Below are positions 1 through 64,000 of a stretch of DNA of 64,000 nt, piece by piece; the first letter of the stretch is position 1; each line of letters begins with the position of its first letter. Made by a program: the position numbers and the translations under genes. The stretch is from Salisapilia sapeloensis CBS 127946 (lineage: Eukaryota; Protista; Oomycota). The notes below the pieces were generated by a model that saw nothing but the letters and a program-made list of their open reading frames with translations, did no database searches and was not told the DNA's origin. The stretch lies in contig JAADVB010000028.1 of the NCBI GenBank assembly GCA_023334545.1, positions 1 to 64,000 of the forward strand, given 5' to 3'.

Positions 1-390
1 AGAACACTCGCTTATGCATACGATATAGTGGAAGAAGGTTATATGGAAGTGCTACGTTGGGTTTCCAATGGCAAGTGGAAAAGCAAAATCGGCAATTATG
101 AACGAACGTAGAGTTTGTCGATTCGATGATCATGGATATATGTACCAAATTTGAATCCCCATTGTTGCCGGATCGGTATTTATCGCGAACATGGTCTTGG
201 TGACTGCAAGTGCTATACATGTTGTTCGTAGCATATTCACTTCCCTTTTTAATATACTTTGCATAGAGATCAAACTCATGCTTATGCGTTAGCTGATCAA
301 ACTGGAAATAAGAGTGTGCATATCTTATTTAGACGAATACATTCAATAGCAACAAGATCGAGTTATTGTAATCAAGGCCATGTTGGATGA
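1..390 (+). CDS. Probable 3' end of a gene entering from upstream (unknown product)
   Basis: Frame 1 is open from 1-108 (RTLAYAYDIVEEGYMEVLRWVSNG...). A possible last exon follows tttgcatag at 266 and ends in TGA at 388-390. The exon join is uncertain. Confidence 0.25.
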
Positions 391-406
391 ACTACTAACT
401 GCATCT

Positions 407-1736
407 TTAGACAGACGGAGCTGTCTCATAGACTTGGAGTAAAGCGTCATCACCACCCGATACGAGCTTGGACCCAGATGAGTTGTAGGATACAGACCAC
501 ACCTGTGTCACAGCGTTAATACACTACCTAGAGTTACGCAAAGGAAGTCTATACCTGGTCTGTATGCGTTTCGAAGGTAGTTAAGCACTTGCGCATGCCA
601 AAGTCCCAAGTCTTGACACGACGGTCGGCACCACTACATACGAGCATTACAATCTTTTCTCGGCATATCAACCACTACATCACACACCCTGTCGCAAATT
701 GGTTTCCATCGGGAGATGCCGCAACGCTGAGGACCCACGATATATGGCCAGATAATGTCGCCACCGACTTTTGCTGTGACCTATGTTACGCGTACGTCGT
801 TATACACTGAAGTCTAGAACGATGTGTATAAGTTGCGTTCGTACGGATCGTAGACGGTAATGTGCATGTCGTCTGACGCAGCAAAGAGCTTTCCGTCCGA
901 GGCATACGCAATCGATCGCACCGGCTTCGTTCGATCTAGATACCACGGGATAAGAAGTGACATTCCGCTCGACACTACACTATACTGACCTTGATACGTC
1001 TGGACTTTAGAACCAGAATCCATGTCAAAGACACTGACAACGCCATCGTAGCTACTGCATGCTACGTGCTTTCCATCTGGGGACTATATATCATTATATA
1101 TGAAATGCACCATCGATCTCTTAAGTCTAGTAGACGTACGCAAGCGACACTGAGTATGAATTTTCCTGGCGTCTCAATCTCATGCACAAGTGTTTCGGAC
1201 TCGAGATCGAAAAAGTTGAGCTTGCCCTGCTGACTGCCTGTCACGGCGCGAGTCTCATCCGGACTGTACACGACTTGCCACAGTTCTCCTGGACCTCCAT
1301 CAATGACTTTATCAACGTTGCCGTTCTCTAGATTTAGTACACGCAGCTGGCTATCCATGGAACTAGTAAGAGCTTGTGTTCCTTTCTTGTTGGCGACGAC
1401 GGAGATCGTGCCCAGCACATGACCAGGGTACTGTTGGGACGTCGACAACGATCGATCATTCACATCCCTGGAGACAGGTATAAGTGTCTATAGGTTTGCT
1501 ATGAACTAATAGATGTAAGAGCGTACCACAGCTTGGCAACATCATCGACAGAGCCGGAAAGGAGCTGGTCCTTGCTTGTCCAGCACGTCGTCCAGATACT
1601 GTCCGTATGCGCATTGGGGAACTGAATTGAAGCACGGTGCTAAGGTTATAAGGTAGAGAAGCAATGAGTGTCTTTAATATATGAAAATGGAGTTTAAAAG
1701 CAGTGTCTAGAGCCATACAGAGGACGATGGAGCCAT
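407..1736 (-). CDS. WDR61: WD40-repeat protein WDR61/SKI8 (8 exons)
   Basis: Manual splicing of 7 GT-AG introns gives [25 protein letters not shown]...[13 protein letters not shown]...[30 protein letters not shown]...[29 protein letters not shown]. This matches the WDR61/Ski8 pattern. ATG at 1736, TAA at 407-409. Confidence 0.9.
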
Positions 1737-1859
1737 GGCTATCGCTTCGGTCGATGAGGTGTCTTGGTTATCGTCTTAAAATAGCTATTTTCGGAATAAC
1801 TTGTAAACTATTACAATAATAACCATATTAAAACACTTGAAGACGCCAGTAGCTTCGAC

Positions 1860-2948
1860 ATGCCTCGATGGAGGTCCATGCCGCTCTTACGGCCATTTAG
1901 CTGGAAGAATGTGTCTTATTCAAGTCAAGATCATAGGAAAAAGACACTAGTAAAGATTTAGAGCATTTTATAATGCATAAAACCACATGATGACATCTAT
2001 ATGCAGGATATTGCGATTCCAGAGAAACCATTCCCACGGAAACGACTGCCTACATGCATATTCGTGCATGGGGGCTCTTGGCAACGAGGCGACAAGGCTT
2101 CACCGTTGAATGAAGGTGTTGCACAAGCCTTTGCGGATGCTGGGTACTGTGGTGTGGCGATTAACTACCGTCTATCACCAGAGGTCATGCATCCAGATCA
2201 TGCGAACGACGTCGCTGAGTCCATTGCATGGCTCCACCAGAACATTACGCATGTATTATAGCCTAATCCTTTTGTTCTATAAGTACAATAGCTTATGCAC
2301 CCATGGACAGTATGGCGGAGACCCGGAACAGTTATTCTTAGTCGGACATAGTGCTGGTGCCCACTTAATGATGCACTTACTAGCTAATCCGACGTATTTG
2401 CAAAAGATGAGCATGCAAGATGACCTTAGCAAGTTCATCCAAGGCATTGTTGGTATTTCAGGCGTCTACAACGTCGTCCGACTAGCGAACACTGCGTTCT
2501 ACGGATCGTTAACAGTGCGTCAAAGCACATTCTCCTCGATCTACTGCGTATTGACGAAGAGAATAATGGCACTAGGTCTCGCCAGCGTTTGGGGATCGTA
2601 CGGATCGATGGCGAGAAGCTAGTATCACGACAGCAATTGCCAAGCAGGGAAGTGCATGTCCTCTTGCACAGACACCTATGCTTCTTTTGACCGCCGAGAG
2701 CGACTTTCATTTTGAACAAGATGCAAAAGAGCTGGAAGAATGGGTCGAAAAAGCTGGCAATGTACGTCGGATGCAATAGTAGTACTCGTCCACCTCTGAC
2801 GAATATGAATATAAACTAGACAAAGGTGTATCGGGAAAGTATCCAGGATACTAACCACTTTAGCATCGTCGCGAATCTAGCTACAGGCATGGATGGAGAC
2901 GTCATGAAACGTGTGCTCGACTTTATTCAGCACATTCAACAAGTGTGA
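1860..2948 (+). CDS. Alpha/beta hydrolase (kynurenine formamidase / isoprenylcysteine methylesterase-like, HSL-type)
   Basis: Spliced product contains NVSY..QDHRKKTLDI, FVHGGSWQRGDK, AINYRLSP, nucleophile motif GHSAG, GISGVY and TNHFS. It has 4 short GT-AG introns. ATG at 1860, TGA at 2946-2948. Confidence 0.85.
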
Positions 2949-3036
2949 ACAAGCTTAGAAAGTAAGAAAGGAAAAGAGTTCGAGGTAGATTCAGCTTTCA
3001 AGTCATATTGACGACAATCCATTGCCTTGTTTGCTC

Positions 3037-3405
3037 TCATACCTGCTTGCGGTCGGTGAATGCTCGCATGATGGAGCCCTGACCGGCTTTTGCAGTGAGT
3101 TTCTGGTGCCAATCTAATACAGTGGCACTTTGGGCAGGACTACCAGTGAATCTGGCGACGTACTTCATTAGAGTATCCTCTAGATCAGGTGTCAACGAGT
3201 CAATGACACGCTGCATCTCGCCCTTGTTGCAAGCGAGCATTGCTTGTAGGACCGTCTGAGCGTTCTTGTCTTTCGTCGCGTCGTTCTTGGAGAGAATAGG
3301 TGGGTCTCGGAGGGATGCCTTGACAGCATCCTCATTCTTGCGATCAGCTAGCAGCGCTTTGACTTCGGAAGCACGCGCATCGACCTTGCTCTCGTCGTCG
3401 GCCAT
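3037..3405 (-). CDS. ARPC5: Arp2/3 complex subunit 5 (p16-Arc)
   Basis: Single-exon 122-aa ORF with DTLMKYV, VLDWHQKLTAKAGQGSIMRAFTDRKQV, the characteristic ARPC5 C-terminus. Confidence 0.9.
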   Translation of the reverse strand: MADDESKVDARASEVKALLADRKNEDAVKASLRDPPILSKNDATKDKNAQTVLQAMLACNKGEMQRVIDSLTPDLEDTLMKYVARFTGSPAQSATVLDWHQKLTAKAGQGSIMRAFTDRKQV

Positions 3406-3767
3406 TTTCTCTAGATTTCTCTTCGTGGCATTGTGTCCCGTTTAATTAGGTGATTTAGCTGGAGTATATTGAAGATACTTGTCTACTAGTTGTATCTCGA
3501 CTATGATACGTTCATAGTCTATAAAGAATAAACATTTGTGCTGAGTATGAAGCCTCTATCATGGTTGTGTGGTTACGCTGGTTGAGATACTGTATGTTGT
3601 ATTAAATATGTCATCAAAGATCGAAATTGGATGGATACTCACGCTCTAGATGTCCATGCGAGATGCTGTGCTGGATAGCTAATCAGTGCTGTAGATACTC
3701 TCAGCTTCTTCTACCATACAAGAAAGTGTGGTGAAGGATTGATGGACCAATTCTGACTGTAGCAGAG

Positions 3768-4334
3768 ATGAAGGCACGTCGTAAAGAAAATACTGCGATG
3801 GACACCGCAGCCAGCTTACCACGGGTGGCTAATGCCGACAGTGATGTACTTGACAGCTCTTGCTTCACAATTGAGGCAGGAGTCAACGTCAGTAACTTGA
3901 CACGCAGGATACCGATCTCGTCAGTCGGATTGAAAAGTGGCGGTGATCGGCATGATGCTGAGATAGAACGCTTGACCGTAGCATTGGTCTGGATAGCCAC
4001 TATCCTGTTCATCACCCTCTTAATCCTCTGCGTCTGCATGATCAAAATGAGACAACATCGCGAGAATAAAGAGCTCCCAGACTCCCAGTGGGATATAAAT
4101 ACGATTTCAGCACTACAGCAACAATCTACAGATCCATCGACGTCCTGGAATGACAGAGAGCAACCTCGTTCAGAGTATTCAAGCGACGATCGCTTCAGCA
4201 TTTACCTGCTGAGTATAAAAGAGTCTTCATCCGTAGCAAGCCCGCAGATGCCACAAGAGAAGTCAATATCACCACATACACCCAGTCATAGCAGCATTCT
4301 GGATTCTCCTAGAAGCGACAGTACGTGGATGTAG
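3768..4334 (+). CDS. Single-pass membrane protein of unknown function
   Basis: 188-aa ORF with one hydrophobic stretch (LTVALVWIATILFITLLILCVCMI) followed by basic residues and a Ser-rich tail. Upstream exons are possible. Confidence 0.55.
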   Translation: MKARRKENTAMDTAASLPRVANADSDVLDSSCFTIEAGVNVSNLTRRIPISSVGLKSGGDRHDAEIERLTVALVWIATILFITLLILCVCMIKMRQHRENKELPDSQWDINTISALQQQSTDPSTSWNDREQPRSEYSSDDRFSIYLLSIKESSSVASPQMPQEKSISPHTPSHSSILDSPRSDSTWM

Positions 4335-4454
4335 TAGAGTACCTCTACTCTCTACAACAACTGAGACACGAGTCTCAAGGCAGTACGACGCTAACATCGA
4401 ATGCAGCATTTGAATAGCAGAATCTCTATTGCGTTCTAACATTTCATCTCTAGC

Positions 4455-6023
4455 CTATATGAGTCGGAAAGCACATGCGATGGCCTCTTCCATGATCGCT
4501 TCCGATAGCTCATTGTCCGGTTGGAGTTGCTGTAGTCGATATGCCGCACGATAAGCTTCTGCATTCTCCTCTTTTTCTAACGCGCATAACGCTAGTCCAC
4601 TAAGTGCATCAAGTAGATCAGGCTTGGACTCGAGTGCCGTGCGGAAGGCTTCGAGACTCTGCTGGTAGCGTCGAGCGCGAAACTCTAGGATACCAATCTT
4701 ACTCCAAGCGTACGCGTAGTCCGGATAGTCGTTCACGATCTCCCGGAACATGTTCAGTGCTTCAGCATCACGTTCACTATCGACCTGGAGCGTCGGACTC
4801 ATCGCATCCAACGCAACTTTAAAGCGAGCCTGTGCATCTTCCCCGCACTGAGCCATCCACGCACCTTCGAGCGAAGCCAATGCGAGCTGCTTGACGGTCT
4901 TGTCATCACTATCGAGATACGACACGAGCGTGTCTTCATCTGCGAATTGAAGATCGAGTATAGACGGAAGGCTCTTGTTCTCCTTCTTTACAGGCCGAAT
5001 AAGTACTGCAGCCGAGTGCTCGTCATCTGGAAATTTGGATGCGAGAGCATACGACGGAACGTAGTGGCCGTCACAATACTCATCAAAGTAGATGTGGGCA
5101 AAGTGACTGACAAAGCTCTACAGTGACATGTGAATGATTTGGTATGAGGTGAAGGAAAGTTGACGGAGAATGGTGCATACGTCTGGTTGTTGGCAGAGCT
5201 GCATTTCTGATTCCTTTACGTTCGAATACATTGCGACGTTTCTAATAGCAAACAAGTATGATTGTGACGATTGCGATGTATATAGTGCAGGAAGCGTACT
5301 GGTCACTGGTGGAGTGAGGGAGGATGGTGTAAACGACGTCACTGTCTGCTTCGTCCTCAAACGTCCAGCTGCAAATGACGCCTGATGTGCCATTTTCGAC
5401 TTGCACGATATCACCCACAGAAAATTTGACATCCTCTGTACGAGCCTATCGATATCACTACAGTTAGCATGTTCATAGACTACTTGTAGAATGATGATAG
5501 ACATGCCTGAGGTTTGTATACTTGCTCCTCCTTGAGCTCTTCTATGCTGCTGTTGTGGTCGTCAAGATCCCGGAGTATATCGAACGCTAGTCATACAAAC
5601 TGATTCTGACTAAAGGCAATAAAAAGAACTTGATGCACTCCATACCTGCATCAATTCGTCCGTCTAATGCCTCTTTGCTATCACTATCTAATGGTCGTCG
5701 AAACTGCGTTCGCACGAGCATGGCGTATCTATCTTGTGCATTTCCTGGGTACGGCCAAGCCTTCGCATCTTCCAGCTGATCTCGAAACCGTTTTTCTCGG
5801 TTCCACTTGTCTCTAAACACGAGCTTCCGATGCTTCGTGTCACCAAGCCCAGCTGACCGCAGAGCTGTCTTAATCGTATGGCCAGCATCTACATCTCGTT
5901 GTAATTGTTTGCTAGAATGGAGGAGCAATCTAATACACCAAGATAGAGTAAGTATTAGGAAGAATCGAGGTATATTCCGTAGCTCATGTACTTGTATAGC
6001 GTCGGCACGAGTCCAGTGACCAT
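4455..6023 (-). CDS. LYR-like + YccV/HspQ-like + TPR protein (multi-exon)
   Basis: Spliced product reads MVTGLVPTLYKLLLHSSK...VRTQFRR (LYR-like), then VKFSVGDIVQVENGTSGVICSW...HIYFDEYCDGHYVPS...KFPDD (YccV-like), then AWSKIGILEF...SLEAFRTALESKPD (TPR). ATG at 6023, TAG at 4455-4457. Confidence 0.7.
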
Positions 6024-6101
6024 ATTCGCACTTGGTGTCCACTTTAGTGTGTCTTGTATATTTTATCCAAGTGTAATTGAACGCAGAGATCATATCACAC
6101 G

Positions 6102-7707
6102 ATGACGAGTATGGAGCAAGAAGGAGAGCTCGTAGGCTTTGATGTGGAGGCGTATGCTGCAAAATATGGTGGTCGCAACCGTGTCAATCGACTCCAATTC
6201 ATTTCTCAACATGCACCATCTCTTCGAAACGATGCCTTGCAGATCTTGCGACGGAATCTCCGCGAGAGCATGAATATGGATCTGTATGAAGAGATTTTAA
6301 AGCAAACGTCTTCCAATCCAGAGGCCGCAATGACTGAAGAGAGTGCTCATATGCAGACAGTCCGTCGGAATGCCAAGCAACAGTATGAACGTCTGGAACA
6401 GGAAGTGGAGTCGTATAAATCTTCTATGATTAAAGAAAGCATTCGGGTAGAGTCTTGTATCTATGCTTATAGCAACTCATCAGCTGATGCTACTTGTGTC
6501 TTTAGATGGGTCATAACGACTTGGGACGATTCTACTATGAGATTGGGGATCTACAATCAGCTCTAAAGAGCTATGCCCAGACGAGAGACTACTGCACGTC
6601 GGATCGTCATATCATTGAAATGTGTCTAAATGTCGTTCGAGTACGTCTTCTAGTGCTTCTATACAGAGAATCCAGACTAACGAGTGCAATTCTACTGCCA
6701 GGTTGGACTGCATTTAGGCAATTACTCCCATGTCGTGAACTATCTGAATAAACTCGAGCAGGTTTCGAGAAACCAGAACGACACGCGGTATTTGTACTCT
6801 TTCTACTTGATATATAGAAAATCTAAAGATGCGGATGGGATAGAGGCCAGGATCCGATGTTGACGACGAAGATGTCGGCTGCATTTGGACTCGTGATGCT
6901 TCACGACAAAAAGTATCATGCTGCCGCTGGAAAATTTGCCGAGTGCAACGTCGAGATCGGATCGACGTACAATGAAGTCGTGCATGCTGAGGACATTGCT
7001 CTCTACGGCGGCATCTGTGCATTAGCTAGTTTCAACCGAGATGAGCTCAAGGACAAGGTACGACACGAGTACAATCCTCTGCGGTCTATCTCTTCACAAA
7101 TTATTCTCTAGGTCATCCAGAATGCGTCGTTCAAGATGTTCTTGGAGCTCCTGCCATGGCTTCGAGAATTGATTACAGACTTTTACTCTGGTGACTACGC
7201 GACTTGCCTCCAGACGCTTGAAAAGTACAAGGTAGGGAGGATATATACGCATGAGACGAAAGTAGACTGATGGATAGATATGATTCTAGCCTGAGCTTAT
7301 GCTCGACATATACTTGAGGGATCACGTCGAGACATTGAGTTGTAAGATTCGTCAACGAGCGATTGTCCAGTACTTTTCACCGTATGCATCCGTCGACCTT
7401 CGTAAGATGGCTGCAATCTTCCAGACGTCCACAGATCAGTTGGAAGATGAAGTTTGCGAACTCATCGGTAGTAACAAGCTCGCTGCTAGACTCGACAGCT
7501 ATCAAAAGGTATGCACATCATCTCATTTGTCCTCGTATGAACGTTGTGATTCATCCGATGCGATAGGTCTTGTACGCTTATGAGCCAGATAGACGCACTG
7601 TAGCGTATCAAGAGGCATTTGAGATGGGGCAGAGCTATATGGCCGAATCTAGAAACCTTCTCTTGCGCATGAGTTTGATGAAGAATGGTCTTATCATTCG
7701 TGAATGA
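6102..7707 (+). CDS. CSN1: COP9 signalosome subunit 1 (PCI domain; 7 exons)
   Basis: [70 protein letters not shown] and [10 protein letters not shown] are all CSN1/GPS1 hallmarks. Six GT-AG introns. TGA at 7705-7707. Confidence 0.92.
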
Positions 7708-7834
7708 AGTAGATGTAAGTTCATCAACATGACTTTCCTTGCAAATAAAACGCTAGTAGTTTTACATTCCTACGTCTTGAGCTATTTATATTCGCTACCC
7801 ACATGTCCTTGTATTCATCACGAGCGATACTAAG

Positions 7835-10076
7835 ATGGGTGTGTCTGTGACAGCATCTGAGCGATCTCTTAGTAACGTCCAGCAAGAGCTATCGACACAT
7901 GCAAGTGCTTCGAGAGCGATCTTGACGCACCTTTGCCAGCGACTGAGTCAGCTTGAAAATGCTGTCCAAGGAATGCGCTTTGAGATGAAGAACTTGCGAT
8001 CAGACACGTCGGAGCAGGCGGAAGGAGTGAAGCAAGATGTTGTCCAAGTGAAATCACGAATGGAAAGTATGTCAACGCAATTGGATGACTATGGAAGTGT
8101 TATGGACTTGTTCCAGACAGAAATAAAGAGCCATAAATCGGATATATCGTGGATATCCACGTCCATCAAGGAAGATCATCAGCGTGTGAACAAGGTCATG
8201 ACGGTAGGATGCATCCATACATGTCTGGCCTCGATAACTGATTAATTTACTTAAATAGAAAGTGGATAGCCAGCATGACTTAATGCAGACGAAATTCTTG
8301 GAACTCAAGTCTGAAATGCAAGCGAACTCGAAAGTAGTGATGTCAATTCAAGAAGCACAAGAGATGATGAAGAAAGAGCTTGATGCCATAAGTGTTCCTC
8401 GCGAAGAATATACGCTGCATACAGACATGAGCAAGTTACCGCTGGAAAAGCATATTCACAGGTTTGAGACAGGAAGTAGAAGATCAGAGTACTTGTCTGG
8501 TCCATTTACTGACCTGCAGCCTTTCACGGTGCCGGATGATATGCGAGAGAAGATGGAAAAGCGCATTCGATCTCAGAATAAGCAAAAGCGCAATAACGAG
8601 GAGAGAGCAGCTACGAAGGAATTGGAAGATGCTTACCGGCGCATCTTGCTGACAAGCTCTGACGTTCGGCTAAGCGAACTTCGGCTGCAGATGGATCGAT
8701 GCCAGCAAGAAGTACAACGTGCATTTCAGTACATTCGGACGTCTAATCTCCAGCTCTACTCCTGTTGTGAAACTAAAGTAGAGAAAGCGGATGTATCGAC
8801 GTTGCAATCAGAGATGAAGCTACTTCGGAATCGACTACGAGATGTGGAGACAACTGCACGCTTTTATCGAGGATCGAATCAAGTTCAAAATGACGGTAGT
8901 GCTGTGAAAGAAGATGTCTCTCTTGGCATCACAAGTAGTGGTCAGGCCCAGACTTCGCCGACCAAACATTGGAGTGGAAATGTTCTGGTTGAAATGCCAC
9001 CAACCGACTTTATGGGACTCACATCAAATCAAGTACCTGGTCTTCGAGTATCTTTACTAGAGTTATCGAAGAACCTATCACTAGCTCAACGCAGGTGGAA
9101 GCAGAAGCATACGGATGGGAAGAATCCATTCGTACACGCGCATGTCAAGAAGTTAATATCTATGATCAATAATGCTTATAAAGCAGCGATTGAGAATCCT
9201 GTGGACTTGCAGAAACTGTCCATGCTGAGCTATAATGTTGCTCGTGTACTTAGCTCGGACTTTTCTGCCCAAGTTTTGGCTGGCATGGGTGGGAGGACAG
9301 AAGACTTTCTTTCCCATCTAAGTACTTATGCTGCAAGTGGAACAATCAGCTCTTTATGTGACTACGCTGCGAAATTCGGTGAGCTAGTAACCAAGCAAGA
9401 AGAGGCAGAGGATAAGATCTCCAAGCTTTCAGTGCAAGAAGATCGAGGTGTCCAGAAGTTAGTACAAGATGTCTCTGAACTAGACAAGAAGCATCGTGAT
9501 CTAGAGCTTTTGGTGCATCATATTAGTCTAACATCGGCGACTCCGATGACACCACTACTAACAAGCACGCCGACCGCAGAAGACCCAAAGGAAGCCTTTT
9601 CAACTGCACCGGAAGAGAAACCTACAATGTGCAGCGTGTCAGACCACGCCTTAGGTGAAATTACTCGAAAGTTGGAAACTTTGCAGAAGCAGCTTGCATC
9701 CATGAAGACAGAGTATGTGACGCAAGCTTCTCTTTCTAAACTGATATACTGCTTGGAGCCTCGACCACAATCTCTCCTAGGTCAGTTGGACCCAATTGTC
9801 GGTCATCGATTCACATCCGTCGCCAAGGCCGAGACACCAACGAGACGTCTTCGTAGCTCAAAGAAAAATGTACGTACTGGTTTAAACGAGAAAGAAGGCA
9901 GTCGCAAAGCACCGTTAGAACCGCTAAAGATCCATCAGATACGCAAAGACTCTCTTCAAATGGCAAGGACGGAGGGATCGGAAAGAGTTCAAGACGATCA
10001 AATCTTCATGACACCAGCAATGGTCAAAGTCCAGATCAGTTCCTCGAGCTCACCACCGCCTGATACAACGCTCTAG
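7835..10076 (+). CDS. Long coiled-coil protein of unknown function (2 exons)
   Basis: A 136-aa and a 604-aa ORF are joined in frame by a gtagga...aatag intron near 8204-8258. The protein is rich in heptads and has no recognised catalytic motif. Confidence 0.7.
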
Positions 10077-10193
10077 CTACCCTTTAGACAGTGTTTTGCA
10101 AGCATCGAATCTAAGATAAACTTGGTAGACATGTAGAATTGTATTACGTGTTATGTACTTGAAACGCTTTATGATGGTCTAACGCCAGGTGCT

Positions 10194-11405
10194 TTATGGA
10201 AGCGGCTCCGAGGCGTCTCCAACACGCTTTAGATGCAAGTACGCATCTGTGCCGTAACCTTCCATGGAGATGACCTGAAGGTCACCGCCAAAGTATCGGG
10301 CAAAGAGGCGACTAATCGGCAGTCCGTAGCCGAGGCCAGCCAAAGGTGAGTCTCCACCAAAATCATTCGGGGCTTCCAGTCGCTCGAATGCTTCCGAATC
10401 GGCCGTCGTGTACAAGTATGACCAGATACGAGGGATGGAAGATCGAGGAATACCTCCGCCTTCATCGGAGATTTTAATAGACACATCTTCATTGTCTTCG
10501 CCGTCCGCGATGACGATTTTGACAGGAGGCATAGGATTATCCACGCCATGGTATTCCACAACGGCACGTAATGAGTTTTTAATCACTTCGAACAGCATGT
10601 GATGCAAATGAGATGGTACAAATGGCATAGTAAACTCCGTATGACCATGCAGCTCCACTTCTGGCGCATCGCCGTACTGACGTGTGCACATATGCCTTGC
10701 TGTATCAACCGCAGCCAGTGCGATCTCCGCAGGTGACGTCGTTTCACAGATGACGCCTACCCAGCCTGGCTCGTGCTCATGTAGCGCCAAGTGCTGGCTC
10801 ATGAGCGTTCGAATGCCAATACGTGACATGTAGAAGGCATCCAGGAATCCATGCAAGTCCGACAAGTCGGCAAACTCTTGCGATTGCAAATACTTTTCTC
10901 CAAGCGCCTTGTCCTGGAGGGAGCTCATACCGGCATTGGCTTTCCGCTCAGCAAACTGATGAAAGAGCTGTAGCTTCAGCTCATGCACCCCCTTGGCCAT
11001 CGTATACAACGTTCCATTATGACGTGACTTGATGGACTCAATGAGCGATCGGAACTGGAGTTCATCGTCAAAGTTTTGAATTTTAGGAAACGCCAAGAGC
11101 TCTTCGACGGACTTGACGTACCAGTCACGTACGAGCTGTACAGACGGCATGGAGCTCAGTCCATGGGGAAGATCTTCCAAGTTCTTGACACGATGTGCGT
11201 AGCGTGCAGGCAGCTCAAAATGCAAGAACCGAGCGCTCTGGATGAGTCGATCTTTAGTACAGTTTGTACCGAAGGCAAGCAGATCTTGGAGTGAAACGCC
11301 AGTCTGCGGTCGCTGTGCGAGCGTATACACTTGTTTCATCGTATTCGAAACTGGCTTGCGACGCGAAGCCTTGGCGACGGAAGAGACCCAGCGTCCGTTG
11401 GCCAT
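10194..11405 (-). CDS. PDK: Mitochondrial pyruvate dehydrogenase kinase (PDK/BCKDK family)
   Basis: Intronless 403 aa with FLHFELPARYAHRV, FLDAFYMSRIGIR, LFEVIKNSLRA, ISDEGGGIP and AGLGYGLPISRLFARYFGGDL. Confidence 0.95.
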   Translation of the reverse strand: MANGRWVSSVAKASRRKPVSNTMKQVYTLAQRPQTGVSLQDLLAFGTNCTKDRLIQSARFLHFELPARYAHRVKNLEDLPHGLSSMPSVQLVRDWYVKSVEELLAFPKIQNFDDELQFRSLIESIKSRHNGTLYTMAKGVHELKLQLFHQFAERKANAGMSSLQDKALGEKYLQSQEFADLSDLHGFLDAFYMSRIGIRTLMSQHLALHEHEPGWVGVICETTSPAEIALAAVDTARHMCTRQYGDAPEVELHGHTEFTMPFVPSHLHHMLFEVIKNSLRAVVEYHGVDNPMPPVKIVIADGEDNEDVSIKISDEGGGIPRSSIPRIWSYLYTTADSEAFERLEAPNDFGGDSPLAGLGYGLPISRLFARYFGGDLQVISMEGYGTDAYLHLKRVGDASEPLP

Positions 11406-11411
11406 TTCGGA

Positions 11412-11427
11412 GCAAATTGCAAACTGA
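11412..11427 (-). promoter_or_regulatory. INR/FPR-type core promoter motif upstream of PDK
   Basis: The minus strand reads TCAGTTTGCAATTTGC, ending 6 nt before the ATG. It fits the oomycete INR(+3 nt)FPR arrangement. Inference from consensus similarity only. Confidence 0.55.
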
Positions 11428-11660
11428 CCAACGTGGAAAAGACGAGATCTTGCGTTTTGTATGCGAATACCCGATGGTTTCGGTTGAAGTTGTAATGTTC
11501 TTGTGGTGCGGGCGCGTCATGGACTGAAGTACAACTTTTTCTTTATTTATGTTTATAAAGTGCTTGGGTAGATACTTTGATTGATCTAGATGGCAACGAG
11601 TTGTAGGCTTTTGCTATACGTGCTCATTTTGTGCGGTATAACCTAGTATGAGATATGGCT

Positions 11661-14408
11661 TCATTGAGTCGGATGGTGATTCTGTCGGGATGAGAAGGCT
11701 GAGCTGGAATGTTTTTGAGCATACGTCAGTCTTTCATGGTCATGGAAACGATCGGTGGAGGAATCTCCATCGGCAAGACATTCCATCCATTCTTTCGGAA
11801 ATGGATCGCCCATAATAAAAGTTGCGTCTGGCACGAAGACGCTGCCATATGCACGAAGATGGTGATGTGCTGCTAATGTCTGCGTGTCCATGAATCGTAC
11901 TCTTTTTAAACCCACGCTTCCTTTCAAGTTCAATCCTTCGCCTTTCATTCCCATGCAAGCATAAAAGTCGATCTTTGTTATACTTGCGCTTCGAAAGGAA
12001 GAGAGCTGAAGATGCGTGCTACCTAGCAACTGAGGATCTAATGATCTGCACTTCATGCTAGACTTGCGAGGAAAACCACGGTACGATGGATGGATGGCAG
12101 TAGACATTGCCACTGGGTCGCGTAGCGGTGGTTCGATCGACCGGACGAGTTGAATTGAAATGACGTCTGTCTGTGCCACGAGCGCCTTCAGTCCACTAGT
12201 ATCTCTAAGTTTGGAACGCAGTGGTGTCCCAGGCGCAAGGAGCGAATATGTCCGGATGATACGTAGTGGATAGCAGGATGGAAAGTCGTCTGCAGCATGA
12301 GATCCGCTAGGCTTTTGCGTATCCTCAACCTCATCATCGTTTGATGAGGACATTCCACTTGGTTTAGAGTCCAGCGGAATGCACTCAACAGATCCCAATA
12401 CAACTAGTCGTAGGTATAACTTCCAATCGTGTTTTGCATCGTTTGGACCATTAGAAAGTGGTGAAGCTGTATTCCTGATCAAATCTATAAGCGATGTTGG
12501 AATGTCGTAGAGTCCATGCAATATGAGTATCATTCGGCAGAGTGTCATCTGAGATGGAGGCATAGCAACTTCATTATTAACAACACAATGTGTTTCTGCT
12601 TCTGGAACACCTTGTTGGACTCGATACAAGTCGCTCTTTACTTTTTCTTCACTTGGGTGTCCTGTAGCTAATGCAAATTTAGCTTCCATTCTACAAAGCT
12701 GTTGATCTCGCTCGTAAATAGCGTAGCAGTTGCAGCACACACTACACGATTCATATGAGTATCTCAGCTCAGCACATGCACGAGTAGTGATAGCATCGAG
12801 ATAAATAGTATGGACATTTGGGAGCAGCCTCGCTCGGATTCGAGATAATGTTTCATAAATCATATTTGTGGTCATCTTGTACGTAAGATCTTGTCGAGGG
12901 TAAAGAGCAAGACAGCATTTACACTGCTGCTCACGATATAGCTTATTACGAGCTGTCTGCGGCCTTTGCTGTCGAAGTTTTCCGTCTTGTTCATCGGCGT
13001 CAGATATTTGGGAACCGCGATAGCTAAAATAGACTCGACGAAGTGCAAGTGGCAACGGCGGAGGGCATCCTGAAACACCTCCTTTTATCCGAAAGCCTTT
13101 TATCTGTAAAAGCCACCATTGACTATCCTCGTCCTTGATATAATCCGCCACCAGTGAGTCCAGTCGTAAGCGAATTTTGCGTTCTATGTACTGCACGATC
13201 TAGTTCACATCAATTGAGTTACATCATGCAACAGCAACGTGAAACGTATAATCACTCACTTGTTGCGTCAAAGCGGATACTGCGGCACAGCCTCGCTCTG
13301 TAAGTTTTGTTATAGTGCAAGCTTTGCATTCATGGAGATTGGTACCCAGGCGTGCAACAAAGTCGGTCATTGAATACATTGAGGCTTTTGGTTTGGATTG
13401 TTTGCTACCGGAAGGTAGAGCTTGAATTGACTTTCGCCTACATCTAGTCGCCTCGACGCGTTGAGATACCTTCTCCTGAGATGTTCCCACTTCAGTAATC
13501 ACTTTTTCTTTATCATCTCCGTGAGCTTCACATATATTGCTAGATCTTCCTATTGCTGCAAATTCTTCCTCATGAGGAAATGGTGCTACATTGCTAATGA
13601 GCCAACCATGAGGTGCATGACCTCTTTCGAACACAGATCGAACGATGCTGGCTGCAGGTCCTTTGCATTTCACGTACCGTTGCATGGCGAATGAAGTATT
13701 CATATTTGGTGCACTGCGTACCAGTCCTTCGACATCGGAACTTGGTGGCACCCGTATTTGATGACCACGAAAAGTTACTGCATCATAACTGTCAGTCTGC
13801 CTCATAACAGATCTACTCTCCAATACCTGCTCTTTATAAATAATTATGTTAGTCAATTTGTTGCCTTGATCTTGACGATGGAGGCTTTGCAAAGCATCTT
13901 CATCATTCACTAACTCTCGCTTACGAATAATGCCATAGTCGTCTGTAAATACAAAAATTGCTCTCCCTGTTTCCCCGTACACCACTGTATCTGGTATCGG
14001 CATCCGGAGTCCGGACGATGAAATACCATCTCGTACTGAGCTAGACGCTGGTGAAGGTTTGCAGTCTTCCGCCAAAAGCGTATAAAAGTGAATGCCAGGC
14101 AAGAAGGATCGATTATAATAAAAGCTGCTTGCGTCTGCGAAGGACACAATCGCAACATCAGCCTGATACCGCTTTGCATCACGGCTGCTTTCCTTTGCTT
14201 TGTACCTTTGGCGTCGGAAACTATGCGTATTATCTGCTGTCTCCGACGCTTGTAGAAGCGCAGCTTGTAGCTTTTGTTGAACGATACTAGAACGCCTTGA
14301 CTGATGCCTGTATTTGGAATTGAAGTCATTCTCCTCTCCTATTGTTGCGGTGCAAGTTCGAAGTTCCCGGGCTGAGAGTGGTCGAGTGTTCATTTCTATC
14401 ATTGTCAT
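11661..14408 (-). CDS. Large protein with a degenerate ATP-grasp-like N-terminal half and a Cys-rich segment (2 exons)
   Basis: A 394-aa and a 511-aa ORF join via a gtgagt...aactag intron near 13204-13263. Motifs: MPIPDTVV, AMQRYVKCKG..SIVR, VADYIKDEDSQWWLLQIK, QCKCC and CSVCCNC. Confidence 0.6.
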
Positions 14409-14453
14409 TCCTAGGAAGTTGGTGCATTTTCATATCGTAGCGCACTTGTTTGA

Positions 14454-15866
14454 ATGCTTCACAATCCAAAATTAGATTTGCCATTTAAAGCTAGTCATTC
14501 AGCTGCCTGGAAAATGAATGATAATGCAAGTTCATTGTCTGCTCTGATTGTCGGAAAGCAAACTACATTGTCTCGGCAAGCGACACTTCCACGATCATCG
14601 TCATTCTCATCCCGAATTGTGGTAATTTTTTGCATCTCACACCTCACGAGGCGATATAGACTTAATGTCATCCGTCTCTACGCATGCAGGATCGCTTTTT
14701 CACGGACAATTCACTTGAACGACGTCAACGTATTGTCAACACGACGAAACGGCGCCAAGCCAAAGCTAGACTGAAAACCGTTGAGCAGGTATATCTATGT
14801 ACTTCATTTCTAAAGTCGCAGATTTGGTAGCGTACGTCATTGATGGTAGGAAATCTTGACACAGCAAGCCCAAGCCGAGTTAGATGAGGTATACAAAAAA
14901 AGAAAGCAGCGTGAAGAACGTGACTTCCTTCGAATGCAAAACAAATTACAGCATATCGCTGCAACATATATTCAGTACGTATGGCGAAAGTGGCGGCATT
15001 CAAACGTGCGGCAGACAGCGTTAGTCCGATCGAAGCAATTCATTTATGACTTTACCTCGTACCATTTCCATCGCAAGAATCTGAATCGCCATATTTCGTG
15101 TAAAATAATTAGTTCAGCATGGCAACGGCATCGTGCGCAGAGGCAGAGGAAACGTGCGCTTATGGTTATTTTCGCCGCGTTGAATAAGTTTATACGGAGG
15201 CGCCGAATGAAACGCTATGCGGCAGCAAGAAGGATTCAAAGATCTATTAGATCGAGAATAAAGAGAAGGCATTTCAACGCTGCAAAGAAGATAATGCGGA
15301 CAATGAAAGTTTATATCATGCGTTTGCATGTAAAGAAGCTAGTTACGACCTATTGGAGCATGCAGCATCAAAAGTTCTTAAATCAAGAGGCGCGTGTCCT
15401 CCAGCGATCGATAGGGTGTTACACTGTTCGCCGAAGACTAGAGCGGTATTCAGCGCATGATCAGTTTTGGAAGGAAAATGTCGGCGGTATACCACTTAGT
15501 AGCAATGAATGGTCATCTTGGCAAAAGATGCAAACGCAACTAGAGGCAGACACCGCAGACGTCAACCAGAGACTTCGTCGCGAACACACCCGACTTCAAC
15601 AGCTACGCAAGGATTTGGAAACACAAGTACATGATCTAAATGCAAGGATAGTGGAAGGTGAGGAACAGCTAAAGCGTGATATCACGGTTCTGGAATGGCG
15701 GCGTGTTCGTGATGAGGAAGAGTTTCAAGATCGAATGCAGCAATTCAAAGAGGAGACTCGTCGTCAGATACGGATCGGGCTTGAGCGACGGCTTCACAAA
15801 CATAACATACTACAGGAACTGAGTGCTTTTGGTGGTGTAAAATTGAGTAATACTGGTGGAAGATGA
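14454..15866 (+). CDS. IQ-motif (calmodulin-binding) basic coiled-coil protein (3 exons)
   Basis: Several IQ-like motifs: AATYIQYVWRKWR, AARRIQRSIRSR, ARVLQRSIGCY..RR. Two GT-AG introns join the upstream exons in frame (DRFFTDNSLERR...TVEQ|EILTQQAQ). Confidence 0.7.
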
Positions 15867-16053
15867 AGTGTCTGTCCCCAAAGTCAAGACACCAGGTATC
15901 AATAAACTGAGACATTGAACATTTTGTACTTTGTTCCAATTTATAAATGCATACACAATCTCACGGACACAAAACAAAATTTGGTCGGAAGGCAGGTTTT
16001 AGGTGCTATCGCTGCCAAGTACGAGCTTAATTTGCTTCAATCAGACTTTTCAA

Positions 16054-17974
16054 ATGGCGTCTGCAAGGGAACAAATAATGGACGCACTCATGGAGCTTCG
16101 TGCTTCTACAAATGTCGATGATATAAGAGATACTTTCGATAGAACGTGTCTTGGTATGCATTACTTTGCTTTTAATTATATGCAGGATATTAGTTCATTC
16201 GAATATAGCTCTGGAAAAGATCACTCGAAAACGCTCTCGATTTATGGAAGATGCCCTAGCAGCATTGTTACGCCAAGTGTGGGCGTTAGTAGACGATGAT
16301 ACGAGCAACTACGAGGAAGAAAATGTCATTGCGAGTTTGTCTCCAAACGAGGCGACTAAACTCTCACTTGAATTTGTGCGCTGCCTTTTGCCTAACGGAA
16401 GCATTGAGGTGGAGGGAGATGAAGACGCACGCCAGGTGATCAGCACATAAATGTTATGATGCATAAAAGAAAGCTATAACTACGTGCTGTTAGCGTGGTG
16501 TCATGGTGGCCTTCTACCTGCAGCTTTTCGAGCGTAACCAGTCTCTTATTGGCAAAACTTCTGCCTTGGAACATAATCGGATCGATTTAGTAAATTCGGT
16601 GCTTGAGTGCGGGATTGAGCCACACACTTTACTGGCCACAAGTCATATTCGTCAAGAAATTAAATCGTGCCAACGGTTTATGATTCCATCAGGCTCTGAA
16701 ACGGAACTTTATGACGCAGATGGACTCGAAAGGGATGATGATGATGAATGGGTTGCTGACTGGATCCTTGAAAAATATGGGGTTGTGCCATTAAAGTATT
16801 TTATTCTACAGTCCGGTCAAGAGTATGAATTTGCCGCATGGTCTACTTGTGGAATAGCAAGGTTTGCTTCCCTTTACTTCACCTTCGGTCAAGTTAAGGA
16901 GATGGCTTGTATCATCGCTCCATTTTCATGGCTTCACTTGGCATCGTCATACGTTCAAGAACTACTTAGAGACCAAAGCGAACAAGTATGATCCTACGTT
17001 GTCTACTTTTTGCCTACCTTTCGCATATCAAACTCATATTATCTTGCAGGTACGACGGTGTGGGCTGCTACTGCTTGATGCTGTGCTGTCAATGTGTACT
17101 CGCAATGAGCTGTCTATCTCCTCGATGGACGAGACAGTCACCCCAAATGCCCAAAACTTGTCCATCGGTAGTGAACAAATTCGAACAGAAGCATGGCTAA
17201 CGTCGCTTATCGAGTTCATGACCAATGCTATGGTTGGCTTCTCGCAGCCTAAAAACCGCACTCTAGCACTAACTTCGCTACGGTGTTTGCTGTCCAAAAT
17301 TGTCGTAGCTGACCGGTAAGTCCTCTTTCAGTATGATTTTCATCTCGAAAGTATGCATCTCTTACGCGACACTAGCATACGGTTGCTATGCAGTTTGTCG
17401 CTTCGATGCCCGTACGCGAATGTCTCTGCCGTCTTCGTCGATGAAATCCGAGCGTGCTATAAAACGAGCGAAAGGAACAATCTGATAGGTATTTTAGTTT
17501 TAGTCACTGCGTCTTTGGATACAGTAATTTTATATTGCTGTCGGATATTCGACTCACACAACTTGTTCGTAAAGGCATCTTCACGTTTTTGGACAAAACG
17601 TTGAACCGAGCAGCAGACCGGGACCTTTACCAAAGCGCTGATCTTCTCGCCAGTCTCTTCAGTTTACTTCGCCTCACGTGGCTTCAAATGGGTGTAAATT
17701 ATCATGATCAGATAAATCATTAATGACCACTTTGCATTTATCTGACGCCACTGTATTGTAGCAGGTTCCTGACTCCAGCAGATTGATCGAGACGAAAGGT
17801 ATCCAAGCGTCTTTAGAAAAGGTTAAGCGTCGACTGGGTTTAGAGTTACAAGAGGCAACCTTAAATGCCTCGGCAGCGTCAAAGGATACAGCATCTGCAA
17901 CCATTCAGAATGAATTTACTCGACTGGTGCTGCTGCAAGCTGCTTTGGAACCAGTGCTGGAGCTTTATCAGTAG
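16054..17974 (+). CDS. Glomulin / ALF4 (YAP-binding) family-like helical protein (multi-exon)
   Basis: Segments GIARFASLYF...IIAPFSWLHL, VRRCGLLLLDAVL, NRTLALTSLRCLLSK, LRCPYANVSAVFVDEIR, DLYQSADLLASLFSLLRL and the terminal LVLLQAALEPVLEL follow the glomulin/ALF4 pattern by eye. An HMM check is needed. Confidence 0.6.
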
Positions 17975-17978
17975 TAAT

Positions 17979-19360
17979 CTACGATTCGTTTCGAGTAATT
18001 GAATTGGAATTGCTTAATACAAACGCTGCATGCTCCGCGTATTTCGATAGTGGCTGTAATCGGGAAGGCGATCGCTGATGAGATCGCTTTGGAGACGTCA
18101 GTGAGTCGTTATCCACAAGCACGAAGTCAGATTGCGAATTTGGCGGTAAGGAATGCAATTGCTTCTTCTTCAAGGGTTTTAATACATATCGCAATGTGTG
18201 CATGATAGTTGAAAAGTGCCCTCCCATCGCTAAACCTTTTACTTGCTAGTAGTTCAAGCACATAATTAATTATCAATCTTGTTAATGGAGACAAAACGAT
18301 ACTCACCATCACATCAGTGACACTATTGACATTTCTACTATGCAGAAATCTGGTGACTTCAAACGCTAAATCTTGTGCTTGTTCTGTTCGGTCTTGTATG
18401 TGCTCTCGTAGTTCATCCGTATCACCAGCTTGTTGTAGCAGAACTACCGTTCGTACGAACTCACTAAACGACTCACTAATAGCTTCACCATCACTCCTGG
18501 ATGTCTTTGACATTTTAGACAAAAATGCGGCTTTGAATAGAACGTTTTCGAGAGGAAGGTCGGTTGAATCAAGTGGGAGACCGAGAACTTTTGACTCTAG
18601 CTGTTTCTTGACACGGTGATAACTTTCTGTATCGCGAAAGTTATCCATACTATTATTCACGCCAATTTCTTTTGTTTCACTACTCTTTGCGGCATAAAAG
18701 CTATCGAACTCTGGTGATAATCGGACCTGCTTTCGTATTTCCTGTTTAGAGCTTCTCTTGGTCTCTGCTTTGACCCCTACAACTATCGCGTGTAGTTCCA
18801 AGGCAAGTTGAGTTGGAAACCCCCAAATTACGAGGTCCTGAGGCGTCTTGGCTTTAGATAAAATGTCATACCCTGTAAAGCACTCATGATCAGACAAGAT
18901 TTTGCAATATGTATCACGTTCTTTTCTCTTTGCTCTTGTTTGCTCAAGCTTCTTTACATCATTTGTGAGTGTCATAAATAAATACGAAATAGTAAATAAG
19001 ACATACTTGGTTTTGTTCAGATTTGCTGTCACTTTCGCAGCTTTCTACTTTCATCGTCACGCCTTCTTCATTCCTAGCACTGATAGCGATATGGACAAAA
19101 TGATGTGCGGGTGCATTCAAGCCAGCCGGTAGTAAATGATGCTGTATTGACAAAGAAGTACCTTTATCGGTACTATCAGAGCAGTCTCCAACTCTTTGCA
19201 AAGAAATACTGCTCAATACCGAATCATTCATATTTGTATTTGTATCCGGAAGCTTTTTGGTGACTGGGCAACGTTGCTTCGTAATAGCTCGTACGGGAGA
19301 AAGCAAGCGTTTCGACAGCCGACTGCGAACTATCTTCATTATATCAGAAGTCTTGTGCAT
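17979..19360 (-). CDS. Hypothetical protein (at least 3 exons)
   Basis: Three ORFs join through canonical gtatgt...gtaaag and gtgagt...tactag introns. First ATG at 19360, TAG at 17979-17981. No recognised domain. Confidence 0.6.
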
Positions 19361-19445
19361 GTCCAAGCCTTCCTCTCTTAGTTTCCGACTACATTCGAAG
19401 GCATAGCTAGTTTAACATTTAGCATGGTAATGATAAAGTTATCGC

Positions 19446-21305
19446 TTACAGTAGTGTCACAACATCCGATAGTTCATAGCCTTCGGTAACAGCGAAACGC
19501 ATGGCTTTAGCTGGTAGGTCAGTCGGAAATACATCCGACTTGGACTTTGTGGGTGAGAGTTGCATTAAATCCTGTGCAATAGACGAATGGAGTAATGATG
19601 ATGGAAACTTTGCTTTTGATAAATCTTTTGATGGAGGTAATCGTCTAGACTGGCCATTCAATCGTTGATCTGATCGGTAATTTTGTTGTAGGAGCCCTGC
19701 TTGTTTTACAATAGGATTGTCGATAGTAGATGCCTCAAACCAAGACTGTTCAGAGTGAAAAGTATATCAAGATTAGTGTGCGTACAAGACTACCAACTTG
19801 AATATAATGGGCACCTGCATCATCTTTTCATCCTCCTTGTACCGTTTCGTCAGCACAGTTGAGACAAATGTCTTTGCTTCCTGTACTTCCTGACGAAGGT
19901 TGTCTTCATATCGACGATAGTCTGCATCCACTTGCAAAATAAATGCCCACAAGTCACCACAAGATAAATACTTTCGAACGAGCTGATCGACGCGAGGCAA
20001 CAACAAGCTGTGCTTCTTGTATCTTGATAATGACCTTCTGACCGTATAACCTCTGAAGATGGCCTGGATTCTTACAGCCGCTTTCTAGATCCAAAAGACA
20101 AACGTCAGAGCCATGAAGCAGACATCCAGTTAGCATACCAACGTACCATCTTTCTATCATGCTGCTGTTGCTTTAATAGATTGTCAACCTGGATCATTCG
20201 GTGAAAAGCGAAGCGAAGATTGGCTATCCGGAACACAGCAGCCAATTTATTCATCCCTTTCAAAATAGTGTTCATGCGTTGTGCTCTTTGATTAGCTTCC
20301 ATTCGTTTCCGCATAGCTTCGCGATATAGCCTAGATTGTCGTACAAACCGCTGAATAGTTACTACAGCTCGATTTCTCTTTTCCATCTCTATAGCTAGTA
20401 AAAGTTGCTGTCGAAGGACAACACTTTGGCGCATGCGCCACACAGATTGAATCACCACTGCAGCTGCATAAGTTACCTGTTCGCGAAATTCTAGCCAAAT
20501 TTGCATCCACTCGCATCGACGCAGGTATTGTCTGCCCATATCCTGCAGTGTGTTTGCTGCATAGTTGTGAATAAATGCTTTGATCATCTTTACTTCTATT
20601 TCTTCCTTTGCTAACTTATCTTTAATGACATTTAGTCGTCTCTGTAACTCTGGTAATAGAGTCGCCGCTGGAATAAGCTGCTTCGAGTAGAGGTCAAAAG
20701 CATCGGAATCAACGTGGGCAAGATCGATGTCAGGTCGCCGGAGGTTCCAAGCATTCGCATCTTTCCGAACGTCAGCTAGTGGGGCTTTTTCATCTTCCAT
20801 TCGTTTAACAACCTCCTGGGCCTTGTATATATCTCGATGCAGCTTCTTCATTTGCTTTTTCCAGTCATCCACATTGCGTCTAGACTGTCGTAACCTATCT
20901 TCCAGAGCCAACCTCATCTGTCGTAGCTTGTTGTACACAGTTGTATGGTCATCCGTCCTAAGTAGCTCAACAAGTGAGTCGTGAACTCATTCCTATCTAT
21001 CAGTTGGATTACCTCCATGTTGGCTTTCGCATACGAAAGACAATGTCCTCTGGGAGATGAACGACATCATACTCCATATCCTCCATAAACGATTTAAGAT
21101 TGAGACAGCGATGAGCAGCCATGCTTTGGCGTCGTCGGAGTCTAGGTGCAGCTCTCGAATTCAATTTGCAACTGGTACAGGAGTTGCAAGCAAATCCTGC
21201 TGCATTATCACATGACGTTTTTGCTTTGCTCATCTCACACGTGCATGGACGTCCACGATGACATCCACACGGACGCATGAGTCCCACATCCTCATCAGAC
21301 TTCAT
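19446..21305 (-). CDS. IQ-motif coiled-coil protein with Cys-rich N-terminus (multi-exon)
   Basis: IQ motifs AAAVVIQSVWRMR, AVVTIQRFVRQ and, after splicing, AAVRIQAIFRGYTVRR. N-terminal CGC..RPCTC...CNSCTSC. Confidence 0.7.
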
Positions 21306-21445
21306 ACCAACTTATCTGTCCCTTAATCTATTTTCGTCTACGAATATACAAAGTCTCTAAACTCGATAAATGACATGTCGAATACAACAAGAAGGTAGAT
21401 TGCATGTAGATCCTACTTTGATCCATTTATTCATAAGATGCAATC

Positions 21446-22534
21446 TTAATGCAAGTACTGGACAGTCTCAGGTACAATTCGAAAGCCACGTCCATGATCT
21501 TCCGAAGCAGACTCCAGATCAAAGCTAATGACGCCACAATTACGAACTTTGGTCGATTTGAGCTCGTGATCGATATTTTCAGGTAGAAATTCTCGACAGA
21601 ACGCTCGAATCCAGTGCGAGTGGCCAAAGACGACTACAATGTCTTCCTTCCGACCGAAACACCATGTTGCAAAGCGTAGCATTCGGTCCGTTGCATGTCC
21701 AAATAACGCCTTGTTGCCGTGGCTTTCGGCCAAGTTAAACAACTCGCCTAGAGGTCGACGATACCGTACTCCGACATTGCCGACGGGAGCAGGTCCGTAG
21801 GCTTCACTGATCGCTAGCGTGTCCATATTCCGTCCAAGTTCCTGTAATGACGATAGGACATGTAGTTGCTGCCCGACACCTTGGTCTAGACGAGGAGCAG
21901 CGACGATCCGAGCCGTGTCGATAGTACGCCGGAGGTTGGAGCAGGCGACGACACTATCAAGAGACGGACAGGTCAGCTCTTTCAGTAGCTTTCGTCTTAA
22001 AGGAAGGTCCTCTGCATCCTGCCTCTCTTCCGTTTCTAGTTGGTCTGCCAATGCTCGGCATTGGATCAAACCGCGCTCACTTAATGGTGAATCGAGGAAA
22101 ATCGAGTCACGTGTTGGTAGGAGCAAGGCTTCTCGAATAACAGCCTGCATAAGTCTGAATATAGCACCGATATTGATGCCTCGATTGAAAACGACGTTCC
22201 ATTCCGATTCAGCATGACGCACAATGACTATTGTTTTTCGTCGACGTTGAGACGAAGCACCAGTGGCCTTTACGACGTCGCTAGGTGCTGAAGGATGGGC
22301 AAGACGAGGACGCTGTTTTTCGTCCGTTGAGAAGAGCAAGTGGAGTGCTCCGAGTGCGAAGAGCTGAAGTTTCCACCAGACGTTCCAGAGCGCTTCCCAT
22401 ACAAAGTCGGACCAAGTGTCACGACGTGAGACAAATGCATCTGAGCCGTTGTCGGAAGACGAATAATCGTCGACCTGGAGGCTCGTGTCGATGGGTGATG
22501 ACGGCCCAGAGGACCCTGAAAGCGTACGCCGCAT
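21446..22534 (-). CDS. Histidine phosphatase (phosphoglycerate-mutase-like) family protein
   Basis: RHAESEWN, DSPLSERG, SNLRRTIDTA and VFGHSHWIR are the catalytic His motifs. There is a hydrophobic N-terminal segment. First ATG at 22534 (the ORF-track start at 22594 is GTG). Confidence 0.85.
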   Translation of the reverse strand: MRRTLSGSSGPSSPIDTSLQVDDYSSSDNGSDAFVSRRDTWSDFVWEALWNVWWKLQLFALGALHLLFSTDEKQRPRLAHPSAPSDVVKATGASSQRRRKTIVIVRHAESEWNVVFNRGINIGAIFRLMQAVIREALLLPTRDSIFLDSPLSERGLIQCRALADQLETEERQDAEDLPLRRKLLKELTCPSLDSVVACSNLRRTIDTARIVAAPRLDQGVGQQLHVLSSLQELGRNMDTLAISEAYGPAPVGNVGVRYRRPLGELFNLAESHGNKALFGHATDRMLRFATWCFGRKEDIVVVFGHSHWIRAFCREFLPENIDHELKSTKVRNCGVISFDLESASEDHGRGFRIVPETVQYLH

Positions 22535-23080
22535 ATTCCTCTTCTTCCTTTTAGCAATATTCTGTTGTGCTTCATACTTCACACAAACTGCCACTGATTG
22601 ATAAGTTGCTGTTTGTCCTGTTACTAGTGCTCTGGCTAGGCACCTTCTAAAATAAATGAAATTCTAGCAACGTAGGAACTATCGCTGCACATTTTGAGCC
22701 TCTGCCCTAGATAGAGCTGTCGATGATATCGATACTATGACTGCATGCGCGTGGCAATCTAGGACAGCAACCGAGTCGTCCAGTACACGATGGACCTTGA
22801 ACGGTCGTAGACATACTTTGATCCTTTTTGAGGTGAAGGAACGACTTGTAGACACTCTAGATCAGCTCACTAGACACTTTCGAGCATGCTCTATTCGTAT
22901 ATGCCAAAATTGGAATTTTGAAAAACGAGTATGGTCGTCGACTCAAGCTCGCTGTCTTGGGTTTTGCGCTCGAGGATGTTATGTTGGCGGCTTGGCTCTT
23001 TCGAGGCATACAAAAAGCTAGTTATTCAAACCAACAGCGCTGGCTGTAAGGAAAGTGTTGCGAATTCTGGGCCCACTATC

Positions 23081-23636
23081 TTATTGTATGATCTCGAAAA
23101 GTCGCGGATCAAGCGAATAATCTTCGGGCTGAAATGCAGTGTTTTGTAGCAAGCGGAATACGGATAAGAGTAATATTTCCAGCTTTTGAAAGGTGTGGAA
23201 CATGTAGAGATGCAGGTTTTCTCACACCGAGTTGAAGCATGAACGGGTGTGAGCGCAAATGATAGAAAGTAGACTCTTTGCATAGTGCCATTTGGTCAGC
23301 TCAAGTCGACGAAATATTGTCCTCCGCTCGACCTATATATGCAGTGTTATTGCCCTGTCCTATCCCACAGATTTGCATTTAGACGATTTTCTGGCATCAT
23401 TACCGTTGCCTTGAGCAAAGCCGATAGTCTATCCAGCGTGCAAGTTGCCACGGAATGCGCCAGCTGGGGAAACGTAGCTACGCCGGATCTGTGCCTTCTC
23501 AGACTTTCCGACCCTTCAAGATGTTGTTGAAGTTGGGCGTATCCTATAAAAAAGGTTTTAGTTACTACGTCGAACGCTTTTTACCAAGGAAATGTACATA
23601 AGAATCTACTCTATTCCCCTTGTACAAGATACGCAT
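23081..23636 (-). CDS. Putative small multi-exon orphan gene
   Basis: Three GT-AG introns give a continuous reading of roughly 130 aa: MRILYKGNRVDSYVHFLGYAQLQQHLEG...LSALLKATVERRTIFRRLELTKWHYAK...LEILLLSVFRLLQ...FEIIQ*. It sits head-to-head with Alba, 55 bp away. No homology recognised. Confidence 0.3.
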
Positions 23637-23691
23637 CCGCCACCGCCTCGCCAGATCTCAAACGCGAGAATCTTGGAAAAAGGAAAAAGCG

Positions 23692-24343
23692 ATGGAGCCG
23701 AAGAAGGAACTGGCCAAGTACAAGCGCGTGACACCGTCACGTGAAAAGTCGGATGCTCCGAGAGCGCCGAACGAAGTTCGTATCACCCAAGAAGGTCCTG
23801 TGTGGCGCTACGTGAGCGTCGCGAGCAACATGGTCAAGGTACACGTCCGTGCGTCTTTTCAACATCCATTGCGTCCTTAGCGTTTCTCTGTGTGTGTAGG
23901 ATGATGAACAGGTGAGTGTGGTCCTCAGTGGCATGGGTCGAGCCATCCAAAAGACCGTGACTGTCGCTGAAGTCCTCAAGCACCGTATTGTTGGTCTCCA
24001 TCAAGTCACTCGGATTTCCTCCAAGGAAACGACGGAACGTTATGAGCCGCTAGAAGAAGGTTTGGATGCGGTTGAGAAGACACGGTTCATCCCATGCATC
24101 TCGATCGAACTGTCCATCAAGGAGCTCGATACGTCCGATCCAGGTTACCAAAGCCCACTTCCGGAAACCGCCGTCCAACGTCATAAGCCTCGTGGTGAAC
24201 GTACGAAAGAGAATGCTGACAAGTCAGAGCAAGTCGCTTCGGAAGAGAACAAGGCTCCCAACGAACGCAAGAGTCGTAAGACTCGTCGTAGTAAGAAGAA
24301 ATCGAGTGAAAAAGCGACGAAGAATGCGACCGACAAGGACTAG
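23692..24343 (+). CDS. Alba-domain RNA-binding protein (RPP25-like; 2 exons)
   Basis: NEVRITQ..., VVLSGMGRAIQKTVTVAEVLKHRIVGLHQVT, YEPLEEGLD and ISIELS..ELDTSDPGYQSP. One intron near 23839-23900. Confidence 0.88.
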
Positions 24344-24403
24344 CAACACGTCCAAACACGAATCATTTAGTTTTTCCAACAAGGTCTTTTCATTCCGCCA
24401 TAT

Positions 24404-27349
24404 CTAACGTTGCGCACGCTTGCCGCCAGTGTGTCCACCACGACGAGACTGGTACGCCCCATGCGGTCTAAATCCACCGCGGCCACCATGCTGTCGGTTC
24501 GTGTGACTCGGGAAACTACGATTGCTACGGAAGCCATGGTGGTCTCCTCCGCCACGACGACTCGCATTCCATTCATCCTTGCCAGCCGTACCGGAGCGCA
24601 AGTCGAGCATACGTTCATTGTTCTCGACCAGTTGCGACAGTTTGCTAGAGTACTGCAGCGCCGCGACTTGGAGACTCGAGCGCTCACCCTTACGGAGCAA
24701 GACGGCTTGCGAGCTCTGATCCCACGCGCCATGCAGTTCTTCATTAATCATCATCTTGGACACGACGCTGTGGACCGTCTTCTCTTCCAGTTCGAACATT
24801 TGCGTCAATCGATCGAGTGCGACGGCTTCATACTCGTCGCTAAACGCCAAGAGGTACGTGCGTAATGCCTCTACCTGCACCTTTCGACGGATCATGTCAC
24901 GCACCTTCTGACTGGCTTCCTCACCTGGCAGCAAGTTCCAGACGCTGAGGTTAGTGAGCAAGTCGGCACTCTTCCGCCACGAGCCTTGGGCGAGTAGCTT
25001 GGCTGCAGCCACGACGTGGTCTCGCGGGTTCTCCGGTGGACCTTGGAAGACATTACGCTCGTGGTACTCGAGTAGCTTGCGGAACGTCTTGGAGACCATG
25101 CGCTTGCGATCCGAGACTCTCGAGTTGACCATGTTCGGCACTTCGAGGAGCATAGCACACACCAAGTGCGCCATTTCGAGCAGCTCGAGGTTGATGTGCA
25201 AGTGGTACGGCACTTGGCGACGACGTTCCTGACGCTCTTGCTCTAGGTCACGTTCCTGGAAACGATTCGCCTGCATGCCCTGCGCCAAGAGCTCTTTCGT
25301 ACGACTACCAGTGCAGATCTCCGACAGACATGCATGTGCTTCCCACACCAGACCGAGACGGAAGGCACAGAGGCCGAGCTGAGCCATCATACGGTTGAAG
25401 AGAATCTGGGTCGAGATGTCTGCTTCCGAGATGTTGTCCTGGATGTGGGACATGAGGAGCTGGTCTCGCGCTTGGTGGAACTTGTCGTGGAGAGCTTGGT
25501 GGTAGATACGACAGAGCATCGCACGTGTCTTGCCACGAATGTCGGCGTGCTGGAAGACGAAGACACACACTTCCTTGAGCTCCTTCTCCCAGTTCACACG
25601 CTCGACATCGACGGTGAGCGGGCCGGAGAGGGATGCAGGATGCATGCTCGACGCGTCGTACTTGTCCATGGAAGTGGCTGCCGTGAGGGATGCGCCACTG
25701 CTAGCCGGATGCAAGAAGACCGGGTCACCGTACTTGTCACGCTTCGCCTGAGCTTCGTACAGCGCTTGGGCGACAGACTCGTGCTTGTAGTAGATGAGCT
25801 CCGCACGGATCAACGCGAGACTGGCAGCTCGTGTCGCTTCGTTCCTGTCCTCCAAGTACTTTTGCACCTTCTTAGCAACATCCAAAAGCAAGTGCTCGTC
25901 AAAGAGACGACCGACGTACTCGCTCGAGTGTGGGTCCGTCTGCTGCAGACTCTTCGTGTATTCGTCAGCGAGACGCTCGCAGAACGTCGCGAGGTCACCA
26001 GACACCTTGATCGTGCCCTTGGTGCCAGCAGTCGGGAGCGTGTCGACGAACGTCTCCTCGTCCTCTTCCTTGTCCGCTTGGCCCTTGGCACGCTCGTCGC
26101 TCTGCTGAGCAGCACGCATGAGATCGGCCTGATCTTCCGCCGTCAATGGCGTGAGGACAAAGCCCGGGTTTTCTTGCAGCAATGACACAACGTTGCAGAC
26201 ATCTTGCTGGGCAGACCGCCAGTGCTTGGCAGCCATCACGCGGTCGATCTTTCCAGTCGCGTCGAAGAGCTGCGCGCCCAAGAGGTACATGGTTGCGACG
26301 ATCTGACGCGCAGGTCCAAACCGTCGAGCGTAGGTCGCGAGCTTTCGGAGCGTGCGCATCTGGTCCTTGAGTTCCGTGCCGCGCTTACCACGAACAGCAA
26401 TAACGTCCTTGAGACGACGATCGAACTGGGCTGTCGTGAGATTGAGCTCCTCTTCCTCGGCCTTTTGCAACGGATGCTGTTCCTTGTCCTCTTTCTCCTT
26501 TCGCTCCTTCTGAGGCTTTGGCTTCTTGCTCCTGTCCTTAGTGTACGTCTCGGTCGTTGTCTTCTTTAGCCACTTGGCTCGGCCCTTGAGCTGTCCTGAC
26601 TCCGAATCACTCGAGCTAGCAGACGCTTCGGACGAGTCCGAGTCGTCCGAATCATCCGAATCGGATCCCCACTCGTCACTGTTATCGCTGTCGAGCTCTT
26701 TTTTCGGCTTTTCGCTCGCAGAGCTACCGGATTCGGACTCCGAAGCGTCAGAATCCGAGTCGGAATCGGCATCAGAATCCGAGTCCGAGTCCGAGTCATC
26801 GGAACTCTCCGACGCGGACGCTTTGTCCGACTCGGATTCGCTCTCTGGGTTCGCACGAGCTTCTTCAAGCTGCGGCTGGATGTTCTCGAGCTGCTTCTTG
26901 AGCTTGCCCTTCATACGGATGAGCGCTTTGCTATTTTCCTTGCTCATCTTCTTCTGCTCTGCCTTGTTCTTAACTTTTTCCACCATCAAGTCTTCCAATG
27001 CAGCCATTGTACGCAAGTAGGCCTTGGGGAGACCTTGTGCTGAGATCACGTTCTTGGCACGGTCCAAGTGCTTTACGAGTGCATCGAATTCAGTCTGGAT
27101 GGCCGCCCAGTCATTAATCTTCATCGAGTTCCGGATCGACCGGCATGAAAAGTCAATGTTCTCAAAAGCCTTATCCTTGGCGCTCTTGACCACGCGCTTC
27201 TCCTCTTCACTGTCCGAATCGGACTGAACAGCCCATCGAGACGCAGCACGCGCTTGCTGTTGCTGCGACGTTTCGACATCAGATTCTTCTGAATAATCAC
27301 TCTCTTCTTCCTCCGAAGAGGATCCTCCTGCCCAAAATCTGCTCGCCAT
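24404..27349 (-). CDS. EIF3C: Eukaryotic translation initiation factor 3 subunit C
   Basis: Intronless. MASRFWAGGSSSEEE, KRVVKSAKDK, QILFNRMMAQLGLCAFR, RRRQVPYHLHINLELLE, GPPENPRDHVVAA and PCI-domain VSKMMINEEL. RGG-rich tail. True ATG at 27349. Confidence 0.96.
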   Translation of the reverse strand: MASRFWAGGSSSEEEESDYSEESDVETSQQQQARAASRWAVQSDSDSEEEKRVVKSAKDKAFENIDFSCRSIRNSMKINDWAAIQTEFDALVKHLDRAKNVISAQGLPKAYLRTMAALEDLMVEKVKNKAEQKKMSKENSKALIRMKGKLKKQLENIQPQLEEARANPESESESDKASASESSDDSDSDSDSDADSDSDSDASESESGSSASEKPKKELDSDNSDEWGSDSDDSDDSDSSEASASSSDSESGQLKGRAKWLKKTTTETYTKDRSKKPKPQKERKEKEDKEQHPLQKAEEEELNLTTAQFDRRLKDVIAVRGKRGTELKDQMRTLRKLATYARRFGPARQIVATMYLLGAQLFDATGKIDRVMAAKHWRSAQQDVCNVVSLLQENPGFVLTPLTAEDQADLMRAAQQSDERAKGQADKEEDEETFVDTLPTAGTKGTIKVSGDLATFCERLADEYTKSLQQTDPHSSEYVGRLFDEHLLLDVAKKVQKYLEDRNEATRAASLALIRAELIYYKHESVAQALYEAQAKRDKYGDPVFLHPASSGASLTAATSMDKYDASSMHPASLSGPLTVDVERVNWEKELKEVCVFVFQHADIRGKTRAMLCRIYHQALHDKFHQARDQLLMSHIQDNISEADISTQILFNRMMAQLGLCAFRLGLVWEAHACLSEICTGSRTKELLAQGMQANRFQERDLEQERQERRRQVPYHLHINLELLEMAHLVCAMLLEVPNMVNSRVSDRKRMVSKTFRKLLEYHERNVFQGPPENPRDHVVAAAKLLAQGSWRKSADLLTNLSVWNLLPGEEASQKVRDMIRRKVQVEALRTYLLAFSDEYEAVALDRLTQMFELEEKTVHSVVSKMMINEELHGAWDQSSQAVLLRKGERSSLQVAALQYSSKLSQLVENNERMLDLRSGTAGKDEWNASRRGGGDHHGFRSNRSFPSHTNRQHGGRGGFRPHGAYQSRRGGHTGGKRAQR
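26620..26850. repeat. Low-complexity Ser/Asp/Glu-coding hexamer repeats inside eIF3c
   Basis: Degenerate TCCGAG/TCGGAA arrays encode SDSDSDADSDSDSDASESES. This is coding low complexity. Confidence 0.7.
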
Positions 27350-27619
27350 ATTCCTTCGCTCCTGGTATCGACCACGTACGAGCCAAAATGGTCTAAGGGT
27401 CTGTCGGCCACCCACTGACAGGTACTTAAAAGGTATCTTTTAGTCTAAAACAACCGTTTTACACTAAATATATGACCTACGGATATAAAGTATCCAATGA
27501 GACAAGAGATAGAAGGTAAAGGTACGTTTAGCCTACTTGGGAAGAGTATTTCTTCGCTTTTACCGACTTGGCTACATCCTACTTCAACCTACGAGCAACC
27601 TTCATCCGCTCTAGGAGCT

Positions 27620-29119
27620 TCACGACTTGTGACGCATGGCGACGGGGGAGTTGCGGACACCAGGAGATACAGTGTTTGGCATGGGTGCAGCAGTTCCGAG
27701 CTTCTGCTTTAACCTCAGCAGTTGTAGTAGTCGATCTTGTTCTACACTCTGGAGCACGAACGTGTATGGGATCATCACGATACAGAGCAGTAGCGAAAGC
27801 ATATTGATGACTGTCAAGCTTCCACCAAAGTATGTGTTTGAGATGTAGACTGCCGGGTATTCTAGTAGACTAACTCCGGCACCGAGTGTAAACACGGTCC
27901 CGACAAGCGTGCCCATATTCCTCAATCCGAATGTCTTGGCAATGAACGCCGAGACGACGGTATACAGGAACGCTCGGAAGCAAGTGAATAGGATGAAGGA
28001 GACCACTTGGATAGGTAAAACAGGTACGAACACCAACAGGTTGTACGCCACCCCGAGGCCGCAAGTTACTAGTAACGAGAAGGACAATCCTTTCTTTTCC
28101 ACGACGTGGTCAATGGCAGGAACGAATATAAATCCAAACGGCAGGACGACACTAAAAATCTCGGTATACATGCGGCCATGGTCTGCATCTCCATAATTCT
28201 CCAGTAGTTTGTTCGTCGTACCAATGTACGTGTTGGCACGAAGGATTTGGACGGCCGCAAAGATGACGATGAAGGCAAATTCGAACGAGAAGAACTGATG
28301 TCGGACAGACACATCGGCTAGCTCCAGTCTATCCATCTTCTCTTCCATTGCCTTTCGTTCTGCGGGGGAAATAGAGCCATATTGTGGCATAGTATGGTTC
28401 ACGGAGATGGTATGGTCTTCGATCAGTGGCTTGTGCTCCCTATTACTGTTCGTGTTTGCACTCTCTAAGTCCTTTTCGTTCGCCTTCCACAAGATGATCA
28501 GCGTAAGGTAGACGCAGACAGCTATGACTGCCAGACCGAAGAAGAGTTGTGTACGGGAGGCGCCTGTGATCGATTTGAGCGAATATAAAACGACGAAGAC
28601 GATACTACTGCCGTCGAAGAGGCAACTGATGGCAGCAAGAATAGCTGTCTGGTGCTCTAGAATAAGAAAGCTGGCTGGGAAGGATGCCATCATGGTCATG
28701 GAGCCACCAAAAGCCAATAACATGTAACCTGGCAGGAAAGCATCAAAGCTCTCCGAGTCGGAGACAGCCATGAGAAATAGTCCAGTTATATCAACAATGC
28801 CTGCGAGTGTCGTGGCAAGTGTAGGCCCACTAAAGTCTAGTAGCATGCCAAAGAGTAGGCTGCCGGCGTTCATTGCGACGGACGCGACGGCGTACACAAG
28901 GTTTAGTTCATTCTCCTGTGCAGCACATAACGCTTCATCATGGATTCCTGATTTCTTTGCACCTTCGAGATCCTCTGGACTGCATAGCTCAGAGTATTGT
29001 CCTTCTTCTTCTAGCATCAGTAGCAAAGGAGCCCATCCGAAGATGACTCCAGTCAGTAGCAAGTCGGCCAGTAGCACGGTTGCTACGAGAGCAATGTGTC
29101 TTGGATTGTATCCTGGCAT
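27620..29119 (-). CDS. MFS transporter, SLC43/LAT3-LAT4 (FMP42-like) family
   Basis: Intronless 499 aa with about 12 hydrophobic segments. GVIFGWAPLLLMLEEEGQYSELC, QENELNLVY, SCLFDGSS and AKTFGLRNMGTLVG are typical SLC43 motifs. Confidence 0.85.
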   Translation of the reverse strand: MPGYNPRHIALVATVLLADLLLTGVIFGWAPLLLMLEEEGQYSELCSPEDLEGAKKSGIHDEALCAAQENELNLVYAVASVAMNAGSLLFGMLLDFSGPTLATTLAGIVDITGLFLMAVSDSESFDAFLPGYMLLAFGGSMTMMASFPASFLILEHQTAILAAISCLFDGSSIVFVVLYSLKSITGASRTQLFFGLAVIAVCVYLTLIILWKANEKDLESANTNSNREHKPLIEDHTISVNHTMPQYGSISPAERKAMEEKMDRLELADVSVRHQFFSFEFAFIVIFAAVQILRANTYIGTTNKLLENYGDADHGRMYTEIFSVVLPFGFIFVPAIDHVVEKKGLSFSLLVTCGLGVAYNLLVFVPVLPIQVVSFILFTCFRAFLYTVVSAFIAKTFGLRNMGTLVGTVFTLGAGVSLLEYPAVYISNTYFGGSLTVINMLSLLLCIVMIPYTFVLQSVEQDRLLQLLRLKQKLGTAAPMPNTVSPGVRNSPVAMRHKS

Positions 29120-29871
29120 GGAATAAGGTCGTCTCGAGATGAAGTGTGAATGTGGAACTAAGGGAACAGCGAGTGACTGGTTGTCGGCTTGGAGCTGATA
29201 ATGCCTCGGTCTTCCTCAGAATCGAGGCGTTTTTTCGGTGTCGAGTATACAAAACGCAAGATAAATTTGAAATCGACAAGGAGGTCGGCAAGCATCTTCC
29301 AGTTGTAAATGCACATCTTCAGTCCGGACAATGGTCGGGGTGTCTACACCTGCTGTTGTGCCATTTGGAACGATTATCAGGGTCTATGGAGTCTTCTACA
29401 TAGCAAGAAGTTATGGCAGTGAACACGGACTAGATTAACAACCAGAGCATTTTCATATTGCCATTATTTTCTTGGATTTCATTGTGGTTTCAATGAAGTT
29501 TCCATTGCTTCATCTACACATGACAGGCGTTTCATTCTAGAGGATGGGCATGACTTAAAGGAAACCGACGTCGGGTCAAGTGAGAGATAAATGCAGCTAG
29601 CACGCACATCGTCTACGGCTCATATCTAAGCTGTCGCTGACATGGAAACTTCCTGACAACTTTTACGTCCTACTAGTTCAATAAATGGGAGGGAATATTT
29701 GTGTCGTGAATACATTCAGATTTTAACGGACCAGAACCCATTGCAAAGATCAAAAGCGTGTGGCTTGAATGAAGGGTAGAGCATCTACTTTCACTATTTG
29801 GATCGCTTCCTAGTCTTTTGTGTTGGAAAATAAGCATAGTGCTATTTTAAACAGCATTCGGGAGTATACCT

Positions 29872-30836
29872 ATGGCTACGCACGTTACAGCAGCAGGGTA
29901 TTCGCTCCACTTGCGCTCTATCGCTGGCATCGAGTCCTGTGTATCTTTCGACTCCATCGACATTGCCTTTGATATCGGTTGCTGCTTCAGGCAAGCTGTC
30001 TCCAAGAGCCGTGTCCTAATAACCCACGGCCATACCGATCACATTCATGCCTTTGTATCACACGCATCCCAACGGCGACTACAAGGACTTAAGCCAGCAA
30101 CCTACTATGTACCGAGTCACTTGATCGCCTCCATGCAATCCATACTCCAAAACTTTAGTGCCATGTCTGGTGATGAGATCCCAGCAAATATAGTTGGTGT
30201 CGATCCATCGGATGAGCTGATCGAGATATCCAAAGAATGGGTCGCGAAAACGTTCAAGACCATCCATCGCGTACCAAGTCATGGATATATATTGTATCGC
30301 AGAACGTCAAAGCTTAAGCCAGAGTACGCACATTTATCGGGGAAGGAAATTGGGCAACTCCGACGCGACGGTGTCGAGGTTACCAGCTCTCACCTTCGAC
30401 CGGAAATCGCTTACACTGGAGATACAACTGCTGATATTTTTATAAATGCTACGGATGGGAGCGTATACGACGACCTGCTACGCGTCAAAGTGCTGATCAC
30501 GGAGGTACGTGCCCGATTGCTTGTAGAATGAAGTGTGGATCGGTCATCAGGTTCTCTAGGCGACATACGTGGATGAAAAGAAGACAGTGGGAGAAGCAAG
30601 AGCACGAGGACACATTCACCTTCAACAGGTATAAACATGTCTGTTTCATCGAAACGAGATAAGATTAACGTGATGTGGACTAGTTGGCGGAGCTAGAGGA
30701 GCAGTTGCAACATGTAGATGCCGTCGTCCTGACACACATTTCAGCTCGATACAATCTAGCACAGGTCGAGGAGTCGGTTCAGAAGACACTTCCACACGGA
30801 TTGAAGGACAAGATAGTTATCGGATATGCCTCGTAG
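29872..30836 (+). CDS. Short-form tRNase Z (metallo-beta-lactamase fold; plant/Thermotoga TM-type-like; 3 exons)
   Basis: RSIAGIESC, AFDIGCC, ITHGHTDHI, THRVPS-like IHRVPSHGY, KLKPEYAHLSGKEI, IAYTGDT, LITE|ATY, GHIHL and LTHISARY. Introns near 30505-30559 and 30629-30682. TAG at 30834-30836. Confidence 0.85.
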
Positions 30837-31192
30837 TTTTAAAAATCGAAACGAAATGGAAATGCGGGTTGGTATATTGGTTTCGAGTGTCTATCGGAAG
30901 TAGATAAACAAGTTTATAATTAGCAGAGTATGTTTCTTTGATGCACTCGGGGCTGTTGAGAGCAAGACTTGAGACGATCGGTAGTCTGCGGATCCTTCAG
31001 CTTCCTCCTCGTTCCCATACAACCATTGTCGTGGATGTTGGGGTCTACATTGTCTTCTTCTTCTGCACGAGCTCACCATCTTTATCTTTAACTTCTGTCG
31101 ATCATATTCGGTTGATTACAAGATGAACTTCTCCACTCCATTGTGTCATTCGGTTAGCTCCTAGGCAAGATGGACTCCCGCACTACTCCCGA

Positions 31193-31258
31193 CGCCACTT
31201 AAGGTGGTTGAACAGTAGCGCCCTACTTGCGCTCGCCGCCACTGAAGGTGGTTGATCA
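31193..31258. repeat. Imperfect 22-bp direct repeat with 44-bp period
   Basis: CGCCACTTAAGGTGGTTGAACA (31193-31214) and CGCCACTGAAGGTGGTTGATCA (31237-31258) match at 20 of 22 positions. Each copy contains a CCAC-N5-GTGG mini inverted repeat. Confidence 0.75.
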
Positions 31259-31611
31259 CGTATAGTAAGGAGTTATTGTTGCCTGAACAAGCTTCATGAC
31301 GCGAGGATCATCGACTTGAACCGGTGGAATCAATTTACTTTCAGTCGAAATGGTTGCTTCGGAGTGGAGAGTTGGAGACAGATGAAGATGATGTGTGATG
31401 CGGTCGACATGTTGGTTACTGGAAATTGCATGTCGTATAGACGATGTCTTGGGATGAAGCAAAATGGTGGCGAATAGTTGAGAAGCAGACTCGTGGGCGT
31501 GGCTGGTAAACGAACTGGTGTACGGGTAGGACAATGGAGGAAAGAGGAAGGGAGGCATACTGCCAATCATGACGAGTCGAACAAGTTAGCAGCTCCGAGT
31601 GAGACGGTCAT

Positions 31612-32769
31612 CTAAGCACAAAGCTCCGACCGGTTGGCTTCCGGCAGTGGCTGACGCGCTAGCGCCAGCAACCACTCATCCCTCGACCGCGGGGTGACTT
31701 CGATGCACGACCTATCCAGGTCGTAAGTAAAGCCAATGAGGGGCGGAGCGTCGCTGAAGCGAACGGTCTTTTTTGGTGCATGGAATTTCCTGGCGTCGGA
31801 TGGACGAGATACACGGTTGGAGGCATAGTCAGAGCCGTCTGTTGATCGCTGCAGTTTGCGCTGGGCGGCTTCGTATTTCTTAAAGGCTTTACGGACGATG
31901 GAATGATGCCATTTGCGGACTGCACTCATGACCTCGGACGTGATGTTCATCGTGTGCAGTACTTCCTCGACTGCCTCATCGCCTTCCTCTTCCAGCTTTT
32001 GTTTCGCGCACTCACGAGACTTATGAATCGACCGGATCATTCGCTGGAGACAAGGTGGCATTTCGATAGTAGGCCATGCAATTTCGTTGAACTTCACTTG
32101 ATCGACTGACCGGGCTATATCGAAGTTCTTGAACGACTTGTTGGAATCCCCATTGGACACTTGGAGGTTCATCAGCTCTTCTGTCTCGGAGGACATCTTC
32201 GATGGGATTTGACCGTCCATCTGGTGAGTTGTGGCGATGACCATAGCACACTTGGTCGGGAAATTTTTGTCTTTGTTCGTAAGAGTCTCTGACACGAGCG
32301 TGTACTCTTCTTTGAATAAAGAAGTGTTCGATTCTGAGCTTGTATAGCTGACATCCGTCGTGTCGGATGAGGGCGGTTCATCGAAAGGTTCCGACAGAGA
32401 TAGCGTCTTGTACCCGCCATCGTCATCAGTGTCACTATCGCTATTCACATCGTCGATTGACATAATATCGATAATACACGAGTCTGACGACACAGCTGCC
32501 ACCGAGGTCGTGGTAGCGGATGACGAAGTCGGGTTCCAGAAGATTGGATACTTCTCTAGCGTCTCGGCGTCGATCGTTCCGTCATCGCTTGAGCTTTCTT
32601 GAGGGAGGCCGGCGGGAAGCTGACCGCGTTCCAAGTCGACTTCGATCATGAAGTTTCCACTGACAGCTCCGCGGAGCCTACCCATTACTAAGCCACGGTA
32701 CATTCGGTCCGGGGTGGTCGGTTTCATTTCGACAGTGGGGTCGGTGGCTCTCAAGTCGTAGAGCGCCAT
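31612..32769 (-). CDS. Orphan protein A with C-terminal RVxF (KKTVRF) PP1-docking-like module
   Basis: Intronless, with an acidic Ser-rich disordered N-terminal half. The C-terminus is KKTVRFSDAPPLIGFTYDLDRS...NRSELCA. First ATG at 32769. Confidence 0.75.
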   Translation of the reverse strand: MALYDLRATDPTVEMKPTTPDRMYRGLVMGRLRGAVSGNFMIEVDLERGQLPAGLPQESSSDDGTIDAETLEKYPIFWNPTSSSATTTSVAAVSSDSCIIDIMSIDDVNSDSDTDDDGGYKTLSLSEPFDEPPSSDTTDVSYTSSESNTSLFKEEYTLVSETLTNKDKNFPTKCAMVIATTHQMDGQIPSKMSSETEELMNLQVSNGDSNKSFKNFDIARSVDQVKFNEIAWPTIEMPPCLQRMIRSIHKSRECAKQKLEEEGDEAVEEVLHTMNITSEVMSAVRKWHHSIVRKAFKKYEAAQRKLQRSTDGSDYASNRVSRPSDARKFHAPKKTVRFSDAPPLIGFTYDLDRSCIEVTPRSRDEWLLALARQPLPEANRSELCA

Positions 32770-33597
32770 CGAAAACAAGTAAATACGCTTTTCAATTTTA
32801 CTCAAGGTGGGTTTTCGGGGAGTGAGGGAGAACGCGCCAAGGAGAGCACGATTTAAATACCCCTCGTTTTCTCTCGTAGCGCAATTAAATCGGATCGCGC
32901 GTTGCCAACGGTATCTGGTGCATATATTCTGACCTCTAACTTCAAGTTAAATGGTCAGGAACAATCATGCCTGTTCAAGATCGCGCGGTTTAGGCTGGAG
33001 GAAGCTTCGTGCGTGAAGGGATGATTTTTGGTACGTGTCGTACTTTCAAGTGAGCCTGTCGGTAGGTATATCTCTGTTAAGGAAGATGTGGATGTGTGGA
33101 TGACCTGTCTCGAGATTACCACTTCTCAGCTTTGACTGGAAATCGACTACAATGGAGGCCACGATTGACGCCTTTATGGGCACGGAAGGCTTTTAAAGTC
33201 CATGCGCCGTTGTGTTCTGATGGATTCGAAGCTGATGACTCGCATGGCTTTCTTTGTTGGCGCGACAACGTCACTAATTCCATCTCATCATATGCCATCG
33301 GAAGTATTCTTGGATACTTCTGCTCTAATAATTCCTTCTTCAAGCGTGTCTAGACCACATACTCATTCGTTCTAGTATTCTGTCGTTTCTACGGGAAAAG
33401 TTAAGAAACAATGTTCGATCTATCAATAGCTTTATGTGCATTGGAGAAGGCTGATGCAATGGACACTAGCAACGAAGTACAAGGTAAAGGAAGAATATAA
33501 ACTCCACGTAACAGCTTTCAATTTTGTCCATTCTCCAATTCAATTGGTGCATCCACACATCACATATACTTGCACGTCTAGTCTTTCTACACATAGC

Positions 33598-34212
33598 TCA
33601 AGCCCATAACTCGGACAGGTTTTCGTCTGGGATCCAACGACTTGCTCGAAGGACCAGTAGTTCTTCCTTCGTAAGCGATTCTAGCAACACGGGAGATCGG
33701 TCCATCTCTTCAGCATGCGCAGCTGTCGTGAGCTCGTCGGCGAATCTCACCGTCTTCTTCCCAGAGGATTGGAGACGCGGTGGAGATGGCTGTTGCTTCT
33801 GACTCTGTTCGTTTGCTTGCTGCAGGACAGTCTTGCGGTGCTCCTGCGACACCATCAAGCTCGCTCGTTCGATCTTTTCCATGATCGCTAACGCGCGATC
33901 CCATTCTTCCTGGTAGAGAAGTCGCAGCGCATTGCGACGCGAGCCCTGTAAGAAGCGCACGGCGCGCTGGATAGGTTCACCTACGTGAATGTTTACGGCG
34001 TTCACTTGTTCGAGCGATGGCCGCTTAGCTGGGAATTTGGTCGCGACTGCTGTCATGGAACGTGGCGACGCCGGGTCGGTCGTCTTGTTCGACTTGAGAA
34101 ACTGGTCGAGTCGGACCGTGTCCTCGCTGCTGGCGCTACGGTCGCGTTTGGGGACGCGGCGCCCTTGAGAGGCACATGCGGTCGGAGATGGAGGCATCAC
34201 CAGTGAACTCAT
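33598..34212 (-). CDS. Orphan protein B, paralogue of protein A, with RVxF (KKTVRF) module
   Basis: The C-terminal 53 aa align without gaps to protein A: KKTVRFADELTTAAHAEEMDRS...NLSELWA. First ATG at 34212 (the ORF-track start is TTG). Confidence 0.75.
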   Translation of the reverse strand: MSSLVMPPSPTACASQGRRVPKRDRSASSEDTVRLDQFLKSNKTTDPASPRSMTAVATKFPAKRPSLEQVNAVNIHVGEPIQRAVRFLQGSRRNALRLLYQEEWDRALAIMEKIERASLMVSQEHRKTVLQQANEQSQKQQPSPPRLQSSGKKTVRFADELTTAAHAEEMDRSPVLLESLTKEELLVLRASRWIPDENLSELWA

Positions 34213-34779
34213 GGGTAGCTGTCGTTGGTGTTTAATTGAGGAATGAGTCGAAGACGCGGATATGTGCGTCCGTTCTTTGTTGTCAATCGCAATGTCTCCT
34301 CGTCTCTTCGAAAGAGTTTCCGTGTGATCCAAACGGCGTTCTCACTGGGACACGTCCAACCTTTTTTCAGTATGCGTCGAGATATTGTCCAGTCGGGAGA
34401 ATGAAAGGTGGTCTACGAAGCGATCGAGGGTCGCACGTCAGTGAATGTCGGACTGGTGCCAAGCGCGTTCTTGTGTGGAATGGAAGAATTAGCTACTCCC
34501 GTTGTCAATTCGCAGAGTGGATGGACGAGGTTCAGTTGATGTCGAGAAAAATTCATATGCAACTCGCTCGCATAAGATGAAACGTATGAAAACTTTATTT
34601 TCCAAAAAAGGGGTTCTTTAGACGAAATTCAAGTGATCGAAAACCGAGCATATCTCACCTTCAGCTGACGTGGGAAAGAGGAGGAAACTCGAGAATATTC
34701 AAAGTCGATATCGACGCGCATCGCTTGTTTAAAAAAAGAAGGGTTCAATGGAGAACAGGTGAAGCCATGGATACCGTAT

Positions 34780-37250
34780 GCGACTTTCACGGTGTTTCAG
34801 ACATCCACCCATTCGTATGGACCACAGTATCATTGGCGACGGCTGCGTGCAAGGATAAGATTGCATGCACTTGAGTTGGCTTGAAACATGTCAAATTAGA
34901 ATAGACAGCTTCGTACATATCCCGTAACGGGCAATAGGGTCCAAGTACGAAAAAACGGATTAGATTGCCGCCAAACAATCATTACGCACAACAAAGGAAG
35001 CAATGGGATGGCGCGAGTGCTGCCAAGTTGTATGCAGCTACGAAACGGCGGCTGCGACGCTTGCGCTGTGATGGATCACGTTACTTCGTCGTTACCTTTC
35101 ACATATCCGAGACAGCTAGGAATAGAGTGCGGTGCTTGTCCACCCTGCACGATAGAACTGCCAAACATGTACTCTGCCGTCTTCGACCTTTAGTTCTCAA
35201 AGGCAATACGTGTGAAGTCACCCATCTCTTAATTCCATATGCCCATGCAGGTGTAGCTAAATTTTCTACCTACCACAGGATAGTAATGATGGATCGCGTG
35301 TTAGTACATCAAATCACGATGCATATCGCAAACACATCGTGCGCCAAGGCCGTACAATTCACTAAACAGTCATGACGTCTACTTGAAGCGAAGGCAAGCG
35401 ACGCACGGCATCACTGCGCTCTTCCTTCCACAAGACTTTTGGCTATCATTTGCCCTAAGTTTCCATCATGGCGTTACATCGAGCGTAAATTTTACTCCAC
35501 GTCGACGATGTCCATCCACGCTACTTGTCTCTTTGTCGCATTCAAAGTCATCAAATCTTCCTTGGATTCACAATCGATCTCGACTTCAATTCGTTTCTTC
35601 CTCGGTATAGACATCGACAACAACGAACGGTGACTATGATCGGAAGCTCAGTCGTACGCTTCCTCAGTTATAAAGAAAATGGTGATGAAAGCATGCGTCG
35701 AATACTTTAGGCGTAGGACTCGCGATTCTCGATGCCATTGATATCTAGGAATTTAATAGCGGAACTGCATCTGGTTCTACTCAGACCAACTGACTCATGG
35801 TACAGTTGACAGTCGTCCGGTAAAGGTTGGTTGCCACAACACACCACGTACCCAGATCTTGGCAGAAGAGATAACTGGTTATTTATGATACGGATTGGTA
35901 CGATTATATCTCGAGCAACTGTCATTATTGGTGTAGGACCCTTTTATAGGCTACTTTACTCTCAACGAACGAAGCTCTCTTGCTTACGACTAATTGGCGG
36001 ACGGTTTCGACTACAAGTAATCATATGCAGCTTTCACCTACACATAGGTTTTCATTTTGATGAGCAGCAAGATGCTGTGGATGTTTTCGATGCCTTGTAG
36101 ACGACGAGCAATTCAGCTCCGTCATGCATTGTACAGTTGTACAGCACAACTTGTCGGAGTGATATCCTCCAACCAACCAAGATTGAATTCGGAGGTGTCC
36201 GTCCTGAGACAGGTTTCTCATCTACTACTGATTCCGGTTCCACGGTTCCCGGCTCCGCTCTACAAGGCATAGTCAGATTCATCACCAGACGTTTGCACGA
36301 TGGCACACGCCATATGAAGGCAGCGACGAGCTGCAAGAAAGGAGGCAATCATTCTTGAGACTATTTAGATCCTCATCGTAGGCGCCTGCAGCTATCTTTT
36401 AACTATATATACATGAACATTTTGTTCTTGAGTTTATCGTCTTCCCGTTCACTAGCCTTGCAAATTCTGTGTCACAAAAATGAGCCTTCCAGCATAAGCT
36501 TGGTATTGAGCATCGCTATATCCCGCGAATTTACCGGCACTGTTTACTCGACCTGGTCCATTCCACTAGCTCTTCTTGTCTTTGTTCTTGCACTGCAGGG
36601 ACTTGAGCTCAGTCACACCGCTCCAGTAGTAATATTACGCATGCGCTCATGGAGAGTTCAATCTTTTAATGCATTGTCGCGTAAACTCCGCCGATCATGA
36701 CACTCGTAGTGGATCGAGGAAGCTCTTTCACGTCCGAGCTATTGGGAATGGCAGCCCTGACTCAGTCAGAGTCTACGTAGCGCAATATTAGTTTCGTGAT
36801 ACTAAAAAATGCTTCAGTAGCTGCTTGTGAGTTTAAAGTTGATGAAGCCATCGCATCGCGGAAACTCAATCGTTCGAGCTAGATGCAACTCATCTTGGAG
36901 CACAATACGCAAGTCGGTGCATCAAGCCATCCACATCTTCTCTAGCGTGTTCTCATCAATACAAGTAGAAATCAAAGCAATGCCACTTGGACCCAATACA
37001 AATAGTAAAGCGTAACACGTAGCGAAAGGTAGACCCGGCGTCTGGTAACCCAGAACCAAGCCGTCTTCTTTCATCCAAATCAATTGCTCGACCTCTACTT
37101 TCCATCTCCATCTTTGCACGTTCGACCAAGCCTTCCAGTGCCTCCACACCACATCTGCTCCCAATGCAAGTATCGTTGAAGCTTCATGGAAACCATTTGC
37201 TAACTCCAAACATTCACCTCGACACAAATTTCTTATGTGCATTGCGAGTG
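34780..37250. other. Unresolved region, probably one or more highly fragmented multi-exon orphan genes
   Basis: Only short ORFs are present, with many GT..AG-bounded segments of 50-70 nt, mostly on the minus strand. I could not build a unique reading frame. Confidence 0.25.
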
Positions 37251-37306
37251 GCATTCTAAGAAGAAAGTAAAAAATAACCAGATCAGAGAAATACCCAGAA
37301 GAAGGA

Positions 37307-38679
37307 ATGCCGACTCTCAAGCTCTTTTATTCGAACGACATTCGCCGCGTCCAGAGCGTGCATGTGAACACATCCCTTCATGAGCATGATGGTCGATCTA
37401 TCTCGAATAGCGATGAATTGCGTTATAATGACCTATGTGACTACCTACGTCTCGTTTTCCCAATTCCATCCACTGCCACCCTCTCTCTTTCGTACCGAGA
37501 CGATGACAATGAGCAAGTGCGTATTACGAATGATGCAGAGCTAGCAGAAGGCTTCCATCTCGCGAATGAGATAGCTCGTGCTGCCGGCAAGCCTCTCGAT
37601 GCTGCTGTCTGCAGAATCCATATCGCGACGTTTGACGAAGAAGAGGAAGAGAAGCCTGCGAGTACTGTCGACGACATTGTCAGTTTTGGAGATGAACAGG
37701 ACGTATCTACTCCGTTAGATGATGTAGCCCAGGTGATTCAAAAGTGGGAGCCAACGCCTGACGAAGAAGTTTTACGTCGAGACATGCTTTCTCTTCTCCA
37801 AGAGCCTTCGTTCCAACAAGCGCTTGGACAAGTCATTTCCACGCCCAAGTTCACCAAGGTCTTCTATGATGTAGCAGCTACTTTCCAACAGGTACATTCC
37901 TCGATAATTGTCTTTTGATACAGAAAAGAGGTCATAATTTCTTTTATTAGGAAGAAAATGTCAGTGCATGCTTGCTGACAGCCACGAGCAGTGGGCAGTT
38001 GGATGCCGTCGCTCGTGTACTCCTTGCCAAGTGTCCTCATGTGCGTATGGAGATCGAGCGTGTGCTCCAGCAGCTCCATGCGACTCATAACAAGCAAGTC
38101 ATGTCGACAAGTGACTACTTTGAGTCGATCTCGCTCGAAGACACGCAGGAAGATGAAGGCCCCTTAGTTGCTATCTTTGAAGAGGACGTCACTTGTCCTG
38201 ACGGTATGATCCTCTCTCCATCCGCCGAGTTTGACAAGATCTGGCGTCTACGTAACGGCGGACCGAAGAAGTGGCCGGAAGGATGCAAGCTGCTCTGCGT
38301 CGGTGGCGATACGCTAAAGGCTCCAGAGGCGTCTCCCATCCCGTCAGTCGCGCCGAATGGCGTCATCGATGTCTCCTTGCGCATGACAGCGCCTGCCACG
38401 CCAGGTCGATACACTGGCTACTGGCGACTGAGCACTGCGAAGGGCACTCGCTTCGGTCAGCGGATGTGGGTCGATGTGAATGTCGTCGATACCGAGACCG
38501 CGACGGAGACTCCGGTGGAAGTGGCCGAGGAGATCCCGACGGCGACACCTGTGAACGTCAAGTGGGTGGAGGAACTGCAATCGTTGCATGACATGGGCTT
38601 TGACGATGACGAGAAGAGCATGAAGCTGTTGGATGAGCACGAGGGCGACCTTGCTGCCGTCATCGGAGCGCTCGTTTAA
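37307..38679 (+). CDS. NBR1: NBR1-like selective-autophagy receptor (PB1 + NBR1/FW + UBA; 2 exons)
   Basis: PB1: LKLFYSNDIRR...LSYRDDDNEQVRITNDAEL. FW domain: EEDVTCPDGMILSP...KIWRLRNGG...PGRYTGYWRL...FGQRMWVDVNV. UBA: ELQSLHDMGF..DEKSMKLL. Intron 37892-37950. Confidence 0.85.
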
Positions 38680-38727
38680 ACATGAACAAGATTTATATGC
38701 ATTTCTGTTTGTATCTATCTCTTTTAT

Positions 38728-39829
38728 CTATTCGAACCGAGCAAGACGTCGTCGTCGGAGCTCATGGATGTCTGAGGTTGGTGGTGGCATGGCTTCTGGT
38801 CGAGGTTGAGCTCGTCTGTACTCTTCCTCTTGCATCTGTCGAGCGATGTCTGCGTCAGACCTCTGGTTGTCCTGTTGAGGCGGGGTGACGAGAGACTGTA
38901 GCATGCGCTGTACTTGGGCAGCGGCGTAGGTGGCGACAGTGTCAAAGCCAGGTGACCAGAGGTACACGTATCCTGCGAGGATGCCGCACATGTGTCCAAG
39001 GAAAGAGGTTCGAGGGACGAGGAGGTGGATGACGACGAGTTCTAGCCATGCAGCATACTTTGTCGGGACTCGAAAGCCGTAGACGTTGGTATGGGAAGGA
39101 GAACTGTGGTTAAGAAGTACTTTTAGCGCGAAGAGGACGCAGGAGAAGCCGATGCTGCATTGATGCAGAGGTCCCTGTTGTGCATATGATTAGTTTCGAG
39201 ATAGATGATGGTCGATATGGATGAAATTATGTACTTGGTAGTTGAAAAAGGCAGCCATGAGGTAGGCGGAGAAGACGACGAGTGTGTGGGAAAGTAGGAG
39301 GACGGATAGCAATACGAAAGCGAACTTGATCGAGCCAATCCTGCTTTCGAGGTTATATCCTTTCCACAGGAACGAGAGCCTGGTATACGTGTCAATATTT
39401 GGAAGGTGGGATGGAGAAGTAGTGGATGTACATGTTGTGATAGACATGCCACTCGTCGACGTGAAGGAAGGCAGAGATGACCAAAGCAGATAGATCGTAG
39501 CTGTCGAGAATGCGATCAGGACATCTACCAACGATCATTAGTATGTATAAGTAGAACTCCGTGATTAAACTTGTCTACAATCTATAAGCGTCGAGCGACG
39601 ACCCGGCGTTCTTGAGGAAGTGGAGGTAGTACATGACACCTACGCATAGACTTTATTGCTACCCGTCGGCAGTACTCTTCTTTTTATCGTGCTTACCGAT
39701 TAAGCCGAGTGTCAATGGTGGTTTTCGATCTAGTTGCTGAATGTTTCGAGCAAGCATCATGAGTAGAGCTGCATGCTGTGCATTGCCTCCACGGCCACGA
39801 CCTGGTCGTACACCTCGACCTTGCCACAT
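38728..39829 (-). CDS. RHBDD1: RHBDL4/RBL14-type rhomboid intramembrane protease (5 exons)
   Basis: KPPLTLGLI, SAFLHVDEWHVYHNMLSFLWKGYNLESRIGS, CSIGFSCVLFALKVL, YAAWLELV and SFLGHMCGILAG. C-terminal UIM-like DADIARQMQEEE and VCP-binding motif ELRRRRLARFE. Confidence 0.88.
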
Positions 39830-40865
39830 TTTCTCGCGGACACTTTAGGAGATGGTTTTAAATCGCAATTAGCAGGGATATAGGAAATAGGTAGACGTCG
39901 AGGTCTGTTGGAAGCCAGCTACAACAGAGGCTTTGTGCTCGGCCACGCAATCAGAGGTTGAGTAGTAGATATAATTAGTGGGTTTCATGGTAAGAATCCA
40001 TTAAACAAGGAAGCGACCTATCATCTTCTTGTGCTTTGTATTGAAAATGGAAGTGTCTATGAATGATCCAAGGCTTGATACTGATTTCAGTAATCATGGA
40101 AGCTATCTGTAAGGTCCAAAGAAGAAAGCAGAGCATACACAATTCGTCCATTAAACTGCTTTTTCATGGCAGTGCGAATATGTCTTTGGCGTACACTATT
40201 CGCTCGTGATATGCGCAAGGGCGGAAACACGATGCTTGTTGTCCTTTAGACTGTACACAACTTTATCAGAATATAAAGCTCTGACAAGGTAGGTAATCAA
40301 GTCTATTTTACTTTGAATTATCTACCGTCCATCATCTCCTTGTAGTCCTGGGCACGAACGTAAAGCATGGAAACTTAGAAACTTGGTAACGAGATGTCTA
40401 CACGTACCTACTGCTTCGCGTAGAATACAAACCAGTACATGCAAGGGATATTGCCCGTTGTCAGAATTAATAGACACTACGACAGAGCCTCGATACATTC
40501 CCGCCAATTGCCTTTGCAACGTCCGATTTCCAAATCGTTCAAGTAGAACCATCGCTTCAAGAAGGCAGTACAGCGAACTGTTACCATACAACCTCACTCT
40601 ACCTCACATTACATTCTACTCAATCTACATGTTTCGTATATTCACTGACATCCATCCCAAAGTCGAGACTAAACACATTACTTTCCTACTTCGATTCGTA
40701 CTCCGTCAACCAACATCCAGTTGAAAGTAATCCTCCGTTTATATTCCTTTACACAGTACCTCATGTTCTATGGCAGGTTATTTTCACTTGCTTTCACTAT
40801 ATTGAACTAAACATCGAGTGTTACTCCGCGTCAGATTCGTAGCCATGTCGACTTAGGCCTGAAAA

Positions 40866-40882
40866 GCTCATTTTCAAATTAG
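40866..40882 (+). promoter_or_regulatory. INR/FPR-type core promoter motif upstream of S1P lyase
   Basis: GCTCATTTTCAAATTAG lies about 16 nt before the ATG at 40899 and resembles the oomycete GCTCATTYY-N-CAWTTT consensus. Confidence 0.5.
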
Positions 40883-40898
40883 CGCTCTGAACCACAAG

Positions 40899-42740
40899 AT
40901 GATTAGCTTACTGGATCTATGGGGGCCTCCCTCCAAGGAGTTCTACGGCGTCTGCGTTGCACTCGCTATGCAATACCTCTCACTTCGCTACCTATTCAAC
41001 GTCGATCGTGTGCTACAAAAGCTCTATCCGTTCGCTTTAATCGGATTTGGTTATTGGAGGTACACGCAAGCCATTGCTGATAGCAAGGAAGAAGGTGTGG
41101 AAGAACAGAGTATGTTGCTCGAAGCCATTCAGCTCTTCCACGCTCAGTACCCAGAGCTCGAAGCCGTCGCTGGTGACATGATCGTGCTCATCATTGGCAC
41201 ATCCGTCCTCGCATTCATCTTTGATACATTGCGCAAGGCTCGATACGTTTCGTACAAGATGGTACTGAACTACGTTGGTGGCATAGCGGTTTCCATCCTA
41301 CGTCAACTGCCTGTCGTCTCCGGCATCGTCCAGAAAGAGATGCAGAAGATCGAAAACGACGTCGAAAGCTCACTTAAAGACCACTCGCCTATTGCTCACA
41401 TGAGCAAGAACTACACGTTACCAAACAAGGGAATGGAAGATGACAAGCTTGTTACCTTGATGACGGATTTAGCTGGTGACAGCGACGACAAGTGGAAGGA
41501 TGGAAAGGTTTCTGGAGCTGTCTACCACGGCGAGCAAGACCATCTCAAGGTCCTAAGCAAAGCCTACGAGCTCTTTTCTGTTACGAACCCATTGCATGCG
41601 GACTTGTGGCCGGCGGTGGGCAAGTTTGAGGCGGAAGTTGTGTCCATGACTGCGAGTATGGTCAACGGTGGTCACGATGAAGATGTTTGCGGAACACTCA
41701 GCTCTGGAGGTACCGAGAGCATCTTCCTGGCTGCGAAAGCACACCGTGATTGGTACCGTAGCAAGCATGGCATCACCAAGCCGGAGATTGTGGCGTGTGT
41801 CACTGCGCATGCTGCCATTGACAAGGCTTGTGCTATTCTCGGCATTAAACTCGTAAAAGTACCAGTGAATCCAAAAACACTTCAGGCGGACACGAAGGCT
41901 GTTCGATGGAGTATCACTGCCAACACCATCATGCTGTACGGCAGTGCGCCCAACTTCCCCCAAGGTATCATCGACGACATTGAAGAGCTCTCAGCCATCG
42001 CTGTCAAGAATGACGTCGGACTGCACGTCGATTGCTGTCTCGGTGGCTTCGTCCTCCCGTTTGCAAAGCAACTTCGTCCGGATCTGTTCCCGAAATTTGA
42101 CTTTGAACTACCTGGTGTGACCAGTATGTCGTGTGATACGCACAAGTACGGATACGCTGCCAAGGGCACGTCCGTCGTGCTCTACAAGAATCATGACATT
42201 CGCCGCTACCAGTACTTTACCTGTCCGGACTGGACTGGTGGTCTCTACGTCACTCCGACTCTAGCTGGTAGTCGACCAGGTGCATTGAGTGCCGCAGCGT
42301 GGGCGTCCATGATCCGTCTCGGACGGGAAGGATATCTGAAAGCGACGGAACAGATCCTCGCCACGGCCGATGAAGTCAAGGCGGGTATCCGTAAGATGGA
42401 TGGCATTAAAGTACTGGGCGACCCGATCGCAATGGTCGTGTGCTTTGCTGGTGAAGACGGTCTGAACATCCTCAAGGTCAGCGATGCGATGGCGAAGAAG
42501 GGATGGAGTCTGAACCCGTTGCAGCACCCCATGTCCGTCCATTTGTGCGTGACGATGCGTCAGATTGGCAAAGCTCAGCTTTTCCTGCGTGATCTCGAGG
42601 ACTCTGTCGCGACAGTGAAGAACGACCCGGATGGTAAGTCGGAGGGTGGTAGTGCCATGTATGGAATGGCCGCCACCATGCCGGCGGGACCGGTAGAAGA
42701 TATCTTACGCATCTACACGGACGTGACGCTCAAGGTCTAG
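40899..42740 (+). CDS. SGPL1: Sphingosine-1-phosphate lyase (PLP-dependent)
   Basis: Intronless 613 aa with N-terminal TM segments, WKDGKVSGAVYHG, TNPLHADLWP, SSGGTESIFLA, LHVDCCLGGF, SCDTHKYGYAAKGTSV and W.GGLYVTPTLAGSRPG. Confidence 0.95.
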   Translation: MISLLDLWGPPSKEFYGVCVALAMQYLSLRYLFNVDRVLQKLYPFALIGFGYWRYTQAIADSKEEGVEEQSMLLEAIQLFHAQYPELEAVAGDMIVLIIGTSVLAFIFDTLRKARYVSYKMVLNYVGGIAVSILRQLPVVSGIVQKEMQKIENDVESSLKDHSPIAHMSKNYTLPNKGMEDDKLVTLMTDLAGDSDDKWKDGKVSGAVYHGEQDHLKVLSKAYELFSVTNPLHADLWPAVGKFEAEVVSMTASMVNGGHDEDVCGTLSSGGTESIFLAAKAHRDWYRSKHGITKPEIVACVTAHAAIDKACAILGIKLVKVPVNPKTLQADTKAVRWSITANTIMLYGSAPNFPQGIIDDIEELSAIAVKNDVGLHVDCCLGGFVLPFAKQLRPDLFPKFDFELPGVTSMSCDTHKYGYAAKGTSVVLYKNHDIRRYQYFTCPDWTGGLYVTPTLAGSRPGALSAAAWASMIRLGREGYLKATEQILATADEVKAGIRKMDGIKVLGDPIAMVVCFAGEDGLNILKVSDAMAKKGWSLNPLQHPMSVHLCVTMRQIGKAQLFLRDLEDSVATVKNDPDGKSEGGSAMYGMAATMPAGPVEDILRIYTDVTLKV

Positions 42741-42808
42741 TTCGTTTCTTGACATGAATACAATTGATACCATTCTTTTCCACGTTTCTTGCGTTTATAA
42801 GTGGTATG

Positions 42809-44868
42809 TTACTTGATTGATGCAAGTAGCTTTCGCTCCCCTGCTCTTGCAAGACCAATTCTTTCAGCTAGAAACTTGGCGCAGATTGCACGACGTGAAT
42901 AGAGTGTCGTCCAGAGGATTGGATTTGTTGGTCTATCGCTTTGGGATGGTTGAACTGGAGATTTATTCGGTGCACCGAATGAGAAAAGGAGGTGGCGAGG
43001 TGGGAGGGCGTGGAATTCATATATCCATGCACTTTCAAGCGCTGATATGGATTGTGATGGGTATATGTCAGTGACGATGGACTGTATGAGTCGTGTCGGC
43101 CAGAACTTACTACGTCCGATATCGACAGGAACTTGGCCGGCTGCTTCTCGAGCGTAGGATGGTTGCCAGGAGCAGGTTGGATTATTATCATTCTCTGCGG
43201 TGGCTATGGCTTTAAGAGAAGACGGCTTTGGTTGCTGGACGTTTGCAGGGTACGAGGCTCGTAGTATGCAAACGATCCACACAATTGCCATTTCCTCATC
43301 GCTACTGCTATCACTAATTTGGAAGCGACGTCGACCTGCTCCTACAACTTGGTGGCTCTCGTCTATCAGAATGCAATCAAAGTCAGTCGATGAAGACGTT
43401 TTACCAGCGCCTTCTGAAGTCTGTGTCGTTGCGATATCATCATTACATGCATGAAGATGAACGGATGAAAATAATTGCTCTGATAATAACGCAGCGTGCT
43501 GGATATCCATTGCGATAAAGTCCTGGTAACACAGTGGATGCTGTAGAACACAGGCGTTGCAGTAAAATACTTCCGGATCCAGTTGATGTCTGGCAAGTGC
43601 AGACCAGCGACTGCATTTAGTGTGGTAGATTTGGCCGCAACCGACCTTCTTGCACAGCAAAAACTTGGTCGGCTTTGATTTTAGGCTTACTCGTATTCTC
43701 TTCGAGCACATTCCACATGACCTTGAAGCCAATGCACCACGTTCATCGAAGTGAGCAATACTCTTGGACTCGACTTGCATATCTGTTCCTCGCTGCTTTC
43801 TCCCCTTGCCTTTAACATTCGAGTATGAGTCGTTCATCTGCCGTTGTGGACCAGTGTAATTCTGTACTTGTAGTACGACAGAGTATTGGGATGTGATCGA
43901 TGCTGTGAGCATCAGTGTATAGTTATCGCCATCGCTTTCAATGGTGCCTGTTGTACCTCGTTCTTGCATTGGTTTGATTGTAAGACCAAGAGGCTCGACT
44001 GGAATAAGAAGGATATTTGTGAGTTCTCGGATGAGTACATCCTTCATGATGCGATGAACGGACTAGATGCATAAAAACTAGCTGTTGATAAAGTAAGCAG
44101 ACAACAATGTAATCTATTCATACCTCTAGTTTGAGTTCAAGCAATGGCGACTTGGTGATATTCCACAAGGTAGCAGCGACATACGTCTTCACGTCTAACG
44201 CGAGAGAGTACTAAGTATAAGTCGAAACGACGTGGATTACGCGCAGCTCACCTCCGTCATTGCACTTGAGTAGACTTAAAAGCACATTAATGCCCGAAAT
44301 ATTATCCAGGTGTAGCTGGCACTCATTTTGGACACTAAAAGATAGGACTGCTGCTGCACTAACACGTCGAAGTATCGCTGGTCCTTGCTGCGAGTAAATG
44401 AGAAGAGTGTACAGCGGACAGTTGTGACGATGAGATACACACCCCCACCTACCGTCGCCAATGAAGTAAGCCCTAAGTTTCCAAACGTTATCCTCATGCA
44501 GTGCAACCTTACCTATCACAAGAGCTTCCGCTCATTCTGGCACGTACTGAGTGAGCCAAGTTGCCCAAGATACTACCATGAACCCATTCACAAAGTTATT
44601 ACAAGATTTGTACATGTAATATTGAGGAAAGGGATGAATACCTCGCACAGATTTGACGAATGGAATCATAAGCCGTTGCCTGCATCATCTTGGTGGTACG
44701 ACGGACGCCCTGAGCTTGAACTAGTTTCTCCCGAAGAGCACACTCTCTTGACATGACCAGGATCTTTCGCATGTCTTCAACTACATCGCTCTCTTTCCTT
44801 GGCCTCGTCAAGTTTTCATTGCGTCCAAATAACTCCTCGACCTCGTTGTAGATATTTTCACTCGTCAT
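42809..44868 (-). CDS. ARM-repeat + PHD finger + putative degenerate GNAT protein (5 exons)
   Basis: Four GT-AG introns link ARM-like exons (ASILGNLAH, SAAAVLSFS, GINVLLSLLK, KTYVAATLWNIT) to the 412-aa ORF carrying the PHD CGMC...CKKVGCGQIYHTKC...FYCNAC. ATG at 44868. Confidence 0.65.
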
Positions 44869-44965
44869 GCACACCGTGAGCTTAACTATCAAAGTTTCGT
44901 TTCACAAAGCAGCTATAAACAGATTTATATACAATTACTATTTGCCATATTCACTTTATCTTCTT

Positions 44966-47900
44966 CTAGTCTTCACTAGTGTCACAAAATTGGAGAAGGC
45001 AGAGCGCACAGCTCTTTGTACCATCTATTTTAGCATCATCAGATGCCACGTCTCTCTTGAGGTTGAGTTCAAGACCTTGCACTGTCGGTACTTTCAACCC
45101 CGCTCGCCAGTACAAGTATATCGACAAATTGGCCACAAGCACGAAGACGACACAGTTCAGCTGAAAGAACCAACTTATACCGTTCATCCATGCCCATGAA
45201 CGCCAAGCAGCGTCTTCAGAGGAGACGGTGGGAGAGCACCAAAGTAGGTGGATAACCGTCGAAAGTGTCAGGATGTTGTAAAGACGATGGATTATCTGCA
45301 CTGGCAAGGAGCTTGCATCTCCAATCTTCTCTATGCAACGCTCAAACCGAGGCGTATTGGTTATAAAGCATATCGCCATCGCATACACGATCCAGCAATA
45401 GAGGGCGAGGCATCCCCATCCGATCTGCTGAAAGCCATACGCTACGAAGAAGCTTGTCATGGGCACAGTAAAGATGTTCTGGTCGAATAGTCCTTCTTCG
45501 GATCGTACGTCTTTAACTACTGTCTCCACTAGCTCGAGCATCGTTAAAGGCACACGAGCTGAGGCACTTGCTTTCAGTGAATTACAAATGGGGCAACGGA
45601 GACTTGACTCTAGTAGCTTTTTATCCTTGTCGATCGCATACTTCTCCAAACATACTCGATGACCTCCGATTCTACTCAGACTAATCGGATCAGTGCATTC
45701 GCACAACGTGATCCATGTTGTCGGGACATGCCGTGGACAGTTTTGTGTCAGCTCCCACTTGCGTACTTGTCGAGAAATGTATTCCACTTGCTCACAAACG
45801 ACGCAGTGCATCAAGCACTCTTGCAGTTCTCGTCCGAGACATAGAAACCTCCATGCATCTTTCGTCCAATGCATTGGCTTTGGTGTACTCTGTTCCGGAA
45901 GGTTGCCTATTACTCTTATGCATGTCGATTCAGATCGACATAGCGCTGTATCAGCAAATGATGTCGTTCTAAGCGCAGTAGCATTATCGACTTTCCATGA
46001 TAGACGTAAAGCAGGCGCTTGCCTAGTTCGGTGACTGATCGCATTGATGCTCATAGTAGCCATAAAGATCTCCTTCCAGAGAGAGGCATCATCTAGTCGC
46101 CGAAGTTCTTTACATGTAGATGTAAAGGCGACGACATCTGCTATCTGCAAGAAGTCTACGATTCGGACAAAGATATCTTCAGGAAGCTCAATCGATAGCG
46201 TCTTGGTAGCTACCTCCGTCTTGTGTGAAATCTGAGCTCCTGCCGTAGACGCCGGGAGGACGATTCGCTGATGGAAAAAGTAGGACACAGAGACGACACC
46301 GGCAGAGCAGAGGATGAGAACGAGGTGTGCAAAGTCAAAGTTCGACATACTAGTACGCTCTAGACGAGTGATACAGGTCGCTATGACCACAGCGAAGGCA
46401 GCAGACGCATACTTGCTTGTAGAAGCGGATGCTGTGCCTACCAATGGCCAACGAAAGAGACATCTTGTAGCTGCTTTCTTGTCCGAGATTTGACGTTCAT
46501 CGTCTGACGCGTGAAGCAGGACGACTTGCGCCAAGACACCTACTGACCCAGCAAATGTGCCCATGTACCCTGTTTGAGGAGATAGGGTAGGCTCATGCTT
46601 TAAAGCCTCTTCGATCGTCCAAACATTGTAAGCAAAGAGAGCTCCTAGGAGTAATGTAAACGACCAGAGAGCGTAGCCAACGACAATCAGGACGATGCTT
46701 CCACCAAATGGCTTGGTGTCTTTCGGGTGAGCTTTTGTAACGTATTGATACGTCATGGGCACGGATGAAAAGAGTGCTACTACTGCACAAGCAGTCAAAG
46801 GGAAAACAGGGATCTTCGGGCCAACATACAACAAAGCAGCATCGACAAGAACCAAGACGCTGCATGCCGACACGCCAATGAATAGACCGATGAGCAGCCT
46901 CCCAATGTCTTGCACTTGAGACTTCATGTGCTTTGGAAGGTAAAAAATCGAGGTAGAAACTTCTTCCAATCCAGCATCATTCGGACGAAACAATGGAATG
47001 GAGTAGAGTAGGAGCAACTGTGCTATCCCGTACATGGCAGCAGATGCAAAGTGAACACCAGCTACTTTGAAAAGGACTTCTCGCCAGCATAAGATCGTGA
47101 TGGAGAAGATCAGCGCGACACTCAGGATCGTCCATGCGACTCCTTGCATCGTCACGAACCTCAAGCCACCTCGAAAAGGCTGATAGAAAGTGTAAGCTGG
47201 GTGAAGGGCAGGCCCAGATGCACCGTGCGTCAGCAACATACCGACGACAGACGACGCACAGCCGAAAGAGTACATGACTTCTCGAACTGGGAATGAATAT
47301 TCGACTCCTCTTAGGAACTCAGAGGCAGCCAGTAGGGAGCTGGAACCGACTGTGATGAAGATATTGACTGCTGCTCGCCACTTTAGCGAAGCGATATCTG
47401 ATAAGACGGATGTGTTTCGTTCAAGAACTTGGTCAGTGCATGTAGATGGCTCAGGGGAGAGTTGGAACGAAGTCATGGACCACAGGAGGCACATGGGTGG
47501 GAAGATTCCGAAGACACCAAGCAAACTGTAAACGCCTGTGGGTAATTCACCAGTTGAATGCAGTAAAGCAAGGCTTTCAAAGAGGATGTCAACTGCAAAG
47601 AGTGTCCAGCCAAGACCTTGGCGAATGACATGGTCCGAGCCTCCTTCAAAAGGTTGCCACAATCGAAACTTATCATACAGACGCGTGCCGGAGAATTGTG
47701 CAACGATCGACGCGATGATTATCATGGAGACTCCGATCGTCAAGATGAAGGCCTGGAGTGGTTCATGCATCTCGTCTTTATACATGTCCACAATCGCATG
47801 TACCACTAAAGAGGAAAGACAACACAAAATCACCATGGCGTTCTCTCCTTTTGCCGAGTCTGGTTTATCCATAGATGCACTGCGAGGACGGTTGCCAACT

Positions 47901-49312
47901 GCAGGACGAAGAGAGGTATCAGAAGGAACAAAGTAGGATAGAGAGACGCCAATGGCGAAGGCCGCGGCGACTCCGAGTCCAAGGACGAAGAGAGAAGGGA
48001 GTTCCCCCATCCTGTCTCGATTGAGACAAAGGACGATGGAGAGTGCGAGGAAGAAGCCGTACCAGAGCCAGCCGATGGTCTGAAGAAAGACGAACTTGGC
48101 GCCTCCACGAAAGGGCTGCCACACTTGATACCCAGCACATGAACGCAAGCCAGCAGTATGAGCGACAGGGGTAGCTAGAGCGATGGACAGAATATAGAGT
48201 TTCCACAGCGCGAGCGTGTGGCCTTGGACGAATCTGTTCATGGCACTAGGTAATGCCTCGGCACGTGCACAATGAGAGAGAGCTCCACCAGCTAGCGCCC
48301 AGACACACATGATGACACTCACGTAGAGCTGTCGAGGTCTGTTGCGTAGGAAGTGATCTTCATGAGATTTAAACTTACTAGGTGCGTCCGTCGCGTACGG
48401 TCGAAAGTATTGGAGTGATAGCAAAAGGAGGATCTGAGAGACAAGACCGTTGACGCCGATGAAGGCTATGGTCCCGACGGAGTACACTGGCATGGAGCCT
48501 GTAGTAGAGTCTTCGACGGTAATGAGGAGCAAAGCCCCTGCTAAGGAGCATGCAAAGAGCTGCCAGCCAATGTATTGAACCAGTAGAAACATTCGTCCAC
48601 CTTCAAAGGGCTGCCAGAGCTTATATCCAGGCACGTCTCTCCATCCACAACCGACGTGGATGAGCACTGCTGATATGATAAACTCGATGCAAGCAGTGAT
48701 GAGGACGCTGGATGTGTGCAAGGTATGCTTCTCGTCTACTTCTATTAAGATGAACATGAGTGCGCCAGACGTCGCTAGCAAGAGACCTAATGCAGCCTTG
48801 ACGCTCTTCCACGGAGCTCGTGGTCTATTTGATGAAAGCGTTCCCGTCGTATCGACACTTGGATGAAATGTACTAAAAGAATGTCTAGGAGGTTTATCGC
48901 AACAGTTGAGACTGAGATTTAGCAGGATCTGCGCAGAGAAGCTGATAACGCCTAGAAAGAGGTACTGCCCATCAAACCACTTGGCTTTCTCTACATTCGC
49001 GACACTGACGACTGCTGCCGTCAAAGACAGGGTATGTAGCGTCCATCCGATGGTCTGTAAGAATATAAATTCCAGTCCACCTTCAAATGGCATCCACCAT
49101 CGAAACGTAGAGGACTGTAGTGAACCAGCTAGTAACGTCAGTGGGCCTGTCCAGGCAAAGCTTAGAGCTCCAATTGCAATCAAAGTCCATGCCGATTCTG
49201 AAACTACTTCTGCAGCAATGTAGAGGAAGAAAGCAGCAACAGAAAGTACCAAAGCACCTAGCCGTAGTTCTTGACTTGACCGCTGCATGAGACAAGAGGA
49301 AGTGTCGATCAT
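44966..49312 (-). CDS. 1448-aa polytopic membrane protein: six PFxGG repeats + F-box-like + RING-CH-like finger + C-terminal TM helices
   Basis: Intronless ORF. Repeats: WMPFEGGLEFIFLQTIGW, WQPFEGGRMFLLVQYIGW, WQPFRGGAKFVFLQTIGW, WQPFEGGSDHVIRQGLGW, YQPFRGGLRFVTMQGVAW, KPFGGSIVLIVVGY. F-box-like ELPEDIFVRIVDFL...TCKELRRL...LWK. RING-CH-like CVVC...CEC...HRVC...CPIC. Confidence 0.75.
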   Translation of the reverse strand: MIDTSSCLMQRSSQELRLGALVLSVAAFFLYIAAEVVSESAWTLIAIGALSFAWTGPLTLLAGSLQSSTFRWWMPFEGGLEFIFLQTIGWTLHTLSLTAAVVSVANVEKAKWFDGQYLFLGVISFSAQILLNLSLNCCDKPPRHSFSTFHPSVDTTGTLSSNRPRAPWKSVKAALGLLLATSGALMFILIEVDEKHTLHTSSVLITACIEFIISAVLIHVGCGWRDVPGYKLWQPFEGGRMFLLVQYIGWQLFACSLAGALLLITVEDSTTGSMPVYSVGTIAFIGVNGLVSQILLLLSLQYFRPYATDAPSKFKSHEDHFLRNRPRQLYVSVIMCVWALAGGALSHCARAEALPSAMNRFVQGHTLALWKLYILSIALATPVAHTAGLRSCAGYQVWQPFRGGAKFVFLQTIGWLWYGFFLALSIVLCLNRDRMGELPSLFVLGLGVAAAFAIGVSLSYFVPSDTSLRPAVGNRPRSASMDKPDSAKGENAMVILCCLSSLVVHAIVDMYKDEMHEPLQAFILTIGVSMIIIASIVAQFSGTRLYDKFRLWQPFEGGSDHVIRQGLGWTLFAVDILFESLALLHSTGELPTGVYSLLGVFGIFPPMCLLWSMTSFQLSPEPSTCTDQVLERNTSVLSDIASLKWRAAVNIFITVGSSSLLAASEFLRGVEYSFPVREVMYSFGCASSVVGMLLTHGASGPALHPAYTFYQPFRGGLRFVTMQGVAWTILSVALIFSITILCWREVLFKVAGVHFASAAMYGIAQLLLLYSIPLFRPNDAGLEEVSTSIFYLPKHMKSQVQDIGRLLIGLFIGVSACSVLVLVDAALLYVGPKIPVFPLTACAVVALFSSVPMTYQYVTKAHPKDTKPFGGSIVLIVVGYALWSFTLLLGALFAYNVWTIEEALKHEPTLSPQTGYMGTFAGSVGVLAQVVLLHASDDERQISDKKAATRCLFRWPLVGTASASTSKYASAAFAVVIATCITRLERTSMSNFDFAHLVLILCSAGVVSVSYFFHQRIVLPASTAGAQISHKTEVATKTLSIELPEDIFVRIVDFLQIADVVAFTSTCKELRRLDDASLWKEIFMATMSINAISHRTRQAPALRLSWKVDNATALRTTSFADTALCRSESTCIRVIGNLPEQSTPKPMHWTKDAWRFLCLGRELQECLMHCVVCEQVEYISRQVRKWELTQNCPRHVPTTWITLCECTDPISLSRIGGHRVCLEKYAIDKDKKLLESSLRCPICNSLKASASARVPLTMLELVETVVKDVRSEEGLFDQNIFTVPMTSFFVAYGFQQIGWGCLALYCWIVYAMAICFITNTPRFERCIEKIGDASSLPVQIIHRLYNILTLSTVIHLLWCSPTVSSEDAAWRSWAWMNGISWFFQLNCVVFVLVANLSIYLYWRAGLKVPTVQGLELNLKRDVASDDAKIDGTKSCALCLLQFCDTSED

Positions 49313-49406
49313 AGAAGGTGTCAGGCTAATTCACAGCCTTATTCAGCTCTATTTTAGTCTGATGGATAAATATAGCATCATTCGATTCTCGACACAAAGT
49401 ACAAAA

Positions 49407-51304
49407 ATGCGTTTTGGAGGCTTTGGGGTGCTTGTGCTCGGGTTTTGCCGAGCTGTTCAAGCTACTTCGTACTGTCTAGATGCTGCATTAGAACTGCACT
49501 TTGATGAGGAGTCAATAGCTAGAGCCCAGTATGCTGAATTGAAGGAAAAATTGCGAGCTGATAGGAGCTGCCTGCGACATCAGGCGAATACGGCCGTGAT
49601 TGATAACTTGCAAAGGAGAATTCCATCTATGGAGTCACATGCAGTGGATTGCATGGGTTTGAGTACACCAGACGAACAGGACAAGAAGCCTGGTATGTTG
49701 TCGATCGTGTCTATATGCTCCAAGACGCAAGATGCTAGGACGGACGAATGGGAGTCTGGTGTGCATCAGCTACTAGAAAAAGCATACCCGACAGGTGCAG
49801 ACGACAACAGAATTGCCATGGGTGATTTGACGGCCTTAGTTTCATCTGTCATGATTTCAGACGGGTATGAACTGCCGACAGGAACTGGCATGCCAAGTTT
49901 CGAGCTGCTTCACGCTGAATTTAACATTGATTCGTTCTCCAAAGCAAGCCAAGTGGATCTCACGATAGGTAACAACGGCAAAGTACCTTTATACGTCTTT
50001 GGTACCGCTGCAACCCACCGTGAGACGCATGAGTCGACAATATTTATGGCCAAGGAGGTAGCAACGATCCTGCCATCTCAATCCCAATCAATCGCATTCA
50101 CCTCTTCTTTCGAAATGCACATTGGATACAACGAAAGTATCGTCCTGTACGTTGGTCACAGTAGTTTCCTAGCCCATCGCTTCACCGGTGTCGTCCAAGA
50201 TGTTACTTTTCTGTTTGAAGCTCCTGCATCCTTCGGTCGCTCCGTCTTCCAAGCACGAGATGGCACCCCTCTGGATCCATCGACCTTGACGTCAGATGTG
50301 ACTTCTCTATTCCCTTCTTTTCCGTATTCAGCCTGGAAAGTCTACTCAATCGTCCTTGTCGTCGTCGTGGCAATCACGACAGTCTTGTACGTACGACGGA
50401 AGTGGGCTCGGAAGATCCGGCTGGTGTGTGGCAGCAGCCAGATAGCATCTCGAGTCCCCACGAGAGAGCAGAGGCAGCAGCAAGCACAAGCAAGTGGGTA
50501 TACTCCATCCACTTCAGATGACATAGGAAAGCAGCAAGGTGCTAGTCACACTGGCATTGAGATGGGACCGGTAAAGTCTGCTAGTACCAAGACTGTGCCT
50601 ACGGAGTGGGGATTAAATACAGAGGCAGGTGCTTCGTGGAGGCCAAAGACCAAGTACGTATGTGTAGCTATCGCTGGACGATATGTGCTTACGTTGGACA
50701 AAGTAGATTACCTCTAAAGAAGCCATTAAAACAACCGACTACGACTCAGACACCTCCAAGGTAGAGTCTAGACGTTGTTTAGAAGCTATTGCTGATAGAT
50801 TGACATCTATGGGAATAGTCGAAGTGTATCAGCTGTGTCTGAAAGGAAGCAGGTGCAAGCGAAACCTTCGTATACATTGGTCTTGGACGAGGCTATACGA
50901 TCGTTAAGTGGACAAGAGTTTGAACGATTATGGGAGGAATATGTAGAGAGGTATCATTGCACTTGCTGATAGTGTCTACGAAGGTGACTAATGAGATCAT
51001 CCTATTGTACAGGAGCGTGGCTACGTTTCAACTATCCTCTGCACTTGATGGCGAACGTTTAGTACAGAAGATGGAGGAGCATCACGTCGCTTGCATCGCG
51101 AGTGGAGCTGTCGATGGTACACAAAAGTTCGTCTTCTACGGCAAAGTCAAGGGGGAAGGAGACTACCTGTTAGAGACAGTCGACGTGACTTCCACCTTTG
51201 ACACTTCCCTCCACCTCCGAACCTCGAGACTTCTAGCAGGAAATATCGTCCAGGCATTCGAAGCATTCGTCCGACAGCAAGTGACAAGTTGCATGCAGCA
51301 ATAA
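49407..51304 (+). CDS. Type I membrane protein with LamG/ConA-like ectodomain and cytosolic beta-adaptin appendage-like domain (4 exons)
   Basis: Signal peptide MRFGGFGVLVLGFCRAVQA and TM AWKVYSIVLVVVVAITTVLYV followed by RRKW. Three phase-2 GT-AG introns (from about 50656, 50760 and 50951) keep the frame into LVLDE...SGQEFERLWEEY...VACIASGAVDGTQKFVFYG. TAA at 51302-51304. Confidence 0.7.
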
Positions 51305-51419
51305 ACTAGCACCATCTTTATCCATCCACACACACATCAAAGTAGAAGAGAGACGTAATGAGACTGCATGTCGAAAAATTAATGATTAAACTTTCGAGTA
51401 TAACTCCTACGGACGAAAT

Positions 51420-53402
51420 CTAGAGCTCATCGTGATCATCGTCGTCAAAGTCAAAGTCGTCTTCCGTGTCCGTCGTGCTTTCGCCACCCTGGTACACCTT
51501 GGCCATGATCGGGTTGACCACCTTCTCCACTTCCTTTTGCTTGGCGTCAAAGTCCTCCTTGTCCGCCTCCGTGTTGTCATCCAACCAGTCCATGGCGTCC
51601 TGCACGGCAGTCAAGACAGCGTCCTTGTCGTCCTCATCCAACTTGTCCTCGAGCTTCTCCTCGACGTTGTTCTTGAGAGAGTACAAGTATCCTTCGAGCG
51701 AGTTACGGCCATCAATACGGTCCTTGGCGCGCTTGTCCTCTTCGGCGTACTCCTCTGCCTCCTGGACCATGCGGTCGATCTCTTCCTGGGACAATCGGCC
51801 CTTCTCGGCCGTAATCGTAATCGACTCGGCCTTGCCGGTGCCCTTGTCTTCCGCAGACACTTGCAAGATACCGTTCGCGTCGACTTCAAACGTGACTTCG
51901 ATCTGAGGCACGCCACGCGGAGCAGGCGGGATGCCCGTGAGTTCGAACTTGCCGAGCTGACGGTTGTCCTTGGTCATCGAACGTTCACCCTCGAAGACCT
52001 GGATCATGACCGCTGGCTGGTTGTCCTGGTACGTCGAGAACGTCTGGGACTTCTTCGTCGGAATGACCGTGTTACGGTTGATGAGCTTAGTCATGACGCC
52101 ACCGACCGTCTCGATACCCTGTGAGAGAGGAACAACATCGATGAGCAACAAGTCCTTGGTCGTGTCGTCGTGGTCACCACGAAGGATACCGCCCTGGACG
52201 GCAGCACCGTAAGCGACAGCTTCGTCCGGGTTGACACCACGCGAAGGCTCCTTGCCGTTGAAGTAGTCCTTGATGAGCTGCTGGACCTTGGGGATACGCG
52301 TGGAACCACCGACGAGGACAATCTCATCAACCTCCGACTTCTTCATGTCGGCGTCGTTCAAGACCTTTTCGACCGGACCGAGTGTCTTCTTAAACAGGTC
52401 TTCGTTGAGCTTTTCGAAACGTGCACGGCTAAGCGACTCGGAGAAGTCTTCACCATCAATGAGAGATTCGATTTCCATACGCGCTTGTGTCTGCGTCGAC
52501 AGAGCGCGCTTGACACGCTCGGCTTCACGACGCATCTTCTGGAGCGCACGCTTGTCCGAGTTCAAGTCAATGCTCTTGTCCTTCTTGAGCTTCTTGCTAA
52601 AGTACTGCATGATGCGCTGGTCAAAGTCTTCGCCACCCAAGTGCGTGTCTCCGTTCGTGGCAAGCACTTCAAAGACGCCAGCGTCGATCGACAAGAGCGT
52701 CACGTCGAAGGTACCTCCACCAAGATCAAAGACCAAGACGTTCTTCTCACCCTGCGTCTTCTTGTCGATACCGTACGCAATAGCGGCGGCAGTCGGCTCG
52801 TTAATGATACGCTGGACGGTCAGACCGGCAATGGTACCGGCGTCCTTGGTGGCCTGACGCTGGGCGTCGTTAAAGTAAGCAGGGACCGTGACCACAGCGT
52901 CGTGGACATCACTGCCAATGTAGTTCTCCGAGATCTGCTTCATTTTGGTAAGCACCATGGCCGAAACTTCTTCCGGCGCAAACTGCTTCTTCTCGTCCTT
53001 GACCGTCACCTCAATAAACGGCTTGCCTTCCTTGTTCACAATGTTGTACGGAAGGAGTTTCTTGTCGGCTTGCACCGACTTGTCATTGTACTTGCGTCCG
53101 ATGAGACGCTTGACATCGAAGAGCGTCTTCTCCGGGTTGATCGTCGCCTGGTTCTTGGCGCCGTCACCGATCAAACGCTCGTCGCTAGAGTCCCACGCAA
53201 CGTACGACGGCGTGATACGGTTACCCTGGTCGTTCGCAATGATCTCGACCTTTTGGTCCTTGTAGTACCCGACGCACGAGTACGTCGTACCGAGATCGAT
53301 ACCGATGACCGGACCCTGCGGGGTCTTGGACTCATCAGCAGCGACAGTCGCGACGCCAGCCATCATTGTGGCAGCGGCCGCCACAATTTTCCACAGATTC
53401 AT
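51420..53402 (-). CDS. BiP: ER-luminal Hsp70 BiP/GRP78
   Basis: Signal peptide, [71 protein letters not shown] and C-terminal HDEL. Intronless. ATG at 53402. Confidence 0.98.
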
Positions 53403-53495
53403 GCTTCCTTGTCTAGCTTGTGAGAGTTGGACTTGTTCGTCTTGCGTCAAAAAGCGGAATGAATAAATGGATCGGATGGAGATACTTCCTTGGAT

Positions 53496-53546
53496 ACGTG
53501 TCGCCTTGCTACGTTTGCACGTGGCAGTTCCGAGTATACTTTACGT
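53496..53546. promoter_or_regulatory. Cluster of four ACGT cores (bZIP/UPR-element-like) upstream of BiP
   Basis: ACGT at 53496, 53511, 53519 (GCACGTGGC) and 53543 (TTACGTCA), 94-144 nt upstream of the BiP ATG. An INR-like TCATTCC lies on the minus strand near 53456-53462. Confidence 0.4.
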
Positions 53547-53745
53547 CAGACGATAGGGAAACAGCCTCGTTGACTTGCGATCGTGTCGGATGTATTCGAC
53601 GAAACCAGTAGAATTTTCCAGAACAGTAGAAGCAGGATGTATTTACAAGGATTGGTTTCTAAGTGCGTATTGAACATGCGCAATTATGTAAAACACCCGA
53701 ATCAACATGAACGATAGGAGGATGCGCATTTAACCGAAGCGCATC

Positions 53746-54693
53746 ATGGACGTTGTGCTCCTCGGGTCCGGACCATCGAGCTCCGTGCCTTCAATTCGAT
53801 GTCTCTTGACTCCAATTCGCGATGCGCATAGTGACCATGCCCATCAAGTTTGTACAGTGTGTGACGAGGCTCATCGGAACCCATTGTCCAAGAACCGGAG
53901 ACTGAATCCGACGCTGCTGCTTCGAGACCGTCGTCATTCGAAGGATGAGCCTGTAGACATTCTAATCGATTGTGGCAAGACTTTTCGTGAATCTGCATTG
54001 CGTTTCTTCCCGACACTAGGTGTGTCGGAGATCCAGTCGCTCATTCTAACCCACGGCCATGCCGATGCTTGTCTTGGCATGGACGACTTGCGGGAAGTCC
54101 AGCCCAAGCACAGTAAAGACGGCACGCCAGTCCATTGCAGCGCTTTCACTAAGAAAGAGATTGGAAAGCGGTTTGACTACCTCGTGCCGAAGCCTCCATC
54201 TCGTGGTGAGCAAAAGAAGCTCATTCGATGGGTCGCACAGCTCGCTTTTAACGTCTTTGAGCCGTACGAGCCGTTCGTCGTGAAAGGAGGATTGAAACTC
54301 ACACCATTCCCAGTGAGCCATGGCAATGACTACACTTCCTACGGCTTTGATTTTGGACAGGAAGTTGGCGTTCGACTCGTCTACATCTCTGATGTGAGTG
54401 AGCTTCCATCGGAAGCAACAAGCTTCCTCACGAATGGTCAAGAGATTGACATCCTTATCCTCGATGCACTGACGATCGAACGTTTCCACCCAACGCACTT
54501 GAATCTGCCGAAAGCCATCAGCATCATCCGTCAGCTTCGACCAAAGCGATCGATTCTAACGGGCATGGGCCACTCTTTTGACTACTACAGTCCTCCGCCA
54601 GAGCTACAAGACTTAGAAAGCGAAGGGCTTCATGTCGAAATGGGTTTCGATGGTCTTGAACTGTCGTTCCCACAATCGAATGAAGTCGAATAA
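53746..54693 (+). CDS. PhnP-like metallo-beta-lactamase-fold hydrolase
   Basis: VLLGSGPSSSVP, C.VC, NRRLNPTLL, ILIDCGKTF, LTHGHADACLGMDDLR, FPVSHG, VYISDVS, HPTHLNL and LTGMGH. Intronless 315 aa. Confidence 0.9.
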   Translation: MDVVLLGSGPSSSVPSIRCLLTPIRDAHSDHAHQVCTVCDEAHRNPLSKNRRLNPTLLLRDRRHSKDEPVDILIDCGKTFRESALRFFPTLGVSEIQSLILTHGHADACLGMDDLREVQPKHSKDGTPVHCSAFTKKEIGKRFDYLVPKPPSRGEQKKLIRWVAQLAFNVFEPYEPFVVKGGLKLTPFPVSHGNDYTSYGFDFGQEVGVRLVYISDVSELPSEATSFLTNGQEIDILILDALTIERFHPTHLNLPKAISIIRQLRPKRSILTGMGHSFDYYSPPPELQDLESEGLHVEMGFDGLELSFPQSNEVE

Positions 54694-54703
54694 AAAGTGA
54701 ACA

Positions 54704-56590
54704 TCAAGTATCTTTGTCTGTTTCTCTTAGTCCGAGCTCTTGTGCGGCATGTACGAAGGTCGCTCGATGTAGCTTTGACGACACGTACGATCCATGCGTA
54801 CGCTTTGGTTCGGGATACAATCGATGGAAACTCTTGACGAGATACGGGATCATATCCTCCAGCATCGTCTACGGATATGAATATACTTATCTAGGAGATT
54901 TATGTAGGTAGAAATGTACCTGAATCATGCATGAAAGATGTTCCTGTAGCTCTTGATGCCGTTCGTTCTTCTCCTGAAGTCCATTCTGATCCATAAAATC
55001 GGCAGTGGTTTGCAGCAGCATCATGAACGAGTTATGTAGCTCTGCCGACAGACGCGAACGTAAAGATGTGATGGTGCACAGTCGAAGTTCATTCAACGAC
55101 ATGAGCACTGCATTCGTAAAGTCTGCCAGTAATGGTGTCGTAAGGAGGACTCTAGGTGGCGCGTACTCATCTGTATGAGCAGAGCTGGAGTCCTGATGCG
55201 GCGTGTAGATAGCTACGCGATTGCTGCTGGAGTTGTCTGGTGCATGAGCTTGTAGCTTGTCCTTGAACTCGAGGGCAGCACGACGCCAGGACTGGGCCAT
55301 GAGTCCACTTACGTGGTCTTCAAAGTAGACACTCAGCACCGCTCGAAAGTCGACACCGACACGTCCTAAGGATGACCCAAAGTAGAGACTTTGCTCCAGT
55401 ATAGTCGCGAGCGAGCTAAAGTCATCGATTTTAGGAAGCTGTCTGCATACAGTAGTTAGTTTATTCGATTCGATAGCAAGATTCGTGAGAAAAGAGGTAC
55501 TTGATAAGGATTTGGATAAAATCTGCGACAGTGGAAGTGGCCCAGCGACAGAGAGGAGGATCTACTTTTCCATCCAGAGTCTATGGATTGGCTAGTTAAT
55601 ACAAGAGACGACAGGGAGGTATTTAGATGCATACTTCACTGCCGAAGATGGCCGAGTACTGCGTTACGAGATCGAACCAGCTCGTGCGCTTGACGTCGAT
55701 AACTTGAGTGATGTGCTGGTATGCGTCGGTGATGGGAATGCTTCGTGTGAGTGAGTTTAACCAATTATTTCGACAGAAAAGGAATTCTTCCTTGAGTTTT
55801 TCTTCATAGTCTGGGGAATCGGCCGAGTGTAAAGGCGTGTACTGGTCGAGACGACGGAGGTACCCGACGGCCCGAACGCAAGAAGAGAGGTCGATGTCTT
55901 CACGAAGTTTCTCGAGCAGCTTTTCACGCAACACGAGCTTTAATTGTGCTATTTCTTTCACCTGTATGCATGTATATGAATATATGGAGTTTAATAATGA
56001 AAAAAGAATTAATACGAGTAGTTGCAGAGCAACATTGGAACTCTGGGAACTTGAGGGATCCTCGAGCATCTCTTTGACAAATTGGACCATGTCCAATGCC
56101 GATTCAAACATTTCTTGTCGAATACATGACTCCAATAGATGCGGCATTTCCAGCAATTCAGACAACTAGTGGTGTCTATTAGACCTATAAAATTGGTAGG
56201 AGCAGATAAGCAGAAGAAATGAACCTGCAAGTAGTGATCAAAGACATGCTGAATGTCGTTCTGCTTCTTGACGGCCGTCTTGGCGGTAGTTTCGAAGTCT
56301 GCACAATGCTCTTTCAGCGTAGGTAAGCTGTTACGTATATCTTGTGCCGACTGCTTCAATTCGCGTAGCTACACACGCATTTTGTGTTAATTATCATACT
56401 CGTCTACGCTTTGGATTGCACAAGATACATCATTTTGGACGATACTGGAGCATTGACTGCTTTGAATAAAGACATGATAATTGTCCAGCACAAGGGATCG
56501 CAATTCCGTTGCAATCAAGTCTCCTTGCTCTTGCAATCGCTTTGGTTCCGTCCGCAAATCTGCCAACGAATGTACCTCGAGCTCACTCAT
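54704..56590 (-). CDS. COG8: Conserved oligomeric Golgi complex subunit 8 (Dor1; multi-exon)
   Basis: SLADLRTEPKRL...LDNYHVFI, LSELLEMPHLLESCIRQEMFESAL, LSSCVRAVGYLRRL, RTSWFDLVTQYSAIF, GVDFRAVL and PPRVLLTTPLLADFTNAVLMSLNELRLC. TGA at 54704-54706. Confidence 0.9.
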
Positions 56591-56975
56591 TTTTGTGTGT
56601 CAGGCTTTGGTGTCAATGTTAATAACATTTATCGGGTACTTAACGAACTTCAGTTCGTCACTTGTACAGCCATGCTTCAACATGACAGAGAGGAGGCATG
56701 ATCTACTCTTTATAGCAGAATCAATACGTAATAGCGCGTCCGTACAGATGCTACATATGTGCATGAAATGCATTATTCGAGAGGGATCAGGAATGCATAA
56801 TTATATATAAGATTAGGCAAAAGCATGCGATTCGTGCAAGTACACGCAATCCGCAGATGGTGGAGACTGAGTCGCATCCTCAGTACGTGGGGACGGACTA
56901 GTGCTGAATCGAAAGCTGACATGGCAGCATTGCGTTTCCAATCCGACAACACGAAAAACCTTTGCACGATTTTGT

Positions 56976-56991
56976 TTAGTTTACATTTTGC
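56976..56991 (+). promoter_or_regulatory. INR/FPR-type core promoter motif upstream of the small SET gene
   Basis: TTAGTTTACATTTTGC is near-identical in layout to the PDK element TCAGTTTGCAATTTGC and lies 27 nt before the ATG at 57019. Confidence 0.5.
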
Positions 56992-57018
56992 TACCTCCAT
57001 CACAAGTAGCCTTTCATC

Positions 57019-57800
57019 ATGCTCCAAATCTTCCGTTCGCCACGCGTCACGTCGAATCTTATTCGCCACGCACGATGTGCATTGACGACATCCTCTGCAA
57101 CAAATGCTGCTTCCATTCCTGAAACAAAAGCACCGATCCGCTATGTCCCGGAAGGTGCCAGTGGAAACTACCTCATCGAACAAGTGTATGCGTTCATTAT
57201 CTTACTCGAGTACATTGTCATGCTAAAGTCGCATCTGTCTACAGGAGTGAAGAATGGAGATCGTGTATTGCAGGCACGAACTTCCCAGCAGACTCTGTTG
57301 TCGGTGTAGCGCATGGCACTGTGGTACGTTTCATCTTTTATCTCTCCTCTGATCTCCTCCGGACACGTTGTTGACACTTCCACTAGCAACCAGCAGCAAC
57401 TCGGTTCACGATCCAGATCACTGATGACAAGCACTTGGACTTTCGTGGCGGACTGGAGTTCGTCAACCACAGTTGTGAGCCCAACACGCGTGTTGTCATA
57501 GCCGAGCACTCGAACGAAGTCGCGTTCGTGACGACGCGAGATGTTCAGCAAGGTACTTCCTATACACTCGATCGTCTTATCCATACCAACTAACGCACGT
57601 ACCTAGGTGAACACTTGAGCTTTGACTACGACACGAGCGAGTGGGATATGGACGAGAAATTCGACTGCAAGTGCGGCAGTCCGTCCTGTCGTGGTCACAT
57701 TGGTGGTGCCAAGTACTTATCCAAGGATCAAGTGACAAGAGCTCTCCCACTCTTTACGCCAAGCATTTTGCGTGATCTACTACACCAGAAGCTGAACTAG
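57019..57800 (+). CDS. Small SET + post-SET domain protein with presequence-like N-terminus (3 exons)
   Basis: RFTIQI..DKHL, EFVNHSCEPNTR, TRDVQQ|GEHLSFDYDTSEWDM..KFDCKCGSPSCRGHIGG. The N-terminal 30 aa are rich in R/S/T with no acidic residues. Confidence 0.85.
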
Positions 57801-57918
57801 ACCTTTGGACACTGTTATGATCCGAAAGGCTAAGTACAGAATTGTATCGTTCCTACAAGCGATAGAAAGAATAAAGTGGATGTCGTCTCATTCTTTCGTT
57901 ATGCGTTCATTAGTCAAC

Positions 57919-59371
57919 TCATCGCTCACGAGTCGACTTGGGAGGGTACGTCGTCGGGTCATTCACCAACGCTTGGTTCCACTCGGTTAGCAAGTTGGCT
58001 GCTCCGACCAAAACCTGCTTGTCCTCCGCTCGAACCAAGACAGCCATGGCCTTGCGCCGGTTTCCAGACGCCTCGGCTTCTTCCATCGCCTGCTGATCTT
58101 CCTCCGTGCTAGATCAGAGAGGTTAGTCGTATGCTATGAACAGCGCATATGATGAAGACATACGTCGTCGGGAAGTTCTGGAGACGCTTGATGCACAATG
58201 CCTGGAGGTTCTGGTACACTGCCTGCTCATTACGTGCCGTGATAATCGACTTTTCGAATGCCTACATTTGTTCCTTGTTAGCATACATGATATACTTGTG
58301 TGTTAGCGCTAGATCGTACGGATTCGCAGTCGTTAACTTCCTGTTCATTCGTCAGAATGACTCGCAGCGTCGCCAGTAGACGCTCGTCAATGTCATCGAC
58401 GTGCAGTGTGCCCTCAAAGTCATACGTTTGGTTGGCCGTGCTCTCATGCTTGTCCAGCACTGACTGTTTAACGTTGACGTTCGGATCTGTCGGAGCAACT
58501 TTCATCCAAAAGTCCACACCTTTTACTTGGTTCCCAGGGACGACGAAGCCGTACGAGTACAAGAGTTTTGCGTTCGAGTATCGTCCATAGCTGATCTCTA
58601 GTTTCTCCTGTGCCTTGGCATTGTCGATCAGACGATGCTCGAGCATCTCTGTCTCTTCGTTCATCGAGACAAAGTCATCGAGAGGGTTTTCCAGATGCAC
58701 ATTGTGATTAAACATGTCCATGAGAGGACACAGGACACGGACGTAGACTTCACCTTTGCCAATACCGAATGCACGACTCCAAATGACAGCTAGCGCCCAC
58801 TTGTACTTGTTTAAAGTGAACTCTTCGTAAGGGCCGAAGACGTCTGGGAACTCATCACGCAGAGGTTTGTACAAGGTGTCAAAGTCCTGAGCAATCTGCT
58901 TGTTCATCATGTTAGTAAGCAGCAGGACGTTGGTGTTCTGCAGTTCCTGTAGTTCTTCTTCAGACCAGAAGATGGGCAGGTCAAACTCCTGCGGCATCGT
59001 CTGGATGAACGGGCCGTAGAAGGACTGATCACCTTTGCTCTGCTCGTGCATCAGATGCAGAGCAAGCATTTCATCCGGTGGCATGTCGACATGTTTGCGC
59101 AAGACTGGCGCCAAATCCGTCTGCATGGCGGACTCAATGGACATGGTCAGATGGAACGGAATGCGAAGTGTCGATTGACCTGCATGCGATTGATTAGCAT
59201 CGAAAATGGACGGGATGAGATTTCCAGCTTGATACCTTTCAAAAGCGCTTCTTTCGCAACGATGCCATAGCCTTCACTTTCGTTAAGGAACTTGACTTCC
59301 ACTGGAGCTTCCGGAGCCCCCTTCGTCTTGAGCCACTCTAGTAGCTTGTCAATAGCTGCTTGATCCACCAT
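57919..59371 (-). CDS. Rubisco-LSMT/SETD3-like non-histone SET methyltransferase (4 exons)
   Basis: LLEWLKTKG, EGYGIVAK, LALHLMHE...SFYGPFIQTMP, YKWALAVIWSRAF, LCPLMDMFNHN, ISYGRYSNAKLLYSYGFV and LLATLRV. TGA at 57919-57921. Confidence 0.88.
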
Positions 59372-60094
59372 CTCGCTTATCTACTTGTCTGCATTGGTTG
59401 CGAAAAGTCGGAGGTAAATTAACGAGACGAAATGAAGATTATTTTCTAGGTCATCCTGCTTGCCTAAGTTTCCAGTCGAGATATGTCGGACGTTTAGTGC
59501 TCCAGCTAGAGGCGATGTGATAATGTACACATGAAGGCATTGGTATATGCATTATGCTATATGCATAGCTGTGGGTGGTGGCAGTATATGGTTGATACGC
59601 TACAAGTTACCATGCAAAGAGAAGTAGGTTTCTACAGTACTTGACGTAGCAAAAGCGATAGTAGCTTTGTTTGATCCTCTTCTATTGTTCTCACATTGAT
59701 ATCGTCCATCATGTTTGGTCTCTTGTGTAGCTTTTCGTCCAAGCAGCTAGTACTTTTGAAGGTCTTGCATACTTTAGATATGATATGCTTCCTTTTGAAG
59801 GATCTGGAAATGGACTTCACAAGTAAGAATATTGAATGGGGGTATGAGCGTTGGAGCCGCTAGGTATTGCCACTTAGTATACTTCCTAACCTTTGAGGTT
59901 TCGTTTGATGTACTTGCAGCTTTTTACGTGCAGTATGAAGAGAAAATATCAACTTAGTACCTCCATGTTTACTTTCAACAAACTTTTATATTAATCTGGT
60001 TTTCATGTCACTTTTACTTGCTCATTTAAAAGCAAATGACTCATTTTTGTAGAGCCTTCAGTAATAGCCGACTTTGGATATCGTACTCAAAGCT

Positions 60095-63000
60095 CTACAG
60101 ACAAGACTCCATGATGTCCATGAAGATGTCTTTGCAAATTTGTTCTTGAAGTTCACCACCTTCTTGTCGGAGCAACAAGCTCACGAGACCATCATTTCGT
60201 CTGCTAGAGCGCGGAGAAGTTATTATTGATGGCGATTGTACCGGTAGATTGGACGATGAATTGACGAGGAGTGCTTGTCGTTGAGTATATGTAACGAGGT
60301 GGCCGACGTCAACGCGTGCACGAGATTGTACCAAGTCCCGAAGCTTTTCTGCTTGATCTGCTGGTGCGCACTCAGCATACTGAACACGCCGAACTTTTAC
60401 ATCGGCATAGTCTTGCATTCTAGAGCCAAGCTCGAGAGCACATTGGACACGAGAAAGTGTGGATTGGCGGACACGTTTTAAGAGATCACCTGGCGGTATA
60501 ATCCCAGAGATACTTTCCTTAGCAAGGCATTGCTCCGCGATAGTTTGTACAGTTGATTGCCATATCTGTTGCACCTGATCTAGACTAGCTTGTGGAAGCT
60601 TGGAAAGCTCAATCTACTCATTCACATTTAGATGAGCTGTTATACAGGTGTAGATTTACAAATATTGATACATACCTTATCTGCGGATATTGATATCGAC
60701 TGAACGAGTGCCTCTACTTGTTCTGCTTCTGATGGAGTGGTAGGAAGTTGTGGTGTTTCATGCAATGTGCTTATATCGCTTTCTTCATCTAGTCTATCCG
60801 CTTCTAATATGGCTGCAGGTGTTGGAGCGACCGATTTAGATCGCTTGGCATGGATATCCGTCACCCACTGCAGCGAACCTTCTAACATTTCGTCATATAG
60901 TTGAAATAGAACACTTTCTACCACAGCTTCTGTCGGCTGTGAGGGAGTATTCTGTGGGTCCGAAGATGCATTGTCTTCGTCATGAGTAGACTCATTCTGG
61001 TCTTGAGTCATACCTTCATATTCGTCAACTTCTTCTACCTCTTCGTCTACTTCTTCGATCGAATACTCTTCTGGTGGTGTCACTTTATCTTCAAGTAAGC
61101 TTTCAGAAGTTACAGTCTCATTTTCTTCTCCGAAGTAAGATTTAGCGACATCATGCTGTGTTTGGTGCGTCTGACCATCATCTACAGCTTCAGATGTAAG
61201 ATCTCCATCCTTTTCATTATCGGTGGGCGCGACGTTAGCACTTTGGTCTTGTTCGAGCTTTGCTTCCTCTAGCTTGTTACAGTTATCTAAGTCTTTCATC
61301 TCTTTCTGTAAAGGCACATCCAGGTTTTCTTTCGCGTCTGGAGAAAATTCGGCTGCTTCGACGGCTGCATACTGTCTCTTGAGCTTGGTGTCATTATAGA
61401 CATCCGTCATGTCCTGCAGTACCATGCTCAGCAAGTCTGAGAATATAATATCCGTCGTACGCTCCACATCAGCTTCTGCTACGACACGCTTGCTACTAGT
61501 CTGCACTTCAAGCCAATCAGTCTCGTTCTCTACTTGAATTCTTTCCTGCTTGTGATCTTCCCTATTTTGGTTGTAAATCTCCATCTGCATGCCAGTGTCT
61601 AGATCCTTGGCTGCAGATGAGATGAGGTCGTCTTTATCATTTACCTCACTAGTCTCTAATTCAACGAAGACATCACTCGTAGTACTTGACTCGACGACTA
61701 GTTCTCGCGTATACTTCTCTACACTTCCAACTGCTACAACGACATTTTCAACGTAGTCGTATCCATTCAAGAGGTCAATCCTGGTCTGAACTACCGACGC
61801 AGGTTTTATCAGTAGATTGTCCTCTTCACCTGTATTCAGTCGCTCGTTCAACACGCCATCCTCTTCAACGCCTGGATCGCACATATCAGCTTCATCATTC
61901 TCGCACACGCGCTCCAGAAGAGGCGTATCTCTAAGGGTATTTCCTTGCCCAGCTACCACCGCCCCTACATCCTCAACATAATCAAATGTATTCAGCAGAT
62001 CCGACTTGGTCTCTTCCTCCACAACTTCCGATTGCGTCGCCACGATCGCCATCTCGACTTGTTCCACATACTCAAACGACTGAAGCAAATCGTCTTCGTA
62101 TCCACGCTGGACACGCTTTTCATACTCCACCTGCTTTTGTCTCAGCCAAGACGCTTCCATTCGATTCCTGCGACGAATGAGGTCTAACTCTGCTTCTTTC
62201 CTTCGAAGATGTGCTTCGACTTCTTTCGTCTGCTCCCACAGCGCTACTTCATCTGCACTCAGCTTTCCCTTCTGCTCTTCCACACGAAGACGATGCTGTA
62301 CTTCCAACACTTCTTCCTTTCGAGCATCGATCTGTGCCTTCAGTTGGTCCAGTCGCTTCATCTGTTCCTCAATGCTTTTCGAAAGCACTTCACTCTGGGA
62401 GCCTTCGATACGACCACTATCATGGCTTTGCATCATATTTATGGAGGTTTTTACAGGTATACTTGTGCTGTGTTCTTGAAGCTTTTCATGTACATCCACT
62501 AATGCAGACTCGATTTTCACGAGAGATGGATCATCCGATTCATCTGCTTCTTCCTCTTCCCCTTCCTCGACAGAATGAGCCTCTGTGACTGGAAGCAATA
62601 TAAGAGGTTTGTCTTGTTTTATCGACTCATCAACTTCAAAGCTTTGGCTGTAATCATTTGCTTCAGAGGTGCTTTGTGCAGTCTCTTCGGTTGCTTCTGT
62701 CGCTTCATTTGGAAGAGTACGCTCTGCATCAGTGGAGGTTTCATCATCATAATCGTCTTCGTAAGCATCTGCGCTTTGACTCGCACCGTCTTTGATACTG
62801 GAAGTATGCGTTTCAGCAGCAACATCCGGGTCCGTCCCTATAGCACTGTCCTCATCGATAGCTTCAGACTGTGCCACATCGTTTCTATCGTATGTTTCTT
62901 CATCCTCTGCTATGGTGGCATTATCATCAATGGACTCTGCCTGTATATCGTCATCTCCATACGTAACTTCGTCCTCGACCTCGTCTTCCTCTTTTTCACT

Positions 63001-64000
63001 ACCATAGCTTACGTCACTTTCCACTTCATCATCTCCACTCTGTACGTCGACAGCCTCTTTACCAACTTCCTCAACTGCATGTTCATCGACTACGGCACTA
63101 CTACTAGCCTCATCACCTTCAAATTCATCCAAACTATATGAATAGCCTTCTTCCGCATTCCTATCCCCTTGGTCTTCGTCATACTCATACTCATCACCTT
63201 GTTGGTCGTTACTTAAATGCGTCTCCGCATCCTCCATCGTATTACCATAACCAGAAGCTATATGCAATTCTTTATTCAAGACTGGATACTGAGTGCGGAC
63301 GAGATGCATTTCATCTGCAACTCGTCTCTCTATAGCTGCCTTTGCAAGCACAAGCTCTTCTTCGACATTCATCCCTAACGCCATGTGTGCTAGTTCATTC
63401 ACCTGTCGTCTCTCTTCCTCAAGACTAAACTTGGCTTGCTCCTGTTCTAATAACTGTACCTTTGCAGCAAGCAACTCGGTAGCTCTCTCTCGCTTTTGCG
63501 CGATTTTAGACGCTAAACTACTATCATCTGCATTGTCTCTCGTCTCTAAATTCTTTCGCAACGTGTTGATTTCGTCTAGCAAAAGCTTTGTCGTGGAAGA
63601 GTCATCCGATATGGATGTATGCACTTCCACCATAGTATTACCCGCTTCACTCCTGAGTTCTGTCTCCACTCCTTCCGTCTCAGCGTCTTCAGCTTGAAAA
63701 GTATCCTCGTATGTATTGGCATCCTCAATCTCTTCTGTCTCTCCAGCATCCACTTGAAATGAGTCTCCAGCGTACTTGTTATCTTCGTCAATCTCTTCAA
63801 TCTCACCATTACTCGAAGAAATTTCCGATGGTTCATTTCCACTTACATCTTCGATCTCTTCCATCCGACTTTTGCTATCTATTACGGAATGTCCTGCAGA
63901 GGCAAAGTCCTCCGTGTATTCGCCATCCGGCATACTGCTCTCATCCATTTGTTCATTTTCTGATGGCGCATTCTCTTCTGAGACTACACTTTGCTCCACC
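60095..64000 (-). CDS. 5'-truncated giant acidic coiled-coil protein, CEP350/DUF4378-like (tentative)
   Basis: More than 1100 aa of Glu/Asp-rich sequence is open from the window end. An intron gtatgt...gagtag near 60620-60679 joins a last exon ending QEQICKDIFMDIMESCL*. Helical motifs QKRERATELLAAK, TTDIIFSDLLSMVLQD and ESVLFQLYDEML. Confidence 0.6.

What the first reader, a model, noticed from the sequence alone, without database searches (positions are those of the whole stretch)
44966..49312. Giant membrane protein joining six PFxGG-Q-GW membrane repeats to an F-box-like segment and a RING-CH-like finger
Seen in sequence: one intronless 1448-aa ORF has a hydrophobic unit repeated six times (motifs near 49090, 48610, 48110, 47650, 47175 and a degenerate one near 46710), each with [WY]xPFxGG..F..[LM]Q..GW. 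It is followed by an F-box-like stretch (about 46070-46195), a C4HC3-spaced Cys/His cluster (about 45580-45810), several more TM helices and a terminal CxxCxxxFC. Established: F-boxes recruit substrates to SKP1-cullin ligases, and RING-CH plus TM helices defines MARCH/Doa10-type membrane E3 ligases. The two are normally in separate proteins. Inference: this could be a membrane-embedded sensor or transporter-like module wired to two ubiquitination routes. I do not know a described family with this architecture.
Basis: partly seen in the sequence, partly recalled or inferred. Interest (0 to 1): 0.75.

Follow-up and report, generated by a model that had tools for sequence, protein, structure and literature searches.

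The report
Membrane F-box protein with lipid-enzyme repeats
This water mould gene joins a huge membrane part, which other microbes attach to fat- and sterol-ester enzymes, to two parts typical of protein-tagging (ubiquitin) machinery, so it may link membrane lipid state to protein destruction.

Summary
Window 44966-49312 (-) is one open 1448-aa frame. It has five clear 4-helix membrane repeats and one degenerate one ([WY]xPFxGG...Q..GW), then a Pfam-supported F-box, a conserved C4HC3 Cys/His cluster, more membrane helices and a conserved C-terminal CxxCxxxxC.

The whole architecture is conserved full-length in Pythium, Globisporangium, Lagenidium, Saprolegnia, Achlya, Thraustotheca and Aphanomyces, so it is one gene.

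The Cys/His cluster is a RING-like finger. Its best profile match is RING-H2, and its best structural match is the PHF7 RING, weakly. It fails the RINGv/RING-CH model, so it is not a MARCH/Doa10 member.

The new result concerns the repeat, which is in no Pfam family. A profile of the six window repeats finds 496 proteins. Of 60 long relatives scanned (four of them F-box-type), 36 carry a DGAT2-type acyltransferase and 12 an Abhydrolase_3 esterase. The same genome also has a 727-aa DGAT2 with two repeats. For a thraustochytrid sterol acyltransferase of this layout, published work shows that deleting the first eight helices keeps activity and raises protein level.

Best reading: an ER-membrane SCF substrate receptor that uses a lipid-enzyme regulatory module. 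The function is inferred.

The scan had noted this same stretch in another window (s1-296594), not on other DNA.

The parts
44966..49312 (-). Whole ORF, 1448 aa; probable true start at Met9 (nt 49288)
   Evidence: orthologue N-termini in alignment A1
48881..49288 (-). Repeat 1 (res 9-144), 4 helices, WMPFEGG at res 73
48359..48817 (-). Repeat 2 (res 166-318), WQPFEGG at res 233
47900..48337 (-). Repeat 3 (res 326-471), WQPFRGG at res 398
47402..47869 (-). Repeat 4 (res 482-637), WQPFEGG at res 552
46946..47389 (-). Repeat 5 (res 642-789), YQPFRGG at res 710
46493..46927 (-). Repeat 6 (res 796-940), degenerate, KPFGG at res 868; same four-helix layout
   Evidence: only a weak cross-hit (E 4e-4)
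46247..46429 (-). Two further predicted helices (res 962-1022), a probable membrane hairpin before the F-box
46061..46189 (-). F-box-like domain (res 1042-1084)
   Evidence: Pfam PF12937 E 2.8e-6, over the cut-off; 9 of 11 orthologues; best PDB profile hit is the FBXO3 F-box, weak
45584..45805 (-). C4HC3 RING-like zinc finger (res 1170-1243): C-x2-C-x30-C-x-C-x11-H-x2-C-x18-C-x2-C
   Evidence: ligand conservation; hhalign versus RING-H2 P 1.5e-4; PHF7 RING Z 3.7
45095..45481 (-). C-terminal membrane helices (res 1278-1406), two strongly and two moderately hydrophobic
44984..45010 (-). Conserved tail CxxCxxxxC (C1435, C1438, C1443)
   Evidence: nearly invariant in alignment A1

Best explanation
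The gene encodes a polytopic membrane F-box protein of about 28-30 helices, probably in the ER. An F-box protein is the substrate-receptor subunit of an SCF (Skp1-cullin) ubiquitin ligase.

Its N-terminal 24 helices are six copies of a 4-helix repeat from a family that is not in Pfam. In other eukaryotes, 2-6 copies of this repeat sit in front of DGAT2-type acyltransferases, Abhydrolase_3 esterases and a few PlsC-type acyltransferases. In the one studied layout, thraustochytrid sterol O-acyltransferase DGAT2C, the repeat region is dispensable for catalysis but limits protein abundance.

In oomycetes the enzyme part has been replaced by a cytosolic F-box, a RING-like C4HC3 finger and a small C-terminal membrane bundle.

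Inferred mechanism: the repeat array reads or binds membrane lipid (sterol or neutral-lipid intermediates), or it pairs with the same repeats in the genome's own DGAT2C-like enzyme. Through Skp1 on the F-box, and possibly an E2 on the finger, it then couples that state to ubiquitination of membrane proteins.

Shown here: the domain parts, their conservation, the repeat's partners and the paralogue. Inferred: location, lipid responsiveness, substrates and E3 activity.
For: The single ORF is conserved full-length (29-40% identity, about 99% coverage) in seven oomycete genera.

The F-box is over Pfam's cut-off, and Skp1 is encoded in the same genome.

Eight Zn ligands are conserved in 15 relatives. 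The divergent members have compact classic C4HC3 spacing and a C-P-x-C. The best profile match is RING-H2 (prob 52%, P 1.5e-4), against PHD at 1.5%. The best structural match of the finger is the E2-binding RING of PHF7 (Z 3.7, rmsd 2.7 A, 61 residues, 25% identity).

The repeat profile finds 496 proteins. Of 60 long relatives scanned, DAGAT is in 36, Abhydrolase_3 in 12 and PF01553 in 4; no other Pfam family appeared, and four of the 60 are the divergent F-box-type members, which gave no Pfam hit.

Hondaea fermentalgiana DGAT2 matches the window-derived repeat profile at E 5e-22, with two repeats before its DAGAT domain. The own genome has a 727-aa DGAT2 with two repeats.

In A. limacinum DGAT2C, deleting TM1-8 keeps activity and ER localisation, raises protein level and raises total sterols about threefold (PMC10686087).

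Linkers and motif loops are K/R-rich. This puts them, and the F-box, finger and enzyme domains, on the cytosolic side.
Against: There is no experimental datum for this protein. The RING-like call rests on weak scores, and the AF2 model is of middling confidence (pLDDT 64). The LP of the F-box is not conserved in the Pythium-type orthologues. I could not check the A. limacinum DGAT2C sequence itself, so equating its TM1-8 with the two repeats rests on matching size and layout and on a thraustochytrid relative. The higher abundance of the truncated enzyme may have trivial causes, such as easier folding of a smaller protein. Fold searches give only generic four-helix bundles for the repeat, so nothing shows lipid binding.
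Confidence: 0.55

Rival explanations
1. It is a self-contained membrane RING E3 that works like MARCH/Doa10. The C4HC3 finger recruits an E2 directly, and the F-box is vestigial or only a dimerisation or Skp1-docking accessory.
For: C4HC3 ligands are conserved. In the window protein, the positions that contact E2 in PHF7 have fitting residues by pattern: V1172 in C-x-V-C, Y1225 after H-x2-C-L-E-K, and P1241 in C-P-x-C. The finger is flanked by membrane helices.
Against: The RINGv model does not match any orthologue. The Pro and the aromatic residue are not conserved in the Pythium or Saprolegnia orthologues, and the last ligand is His in Saprolegniales. The F-box itself is conserved and scores over the cut-off in most orthologues.
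Confidence: 0.15
2. The six repeats form a transporter or channel, for a lipid or a small solute. The cytosolic F-box and finger only govern its own turnover or gating.
For: There are 24 helices in repeated four-helix bundles. Polar residues in the helices are invariant across 22 relatives: H219, Q293, Q411, H696, D824, N132 and S134.
Against: In enzyme fusions the copy number varies from 2 to 6, which is odd for a fixed pore. The TM1-8 region of DGAT2C is dispensable for enzyme function. There is no structural match to any transporter, and AF2 does not fix an inter-repeat arrangement (pTM 0.43).
Confidence: 0.15
3. It is a gene-model artefact: two adjacent genes, a membrane protein and an F-box/zinc-finger protein, read as one.
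For: Many database relatives of 1130-1216 aa end shortly after the F-box, and no RNA data were available.
Against: The frame is open without a stop for 4.3 kb. Ten independent full-length orthologues cover about 99% of it, including the C-terminal helices and the Cys tail. The F-box lies only about 20 residues after a membrane helix.
Confidence: 0.02

Closest known systems
F-box proteins / SCF substrate receptors (Pfam PF12937, PF00646)
   Same: The F-box-like domain is over the curated cut-off, and a three-helix segment is predicted. Skp1 is present in the genome.
   Different: From my own knowledge, F-box proteins are normally soluble or lipid-anchored, with LRR, WD40 or other binding domains after the box. 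Here the box is embedded in a protein of about 28-30 helices and is followed by a RING-like finger.
Emi1/FBXO5 (F-box + zinc-binding region) and KDM2A/B (PHD + F-box); from my own knowledge
   Same: An F-box and a cross-brace or IBR-like zinc finger occur in one chain, so the pairing has precedent.
   Different: Those are soluble nuclear or cell-cycle proteins. No sequence relation to them was detected here.
MARCH / Doa10 (RING-CH + membrane helices; Pfam RINGv PF12906)
   Same: C4HC3 ligand order, C-x-C and H-x2-C-L spacing, and neighbouring membrane helices.
   Different: No RINGv HMM match in any orthologue. The loops are longer (x30, x11). The conserved Trp after H-x2-C-L-x2 is lacking. 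The finger lies between membrane blocks, not at the N-terminus. An F-box is present.
PHF7 RING domain (PDB 8jwj)
   Same: It is the best structural match of the Cys/His cluster: Z 3.7, rmsd 2.7 A, 61 residues, 25% identity.
   Different: The score is weak. PHF7 is a soluble histone E3 with PHD fingers.
Thraustochytrid DGAT2C sterol O-acyltransferase (A. limacinum, PMC10686087; Hondaea fermentalgiana DGAT2, P0185)
   Same: It carries the same 4-helix [WY]xPFxGG repeat at its N-terminus (E 5e-22 for Hondaea against the window-derived profile). This genome has its own 727-aa version.
   Different: It has two repeats, not six, and it ends in a DGAT2 catalytic domain instead of an F-box, finger and helices.
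Sterol-sensing domain shared by HMG-CoA reductase, SCAP and NPC1 (an analogy only; from my own knowledge)
   Same: A membrane module is shared between lipid enzymes and regulators and is tied to controlled protein abundance.
   Different: There is no homology and no Pfam hit. It has five helices, not a 4-helix repeat. Lipid sensing by the present repeat is unproven.

Membership tests
F-box (PF12937 / PF00646) | Match to the family HMM above the curated cut-off | tested here: met
   27.4 bits against 24.3 on the whole protein and 31 bits on the piece; 9 of 11 orthologues match
F-box (PF12937 / PF00646) | Three-helix fold that binds Skp1 | tested here: inconclusive
   AF2 predicts helices at residues 1045-1054, 1057-1066 and 1076-1087 with pLDDT about 59-74. 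Skp1 binding is not testable here. Skp1 is encoded in the genome.
RING-CH / RINGv (PF12906; MARCH, Doa10) | Match to the RINGv HMM | tested here: not met
   No hit at E<=10 in 11 orthologues. A genome-wide RINGv scan finds five other loci, not this one. hhalign against two own-genome RINGv domains gives prob 9.7%.
RING-CH / RINGv (PF12906; MARCH, Doa10) | C4HC3 ligand order with C-x-C and H-x2-C | tested here: met
   C1170, C1173, C1204, C1206, H1218, C1221, C1240 and C/H1243 are conserved
RING-CH / RINGv (PF12906; MARCH, Doa10) | Finger at the N-terminus, ahead of the membrane helices; conserved Trp after H-x2-C-L-x2 | tested here: not met
   The finger lies after 26 helices. That position holds Y in the window and is variable elsewhere.
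RING finger in general (cross-brace, E2-binding) | Eight conserved Zn ligands in cross-brace order | tested here: met
   Conserved in 15 sequences, including the compact divergent forms P0068 and P0139
RING finger in general (cross-brace, E2-binding) | Profile or structural similarity to known RINGs | tested here: inconclusive
   hhalign against 30 own-genome RING-H2 domains: prob 52%, P 1.5e-4, all four ligand pairs aligned. PHF7 RING: Z 3.7. Foldseek E about 0.5.
RING finger in general (cross-brace, E2-binding) | E2 binding and ubiquitin-transfer activity | not testable with these tools
   Needs an in vitro assay
PHD finger (PF00628) | Profile similarity | tested here: not met
   hhalign against 26 own-genome PHD fingers gives prob 1.5%; no Pfam hit
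[WY]xPFxGG 4-helix repeat family (undescribed; N-terminal module of DGAT2C-type enzymes) | Repeat profile match, and the same repeat present in enzyme fusions | tested here: met
   496 hits, 68 of them at E<=1e-30. Hondaea DGAT2 E 5e-22. Own-genome DGAT2 paralogue E 5e-16 (single-sequence search).
DGAT2 (PF03982) | DAGAT catalytic domain with HPHG | tested here: not met
   There is no DAGAT hit in this protein or its oomycete orthologues; only the repeat is shared

The most novel reading that the evidence does not exclude
The repeat is a new lipid-responsive membrane domain that controls protein stability, a functional analogue of the sterol-sensing domain. The oomycete protein would then be its dedicated degrader: an SCF receptor that recognises enzymes carrying the same repeat, such as the genome's own DGAT2C-like acyltransferase, by repeat-to-repeat pairing in the membrane. 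That would set sterol-ester or triacylglycerol synthesis.
Probability: 0.18. Interest if true: 0.85.

Novelty: new variant of a known kind. Interest (0 to 1): 0.64.

Why it matters
It gives a testable handle on an unannotated membrane domain present in many protist lipid enzymes. The published view that this N-terminal region is specific to thraustochytrids is too narrow, since the repeat occurs in euglenozoans, a raphidophyte, a chlorarachniophyte and oomycetes. It also points to an oomycete-wide, otherwise unseen type of membrane-embedded ubiquitin-ligase subunit. If the protein couples lipid state to protein turnover, it would be a new route of lipid homeostasis in a group that includes major plant and fish pathogens. 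It would also explain why trimming the repeats raises sterol-ester output in biotechnological strains.

Tried and rejected
1. Pfam on the whole protein and on nine pieces at E<=10 gave only F-box families plus noise: DUF423 0.16, DoxX_2 0.51, SecY 0.06, ECF_trnsprt 0.015, all far below their cut-offs.
2. The ESM Atlas gave nothing for the whole protein. For residues 1-480 it gave DUF2776/YhiM at 0.77, which is in the range of shuffled controls.
3. Foldseek against the PDB gave no significant match for either model.
4. VIA wide searches were dominated by generic helical bundles. The C-terminal bundle reached Z 8.8 and the repeats Z 9-12, below the level that is meaningful for helical bundles.
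5. The PDB sequence-profile search gave only the FBXO3 F-box at E 1.6.
6. The RING and PHD Pfam hits in the Lagenidium relative P0009 lie in a 695-aa N-terminal extension absent from all others. This is probably a merged neighbouring gene, so they are not evidence for the finger.
8. Only two structure jobs were allowed, so neither the zinc finger nor a single repeat could be folded alone.
9. I could not obtain the A. limacinum DGAT2C sequence. Two word searches from thraustochytrid-like relatives did not return a protein named so.
10. A remembered likeness of the motif to the DUF423 'PxGG..F..GW' was not tested.
Full report
**Observation**

The minus strand of the window carries one open frame, 44966-49312, of 1448 codons.

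- *Repeats.* A regular-expression scan finds [WY]xPFxGG at residues 73, 233, 398, 552 and 710, and a degenerate KPFGG at 868.
- *Unit layout.* Aligning the six roughly 158-aa units shows a shared plan: a helix ending in an acidic residue, a helix often ending in His, a 13-residue loop with the motif, a helix starting xFVxxQxxGW, and a helix with AQxLLxxSL.
- *Repeat statistics.* Profiles built from each orthologous unit hit the other units of the window protein at E 1e-11 to 1e-27 for units 1-5. Unit 6 is reached only weakly (E 4e-4), so it is a decayed copy with the same four-helix layout.
- *Other elements.* The F-box, the Cys/His cluster, the later hydrophobic helices and the Cys-rich tail are all at the stated places.
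- *Start codon.* Orthologues begin at the equivalent of Met9, so the true start is probably nt 49288. This also removes the apparent overlap with the divergent neighbouring ORF.

**One gene, conserved in oomycetes**

- Earlier notes of this scan call the genome an oomycete, and my hits agree.
- The word search returns full-length relatives (29-40% identity, about 99% coverage) from Pythium brassicae, P. insidiosum, Lagenidium giganteum, Thraustotheca, Saprolegnia diclina and S. parasitica, and Achlya. It also returns shorter relatives (35-79% coverage) from Globisporangium splendens and G. ultimum, and the profile search adds Aphanomyces stellatus.
- The alignment runs through the repeats, F-box, finger, C-terminal helices and tail. 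A two-gene artefact is therefore very unlikely.
- The databases name these proteins only 'hypothetical' or 'F-box domain-containing'.

**F-box**

- PF12937 scores 27.4 bits (cut-off 24.3) on the whole protein and 31 bits on the piece. PF00646 passes its cut-off on the piece.
- Nine of 11 orthologues match PF12937.
- The best PDB hit of the family profile is the F-box of FBXO3, though only at E 1.6.
- AF2 predicts the expected short helices at moderate confidence.
- The genome encodes Skp1.
- The Leu-Pro at the start of the box is kept in the window protein and in Saprolegniales, but not in the Pythium-type orthologues.

**Zinc finger**

- *Ligands.* Eight ligand positions are conserved: C1170-x2-C1173-x30-C1204-x-C1206-x11-H1218-x2-C1221-x18-C1240-x2-C1243. 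The last is His in Saprolegniales.
- *Divergent relatives.* Three metagenomic proteins (P0068, P0070, P0139) carry the F-box, finger and C-terminal parts according to my family HMMs. Two of them have a compact, textbook C-x2-C-x14-C-x2-C-x5-H-x2-C...C-x2-C spacing, with C-P-x-C in P0068.
- *RINGv test.* The RINGv model does not see the finger in any orthologue. A RINGv scan of the genome finds five other loci.
- *Profile-profile comparison.* I compared the finger with alignments I built from this genome's own domains. Against RING-H2 the result was prob 52%, P 1.5e-4, with all four ligand pairs aligned. RINGv gave 9.7%, from two sequences only, and PHD gave 1.5%. Control pairs of those families scored 89-93%.
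- *Structure.* The AF2 model of residues 961-1448 has pLDDT 64 overall and about 70-82 over the finger. Foldseek's top, non-significant rows are PHF7, the Slx1 RING and a VIN3 PHD. The VIA second look aligns model residues 205-293 to PHF7 residues 153-221 at Z 3.7, rmsd 2.7 A, 61 residues and 25% identity. That stretch is PHF7's E2-binding RING (PMC10760634).
- *E2-contact positions.* By pattern, the window protein has fitting residues at the three E2-contact positions (V1172, Y1225, P1241). The last two are not conserved in the Pythium or Saprolegnia orthologues.
- *Reading.* This is a genuine cross-brace, RING-like finger. Its E3 activity is open, and it is not a member of the RING-CH family.

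**What the repeat is**

- *No known family.* No Pfam family matches the repeat, either in this protein or in 60 relatives.
- *Profile search.* A profile of the six window repeats, searched against 1.84 billion representatives, gives 496 proteins at E<=1e-3 and 68 at E<=1e-30. Most are 1300-1650 aa, with 5-6 repeats at the N-terminus and 500-700 further residues.
- *Partner domains.* Pfam scans of 60 long relatives find DAGAT (DGAT2-type acyltransferase) in 36, Abhydrolase_3/BD-FAE in 12 (three of these also match steryl acetyl hydrolase Say1), and PF01553 in 4. No other family appeared, and four of the 60 are the divergent F-box-type members, which gave no Pfam hit.
- *Taxa.* Named sources are Entosiphon, Diplonema and Rhynchopus (Euglenozoa) and Chattonella (raphidophyte). 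Bigelowiella has the six-repeat array with no added domain.
- *Where the F-box type occurs.* The F-box/finger type is seen only in oomycetes and the few divergent metagenomic proteins.
- *Paralogue in this genome.* The window's genome also has a 727-aa protein (G000 contig C518; L002:307-2487:-). It has a degenerate first repeat, a canonical second one (YQPFTGG) and a DAGAT domain at E 3e-43.

**Link to experiment**

- Hondaea fermentalgiana 'diacylglycerol O-acyltransferase 2' (811 aa) matches the window-derived repeat profile at E 5e-22. It has two repeats (64-191 and 291-414), then further hydrophobic stretches, then DAGAT.
- This is the layout described for Aurantiochytrium limacinum DGAT2C, an ER sterol O-acyltransferase of about 99 kDa with 12 extra N-terminal helices.
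- In DGAT2C, deleting TM1-8 leaves sterol-ester synthesis and ER localisation intact, raises the protein level and raises total sterols about threefold. The authors suggest the region lowers expression or promotes degradation (PMC10686087).
- I could not check that sequence itself. Equating TM1-8 with the two repeats is therefore an inference from size, layout and a thraustochytrid relative.
- The paper states that the N-terminal helices are absent from DGAT2 of other eukaryotes. The present searches show the repeat is far more widespread.

**Topology**

- Across 22 relatives, the inter-repeat linkers and the motif loops hold most of the Lys and Arg. The helix 1-2 and helix 3-4 loops hold few.
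- By the positive-inside rule, the motif loops, the linkers and the C-terminal effector (F-box and finger, or enzyme) face the cytosol. An F-box and a DGAT2 domain both require this.
- AF2 predicts each repeat as a compact four-helix bundle (pLDDT about 80) but does not fix how the bundles pack (pTM 0.43).
- Structure searches return only generic four-helix bundles.

**Mechanism**

Best reading (0.55): an ER-membrane SCF substrate receptor. Its membrane array is a non-catalytic accessory domain of lipid-ester enzymes that limits their abundance, and here it is wired directly to ubiquitination parts.

It may report lipid state, or it may pair with the repeats of the DGAT2C-like paralogue and mark that enzyme for turnover. 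The second idea is the most novel reading (0.18).

Rivals:
- an autonomous RING E3 (0.15);
- a transporter with self-regulating turnover (0.15);
- a gene-model artefact (0.02).

**Comparison and novelty**

As an F-box protein it belongs to a known kind. An F-box next to a zinc finger has precedent in Emi1 and KDM2A/B (from my own knowledge). An F-box set inside a protein of about 28-30 helices, on a repeat otherwise reserved for DGAT2 and esterase enzymes, was found in no Pfam family or paper I searched. I rate it a new variant of a known kind. The repeat itself is an undescribed domain family.

**Limits**

No contig here looked human. No spliced model was needed.

Noticed in passing
G000 contig C518:2229-4409 (L002:307-2487, minus strand): A 727-aa DGAT2-type protein of the same genome has two N-terminal copies of the repeat (the first degenerate). 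It reads FQPHG where DGAT2 enzymes usually have HPHG. It is 29% identical to Hondaea DGAT2 over 540 residues.
   Followed up: partly
window 48826-48837, 48337-48348, 47881-47892 (res 159-162, 322-325, 474-477): The tetrapeptide NRPR recurs in three of the inter-repeat linkers of the window protein. It is not conserved as such in the orthologues (only R/K-x-P-x-E-x-Y at the second site). Its meaning is unknown.
   Followed up: no
window 49286-49312: The first ATG of the ORF lies 24 nt upstream of the Met that aligns with the orthologue starts. The longer reading overlaps the mechanical ORF 49287-50717 on the other strand.
   Followed up: partly
P0009 (Lagenidium giganteum, 2200 aa), residues 1-695: The database model carries an N-terminal extension with RING-H2 and PHD fingers that no other orthologue has. 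It is probably two genes merged in annotation.
   Followed up: partly
window 44984-45010 and res 1136, 1192: Besides the eight finger ligands, two orphan conserved Cys (C1136, C1192) and the tail C-x2-C-x4-C are nearly invariant. They could form a further metal site or be acylated. The AF2 model places a short strand after the last helix (res 1408-1412).
   Followed up: no
window 42809-44868: The next gene on the same strand starts only about 100 nt after this ORF's stop. I did not examine it.
   Followed up: no
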